From: an uncultured Chlamydiales bacterium
Lineage (GTDB): Bacteria; Chlamydiota; Chlamydiia; Chlamydiales; FEN-1388
Assembly: GCA_963785335.1 (NCBI GenBank)
Contig: CAWAUW010000002.1
Location: 168,952 to 232,951 of the forward strand
Length of the DNA stretch: 64,000 nt
Reading direction: 5' to 3'
Shown: positions 1-64,000 of the stretch, in pieces
Layout: every line of letters starts with the position of its first letter
Numbering within the stretch: the stretch's first letter is position 1
Notes under the pieces: model-generated
Told to the model about the DNA's origin: nothing
Database searches by the model: none
Seen by the model: only the letters and a program-made list of their open reading frames with translations
Position numbers and translations under genes: made by a program

Positions 1-100
1 TAGTTTCAGCTGTTGATCCAGCAAAAGCTGCATGATGCTGTGAGATGATCGCTGCGCTGCAGATTCCGAGTGCAATACTTTTACGTAAGTTTTTTTTCAT
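1..100 (-). CDS. 5' end of a secreted/periplasmic protein gene that runs off the window start
   Basis: ATG at 98-100 (minus strand) gives MKKNLRKSIALGICSAAIISQHHAAFAGSTAE, a typical signal peptide. The frame stays open to position 1. Confidence 0.4.
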   Translation of the reverse strand, partial: MKKNLRKSIALGICSAAIISQHHAAFAGSTAET

Positions 101-240
101 TTTGACCCTCAAAAAGGTTTTTTTTATTAAAACCACATCTATCAGCATTGTATATTTCTATGCAAGCATCCCTTAACAAAAGAACGCTTTATGAGAGTAT
201 CAGCAGAATCTGACAAGATAAATAGTTAAAAGGCTTTTAA

Positions 241-383
241 ATGATAATAATGATAAAACGATAGGAACGATAAAAAAAATACAAATACAATTTAACCGCA
301 GAGCAAAAACCGAGAATGCAGAGGAAATACAGAGTAAAAAATACAAAATTTTATTTTTTTTTATCGTTATTATCGTTTTATAT
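241..383. repeat. Imperfect palindrome with TATCGTT-word arms (family F1)
   Basis: Left arm 241-279 (AATGATAAAACGATAGGAACGATAAAAAAAA) is the approximate reverse complement of right arm 353-383 (TTTTTTTTTATCGTTATTATCGTTTTATATT). The centre carries an AACCGCAGAG...CCGAG...GCAGAGG word run that is also seen at 41984-42030. Confidence 0.8.
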
Positions 384-425
384 TACTGTGCCAGATCCTA
401 TTGACACAATTAACCATCAAAAGCA

Positions 426-1919
426 TCACTCTGCAATTTTTGAGCCAAAGAATGAACCTCTTGTTTTAAGAGACGGTGTATACTTAGCCAGTACACCCGA
501 TAAATGATCTTCTTTTCCGGGAAATAGTGTAAAATCCTCAGGCGGCTTTACTCCACTAAGCATACATAGTTTAGTTTTTAATGTAAGGTCTGATGCATAC
601 TTAATTAAGTTTGCAGCTATCTCGGGAAGAGTCTCGTCTGTTTCAACTATGCGGGCCAAAGCCTTGCAAAGCTCTCTTTGCCGAAGCATTACAAGTTCTG
701 CTTCATTTTTGTCCCAAGTTAATGAAGTATGCCTAAAATCTCGGGGTGTTTTTCCTCGAAACAACGGATCAGCATTAGGGTGCAATCCATCGGTACAACC
801 TAAAATTATATCCTCAGGTTCAAGGTCGGCTATGGCAATAGCAATATTTCGCCAGTCGGCACCATCAGGGCTCAGACGACCACCGCAATCTCTTGGATCA
901 TCAGATGCCAGAGTGCCGCCTGATGTTACATCAATACAATCAAGTATTCCGGCAGTAGATTTGCGGAAAATAAAAACCTTGGCATCGCCTAACGAAGTTA
1001 CAACTAACTTTGTATCAACAATAGTAGCAAGAGTGATTGTTGTATCGCCAATATCTTCAGATTTCAGCTTATTTAAATCAGTTTGAATCTTTCTTTCTTG
1101 CTCATAAAAGAGTTTTTTCTTTACTAGTTCAACTTGGGCTTCTTTCAAAATATTCAAATGAACAAGTGCTACATCTTTTGTCGTCAGCTCAGATTTCCAC
1201 TTAAATTTTTCAGTCAATATTTTTTGTGCATAAGTAGCTACTAATTCACTTGCAGCTTTTGCTTTTTTTCCCCAGCCACATCCGTCTGCCACAACAAAGC
1301 TCTGATATCCTTTTTTACGATTGGTAGCCCTTACTGTGTCTGCAAAAATAGCTGAAATAGGATTTTGAAATATTTGCGAATTTTGGATATGTACACGCTC
1401 TGCAAAAATTTCGACCTCTTCACCTGGCTGCACACAAAAAACAATCTTATCATCTCGCTTCATGACATGTGATTCAGGAACGCCGTAATTATTATGTTCA
1501 AAACAAACAGGTGCTTCACCAACAGTACGTTTTAATGAAACTTTGAACTCAGGAACTCGTGCAAACAAGTCCTTAAAAAGAGCTTCCTGATTTTGGCTTA
1601 CCAATTTTACTTGCTTTGGGATTGAAAGCTGCTCGGCTTGTGGTGGAAAAGCAGCTACCTGCACATCAAAAGAAACTCTTGGGGATGGCATGGGCTCTGA
1701 CATACGACGTTGCATATATTCTAAAGAACGACGTGGCGTTGCGACAAGATCGGCTGCACTATCCTGAAGTTGTCGTCTTGCAACTGACGCAGTGTCAGCT
1801 CGCGGAGTATCATAGCAAATTACTTGAGAATCAGTAGAATCCGAATCATCTTTTTCTGCAATATTCACACTACTAAAATCACGACATAAGTTTAATAAAC
1901 CATTTACTGTTGGTTCCAT
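426..1919 (-). CDS. PP2C-like Ser/Thr phosphatase domain protein with an unassigned ~200-aa N-terminal region
   Basis: 497-aa ORF. Motifs FVVADGCGWGKKAKAASELVA (PP2C ADGMGG-like), GDAKVFIFRKS and ILGCTDGLHPNADP (CSDGL-like). Confidence 0.6.
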   Translation of the reverse strand: MEPTVNGLLNLCRDFSSVNIAEKDDSDSTDSQVICYDTPRADTASVARRQLQDSAADLVATPRRSLEYMQRRMSEPMPSPRVSFDVQVAAFPPQAEQLSIPKQVKLVSQNQEALFKDLFARVPEFKVSLKRTVGEAPVCFEHNNYGVPESHVMKRDDKIVFCVQPGEEVEIFAERVHIQNSQIFQNPISAIFADTVRATNRKKGYQSFVVADGCGWGKKAKAASELVATYAQKILTEKFKWKSELTTKDVALVHLNILKEAQVELVKKKLFYEQERKIQTDLNKLKSEDIGDTTITLATIVDTKLVVTSLGDAKVFIFRKSTAGILDCIDVTSGGTLASDDPRDCGGRLSPDGADWRNIAIAIADLEPEDIILGCTDGLHPNADPLFRGKTPRDFRHTSLTWDKNEAELVMLRQRELCKALARIVETDETLPEIAANLIKYASDLTLKTKLCMLSGVKPPEDFTLFPGKEDHLSGVLAKYTPSLKTRGSFFGSKIAE

Positions 1920-2019
1920 AGTGCTAATCCTTTGAAAAAGGGGACTATTTTAGAGTGCATAAGCAATAAAAAACCACTATTTTTTAACATAAACTTATTT
2001 TTACAAATGTATAAATTTT

Positions 2020-2277
2020 TTAATTAATGCTTTCGTGACGGGCACGGCTGACGCGAATTGGTCGGTCAATAAAGTTATAATTATCTAATTTTTCGATGGC
2101 ATGCAGGCAGGCCGCATCATCAGCAAGTTCTACAAAACCAAAACCTTTTGCGCGCCCAGTATAAGCGTCTGTAACTATACGAACAGAAAGAACTTCCCCA
2201 AAGGGCACAAAAAGTTCTTTTAAGGCATCATCTGTTGTGTTCCATGATAAATTTCCTATAAAAACTTTAGATGACAT
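2020..2277 (-). CDS. RRM-type (RNP-1) RNA-binding protein
   Basis: 85 aa. RNP2 motif VFIGNL and RNP1 motif KGFGFVEL. Size is typical of bacterial Rbp proteins. Confidence 0.9.
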   Translation of the reverse strand: MSSKVFIGNLSWNTTDDALKELFVPFGEVLSVRIVTDAYTGRAKGFGFVELADDAACLHAIEKLDNYNFIDRPIRVSRARHESIN

Positions 2278-2303
2278 TTGTTATTCTCTTTAATTTAAAA
2301 CAT

Positions 2304-2344
2304 AAGAGCCTCTTGCAAAACTCGGGGCTTGGCAAGAGGCTCTT
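2304..2344. promoter_or_regulatory. Perfect 13-bp-stem hairpin in the divergent rbp/kdsB control region
   Basis: AAGAGCCTCTTGC (2304-2316) pairs with GCAAGAGGCTCTT (2332-2344) across a 15-nt loop. No flanking T-run, so it is not a canonical terminator. Confidence 0.35.
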
Positions 2345-2425
2345 AACTTACATTTTGCTGAATTATTCCATACAATGCTATTTTGCACTCATACTTTTTT
2401 TCGAAAAGCTGTATACTCTTTGCCA

Positions 2426-3187
2426 ATGAAAAAAAATGTAATTGCCATTATACCCGCTCGCTATGCATCCAGCCGTTTTCCCGGAAAAATGCTTGCTCCT
2501 ATTATGGGAAAATCCCTGCTTCAACGTACCTATGAGCGTGTAAAGGCTTCCTCCTCTGTTGATAGTATTCTTATTGCTACAGATGAACAGTGCATTAAAG
2601 AGCATGTTGAAGGCTTTGGCGCATCTTGCATAATGACACGACTTGATCATCCTACAGGCACCGATCGCATCATCGAAGTGCTCCAAAAGCACCCCGAGCT
2701 TACTAATGCCGACATTATCTTAAATGTGCAAGGTGATGAGCCTTGCATCTGCCCCTCAATGCTTTCGTCGGTATGCCAGGTGTTACTTGATAATCCCGAT
2801 GAAAAAATGGCAACGGTTGCTGTAAAAATAACCAATCCTGATGAAATCAACAGCCCCTCAATTGTAAAGTGCGTTATGGACAAGCACGATCATGCGCTTT
2901 ATTTTAGCCGCAGCCCCATTCCAGGTATAAAGCCGCTGGGAACACATTTACCTTTTTACTACAAACACATGGGTATTTACGCCTTTCGCAAAGAATTTCT
3001 TTTAGAATACGGCAAGATGGCGCAAACTCCCCTTCAGCTTGTAGAAGACTTAGAGCAGCTTAAAGTACTTGAAGCTGGATATAAAATTAAAGTGATCTAC
3101 GCAGATGCAAGTCATCCCGCTGTAGATATTCCCGAAGACATTCAACGCGTTACAGAGTGGTTATGCACCCAAAATTCATTTTTATAA
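2426..3187 (+). CDS. kdsB: 3-deoxy-manno-octulosonate cytidylyltransferase (CMP-KDO synthetase)
   Basis: [21 protein letters not shown] and NVQGDEP motifs. The internal ATG at 2426 is preferred over the extended ORF start at 2375. Confidence 0.9.
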
Positions 3188-4770
3188 CTGGGGGCGTAGT
3201 CTCCTCCCTTGGCAAGGGTATTGCCGCATCAAGTTTAGGTCTTTTGCTTGAACGTAAAGGCTTTAAAGTAGCCATGATGAAACTTGATCCCTACCTAAAC
3301 GTAGATCCTGGCACCATGAGCCCATTTCAGCATGGCGAGGTTTATGTAACCGATGACGGGGCAGAGACCGACCTTGATCTTGGCCACTACTTTCGCTTTA
3401 CACACTCCCCTCTTTCTAAAAAATCAAGCGTTAGCTCTGGCCAGATTTATTACGAAGTAATCAGGCGCGAAAGAAAGGGTGATTATCTTGGTAAAACTGT
3501 GCAGGTAATACCGCATGTTACTGATGAAATTAAGCGCCGCATCATAGACTGCGCAGAAAATAGCGACATAATTATCGTTGAAATTGGTGGCACTGTTGGT
3601 GATATTGAATCACTGCCATTTCTTGAGGCCATTCGTCAGATGCGCTATGAAAAGGCAGCTTCTTGTTTAAATATTCACGTAACATATGTACCTTTTATTA
3701 AAGCCGCAGGTGAAGTCAAAACTAAGCCTACACAGCACTCTGTGCAGGTACTTCGCCAAATTGGCATATCACCTGATATTATTTTGTGCCGCTCAGAATC
3801 TTCACTTTCAAGTGACGTTAAAGAAAAAATTAGCTTATTTTGCAATGTGCGCGAAGATGCCGTCATAGAATGCACCGACGTAGAACACAGCATCTACGAA
3901 GTACCGCTCACACTTCATGCACAAGGCATCGAAGAAAAAGTATGCCAGATGCTGCAGCTGCCATCCAACCCCATAAATCTGCAAAGCTGGCAAAATCTCG
4001 TAGAAACTATACGCCATCCAAAGGGCATTATAACTGTTGGCATTGTAGGAAAGTATGTACAACACCAAGATGCCTATAAATCAGTCTTTGAAGCTCTGCA
4101 TCATGGCGCCTTTGCCAATGGCTATAAAATCGAAATTAAGCGTATTGAATCTGATCGCTTTGATGAAAATGGTTCATTTCCGGACTGGGCGCATGGCTGT
4201 GATGGCTATTTAGTACCTGGCGGTTTTGGCGATAGAGGCTGGTACGGAAAAATATCATGCGCAAAATACTGCCGCGAAAACAAAATCCCCTATTTCGGCA
4301 TATGCCTCGGCATGCAGGTAATGGTTGTGGAATTTGCCCGGCATGCTCTTGGCTTAGAGCGTGCAGATTCTACCGAAATGGATGAAAGTACACCTCATCC
4401 CATAATTTCACTTCTTGAAGAGCAAAGACTTGTTACAGATCGTGGAGGCACCATGCGTCTTGGCGCCTATCCTTGCGTTTTAAAGCAAGGAAGCCTGGCT
4501 CATAAGGCCTACGGCAAAAATGCTATATCAGAACGACATCGCCATCGCTATGAGCTCAACAACAAATACCAGGATAGTTTAGAAAATGGCGGACTTAACA
4601 TAAGCGGCACCTATGAAGAGGGCAATTTATGCGAAATTGTAGAGGTAAAAGACCATCCTTGGATGGTTGGAGCACAGTTTCATCCGGAATTTGCATCAAA
4701 ACCACTTGAGCCGCATCCACTATTTCGCGATTTTGTAAAGGCTATGATCCAAGGCAAGCCCTCATGCTAA
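3163..4770 (+). CDS. pyrG: CTP synthase
   Basis: [14 protein letters not shown]-terminus and GICLGMQ glutaminase cysteine motif. ATG at 3163. Overlaps the kdsB 3' end by 25 nt. Confidence 0.95.
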
Positions 4771-5210
4771 AAGGAAGAATTCTTGCAGTAGATTTTGGGT
4801 TAAAACGTATTGGTCTTGCCATAAGTGATCCCCTTTTTATTATCGCCACAGCACTTGATAATTTAGAAGCGGGCTATAACCTTAAAGCAAGTGTACAGGC
4901 CCTTATTAATCATATCGAAAAACTTAAAACTGAAAAAAATTATAACGTTGCAGAAATTGTTGTAGGCCTTCCATTGCATATGAATGGCACCGAATCTGAA
5001 CGAAGCGGCCAAGTTCGCGAATTTGCCGCCCTTGTTCATGCAGCAACTAACCTTAAGGTCCATCTCTTTGACGAACGCCTAAGCACCGTGCAAGCTGATC
5101 GAACCCTTATTGAAACAGGCTTTTCCCGCAAGAAACGTGCTCAGGTAGTTGATAGAGTCTCAGCTGTAATCATGCTGCAAACCTATCTTACACAAAGAGC
5201 GCCCCAATGA
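4764..5210 (+). CDS. ruvX: YqgF/RuvX-family putative Holliday junction resolvase / pre-16S rRNA nuclease
   Basis: [18 protein letters not shown]-terminal motif, 148 aa. Overlaps the pyrG stop. Confidence 0.85.
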
Positions 5211-6124
5211 CAAATTTTGACTTGAACTGGTGGATCTGGTTTAATGTTTTAATTTTTGCACTACTTGCTCTTGATCTAAAGTATATTAAAAAAACTAAAC
5301 CAAGCCATTCTTTAGCAATAACTGCCGCCTGGGTAAGTATAGCAGGCTTATTTGCAGTTTTGTTGTATTATCTAAAGGGATCGCAACTAGCACTTGAGTT
5401 TGTAACGGGCTATTTAATTGAAGAATCGCTCAGCATTGATAATCTATTTGTTTTCTTAATTATTTTTCAGCATTTTCATGTGCCAAACAAATGGCAACAA
5501 AAAATTTTAATGTACGGCATTATCGGCGCTATGGCTATGCGCCTTATTTTTATCATAGCAGGAATATCCCTCATCCAGATGGCTCACTGGATACTTTTAG
5601 TTTTTGGCGCTTTTTTAATTGTCACCGGCATCATGATGTTAAAGAAGCCCAAAAAACCCAAAGAAATAGATCAACCAAAGCAGCCTTTTATCGTTAGGCT
5701 CTTAAAAAAAATAATTCCTTTTACCGATTCATGGGACTCTAAAAACTTTTTAGTGCGCCTTAATGGTAAACTTTTTGCCACGCCCGCCCTGCTTGTTTTA
5801 TGCACCATAGAAACTACCGATCTTGTTTTTGCACTTGATTCAATTCCTGCTGTTTTTGCGATTACCCTTGATCCTTTTATTGTTTATAGCTGTAATGCCT
5901 TAGCAATTGTTGGCCTCAGATCGATCTTTTTTGTACTTAAAGACCTTATTGAAGTTTTTGAATACCTGCATTATGGCATAAGCATCCTTTTAATTTTTGT
6001 CGGCACAAAGATGCTGATTGAACCCGTCTATCACATCACCACTGGCACATCACTTGCAATGATCGGTACTATCTTGCTTATTTCAATTTTAGCAAGCTAT
6101 GTTCCTCATAAAAAAGGAAGCTAA
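5207..6124 (+). CDS. TerC-family integral membrane protein
   Basis: 305 aa and multi-TM. EESLSIDNLFVF and TDLVFALDSIPAVFAIT motifs are typical of TerC/Alx. Confidence 0.8.
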   Translation: MTNFDLNWWIWFNVLIFALLALDLKYIKKTKPSHSLAITAAWVSIAGLFAVLLYYLKGSQLALEFVTGYLIEESLSIDNLFVFLIIFQHFHVPNKWQQKILMYGIIGAMAMRLIFIIAGISLIQMAHWILLVFGAFLIVTGIMMLKKPKKPKEIDQPKQPFIVRLLKKIIPFTDSWDSKNFLVRLNGKLFATPALLVLCTIETTDLVFALDSIPAVFAITLDPFIVYSCNALAIVGLRSIFFVLKDLIEVFEYLHYGISILLIFVGTKMLIEPVYHITTGTSLAMIGTILLISILASYVPHKKGS

Positions 6125-7267
6125 TGTCCTATTTGCATGTACTAAATCTTGATACTATTGGCGGGGTCGAAGAGCTTTTTGTGCATTTTCTTGTCCACGC
6201 CAAAAAGCTATCTTCTAAAAAGCAAAATGTACTTGTCACATCAAATAGGCCTCATCCATTTTTTGAAGAACGGCTAAAAATAGCTGACAGCCTCATTTTA
6301 GAAAAATTTTTAGGTCCAATTAAGCTTCCAAGTTTTGCGCGATCTTGGAAACGAAAACATGCCCTTAAAGCTGCCGATACCACCATTCTCTGGAATCGCA
6401 TGGAAAATTACCCTTGGCCAAAAAGTGCCATAGGGAATGTTATATACTACGAACATGGCGCTTCATGGATTGCTCAAAAAGACAGCTTTAAATTGTGAAT
6501 TCTTTAAAACCCCAGATAAAATTTTAGCAAACTCTCACGCTGCAAAACGTGTTTTAGAGCTAAAGTGGGATATAAAATCCCCCATCACAATTATCGACAA
6601 TCCCCTAAAACCGACTATTCAAGCAGCAATAGCCCCAAAAAAAGCCCCTACACATCTTCGTTTAGGCTTTATTGGCCGCCTCATCCCATTAAAAGGTGTA
6701 TCGCTTATTTTACATGCCCTAACAGCCTTTCAAGCACAAAATGTCAGCCTCACCATTGCAGGAGATGGCCCTGAAAAAGAAGCTCTGATGGCCGAAGCCT
6801 TGCGACTAAATGTGCCGGTAACATTTTTTGGAGCCATAAAAGATGTTTCTGGATTTTATGATGCTATCGATGTTCTTATAGTGCCATCCATACGCGAGCC
6901 CTTGGGCCTTGTAGCCCAGGAAGCAGCCCTCAGAGGCTGCCCAGTAATTGCCGCCAAGGTTGATGGCCTGCCCGAAGTTGTTCTGGATCAACAAACCGGC
7001 TTTTGCATTACCCCAAAGCTCGATATTGCACACTACCACCATTTTGGCGGCAAAAACCACAACCTTCCGGACCTTGTATACGATCCCACAACAGACGCAC
7101 TTACTACCCCAAAATTGATCGATCCCAAAGATCTTGCTGCCGCAATTGCACACCTTATGCAAAACCCTGCCCTTTTTGAACAGCTAAGCCAAAACGCCAT
7201 CACCTTCGCCAAAATGCGTCCTAGCTTCGATCAATACGCCCAAACTCTTTTGTCATTTTTAGGTTAA
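6124..7267 (+). pseudogene. GT-B (GT4-like) glycosyltransferase split by a +1 frameshift near 6480-6500
   Basis: The N-terminal half (6124..6498, frame 1) and C-terminal half (6437..7267, frame 2) overlap. The C-terminal part has REPLGLVAQEAALRGCPVIAAKVDGLPEVV (GT4 E-x7-E region). The combined length of ~380 aa is normal for the family. Confidence 0.65.
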
Positions 7268-7275
7268 AATTTCTT

Positions 7276-7454
7276 GACCGAAGGTCTCTGGGAGTGCTGT
7301 GCTTTTTGCACAGCCCTTAATTTTACAAACACCATAACATCTAAAACGACACCGCGAAAATTAGCCATTTTTTTACTTTGCTGCTTTTATAGTTATGCTT
7401 TTCGTAAAATTAAGGGCGGTGCAAAAAGCACGCGCACTCCAGGGACCTACGGTC
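7276..7454. repeat. Palindromic element, family F2 (CTGGAGT-hairpin-CTTAATTTT arms)
   Basis: Left arm GACCGAAGGTCTCTGGGAGTGCTGTGCTTTTTGCACAGCCCTTAATTTTACA. Right arm CGTAAAATTAAGGGCGGTGCAAAAAGCACGCGCACTCCAGGGACCTACGGTC. The centre is ~75 bp. Confidence 0.85.
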
Positions 7455-7466
7455 AAAAAAATTCAA

Positions 7467-7883
7467 TTACACTTGAGAAAATTGAGAAAGAAGAAAGGCT
7501 AGACGGTTTGTGATGGATTTTTTTAATTCTTCGTCATAGGGCGTTTTAATTGGGTGATCCCAAACAGTTTGGGGCCAGGCGGGATCATGCTCAAAGCGTG
7601 CAATGATGTGAATATGCAGTTGGGGTGTTTTATTGCCTATTGCGGCAACATTAATTTGGGTAGGCTTGAATTCATTCCATAGTATGTTTTGAACAAAATC
7701 CATTTCTTGTAAGAGCTGCAGCTGATCATCTGGTGATAAATCAATAATGCGTGAGACATTCGCTCGTCTTGGCACCAGAAACAGCCAAGGATAGTGCTGG
7801 TTATCTTCTAAAAGCACATGACAAAGCGGTAAATCAACAATGTGCGTTTTTTTTTGCAAGTTTTGATGGAGTGTAAAGCTCAT
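7467..7883 (-). CDS. HIT-family (histidine triad) nucleotide hydrolase/transferase
   Basis: PQLHIHIIARF histidine-triad motif, 138 aa. Confidence 0.8.
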   Translation of the reverse strand: MSFTLHQNLQKKTHIVDLPLCHVLLEDNQHYPWLFLVPRRANVSRIIDLSPDDQLQLLQEMDFVQNILWNEFKPTQINVAAIGNKTPQLHIHIIARFEHDPAWPQTVWDHPIKTPYDEELKKSITNRLAFLLSQFSQV

Positions 7884-8786
7884 CTATAACCTATTAATAA
7901 AATATGTTGGCATACAAGTCTTAGATAACTCCTGCATTGCGCGCTGTAATCCTTTGCGAGCAACAACATCTGCCATATTGCCGGTTTGTAGTATAAGAGC
8001 AGAGCCCATTCCAGCCTGCAGGGCACCGCAAATGTCCGTTTCAGGAGTATCGCCTACCATTAAAATCTGCTTTGGATCTGAAATTTTATGCTTATTAAAT
8101 TCTTCTAGGGCAAATGAGTAGACTCTCATATGCGGTTTACCAATGAAGTAGACTTTTCCACCCATTTCTTCGTACATTTTGGCTATTGTGCCTTGTCTAA
8201 CAACTGCACGAGGCGGTTTTCCTTCATGAGCAAATTGATCGGGATTAGGGCAAAGCATAGGAAGGTTTGTCTTTAGAGCCTCTTGCAGATCACTTCTAAA
8301 TACCTCGGGATCTGTTTGATCTTCGCCATTTTTATGTGGCACTGAAATATAGATAAAATCGGCATTTTGGCAATCCGCACTTTCCTGGTAGACACTATTT
8401 TCAAAAATAGCTTTATGAGATGCAAATTTTGGATGTACTCCGCCAAACAGCCAATAGGTATTATTTGGGGTTTTAAAGCCTAAGTCTTGCTTTAAAACTG
8501 CATGTCGAACAACTTCCCCGGATGTTAAGAGAAAGTGAAAATGACGTCCTAAAAGAAGTCCGTGTTGTTTTAATTTGTCTATTTCTTTAGCTGCAGCTTG
8601 AGTAGAATTTGATAGAATACCAACGATTTTGCCATCTGCTACTAATTGCTCCATGACCTCTGGTGATCCCGAAAGTATTCCATGGTCATTACCACCCCAA
8701 AAAACACCGTATGCATCCAATAAAAGAGCTGGATACTGCGATGAGACAGATAAAACGCCTGAATAAATTTCCTGTGAGGTAATCAT
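7884..8786 (-). CDS. HAD-superfamily (subfamily IIA-like) phosphatase
   Basis: LLLDAYGVFWGG (DxxGV nucleophile motif) and MVGDTPETDICGA (GDxxxTD). Start taken at ATG 8786; the ORF is open to 8876. Its stop abuts the HIT gene start. Confidence 0.6.
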   Translation of the reverse strand: MITSQEIYSGVLSVSSQYPALLLDAYGVFWGGNDHGILSGSPEVMEQLVADGKIVGILSNSTQAAAKEIDKLKQHGLLLGRHFHFLLTSGEVVRHAVLKQDLGFKTPNNTYWLFGGVHPKFASHKAIFENSVYQESADCQNADFIYISVPHKNGEDQTDPEVFRSDLQEALKTNLPMLCPNPDQFAHEGKPPRAVVRQGTIAKMYEEMGGKVYFIGKPHMRVYSFALEEFNKHKISDPKQILMVGDTPETDICGALQAGMGSALILQTGNMADVVARKGLQRAMQELSKTCMPTYFINRL

Positions 8787-8987
8787 GTGTACATTATGAA
8801 ATAAGATCTCATAAAAAACAAGTGTATTGGAAAAATACGGGGCCGGTGGTGGGGTAAAAAGAATCAATGATTTCATAAAGAAACACTATAATCTATTTTA
8901 TCCTCTGAATTTTGCACTCTCTTTTTTATCGTTTTTATCGTTATATCGTTATATCGTTTCAATCTTTGAAATTTGACTTCACCGGAA

Positions 8988-9045
8988 AGTGCCGGCACAA
9001 AATGTATAATATATACAAAAAGTGCTGGCACAAAATGTATAATAT
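8988..9045 (+). promoter_or_regulatory. Tandem 25-bp direct repeat, each copy carrying an extended -10 box (TGTATAAT)
   Basis: AGTGCCGGCACAAAATGTATAATAT at 8988-9012 and AGTGCTGGCACAAAATGTATAATAT at 9021-9045 differ by one base. They lie just upstream of the ATPase ATG. Confidence 0.35.
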
Positions 9046-9061
9046 TGCTATATTTATGGAT

Positions 9062-37134: not shown

Positions 37135-38682
37135 ATGATGAAAAAGCCTTTAACGACAAGCCCTCTTGAAGAAACAACGGCAAGTAAAATCGCAGAACCT
37201 TGCGTACTTGTGATATTTGGCGCAACAGGTGATCTTACTGCAAGAAAACTCGTACCGGCAATTTACAACCTTAAGCGCGAAGGTCAGCTCCCTTCACACT
37301 TTGCCTGCGTAGGCTTTGCCCGCAGACAAAAAACACACGAGCAGTTTCGTACTGAGATGTTTGATGCCATTAGCAAGTACTCACGCGTAAAACCTGTTGA
37401 CCAAAATATCTGGAGCACCTTTTCAGAGCAAATTTTTTATCATATATCAGAATTTGATAACGATGAAGGCTACGAATCTCTAAAAGTGTTTTTACAAGAC
37501 ATCGATACGCGCTTTGGTACCAAAGGTAACCGTATTTTTTATCTGTCAGTACCTCCTAGCCATTTTGATCTCATTGTTCAAAAGCTTGGCAGCCATGAGC
37601 TTATTTACCCTTCAAATGACCCTCAGGGCAGATGGTCAAAGGTTATCATCGAAAAGCCCTTTGGACACGACCTAGCATCGGCCTACGAGCTGCAAGAAAG
37701 TATTGGCAAACACCTCAAAGAAGACCAAATCTACCGTATTGATCACTGGCTTGGTAAAGAAACAGTCCAAAACTTGCTTGTAATGCGTTTTGGAAATGCT
37801 ATTTTTGAATCTGTATGGAATAACCGCTATATTGACTCTGTACAAATTACGGTTGCAGAAGATCTTGGCGTTGGCACCAGAGGCAAGTTTTGGGAAGAAG
37901 CGGGAATGATGCGCGACATTGTGCAAAACCATATGATGCAGCTTTTGTCACTAGTTGCCATGGAGCCTCCAGTAGATATCAAAGCAGATTCTATACGTGA
38001 TGAAAAAGTAAAAGTACTGCACTCTATTCGGCCCATACCACTGCACCATCTTGAACAACATGTAATTAGAGGCCAATACGGTCCGGGTTTTGTCGACGGT
38101 GAAGCTGTAAAGGGCTATCGCCAAGAAGATAATGTCTCTGAAACATCAAATGTCGAAACCTATGTTGCCATGCAGTTATTTATTGACAATTGGCGCTGGG
38201 CAGGTGTTCCATTTTTTCTTAGAGCAGGAAAGCGCCTTCCTAAAAAAGCCACCGAAATTGCAGTTATCTTTAAAGAAGCACCGGGTGTGCTTTTCAATCG
38301 CCCATGTCATAGAGATGATTCTAATGTCCTGGTAATACGCATTCAGCCAGATGAAGGCATTGGTCTTCGTATAAACTCCAAAGTTCCAGGCATAAATAAC
38401 CCCATACAACCTGTGCGCATGGATTTTCGCTATGGCTCTTATTTTGGGGTGACTCCTCCAGAGGCCTATGAACGATTGATTATAGACTGTATTTTGGGAG
38501 ATTCCACTCTTTTTGCTAGAGAAGATGAAGTAATGGCCTCCTGGAAGTTATTGTCGCCTGTATTACAGCGCTGGCAAGAAGTTCGGCCGCATGACTTTCC
38601 AAATTATCCTGCAGGATCATGGGGCCCAGCTGTTAGTGAACAGCTGATGCTAAAAAGTGCAAGACACTGGCGATTTGTATAA
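37135..38682 (+). CDS. zwf: Glucose-6-phosphate 1-dehydrogenase
   Basis: VIFGATGDLTARKL (NADP site) and RIDHWLGKE (active-site motif). Confidence 0.95.
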   Translation: MMKKPLTTSPLEETTASKIAEPCVLVIFGATGDLTARKLVPAIYNLKREGQLPSHFACVGFARRQKTHEQFRTEMFDAISKYSRVKPVDQNIWSTFSEQIFYHISEFDNDEGYESLKVFLQDIDTRFGTKGNRIFYLSVPPSHFDLIVQKLGSHELIYPSNDPQGRWSKVIIEKPFGHDLASAYELQESIGKHLKEDQIYRIDHWLGKETVQNLLVMRFGNAIFESVWNNRYIDSVQITVAEDLGVGTRGKFWEEAGMMRDIVQNHMMQLLSLVAMEPPVDIKADSIRDEKVKVLHSIRPIPLHHLEQHVIRGQYGPGFVDGEAVKGYRQEDNVSETSNVETYVAMQLFIDNWRWAGVPFFLRAGKRLPKKATEIAVIFKEAPGVLFNRPCHRDDSNVLVIRIQPDEGIGLRINSKVPGINNPIQPVRMDFRYGSYFGVTPPEAYERLIIDCILGDSTLFAREDEVMASWKLLSPVLQRWQEVRPHDFPNYPAGSWGPAVSEQLMLKSARHWRFV

Positions 38683-38700
38683 ACATTCTTAGGTTATCAT

Positions 38701-39768
38701 ATGGAAAATGAAGTTCGAGAAAATATTGAAGTCGCAGTTGAAGGCCAAAACCTTATTAAGGCATCCCTTTTTAACCTCATTGTCGTGGCAAATAGCCCAC
38801 AAAGAGGTCAAGAGTGCCAGGAACTTGTGCGCCTCGTAACAGAAAAATTTCCTTGCCGGGTTATTTTTGTGCAGTCCGATGATTCAAGTCAGGCTGATTT
38901 TTTTCATACAGAACACACAATTCAGTCTATAGGATCAGGAAATACACGCGTCTGCTTTGATCTTTTTAGAATAGACTCCTCTACGAACCAGCTGCATAAA
39001 GTACCTTTTCTTATTTTACCACAGATCATGCCCGATCTTCCGGTATATATCCTTCTGGGCCATGATCCAACCCAAGATCACATAATTTTACCTCAAATAC
39101 AAAAGTATGCAAACCGCATCGTATTTGACTGCGAATCAATCAATAACCTGCAACGCTTTAGCGAACGAATGCTTGCCATGATACACGAAAGCTCAGGAGA
39201 TCTTATCGATGTAAACTGGGCCCGCACCAAAGCATGGCGCGAAGTGATGGCAAGAGTATTTAATGATGAGGAAAAACTTGAACATCTAAATCAAGCAAAG
39301 CTTATTCAAATTTCATTTGCTGGCCGTGCTTTTCAATCGCAGCCGCAGCACGAACTACAAGCACTTTATCTGCAAGCATGGCTTGCTGCCCAGCTGGGAT
39401 GGACCCTTGATTGCGTTACTAAACAAGATGCCCACCTTAGCATATCCTACAAATCACATCTTGGCCCCATAACTATATCTATTGCTCCAAAAGATACTGA
39501 AATTTTAGAAACAGGTGCTATTTTTTGTGTAGAAGTGATGACGCATAGTGAAGCGCATTACCTAATATCTCATGAGCGAGACCGCCAGCTTGTTACTGTT
39601 CATGCCTCCACTTTAGAGCGCTGTGAAATGCCTTTTACGATATTTTTGCAAAATTATCAAAAGGGAACTGCCCTTGTAAATGAGATCTTCTACCAGCCCT
39701 TTAGCGAACATTATCAGCCCATGCTGCATTCATTTAATAATACATACTGGGCCCAAGGTGGTCTTTAA
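38701..39768 (+). CDS. opcA: OpcA-like glucose-6-phosphate dehydrogenase assembly protein
   Basis: Sits between zwf and pgl. SLFNLIVVAN....FPCRVIFVQSDD resembles the OpcA N-terminal signature (..TLVIV....HPCRVIVL) as I recall it. Confidence 0.6.
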   Translation: MENEVRENIEVAVEGQNLIKASLFNLIVVANSPQRGQECQELVRLVTEKFPCRVIFVQSDDSSQADFFHTEHTIQSIGSGNTRVCFDLFRIDSSTNQLHKVPFLILPQIMPDLPVYILLGHDPTQDHIILPQIQKYANRIVFDCESINNLQRFSERMLAMIHESSGDLIDVNWARTKAWREVMARVFNDEEKLEHLNQAKLIQISFAGRAFQSQPQHELQALYLQAWLAAQLGWTLDCVTKQDAHLSISYKSHLGPITISIAPKDTEILETGAIFCVEVMTHSEAHYLISHERDRQLVTVHASTLERCEMPFTIFLQNYQKGTALVNEIFYQPFSEHYQPMLHSFNNTYWAQGGL

Positions 39769-40478
39769 TGCCAAAAATCAATCGAACGCTAATAAGCTTA
39801 GATAGCGAAGAAAAAGTCATAGATTTTTGCATTATACACTTTGTAGATGAGGCAAACTTTGCAATTGACACTCACGACAGCTTTTGTGTAGCACTCTCTG
39901 GCGGCTCAACTCCCAAAAAATTCTATGATGCACTCACGCAATCCGAAGAAGCTAAAGCACTCGATTGGTCAAAAATTTACCTTTTTTGGAGTGATGAGCG
40001 ATCTGTTGCCCCAACCGACCCCAATTCCAACTACCACATGGCCATGGAATTTTTTTCTAAAGCTCCATTTAACAGTGCAAAAGCCTTTCGCATGCAGGCA
40101 GAGCGGCCCGATCGTGAAAAGTCTGCCGCTGAATACGCCGAGCTCATTTTAAAACACTGCCATCATGCAAGACTCGATCTTGTATACCTCGGCCTTGGCG
40201 AGGATGGCCACATAGCATCCCTTTTTCCGGGAACCGAAGCCCTTAAAGTGACAAATAAGCTTGTATGTGCAAACTTTGTGCCAACTCTCAACACCTGGCG
40301 CATGACGCTTACCCTTACCTGCATCAATTCAGCCTGCAATATCCTCCTTATTGCTACCGGCAGCAAAAAAACCGCTATTTTGCATGAAGTTTTAGACGAC
40401 AAAGACCAAACAAAATACCCAGCCCAGGCCATAAGCGGCAAGGAAACTCCTGCTTTCTTTGTCACAGACGCCTACTAG
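39768..40478 (+). CDS. pgl: 6-phosphogluconolactonase
   Basis: ALSGGSTPK, FWSDERSV and LGLGEDGHIASLFPG motifs. The start overlaps the opcA stop. Confidence 0.9.
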   Translation: MPKINRTLISLDSEEKVIDFCIIHFVDEANFAIDTHDSFCVALSGGSTPKKFYDALTQSEEAKALDWSKIYLFWSDERSVAPTDPNSNYHMAMEFFSKAPFNSAKAFRMQAERPDREKSAAEYAELILKHCHHARLDLVYLGLGEDGHIASLFPGTEALKVTNKLVCANFVPTLNTWRMTLTLTCINSACNILLIATGSKKTAILHEVLDDKDQTKYPAQAISGKETPAFFVTDAY

Positions 40479-40602
40479 AAAGATAATCAAGATCAAGAGA
40501 ATAGTACACCCTCTCTAAAATTTAATTTAAAATATTGTTTATAGGTGATAAGATAAGGTTGATAACAAAATATAGCGCCGTTTAGGTGCAAGGTAGGAAA
40601 CC

Positions 40603-41967
40603 ATGCAAGTAACTCCAGGACAAACTCCGAGTCAAACTCCTACACCAGAGGTAGGAAGCCCAAATAGACCATCCATCTTAGAACTTGCAGATTCTGCACG
40701 CCAAGTTTCTATAAGCGACGATACAAAAAGCCCAACGACCAAAGAAAAACTGACATTGAAAACATTTTTTGGAGCCATTGGCAAGTCCATGGAATCAGCA
40801 CGTAATTTTTTTACAAAACTGACAGAAATCAAAGAAATTCCTGAAAAGCATAAAGAGCAGTATGCCAAATTTAAAGAAGCCTACGAAGACTTTAATGCTG
40901 CATTAAAGGATCTTAAAACACCTCAAGAGATACAGGCGCCAAAGCCTCAAGTAACAAAAGAGCAACAAAAGCGCCTTGATGCATTTGATGCAGAATTAGA
41001 AGGCATCAGTCCCCCTGTTTCAGAATCTAAAGAAGTTCCAGAACAAAAAGTTAACTCAGATATTATTGACACGATCCTGCGTCATGCCCAAAAGATCGAT
41101 AAGTCAGAAGGTGCGCGCTATAACCGCTTAGAAAATTTAAAACCTGGATTACTTGACTTCAAATCACTTGATAAAGCCGCAAAAGCCCTACAGGATCAAA
41201 CCAAGCTGCTGCGTAATCCCGAAAACTATACATGGTCATTCACTGATCGCCTTCGGGCAACACCAGGTGAAGTAAAGGCTGAAATAACCGCCGTCGTACA
41301 TAAAATACTCCGAACAGATACACGTAAAGCTGCAGAAAAAGAAAAAAGCCAATTTATTCAGTTTCTGCGCGATAGCGGATATACTGAAAGAAGCAAAGAA
41401 TTCATAACGGAACTTGCAAATGCCCGACTTATTGACAACCCGCCAGATGCATTAAAAAAAGCCATAGATGAAGCAGAAGATGTCCTTCTTAAAATTCGTC
41501 CAAACATGAATCCTAAAACTGTATCTACTAAAGAGCTGCAACAAAGCTATCAAATTCTAAAAGAAGCTTCTACAAAGATTGGCACGGCACTACGAGAATA
41601 TCAGGCAACTTTACCCGCTGAAGAAGTAAAAACAGCCCAAAAACCACAGGTAGCTCAAGTTGCAGCAAAACCCATAAGGGCTGTAGCAAATCCAATTAAG
41701 GAATTGGAAAAAGAACTCGATACTATTAAAAAAGAAAAAGTGCAACTTCGCCAACAAATGAATGAAAAAACAGCAAATATTATGCATGAACTTGGTACTA
41801 AAGGCATGCTTGAGCTTAGCGAAAAAGACGTTCGAGGCCTTTCATCCGAAGAAGAGCATCTATTGGTTGACATGGCCAATTTATTGTCTCGCGAAGTGCA
41901 TGTTTTAGATGATCTTCGAATCCAAAACCTTGCCCAACATGGCATTAAAATTATCCCTACAGCTTAG
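40603..41967 (+). CDS. Hypothetical 454-aa Lys/Glu-rich protein with a Pro/Ser/Thr-rich N-terminus (coiled-coil character inferred from composition only)
   Basis: Clean ORF. N-terminus MQVTPGQTPSQTPTPEVGSPNRPS. Lys/Glu-rich body suggestive of helices. No enzymatic motif. Confidence 0.5.
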   Translation: MQVTPGQTPSQTPTPEVGSPNRPSILELADSARQVSISDDTKSPTTKEKLTLKTFFGAIGKSMESARNFFTKLTEIKEIPEKHKEQYAKFKEAYEDFNAALKDLKTPQEIQAPKPQVTKEQQKRLDAFDAELEGISPPVSESKEVPEQKVNSDIIDTILRHAQKIDKSEGARYNRLENLKPGLLDFKSLDKAAKALQDQTKLLRNPENYTWSFTDRLRATPGEVKAEITAVVHKILRTDTRKAAEKEKSQFIQFLRDSGYTERSKEFITELANARLIDNPPDALKKAIDEAEDVLLKIRPNMNPKTVSTKELQQSYQILKEASTKIGTALREYQATLPAEEVKTAQKPQVAQVAAKPIRAVANPIKELEKELDTIKKEKVQLRQQMNEKTANIMHELGTKGMLELSEKDVRGLSSEEEHLLVDMANLLSREVHVLDDLRIQNLAQHGIKIIPTA

Positions 41968-41983
41968 AAAAATAAATATAATT

Positions 41984-42692
41984 TTAACCGCAGAGAAAAC
42001 AGCCGAGGAAATACCGAGGAATACAATTAAAAAAAACACATGATAATAGGGGTAGTATTTTACTGCGGAAGCAGTTTAAGTGGGAAGCCCCGCGTGAAAT
42101 GAAAGGCCGGTAGGCCTGTAATGGAACGTGGGGATAAAATGAGCATATCATAGAGCTGCGGCAGCACATAAGCGTTAAGCTAACGTAAGTGCGTAGGCCG
42201 CAAGGTCTTCTGGAGTGCGGTAATTATTTACCGCTCTTAATTTTCGCCCACGCGCCTTCGCCTCAGTAGCCTCCAAAGCTAAAAAGCAGGTAAAAGTATA
42301 TTTAGCGAAAAGTCTTGCGGCACAGCTGAGGGTATTTGTATGTATTGGACCTTTATGAGGAATAGTGTGTGGTCGAAAATTAAGAGCGGTAAATAATTAC
42401 CGCACTCCAGAGCTTCGCTCAAGGCTACTGCTCACTAGGTGGTTACGTTAGCTTAACGCGTATGTGCTGCCGCAGTAGCGTTAAGCCTTGGCGTAAGTAC
42501 AGTTCATTTAATATTTTTTTCTTGATCTCGATCGTGATCTTAATCTTGATCTTCTTTTTAACATGTGCTTTATACTCAAAATACCGAAAAAAGAAAGATT
42601 AAGATTAAGATCAAGATCAAGATTAAGATCAAAAAATGGCTTAAATGAATGGTATTGGGCACCAGAGCCACCTATATACTTTATAGGTGGCT
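41984..42692. repeat. Intergenic stack of four palindrome types
   Basis: Word run at 41984-42030. Hairpin 42088-42133. Outer IR 42155-42188/42443-42475 enclosing the F2 element 42209-42246/42374-42411. GATCTT-word palindrome 42503-42650. Hairpin 42666-42692 followed by a T-run. Confidence 0.85.
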
Positions 42693-42698
42693 TTTGGA

Positions 42699-45572
42699 TT
42701 ATTTAGAGAAGTCAATTGACATAGTCTGTCCACCTGAACCTACTATGCTATACCCTCTCAGCTTCTTACAGGCTTTAAAATTAAAGGCTTGAATACGCTG
42801 TATTTGATCTTGATCATCTGTTTGAAAGGTAAGTTTTGTAAGGTGACTAAACTGACTAAGTAGCTCTAGATCCTCTGAAGGATTACAAGATAAAGTAAGT
42901 TCTTTCACAGTTGCTGCTTTTTTTGATTCTAATAGGCACTTTAAAAGCGATTGCTGAGATGATGCAAACAATGCAATTGAAGCAATGGTTGAGTGAGAAT
43001 CAAGCAGTTTAGGAAGTGACTGTACGAGTTCCGGATCCTGTTCAAGAGAATCCACCATCAATCTTATGCTGCGAAGTGTAGGATGTGCATGTGCCTGTTG
43101 TCGTTCGGCAAGGCTTCCTATTTGCGCACCACTCTTTGCCCATATTGAAAGATAAGTTAAGCTTTGACTCATACCTACCCAAGCAAGCGTACCTGGCTCA
43201 AGATCAACATCCACTAAACAAAGTTCTTGTAGATTTCTTTGCAAATCTCTGCAGCTTGAAAAATCTAGCCTATTTGAAATTTTTTTGAGAGTAAGAGATC
43301 GTAGATTTAAGGCATTTAAACTTGGCAGTGACACCTCGCCATCACTAAGCGTAAGAGTCTGCAACAGAGGGAAAGCTCTGGCAAGCTCTTGCACCTCATG
43401 AGATGAGCTCTCTCCAGTTAATGGCATGCTTAGTGCTGTAAGGCTAGAGCAGTTTGCAAATTTATGTATTTCTTCTGCATACAAGCCCTCATGAAGAATA
43501 AGTGTTGTAAGATTGGGAAATACGCTTGTATCAAGCCAGCTGCGAGCTGTTGGGTTTAATACTGCCACAATATCCGTAAGTGCTTGTGAATCTAAATAAG
43601 CAAAGCGTGAAAGAATATTTTCGCTACTACAATAATCTACACTATTAGTGCTTGCAATACAACGACAGCCAAACTGAATCATCTTGGTATCGAGGCTATT
43701 TTTTATAGGCAATTCTACGCCCATGTCCAAAAGTTCAACATAAAGATTTGAAAGAAACGCAAATATTTGAATTACTTGCTTTTCTGTGAAAGTCATTTTA
43801 CCTTCAAAAAGCCTTTCGGCAGCCGCGGCAATAGCAAAAAAGAGTCGATGATGTTCCTGTGGGTCAATAGTAAGCCGTTTTGGATCATACAGCGTAATTA
43901 ACTTAAGAAAATCATCTGAGGATAATGCTGGAAGGCGCTCTTCAAGAGTAGAATAAGGCAATAGCAGCCTTCGGGCTTGAACAAGACGCAGCCACAAAAA
44001 TGCCGAGAGTTTTTGTTCAAATGCGGGTGTATGTAGTGGGTTAATTGACAATTCGGCAACCTCAAAGGGCATTTCTAACAAATCGGCAAGTTCAAAAAGA
44101 ACTACGATTTCCTCTGGGGTTAACTCGGAAAATTCATACTGATTTCTTTGAAACGCCACTGAAAGTTGGTTAAAGATATTTTCTGGATCTTTAGCGTGCA
44201 CTACCATTTCACGAATAAGATCTGATAAATCAATTCTAGGTTTTTCAGGTTCTTCTGTTCTTCCTACTAAAGGTAGTGAATCCCAAACACCCCGAAAAGA
44301 CCAGGTTTGAAGCTGCTGTATTTGATCTTGGGAACAACAATCTCTTTGCAGCATATTTGAAATGGTAGCGAGCACAAGAATACTCATATGAATTCGATAT
44401 TTTCCAAAACAAAGCTGCACATCGCATGGAAAAGCTTTTAGATGTGTGAATAAAATGCGCGCATTCGTTCGAACAAGAGTTACTGTAGCATCCAACGAGT
44501 CTTGAGACAACTCTTTAGAAAAAAACAGTTTACCTAAATGCAAAAGCGCCCAGCCATGTAAAGCTGAAAGTTCTACTTCTGTACAAGCATATTTATTAAT
44601 ATTGGTTTGAATCCATGCTCTGAGAATTGCATTTCTATCTTCATCTGATTCGGCACTTTCTAATTTACTTAGGAGCTCTATTGCGCTGTTTGTAAGATCA
44701 TTCCAATAAGTAAAAATATCAGTAACAGCCTGATTTTGACTTTGCAAATCTAGCTTAAGACGTCTGCATAATCCGTTCAAAGCTATAAGTTTGCCTTCAC
44801 ATTCTTCAAGAATTGCCCCACATGCATCTAACTGCCTTTGTACAGGTTCTAATTGTTGCAAGATAAATGAAAGGCCTTGTTTTTTTTGAAGGCTATCCTT
44901 AGAGAGAATTTTTGTAATTGACCCAGATGCAAGTGCCACTTCTTCTCGAACTTCTTTCAAACTTGCTTCATTTGATCCAAATTTGCTTTTCACATTTTCA
45001 ATAACAGCACTTCGCAGAACACCGTGATGTTTTTTAAAGTTTTGTGGAACAGACTTATCTAGTTCTAGTAATAAATCAATGGCCTCCGAAATTTTATCTT
45101 GGCGAATGAGCGTTGCTAATGTGCATTCTTGAATAAAAAAATAGCGTTCGGAGCCTATTTCATACTTTAATGCCTGCTGCAATGTTATGTAAGACTCGTA
45201 AGCAAGACTAACATGTCCTTTTTCAAATGCCCCTCGAGCTATGACCTCTTTTCCTCGTACAGCCTCATCAAAGCATGCTATAAGTGTCTCACAGCTTTTC
45301 GAAGTTATAATTCTTGGAGATAAGCCATTGGATGTAACTGCCAGGTTCAACGCCGCAAATAGATTCGATATTTTTTGCACTCTTTGCGAAAATACAACTA
45401 TGTCGCCTACCTCTTGAGCCTTATGACCATTAAGAGTTGGTTTACCGGTAAATTTTGCAATAGCGACATCTGCTTTTTGTTCTAGTTGAGCCAGTGCCTG
45501 CTTATATTGATCTTCGGAAGTAATTACTCTACCTGAATACTCTGTTGATGAACCTGAAGGCAATAAATTCAT
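42699..45572 (-). CDS. 957-aa protein: N-terminal region of unassigned fold plus C-terminal leucine-rich repeats
   Basis: The C-terminal ~300 aa have LRR periodicity (LTTLILHEG, LTALSMPL, LQTLTLSDG, LRSLTLKKI, LQELCLVDV, LTYLSIWAK, VKELTLSCN, LTKLTFQTD). Confidence 0.6.
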   Translation of the reverse strand: MNLLPSGSSTEYSGRVITSEDQYKQALAQLEQKADVAIAKFTGKPTLNGHKAQEVGDIVVFSQRVQKISNLFAALNLAVTSNGLSPRIITSKSCETLIACFDEAVRGKEVIARGAFEKGHVSLAYESYITLQQALKYEIGSERYFFIQECTLATLIRQDKISEAIDLLLELDKSVPQNFKKHHGVLRSAVIENVKSKFGSNEASLKEVREEVALASGSITKILSKDSLQKKQGLSFILQQLEPVQRQLDACGAILEECEGKLIALNGLCRRLKLDLQSQNQAVTDIFTYWNDLTNSAIELLSKLESAESDEDRNAILRAWIQTNINKYACTEVELSALHGWALLHLGKLFFSKELSQDSLDATVTLVRTNARILFTHLKAFPCDVQLCFGKYRIHMSILVLATISNMLQRDCCSQDQIQQLQTWSFRGVWDSLPLVGRTEEPEKPRIDLSDLIREMVVHAKDPENIFNQLSVAFQRNQYEFSELTPEEIVVLFELADLLEMPFEVAELSINPLHTPAFEQKLSAFLWLRLVQARRLLLPYSTLEERLPALSSDDFLKLITLYDPKRLTIDPQEHHRLFFAIAAAAERLFEGKMTFTEKQVIQIFAFLSNLYVELLDMGVELPIKNSLDTKMIQFGCRCIASTNSVDYCSSENILSRFAYLDSQALTDIVAVLNPTARSWLDTSVFPNLTTLILHEGLYAEEIHKFANCSSLTALSMPLTGESSSHEVQELARAFPLLQTLTLSDGEVSLPSLNALNLRSLTLKKISNRLDFSSCRDLQRNLQELCLVDVDLEPGTLAWVGMSQSLTYLSIWAKSGAQIGSLAERQQAHAHPTLRSIRLMVDSLEQDPELVQSLPKLLDSHSTIASIALFASSQQSLLKCLLESKKAATVKELTLSCNPSEDLELLSQFSHLTKLTFQTDDQDQIQRIQAFNFKACKKLRGYSIVGSGGQTMSIDFSK

Positions 45573-45778
45573 AGCCTATCCCTTTATTTTATGTAATTAT
45601 TACACTGTTTCTCAAAGAATGCAGAAACTAGTTGTTTCTCATCTTAGGCATATTTCATTTTTCATGGAAATATCTTTTTTCGATAATTAGCAATAATAAA
45701 AGAATAAATATTTTATTTTGGTAATAAGTAGGGCTTGAATGTAGTAAATTCTAGAATTACAACTGATCAAATAAGCTG

Positions 45779-46750
45779 CTAATCTTGACGAAGCCTTTGC
45801 ACGCCTTTGATAGAAGACTCATACGTAATTTCAGGAAAATGACTAAGAAGTCGCCTGAGGCCAAAAGGAGTAATTTGCTCACAGTACTCTATATCTAGCT
45901 CTTTGATTTTACGTCCTGATGCAATAAGAACATCTACCCACTCATCAGTAATCTGTGAGCAGCCCCATAAATTAAGCTTTTCAAGGCTCTGGCACCTCGT
46001 AACTAATGCAGTAAATGCTTCAATGGTCATTTTTTCGCATTCTGCGGCTCCAAATTCTGTAAGCCCCTTGCAATATATAGAAGTTGCATAGACTGCGGCA
46101 TCTCTTAACAACGGACAACAATCAAATGAAATAACCTTGAGGGTAGGACACATCTTTACCACTGCTAGCACACCTTCGTAAGTTATGTGAGGGCATGCAA
46201 ACAAAGAAAGTTTCACTAAATTCGGGCAATAACGGGCTATTGCGAAAAGCGTTTTGTCTGTCAGGTTGGGGCATAATCCAATTTCAATTGTATGCATAAA
46301 ACGTCGATCTTCTAAAACACAAATAAATGCTTTATCCGTGATATAATTACCTTGTGGAAATGAAAGTTTAGTAAATGGTTGACGGTTTGCAAACCAGATA
46401 AAGTCTTCGTCAGTCATCTGAAAAGATGAATTTGCTCCGATTTCAAGCCAATCATAATATTGACTTCCTTCGGCTATATTACGACTATGTGGTTCCAATT
46501 CATCGTTACATTTGAGCGACATATTGTTAATGCTGTCAATTACTTCATCAAAGTTTTGATCATCATCTTGATCATCACAGAATCGAACAACTTTATGTTT
46601 TTTAAGTCCTTCATTTGGCCGCATGCCCTCTAAGCTTTGTTTTGTAACACGTGCGGTTTTTTCATCAAGGGATCGCTTTTTACTTCCATCTTCATGAATA
46701 GAAAAATCAACTAAGGTATCGATGTAAGGACGAGGAGAAGTAGGATGCAT
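45779..46750 (-). CDS. Eukaryote-like cysteine-containing LRR (LRR_CC / FBXL-AMN1 type) protein
   Basis: ~26-aa repeats of the form C.xLxxLxLxxCxxITDxxL (CPNLVKLSLFACPHITYEGV, CPTLKVISFDCCPLLRDAAV, CQSLEKLNLWGCSQITDEWV, IKELDIEYCEQITPFGL). ATG at 46750 is preferred over the extended start at 46822, which abuts repeat DNA. Confidence 0.7.
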   Translation of the reverse strand: MHPTSPRPYIDTLVDFSIHEDGSKKRSLDEKTARVTKQSLEGMRPNEGLKKHKVVRFCDDQDDDQNFDEVIDSINNMSLKCNDELEPHSRNIAEGSQYYDWLEIGANSSFQMTDEDFIWFANRQPFTKLSFPQGNYITDKAFICVLEDRRFMHTIEIGLCPNLTDKTLFAIARYCPNLVKLSLFACPHITYEGVLAVVKMCPTLKVISFDCCPLLRDAAVYATSIYCKGLTEFGAAECEKMTIEAFTALVTRCQSLEKLNLWGCSQITDEWVDVLIASGRKIKELDIEYCEQITPFGLRRLLSHFPEITYESSIKGVQRLRQD

Positions 46751-46822
46751 TTTAAGTCTCAATAATGTAAAAATCCGAGTGATTTTACCAACAAAATTCA
46801 CTAAAAATAAAGTTCTTTCCAA

Positions 46823-46906
46823 TTAAAAAAACAATTCACCGCGAAGCTCGCGAAGGCAGCGTAGAAAAGAGAGCTCTTCTCTACCTTTTCGTGAATTGTT
46901 TTTTGT
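46823..46906. repeat. Palindrome with CGCGAAG words (family F5)
   Basis: AAAAAACAATTCAC...GTGAATTGTTTTTT outer arms. Inner CGCGAAGCTCGCGAAGG and GTAGAAAAGAGAGCTCTTCTCTAC. Confidence 0.7.
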
Positions 46907-46938
46907 TTTTTTAATATAGAACTGATAGGATTATTAGC

Positions 46939-64000: not shown

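Follow-up and report, generated by a model that had tools for sequence, protein, structure and literature searches.

Tagged hairpin arms of palindromic REPIN/MITE-like elements in Chlamydiales and their probable link with a RAYT transposase

We have studied a hairpin module which is repeated in a 64-kb stretch of chlamydial DNA (the window, by which we mean the whole stretch). The module is very probably the REP-like recognition end of a family of chlamydial palindromic non-autonomous mobile elements, REPIN/MITE-like and 190–360 bp long, whose parent element codes for a REP-associated tyrosine transposase (RAYT). REP/RAYT systems are known mainly from Proteobacteria: the family brings them to Chlamydiae and defines a new tag, GGAGT. 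The wider interest of these repeats lies in the insertion signature that they show in related genomes, while the copies in the window are ordinary decayed members. The repeats also have practical consequences: they break chlamydial metagenome assemblies and they mark terminator positions.

All arms have a similar anatomy: a mini-hairpin of the form C-GNA-G, the tag CTGGAGT, a G+C-rich stem of 7–8 bp with a T-rich loop and the tail YCTTAATTT. An element is made of two arms, inverted around a short interior. When anchored on GGAGTGC there are exactly 10 arms in the 64-kb window, with 0 expected by chance; they are the arms of the five inverted pairs reported in an earlier note on this DNA, all of which were recovered. 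The gapped pattern GGAGTGCGG-N8-14-CCGCYCTTAA gives 7 matches in the window, against 0.00 expected from 100 dinucleotide-preserving shuffles. The exact fixed-length pattern of the earlier note finds a single arm in the window, even with 2 mismatches allowed: it misses the others because the length of the loop varies, so that a gapped pattern is needed. The flanks had been described as constant. They are nearly so, but there are departures at 7289 (CTGGGAGT), 32490 (ATGGAGT), 29877 (CTCTTAAATTT) and 30050 (CTCTTAGTTC). Similarity extends beyond the arms as first quoted, by about 55 nt inwards and by up to about 95 nt outwards. In a nhmmer profile the window arms have about 75 nt each; they are subterminal parts of palindromic MITE/REPIN-like elements, which reach about 190–360 bp.

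The three internal stems quoted previously (GCGGTGC, GCGGCGA and GCGGTAA types) are correct in sequence, and element 1 in the window has a fourth compensated stem, GCTGTGC/GCACAGC. It had also been claimed that the stem is always paired: this holds for the compensated stems, but one stem, also in element 1, is imperfect (Table 1). The second mini-hairpin is present as described (GACC-GAA-GGTC, GAGC-GAA-GCTC and GAGC-TTTA-GCTC), together with an additional form, GACC-GTA-GGTC. Single arms are predicted to fold as DNA into the two small hairpins, with GACC-GAA-GGTC, GACC-GTA-GGTC and GAGC-GAA-GCTC as the mini-hairpins. The long palindrome proposed for the two arms together is found in the predicted DNA fold of 7262–7466, with −57.5 kcal/mol and z = −10.3. 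The arrangement in inverted pairs is confirmed in four loci, where the arms point inwards (+ then −), but the pair at 55.7k is reversed, with its outer ends 6 nt apart.

Table 1. Positions of the repeat elements in the 64-kb window, with their parts and neighbouring genes
Feature	Position	Strand	Remarks
Element 1	7262..7466	.	palindromic REPIN/MITE-like, ~205 bp
Element 1, arm anchors	7291; 7440	+; -	GGAGTGC
Element 1, arms	7272-7344; 7388-7459	+; -	
Element 1, main hairpin	7296-7314		GCTGTGC TTTTT GCACAGC
Element 1, main hairpin	7416-7435	-	imperfect, GCGCGTGC/GCACCGC
Element 1, mini-hairpins	7276-7286; 7444-7454		
Element 1, glycosyltransferase	6437-7267	+	convergent with HIT protein
Element 1, HIT protein	7467-7883	-	convergent with glycosyltransferase
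Element 2	29787..30144	.	extended palindrome, ~358 bp
Element 2, arm anchors	29879; 30048	+; -	GGAGTGC
Element 2, arms	29860-29934; 29994-30068	+; -	
Element 2, main hairpins	29884-29901; 30026-30043		GCGGCGA TTCT TCGCCGC
Element 2, mini-hairpins			GAGC-TTTA-GCTC
Element 2, outer inverted repeat			extends to CCGAAATGGGG / CCCCATTTCGG
Element 3	32417..32727	.	subfamily as element 2; outer limits approximate
Element 3, arm anchors	32492; 32660	+; -	GGAGTGC
Element 3, arms	32475-32546; 32606-32678	+; -	
Element 3, main hairpins	32497-32514; 32638-32655		
Element 4	42156..42475	.	
Element 4, arm anchors	42212; 42408	+; -	GGAGTGC
Element 4, arms	42199-42266; 42353-42419	+; -	
Element 4, main hairpins	42217-42234; 42386-42403		GCGGTAA TTAT TTACCGC
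Element 4, further outer inverted repeat	42156-42188; 42443-42475		33 nt
Element 4, neighbouring ORFs	40603-41967; 42699-45572	+; -	convergent
55.7k pair	55668..55833	.	tail-to-tail arm pair
55.7k pair, arm anchors	55729; 55772	-; +	GGAGTGC
55.7k pair, arms	55676-55747; 55753-55825	-; +	
55.7k pair, main hairpins	55706-55724; 55777-55795		GCGGTGC TTTTT GCACCGC
55.7k pair, outer mini-hairpins			face each other across AAAATAAATCTTTT
55.7k pair, interior			only ~20 nt kept per side
55.7k pair, neighbouring ORF	55231-55665	+	convergent with yggS; spacer filled by the pair
55.7k pair, yggS	55829-56506	-	

The interiors of elements 2 and 3 are opposite in orientation: 29907–30002 is 93% complementary to 32538–32633. 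One interior is the reverse complement of the other, so that we are dealing with oriented elements and not merely with paired arms. The core of element 4 (42195–42413) is 84–85% identical to elements of the metagenome-assembled genome (MAG) CAZEQY01; no other DNA-level match was found between the window and CAZEQY01 or the other scanned loci. At 55.7k a relative (L082) has a normal element (+ then −) at the same place, downstream of yggS; the YggS proteins of the two are 67% identical, while the window YggS has 60% identity to CAZEQY and about 50% to Parachlamydia and Waddliaceae, by which the window falls within Chlamydiales. The reversed pair resembles the tail-to-tail junction of tandem elements, such as those found in the L079 array (see below), with the outer halves lost. 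An inversion between the 7.3k and 55.7k loci was also considered as its source, but this can be rejected on logical grounds, since both pairs would still be + then − afterwards. None of the five window copies has CTCGAGTTTGGACATTTG termini or a clear hairpin duplication, features of related genomes which are described below; their termini have diverged from those of the relatives. The five copies are older, partly decayed members of the family, found at gene 3' ends, and they may act as bidirectional terminators besides. The earlier note had missed that the arms are parts of mobile MITE-like elements, that further termini exist beyond the arms and that the window has no transposase gene. The repeats of the window also bracket a tyrosine-phosphatase effector-like gene.

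A species-representative genome collection was scanned with TGGAGTGC-N12-18-GCYCTTAATTT. The scan gave at least 77 loci, with the window's own genome outside them. About 64 of the listed loci are from Chlamydiales MAGs; the others are single chance matches in unrelated taxa. The module is found in JAJFUY01, CAZEQY01, CAYWZU01, CAZEGK01, JBGAFY01 (Rhabdochlamydiaceae), JAYRNE01 and JBGSSB01, and it is multi-copy in at least 8 Chlamydiales genomes further to that of the window. Dozens of copies belong to JAJFUY among the matches listed, and many contigs of this genome terminate within the element. A profile search detected 119 arms. The covariance-model scan suggested in the earlier note was also carried out, with a model trained on the ten window arms; in the element-bearing loci (~490 kb) it detected 135 arms, from at least 9 genomes. 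Nearly all of them form + then − pairs, 180–250 bp apart; we have counted 45 such pairs.

The anatomy of a complete element is best seen in JAJFUY, where 20 complete elements were aligned with their flanks. The unit has about 260–280 bp. It starts with the terminus CTCGAGTTTGGACATTTG, which is followed by the mini-hairpin, CT-GGAGT, the main hairpin and YCTTAATTTT; at the opposite end the terminus is CAAATGTCCAAACTCGAG. The interior is non-palindromic, which gives each element an orientation. The CTCGAGTTTGGACATTTG terminus is shared with CAZEQY, CAYWZU and JAYRNE, and a variant form is present in JBGAFY. There is also a second type of terminus in the relatives, CTATAGTTT... In the literature searched we found no paper on such repeats in Chlamydiae and none on the motif GGAGTGCGG.

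The compensatory changes noticed in the stems are genuine covariation. In the alignment of 135 arms, which was fitted to the model and in which the counts are of sequences rather than of independent events, 98.3% of the cells of the main helix are paired. Double changes are found in 5 of its 7 pairs and one-sided variation in 1 pair only; G-U occurs in 1 of about 760 cells. The covariation score is 0.375; shuffling lowers it to 0.150, and sliding the partners to 0.10 or less. Counted independently, the perfectly paired stem types number at least 8. The chain GCGGTAA – GCGGCAA – GCGGCGA – GCGACGA / GCTGCGA, together with GCGGTGC – GCTGTGC, needs several independent compensated changes. The module is not a set of three clonal variants absent from any relative, an outcome which the earlier note had considered, because there are at least 8 paired stem types and 135 arms in at least 9 genomes.

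In 114 arms the mini-hairpin shows 35 combinations of stem and loop. Of these arms 76 have GAA, GCA or GTA as the loop and 11 have GTAA, and 104 have C:G as the closing pair. Mini-hairpins of the form d(C-GNA-G)/d(GCGNNAGC) are exceptionally stable in DNA (PMC13037366, PMC3201870). The near-exclusive Watson-Crick pairing and the DNA-type loops favour folded single-stranded DNA over RNA. Covariation and loops support the recognition of such folded DNA, and the proposal of a structured DNA or RNA recognition element with subfamilies is upheld, with a leaning to DNA: the arms would act as folded single strands. In the window there are no Rfam matches at the gathering score, and a tRNA/tmRNA scan found none.

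An all-against-all comparison of the ORFs in the element-bearing loci (~490 kb) brought to the surface a protein of 176 amino acids, in L062 and L030. It passes the NCBIfam model NF047646 (REP-associated tyrosine transposase equivalog) with 86.2 bits, the cut-off being 80. Its sole relative in the PDB is E. coli TnpA-REP (4ER8): in the alignment HYH is placed with HMH and YVHKNPV with YIYINPV, so that the HUH and Y-x-x-x-NP motifs coincide. In a set of 11 homologues N-H-Y-H-F and Y..N do not vary. In Pfam the query RAYT had no match at E ≤ 0.001, but several of its homologues have a precomputed PF01797 assignment. The protein ends at residue 176, with no C-terminal extension.

The RAYT gene is found between or beside the arms in six related chlamydial genomes. 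In CAZEQY (L062) it lies between a + arm and a − arm. In JAJFUY (L036 and L030) the order is terminus, + arm, RAYT, a further doublet and terminus. Full doublets flank the gene in L078 and in L079, the latter with three in tandem downstream. There is one arm per side in CAZEGK (L080) and in CAYWZU (L081), where the unit has 732 bp. The repeats and the gene are thus found together in the MAGs CAZEQY, JAJFUY, CAZEGK and CAYWZU. At the six loci the stems around RAYT are of five types (GCGGTAA, GCGGGTGCA, GCGACGA, GCGGTGCA and GCGGCGA); GCGGTAA is shared by CAZEQY and JAJFUY, the two closest genomes. The earlier suggestion of a site for a hairpin-binding transposase gains support, since a candidate gene adjoins the same arms in six relatives.

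Moreover, the interiors of the short elements align with the 5' leader and the 3' flank of RAYT, and an element in CAZEQY (L073) has kept a RAYT remnant of 31 codons. The stop codon of RAYT lies within the mini-hairpin TGACCGAAGGTC, and the window arms retain GAATTTTTTTGACCGTAGGTC. This sequence evidence shows that the short elements of the relatives are internal-deletion derivatives of a parent unit which carries RAYT. There is no RAYT gene or remnant in the 64-kb window (tblastn), so that the link of the window repeats with a transposase comes from the relatives. The locus L026 was considered as a long autonomous element and rejected: its arms are 3.4 kb apart, but they enclose no ORF larger than 168 aa.

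Related proteins are also found outside Chlamydiae. We analysed 80 metagenome RAYT loci with 38–65% identity to the chlamydial protein, 57 of which had adequate flanks. A site was defined as [G/T]GAGT with a perfect G+C hairpin (6 bp or more) after it. Such a tagged hairpin is present at 35 of the 57 loci; 83 sites have the REPtron orientation and 63 the opposite one, against 0.25 in shuffled flanks. Their stems are very diverse, and L089 is a plain REPtron. The tagged hairpin is thus the REP type of a whole RAYT clade, and the long compound arms with their outer termini are a chlamydial elaboration.

Complete elements in the relatives, including those with RAYT, are flanked by a direct duplication of a locus-specific hairpin of 20–34 nt. 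A gapped test finds this duplication in about 14–15 of 19 elements. The median direct-repeat score is 21; mismatched flank pairs have a median of 5 and never exceed 10.5. In most cases the asymmetry of the loop favours the direct over the inverted orientation. Exceptions are L005 and L049, where an inverted arrangement fits better, and the 42.2k copy of the window with its 33-nt outer inverted repeat. In an ungapped test 12 of 20 elements have a duplication of 20–30 nt which abuts both termini with no gap, and in 10 of these 12 the stem starts 0–1 nt from the ends of the duplication. The length of the duplication is not fixed: it tracks the size of the target hairpin. The 732 bp RAYT-bearing unit of CAYWZU is flanked by AGGCATTCTCCAAGGAGAATGCCT; here and in the RAYT unit of JAJFUY the flanks are direct copies of a 24-nt hairpin. 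A contrast in presence is seen at a single orthologous site, occupied in JAJFUY (L032) and empty in CAZEQY (L073), with diverged hairpins. No empty site with an identical single hairpin was found among the matches of the reconstructed pre-insertion sequences, and in the L049/L069 comparison synteny breaks at the site. Judging from these flanks, the elements of the relatives appear to have been inserted at the foot of an intergenic, terminator-like hairpin, with the whole hairpin duplicated on both sides. Such a duplication is unusual for this class of transposase: in the literature searched there are no target duplications for REPINs or TIRtrons and no hairpin-sized target duplications.

We tentatively consider a more specific interpretation, to which we give somewhat less than an even chance: a RAYT-type HUH-Y1 element would still be autonomous, as a unit of about 730 bp with long inverted-repeat ends, and the unit and its derivatives would integrate at the foot of any stable DNA hairpin, be it a gene terminator or another palindromic repeat, with a cut in each strand beside that strand's hairpin copy, and would so duplicate the whole hairpin. 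If true, an enzyme class which is thought to work on single strands and free of duplications would produce a target duplication defined by structure and variable in length, and with it a double-strand insertion signature. With the hairpin present on both sides, neither of the flanking genes would lose its terminator, which would explain the tolerance of these elements in compact chlamydial genomes. If RAYT makes the duplication, the view of RAYT units as immobile would be overturned and a directly testable model of target choice by HUH transposases would be available.

To our knowledge, how RAYTs move REPs is still unsolved. The following steps may be proposed. In single-stranded DNA, for example in the lagging-strand template, each arm would fold into its hairpins. 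RAYT would bind the tagged hairpin through its shape and the GGAGT tag; as shape and tag are what is read, the inner stem would be free to change while it stays paired. The enzyme would then cleave and rejoin the ends, and elements would be copied in trans. On insertion the cut in each strand would lie 3' of the target hairpin copy which that strand carries. With a palindromic target and the same ends on both strands of the element, the stagger of the cuts would equal the length of the hairpin, and its fill-in would duplicate the hairpin. Recognition of the arms on single-stranded DNA, copying in trans and cuts at the foot of the hairpin are all inferred steps; possible alternatives are an unseen DDE enzyme and template switching in replication.

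Other origins of the repeats should be compared with a RAYT-related one. They might be ordinary MITEs of a DDE-type IS, moved by double-stranded cut-and-paste with duplications due to staggered cuts; RAYT would be only a passenger or a targeted neighbour. Terminal inverted repeats, defined termini and target duplications are indeed the classical DDE signature, and the HUH-Y1 elements described so far lack terminal inverted repeats and duplications (PMC6006769). Since HUH-Y1 enzymes of the IS200/IS605 type leave no target duplication, the one found here might point to another enzyme. We consider a DDE origin unlikely: no recurrent second transposase besides RAYT was found among the ORFs in ~490 kb of element-bearing loci, RAYT is the only gene found between arms in six genomes, and it is RAYT flanks and a RAYT remnant that the short elements carry. 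Besides, the GGAGT-tagged hairpin flanks RAYT homologues outside Chlamydiae too, and the duplication follows the size of the target hairpin (20–34 nt) instead of having a fixed length.

A host transcription signal under selection, either a bidirectional terminator or an RNA hairpin that stabilises the 3' end of mRNA, and spread by duplication or recombination only, is less likely still. All five window loci are intergenic, at least four of them at a gene 3' end, and the main hairpin followed by YCTTAATTTT fits a simple terminator pattern, oriented against incoming transcription; an element downstream of yggS is found both in the window and in the relative with 67% identity. However, termination needs neither an invariant CTGGAGT tag nor a specific CTTAA; G-U pairs, which RNA tolerates, are essentially absent, the loop of the mini-hairpin is of the DNA type C-GNA-G, and Rfam gives no match. 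Neither do termini, duplications and differences in presence between genomes agree with a mere signal. A secondary role of the main hairpins as terminators is plausible from their sequence and position, but it may be just that, a secondary use, which leaves the origin unexplained. Constant flanks around a covarying hairpin and the palindromic symmetry could also be expected of small structured RNAs or of double-stranded palindromic operators for a dimeric regulator. This we find highly improbable: the arms match no Rfam family, every locus has both orientations, there is no consistent association with promoters, and a duplex operator does not need a stem that stays self-complementary while its sequence varies freely. 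A more direct account of the pattern is given by the association with RAYT.

The REP/REPIN-RAYT systems, or REPtrons, of Proteobacteria (Nunvar 2010; Bertels and Rainey 2011, PMC3116915; Ton-Hoang 2012; Messing 2012, PMC3479197) share many features with the chlamydial elements: a short G+C-rich hairpin with a conserved 5' tag, inverted doublets which fold into long hairpins, an extragenic position with many copies, a RAYT (HUH-Y1) gene flanked by inverted repeats, several repeat subfamilies per genome, and head-to-head and tail-to-tail dimers and arrays. There are also clear differences. The chlamydial tag is (CT)GGAGT, whereas REPs have GT[AG]G (PMC6006769, PMC3733652). The arm is compound, of about 75–100 nt, with a mini-hairpin, a tagged hairpin and a conserved CTTAATTT tail; the doublets measure 190–360 bp and have a non-palindromic interior which comes from the flanks of RAYT; the elements have defined outer termini, and the host phylum is Chlamydiota. 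In the relatives the doublets and the RAYT unit are flanked by a duplicated target hairpin, whereas REPtrons are said not to move as a single unit and REPINs have no reported duplication.

TIRtrons (TIRYT; Di Nocera et al. 2013, PMC3733652) are similar in having RAYT-like genes between long terminal inverted repeats; their repeats also form moderately abundant families, as dimers or clusters, and some have self-complementary tracts. Subclass 2.1, which includes most TIRYT, is marked by an HTH extension at the C-terminus and by the motif GGGGWSAS in the repeats (PMC6006769). The chlamydial protein differs in being minimal (176 aa) and its repeat has a GGAGT-tagged hairpin; the arms as read have no GGGGWSAS. 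The phrase 'target site duplication' is absent from the TIRtron paper (PMC3733652). For the most part the chlamydial family can be classed as a REP/REPIN-RAYT system of the TIRtron type. It differs in its tag, compound arms, defined termini and hairpin-sized duplication, in the evidence for movement of the RAYT unit, and in its host phylum.

IS200/IS605 elements and their MITE-like derivatives (PATEs) are also comparable: like the chlamydial unit (~730 bp) they are very small, with a Y1 HUH transposase as their sole gene, subterminal hairpins which are likely recognition elements, and non-autonomous deletion derivatives. In IS200/IS605 the left and right ends differ, terminal inverted repeats are lacking and the target is not duplicated. 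The chlamydial family is not a member of this group, because it has long terminal inverted repeats and target duplications; its protein also fits the RAYT model and the class 2 Y-x-x-x-NP signature, unlike IS200 transposases. The resemblance to classical bacterial MITEs, such as Correia, ERIC, RPE and Nezha (PMC3184786), includes length, terminal inverted repeats, intergenic site, the potential to form a long hairpin, target duplication and origin by internal deletion from an autonomous element. Features by which MITEs are recognised are indeed present: the elements have terminal inverted repeats but no transposase gene, they derive from a longer element whose ends they share and, in the relatives, the target is duplicated. 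However the family is not a classical DDE MITE: its parent codes for HUH-Y1 (RAYT) instead of DDE, and what is duplicated is a whole locus-specific hairpin of 20–34 nt instead of a short target of fixed length.

In related Chlamydiales genomes the RAYT (REP-associated tyrosine transposase) is coded beside or between the same arms. In loci L078 (3524-3540), L164 (660-680) and L030 (545-565) the RAYT gene runs into the arm downstream of it, so that stop codon and mini-hairpin share nucleotides (GAA TTT TGA CCGAAGGTC), and the repeat sequence encodes the D-x-F that is invariant at the C-terminus of the RAYT. The arms of the window keep this stretch as GAATTTTTTTGACCGTAGGTC (7444-7466). A stop codon is also found within the outer end of element 1, at 7258-7267 (..TTAGGTTAA AATTTCTTGACC..): it belongs to a glycosyltransferase ORF (6437-7267), so that insertion of the element may have reshaped the 3' end of this gene.

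Immediately downstream of the RAYT gene in L079 there are three complete doublets (a plus arm followed by a minus arm) in tandem, with spacers of about 80 nt (3566-4404); this array contains natural tail-to-tail junctions which resemble the arm pair at 55.7k in the window. Another RAYT lineage, with 65% identity, has upstream a collapsed 'double-foot' repeat (L084, 843-900; L164, 1-55), in the order CTGGAGT, single hairpin, ACTGCCA: it looks as if it were a doublet with its centre deleted. Elements of MAG CAYWZU (L015, L018 and L022) have different stems in their two arms, GCGGTAA/TTACCGC versus GCTGCGA/TCGCAGC; therefore arms from different subfamilies can join in one element. In MAG JAJFUY the target hairpin duplicated outside the termini of the L019 element (4860-4903 and 5172-5215) is itself a member of yet another dispersed palindromic repeat, so that the elements also insert beside other repeat hairpins, not gene terminators alone.

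Elements 2 (29787-30144) and 3 (32417-32727) bracket the interval 30075-32371, which holds a 281-aa ORF and a eukaryote-like protein-tyrosine-phosphatase gene, likely an effector gene. The interiors of the two elements are opposite in orientation and 93% complementary; with the phosphatase gene between them, they have the look of a cassette that is prone to inversion or resembles a composite transposon.

Palindromic intergenic DNA is unusually abundant in this genome. A second family of palindromic repeats, unrelated to the GGAGT module of the elements, has units TTTTTTTATCGTTNTTATCGTT. The third is a 64-nt tandem repeat containing GCCCTGGGC...GCCTTCAGCCTGCAA, with inverted copies close by. 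Further long palindromes have arms of 36-79 nt, 82-92% complementary; one of them, AT-rich and of the GATCTTGATC type, directly adjoins element 4.

Repeats and gene accompanying the elements (positions in the window, or loci of MAG JAJFUY)
Feature	Location	Details
TTTTTTTATCGTTNTTATCGTT family, intergenic	235-381, 8916-8967, 21353-21480, 48747-48872	inverted pairs
64-nt tandem repeat	61580-61910	3-4 copies
Arms related to 64-nt repeat	14076-14134 / 14513-14571	
Further long intergenic palindromes	13944-14046, 14203-14389, 42511-42637, 49996-50132, 62417-62583	
Protein-tyrosine-phosphatase gene	30971-32371	minus strand; PF00102, E = 3e-22
Dispersed repeat containing the L019 target hairpin	also L031, L023, L065, L039, L008, L043, L040	palindromic

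Follow-up and report, generated by a model that had tools for sequence, protein, structure and literature searches.

An intergenic stack between two convergent genes

We analyzed a 64,000-nt stretch of DNA from an uncultured Chlamydiales bacterium (hereafter the window). Its longest internal intergenic gap measures 731 nt and has convergent ORFs on either side, the gene for a 454-aa protein and a 957-aa ORF (Table 1). The surroundings are housekeeping genes (OpcA, Pgl, RuvX, HIT and others), and the named homologues come from Chlamydiales, Parachlamydiaceae and Verrucomicrobia MAGs; the HIT protein has an 81% identical homologue in MAG bin.577 (JAJFUY01). No Pfam family was found for the 454-aa protein. 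The 957-aa ORF had been called an LRR gene, a description that we drop, as Pfam detected no LRR even at E <= 5 and the LxxLxLxxN motif is absent. The only ORF within the stack is 61 aa long and has no Pfam match. In the window we found no tRNA genes and no Rfam families at gathering score. HIP1 is not enriched either, and we rejected a cyanobacterial source on that ground. Low-score matches to miRNA-like Rfam families in the window merely reflect the long hairpins.

Table 1. Features of the gap and its borders, F2 elements of the window, and hairpins duplicated around F2-type elements in related MAGs (L numbers denote related loci).
Feature	Position	Strand	Description
454-aa gene	40603..41967	+	stop codon is left edge of stack; ortholog in L102, 82% aa
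Word run TTTAACCGCAGAG...CCGAGGAA	41983..42035	+	words TTTAACCGCAGAG / CCGAGGAAATA (CAGAG/CCGAG)
Hairpin-in-hairpin	42088..42133	.	CCCCGCGT...ACGTGGGG around AGGCCGGTAGGCCT; z = -4.2
Left outer inverted-repeat arm	42156..42188	.	33 nt
Mini-hairpin module AGGCCGCAAGGTCT	42195..42208	.	GCAA loop, one G-T pair
F2 left arm	42209..42251	+	TGGAGT + GCGGTAA-TTAT-TTACCGC + TCTTAATTTT; terminator-like inward
F2 interior	42252..42368	.	117 nt, ~85% identical to L085 and L023 interiors; partly self-complementary
F2 right arm	42369..42411	-	reverse complement of left arm
Right spacer	42410..42442	.	mini-hairpin GAGCTTCGCTC + CTCACTAG; related to right-end module of CAYWZU01 copy L091
Right outer inverted-repeat arm	42443..42475	.	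97% complementary to left arm
Third, partial outer-arm copy	42476..42498	.	AGCGTTAAGC..CGTAAGT; direct orientation
Word-iterated palindrome	42498..42654	.	T-run, GATCTT words, loop, AAGATC words, A-run
Terminal hairpin	42666..42697	+	AGCCACCTATA-TACTT-TATAGGTGGCT + T-run; 11-bp stem, z = -7.6
957-aa ORF	42699..45572	-	convergent; 3' end conserved in L102
Window F2 elements (covariance model)	~7290, 29880, 32490, 42210, 55700		
L085 duplicated hairpin			TTTGCAGTAGCTGAACAGCTACTGCAAT; 28 nt
L088 duplicated hairpin			TCCCAGGGCATTCTTCGAATGACCTGGGC; 29 nt
L023 duplicated hairpin			GGCTCAAGGTGTyTCACCTTGAGCC; 25 nt
L072 duplicated hairpin			GGTAGGATGCTC.TACG.GCATCCTACCT; 29 nt
L086 duplicated hairpin			27-29 nt
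L077 duplicated hairpin			31 nt
L091 duplicated hairpin			diverged copy

The first-pass annotation of this DNA placed five sequence features in the gap and assigned them to four different palindrome families. All five features are present, far beyond chance, but F2 is the only multi-copy family that can be demonstrated. The count of four palindrome families is not confirmed because the word run is not palindromic, two of the pieces are singletons and the last hairpin is a conserved terminator. The word run (fold z = -1.2 and -2.4) is unstructured. It had been proposed that this run also forms the center of an element at 241-383, and its second copy is indeed the loop of a palindrome at 237-383, to which it aligns with ~80% identity over ~90 columns. 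An exact 13-mer is common to the run and this loop and occurs at these two sites only. In the hairpin at 42088-42133, an outer stem of 8 bp with one G-T pair surrounds AGGCC-GGTA-GGCCT. We found no second copy of the CCCCGCGT hairpin in the window or in the related loci compared, nor one for most of 41968-42155 in the same material.

The word-iterated palindrome has 49-nt arms (42511-42559 / 42589-42637; 82%, z = -8.5), and its complementary flanks extend to 42498 and 42654. Its words are seen one more time, in a solo run at 32700-32735 that directly adjoins another F2 element; this run is one of two window loci at which AAGATTAAG words adjoin F2. Four ATCGTT-word palindromes, at about 250, 8920, 21360 and 48760, have an architecture in common with the GATCTT palindrome (T-run, 6-8-nt words, loop, mirror image), but not a sequence. 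For the GATCTT palindrome, as for the CAGAG/CCGAG word run, the other occurrences are loose motifs only. The 957-aa ORF has its stop codon 6 nt from the terminal hairpin.

An F2 element forms the core of the stack

As the first-pass annotation had proposed, an outer inverted repeat encloses an F2 element with the TAA/TTA stem variant, and we found the corresponding GCGGTAA/TTACCGC stem. The 43-nt arms of the F2 palindrome (42209-42251 / 42369-42411) are 98% complementary, and the window copy is ~85% identical over 200 nt to copies in two related loci, L085 and L023. The AGGCCGCAAGGTCT module beside the left arm is the positional homologue of AAGCCGAAGGCTT in MAG copies (L085). Outer repeat and F2 together, 331 nt, fold with z = -16. 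The + strand folds 21 kcal/mol better than its complement, but shuffles show the same gain (z = -16.4 vs -15.3), so the RNA strand asymmetry of the composite is uninformative.

The outer arms differ from the F2 arms in that no further copy of them was found in the window or in the related loci compared. Next to the right outer arm, a third and partial copy attains a score that 0/2000 shuffles reach, and the hairpin formed by 42443-42475 and 42476-42498 is modest (z = -2.4). The resulting a...a'a'' pattern fits insertion of the element into a pre-existing hairpin; it also fits a duplicated hairpin of which the left copy was later half lost. The segment 42476-42498 may be a remnant of a target duplication. 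The window F2 copies do not carry the CTCGAGTTTGGACATTT ends described below and have locus- or subfamily-specific outer repeats instead. Around them, we saw no clean whole-hairpin duplication.

These singleton arms, with a third partial copy abutting the right one, are also what might be expected if the outer repeat and the word-iterated arms had been made locally, by fold-back or template-switch replication at a hairpin and by slippage. The GATCTT and ATCGTT arms, which consist of degenerate tandem words mirrored on both sides with words specific to each locus, agree with such an origin. However, the spacers between outer and F2 arms are unpaired and unequal (20 nt left, 31 nt right), which is unexpected from simple stem extension, and the ATCGTT-word palindromes occur as four dispersed copies with common ends, which indicates mobility. 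We therefore regard an origin in place as rather improbable.

F2 is a dispersed foldback family with a conserved arm hairpin

F2 elements are foldback elements of 170-330 bp without coding capacity. Each arm consists of TGGAGT, a 7-bp hairpin and CTCTTAATTTT, so that TGGAGT-hairpin-CTCTTAA is the conserved subterminal unit. The pattern GGAGTGCNG-N9-15-CNGCYCTTAA has 8 matches in the window against 0 expected, and a covariance model built on the arm identifies exactly 10 of them there, which make up 5 elements. In Chlamydiales MAGs, F2 is present at at least 20 loci, with dozens of arms. MAGs labelled Verrucomicrobia (69% GC), Terriglobia and Acidobacteria contain the arm unit too, frequently in inverted pairs with ~100 nt between the two units; this cross-phylum spread was judged by the common TGGAGTGCGG-hairpin-CCGCTCTTAA unit, and most single matches of the loose pattern over 596 Gb are chance. 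Searches of the literature and of the Weinberg 2010 supplements with sequence strings returned primers and chance matches only. Plasmid and viral collections contained no relatives, and 15-mer matches in viral contigs were at about chance level by a rough estimate.

The stems of the window arms are GCGGCGA/TCGCCGC, GCGGTGC/GCACCGC, GCTGTGC/GCACAGC and GCGGTAA/TTACCGC, with the variation at positions that the search pattern leaves free. Elements of CAYWZU01 carry different stems on the two arms of one element (GCTGCGA, GCGGTAA); therefore it is the local hairpin that is conserved and not arm-to-arm pairing. Among 20 distinct arms, a set in which the non-chlamydial members were selected for having a hairpin, 98% of cells pair, double changes occur at all three free pairs, and 0/500 shuffles attain the observed values. 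By this alignment, the F2 arm hairpin is kept by compensatory changes. Both arms are terminator-like when read inward (hairpin + TCTTAATTTT), and F2 arms may act as bidirectional terminators.

Covarying stems and inward terminators could also mean that the hairpins are selected structured RNAs (terminators, 3' stabilizers or small RNAs) and owe their abundance to function rather than to mobility. Some mini-hairpins do have GNRA or UUCG-type loops and G-T pairs, and a sister family in the window falls just below the Rfam threshold for Acido-Lenti-1 (RF01687). This is the CCCAGGGC family, for which the RF01687 model gives 33.4 bits at 61738-61782 and 27.6 bits at 61867-61910 (threshold 37). One related locus, L084, scores 48.7 bits, and the 731-nt gap itself contains no Acido-Lenti-1 match. 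Against selection as RNA, no Rfam family in the window reaches its gathering score, high-GC relatives retain CTCTTAA without the U-run, and one of the F2 copies occupies a divergent promoter gap. Mini-hairpins with GAA loops are very stable as DNA too. The terminal repeats and target duplications described below indicate mobility at the DNA level. We conclude that RNA function as the source of the abundance is quite improbable.

A relative lacks the stack and retains the terminal hairpin

We searched for the orthologous region with the 454-aa protein. Genome contigs gave no match, and metagenomes gave a single contig, L102, a 1,645-bp JGI metagenome contig whose protein P0002 is 82% identical to the 454-aa protein. 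The C-terminal 300 aa of the 957-aa ORF, used as a query, matched nothing. Synteny with L102 holds on both sides: pgl lies upstream (94% aa), and downstream are the same hairpin and the 3' end of the convergent ORF. The distance from the stop codon to the hairpin is 41 nt in L102 versus 698 nt in the window, and on this basis the stack at 41968-42665 is lineage-specific. The L102 spacer holds ATTTGCCGCAAG, which is weakly like an element end (P about 0.02). Two relatives found through the HIT gene (L104, L105) lack synteny on the F2 side and provided no second empty site.

The comparison with this one relative supports the earlier proposal in that the stack is extra DNA, but not in that its last hairpin had arrived with the rest. 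In L102 the hairpin reads AGCCACCTATA-A-TATAGGTGGCT with T's, and because it is conserved there, we conclude that it represents the 454-aa gene's ancestral terminator rather than a mobile element. We also found no duplication of this terminator hairpin as an insertion target. As F2 is found dispersed elsewhere, the two taxa are more simply read as a gain by the window lineage than as a loss by that of L102.

In related MAGs, 7 of 12 complete elements are flanked by duplicated hairpins

We aligned full F2-type copies from bin.577, CAZEQY01, CAYWZU01 and JAYRNE01. The complete elements are 259-281 bp long and end in 17-nt terminal inverted repeats, CTCGAGTTTGGACATTT ... AAATGTCCAAACTCGAG. Inward of the terminal repeat follow a mini-hairpin module, the F2 arm and a variable interior. 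The mini-hairpin module is swappable, being GCCGAAGGC or GAGCGAGCTTACGCTCGC. Many element copies lie at MAG contig ends.

In 7 of 12 complete MAG copies, a direct duplication of a whole hairpin, 23-31 nt long and specific to the locus, abuts both ends of the element (Table 1). The duplicated hairpins fold with z = -4.7 to -8.8. The direct alignment score of the flanking hairpins is at least as high as the inverted score, and asymmetric loop positions show that the duplications are direct. Duplication length tracks hairpin length, which points to structure-dependent cutting at the stem base. At L037 the flanks are inverted, which places the element between two hairpin arms, as is true of the window copy. 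The hairpin that flanks the element at L045, L054 and L088 corresponds to the first one of an Acido-Lenti-1-like repeat, and at L009 the F2 core lies within an AACGATA-word palindrome. From these junctions, F2-type insertion in the MAGs appears to be hairpin-targeted.

Nesting is frequent but clustering in the window matches random insertion

A palindrome scan of the window found 29 long palindromes, about one per 3 kb, and none in 5 shuffles. Nineteen are intergenic, ten overlap a called ORF at its edge, and no credible gene has one inside it; several of the ten overlap a probably spurious ORF at 13966-14304. That ORF lies in a second stack (13840-14656, 817 nt) between convergent genes, where three levels are nested: 14107-14540 encloses 14206-14386, which encloses 14273-14318. 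Nesting is also seen at 48721-48911 (enclosing 48761-48869) and at 29787-30144 (enclosing 29850-30077).

The first-pass annotation had suggested a preferred landing zone in which elements target each other or non-coding DNA, and had named random placement in intergenic DNA as the alternative. We modeled sequential random insertion into the intergenic DNA of the 64 kb. Because this model reproduces the maximum of elements in a gap (P = 0.97) as well as the count of nested events (P = 0.38), a claim of statistical clustering is unestablished at 64 kb, and on the scale of the window the element positions are indistinguishable from random. The idea of a landing zone thus gains from the extra DNA relative to L102 and from the hairpin targeting in MAGs, but not from clustering in the window. 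Likewise, targeting of one element by another is favored by the MAG junctions and by the co-occurrence of modules, whereas the window counts and the lack of a duplication in the window do not favor it.

Co-occurrence of modules bears on a further possibility, that the 650-nt block was one composite arrival, or was ancestral and deleted in the L102 lineage. Modules do co-occur elsewhere, as linked parts would: the word run lies inside the ATCGTT-type palindrome at 237-383, AAGATTAAG words stand beside F2 at 32700-32735, a similar word run adjoins F2 in L054, and F2 lies inside the AACGATA-word palindrome, which is like the ATCGTT type, in L009. Moreover, the comparison draws on one relative, the spacer of which has the weak end-like motif. 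On the other hand, F2 is present at four other window loci without the word run, and at 3/4 of these also without GATCTT words; module combinations vary between loci, and the MAG copies have their own sharp ends and target duplications. Taken together, a single block or a deletion in the L102 lineage is unlikely, and the pieces of the stack other than F2 probably arrived independently.

Comparison with known mobile elements

The closest precedent for these junctions is IS1630 of Mycoplasma fermentans, a member of the IS30 family, which duplicates inverted repeats. Its target duplications are long and variable, 16-26 bp (PMC3317919, PMC2853133), compared with 23-31 nt for the F2-type elements in MAGs. 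The MAG copies show the same combination of insertion at inverted repeats, duplication of the whole repeat and variable duplication length. IS1630, however, is autonomous, measures ~1.2-1.4 kb and encodes its own transposase, whereas the F2-type elements are 260-330 bp long, have no ORF and occur in Chlamydiales. We found no sequence relationship between the two.

The elements also resemble bacterial MITEs (Correia/NEMIS, RUP, BOX, ERIC, Coxiella QMITEs, Rickettsia RPEs), which are non-autonomous, 100-400 bp long and bounded by terminal inverted repeats. Like F2, these form long hairpin folds and are intergenic and sometimes nested; MITEs can also terminate or stabilize transcripts. F2 has the MITE traits of being short and non-coding, with dispersed copies that have common ends. 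Two differences stand out: typical MITE duplications are fixed at 2-10 bp whereas the F2-type duplication is a whole hairpin, and the ends and interiors of F2-type elements are modular and swapped between copies, unlike those of typical MITEs.

With REP, BIME and REPIN sequences, F2 has in common extragenic hairpin units in which a conserved tag lies beside a GC-rich stem, inverted doublets, mosaic clusters, a frequent position at gene 3' ends and insertion by other elements. REP and REPIN units are recognized as 20-40-nt hairpins that carry a GTAG (or CGTC) tag on one side (PMC3733652). In F2 the tag is TGGAGT (flanks TGGAGT, CTCTTAA) and not of the REP type, the elements are five to ten times longer than REP/BIME/REPIN units, and the doublets carry terminal repeats and long target duplications, unlike the products of Y1 (HUH) transposition. 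No RAYT gene flanked by repeats was found by tblastn or Pfam in a small DNA sample. A tblastn search with IS608 TnpA and E. coli RAYT as approximate queries gave nothing below E = 0.4, and the best candidate ORF for a Y1 transposase proved to be a pirin. A RAYT/REPIN mechanism is therefore disfavored, given the terminal repeats, the target duplication, the lack of a GTAG tag and the lack of a Y1 enzyme in these searches.

Acido-Lenti-1 is a two-hairpin unit of Acidobacteria and Lentisphaerae, and the CCCAGGGC family of the window has the same architecture. Rfam lists it as a candidate sRNA, whereas here it behaves as a dispersed repeat. The Acido-Lenti-1-like motif occurs as inverted doublets and tandem arrays, and its first hairpin is a target duplicated by F2 insertion in MAGs. 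The Neisseria NIMEs/dRS3 and the nested dispersed repeats of cyanobacteria are likewise intergenic mosaics in which small palindromic repeats lie inside larger ones. Their sequences and taxa are unrelated to F2, and no recombinase is known to be common to them and F2.

A model for growth of the stack

We think it probable that the gap is a nest, specific to this lineage, of small mobile elements that are non-autonomous and form hairpins. These would resemble MITEs and be arranged as a mosaic in the manner of E. coli BIMEs. The pieces would have entered downstream of the 454-aa stop codon, ahead of the terminator that originally followed it, with an F2-family element (42156-42498) as the core piece. 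We propose that a transposase acting in trans, with DNA hairpins or cruciforms as its targets, mobilizes the F2-type elements. A cut at the base of the stem would lead, on repair, to duplication of the whole hairpin; alternatively, the element could insert into the loop. Each insertion would bring new hairpins, so that an occupied site would become a better target, and nests, with palindromes inside palindromes, could grow where insertions are harmless, for example at the 3' ends of convergent genes. Hairpin seeking by F2 would in this way explain the nesting of such elements.

By analogy with IS1630 and IS30, the transposase would be of the DDE type. We found no match to transposase families among 26 of the 48 called window ORFs, no transposase among 10 ORFs beside elements in four related loci, and neither in the window nor in the related loci compared an autonomous IS that has these ends. 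More tentatively, F2-type elements of Chlamydiales, Verrucomicrobia and Acidobacteria could form one MITE superfamily, served by a transposase that reads DNA structure instead of sequence, attacks an extruded hairpin or cruciform at its base, duplicates hairpins and builds nests.

Environmental chlamydiae are, to our knowledge, not known for REP- or MITE-like repeats. The main family of this MITE/BIME-like mosaic seems to hunt hairpins and to duplicate them, a lead that comes from the related MAG loci rather than from the window. Among the consequences, the elements break MAG assemblies, terminators are displaced hundreds of bases from their genes, and spurious ORFs are possible, for which 13966-14304 in the 13840-14656 stack is a candidate by eye. 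If F2 does choose hairpins by their shape, it would be a second, non-autonomous and far more widespread case of the odd behavior of IS1630, and some candidate small-RNA motifs such as Acido-Lenti-1 would be worth re-reading as mobile DNA or as targets of it. Terminators and other palindromic repeats would then become self-amplifying landing pads, and the choice of hairpins by shape would offer a simple explanation for the nested repeat mosaics of bacteria.

Neighbors and relatives of the 731-nt gap

The first-pass annotation had described the 957-aa ORF that borders the gap (42699-45572, minus strand) as an LRR protein. This label found no support: no Pfam LRR was found in the ORF even at E <= 5, and the LxxLxLxxN motif is absent. 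A database query with its C-terminal 300 aa returned no matches. Weak LRR matches were detected in the adjoining 347-aa ORF (45779-46822).

Further palindromes consist of CAGAG / CACTGAG words (see table), and the ACCGCAGAG core of the word run in the gap is echoed by a hairpin loop, GACCGCAGAGA, in the MAG bin.577. Among the dispersed ATCGTT-word palindromes, one is enclosed by a 24-nt outer inverted repeat (48721-48744 / 48888-48911) built of GCGAAG words (ATTCACCGCGAAGATCGCGAAGAA). Many of the element borders carry mini-hairpins with a GAA loop (GCCGAAGGC, AGCGAAGCT). We also observed two adjacent 27-nt direct repeats, AAAGTGCYGGCACAAAATGTATAATAT (8986-9012 and 9019-9045), which lie in a divergent gap just past a half ATCGTT-word element. 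Each of these repeats includes the short palindrome GTGCCGGCAC and ends in a sequence resembling TATAAT.

A second nested stack and a two-hairpin repeat

Another stack, 817 nt long and nested three levels deep, is flanked by convergent genes at 13840-14656. An ORF within it (13966-14304) looks spurious by eye.

The repeat CCCAGGGC...GCCCTGGGCTTTTATAAC...CAGGCCTTCAGCCTG shares its two-hairpin architecture with the Rfam motif Acido-Lenti-1 (RF01687); it occurs in inverted pairs and as tandem units of 64 nt. Against a threshold of 37, the scores were 33.4 bits at 61738-61782 and 27.6 bits at 61867-61910, both on the plus strand. A locus from a Terriglobia MAG (L084, 1557-1602) scored above the threshold and is likewise an inverted doublet.

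Repeat features and bracketed ORFs in the window and in MAG loci
Feature	Sequence	Coordinates
Palindromes of CAGAG / CACTGAG words	Window	49996-50132, 51389-51539, 62417-62583
	L105	5490-5530
Stack 13840-14656, nesting (outer to inner)	Window	14107-14540 > 14206-14386 > 14273-14318
Stack 13840-14656, separate palindrome	Window	13954-14036
CCCAGGGC...GCCCTGGGCTTTTATAAC...CAGGCCTTCAGCCTG repeat, further sites	Window	14066-14134 / 14513-14575, 61526-61944
CAYWZU01 elements with unlike arm stems	L079	5603-5770
	L086	737-904
	L091	3174-3341
ORFs bracketed by F2 elements 29787-30144 / 32463-32689	Window	30075-30920, 30971-32371

Arrangements of F2 arms

In elements of the CAYWZU01 MAG, the stems differ between the two arms of one element (GCTGCGA/TCGCAGC vs GCGGTAA/TTACCGC), although each arm retains its self-complementarity. 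At L087 3760-4270, a unit of ~216 nt is repeated in tandem (2.3 copies) and consists of the double hairpin GCGGCGCCTTGGCGCCGC-TTTTAAGA-GCGGCAACACGTTGCCGC-ACTCCAAAAAA followed by CTTCCGAAG hairpins; this locus is a direct array of the F2 arm unit, not an inverted pair.

Within the window, a permuted F2 copy (55668-55833) has its arms head to head, with the ACTCC ends separated by 6 nt and the TTAA tails pointing outward, and it occupies the entire 163-nt gap between convergent genes. Two further F2 elements, 2.5 kb apart, are nearly identical, lie in opposite orientation and have extended ends (GGCCTAGGATGTTGATTTAAG...) in common. The bracketed ORF 30075-30920 had no match in a Pfam search. In layout, these paired elements around two ORFs resemble a composite transposon.
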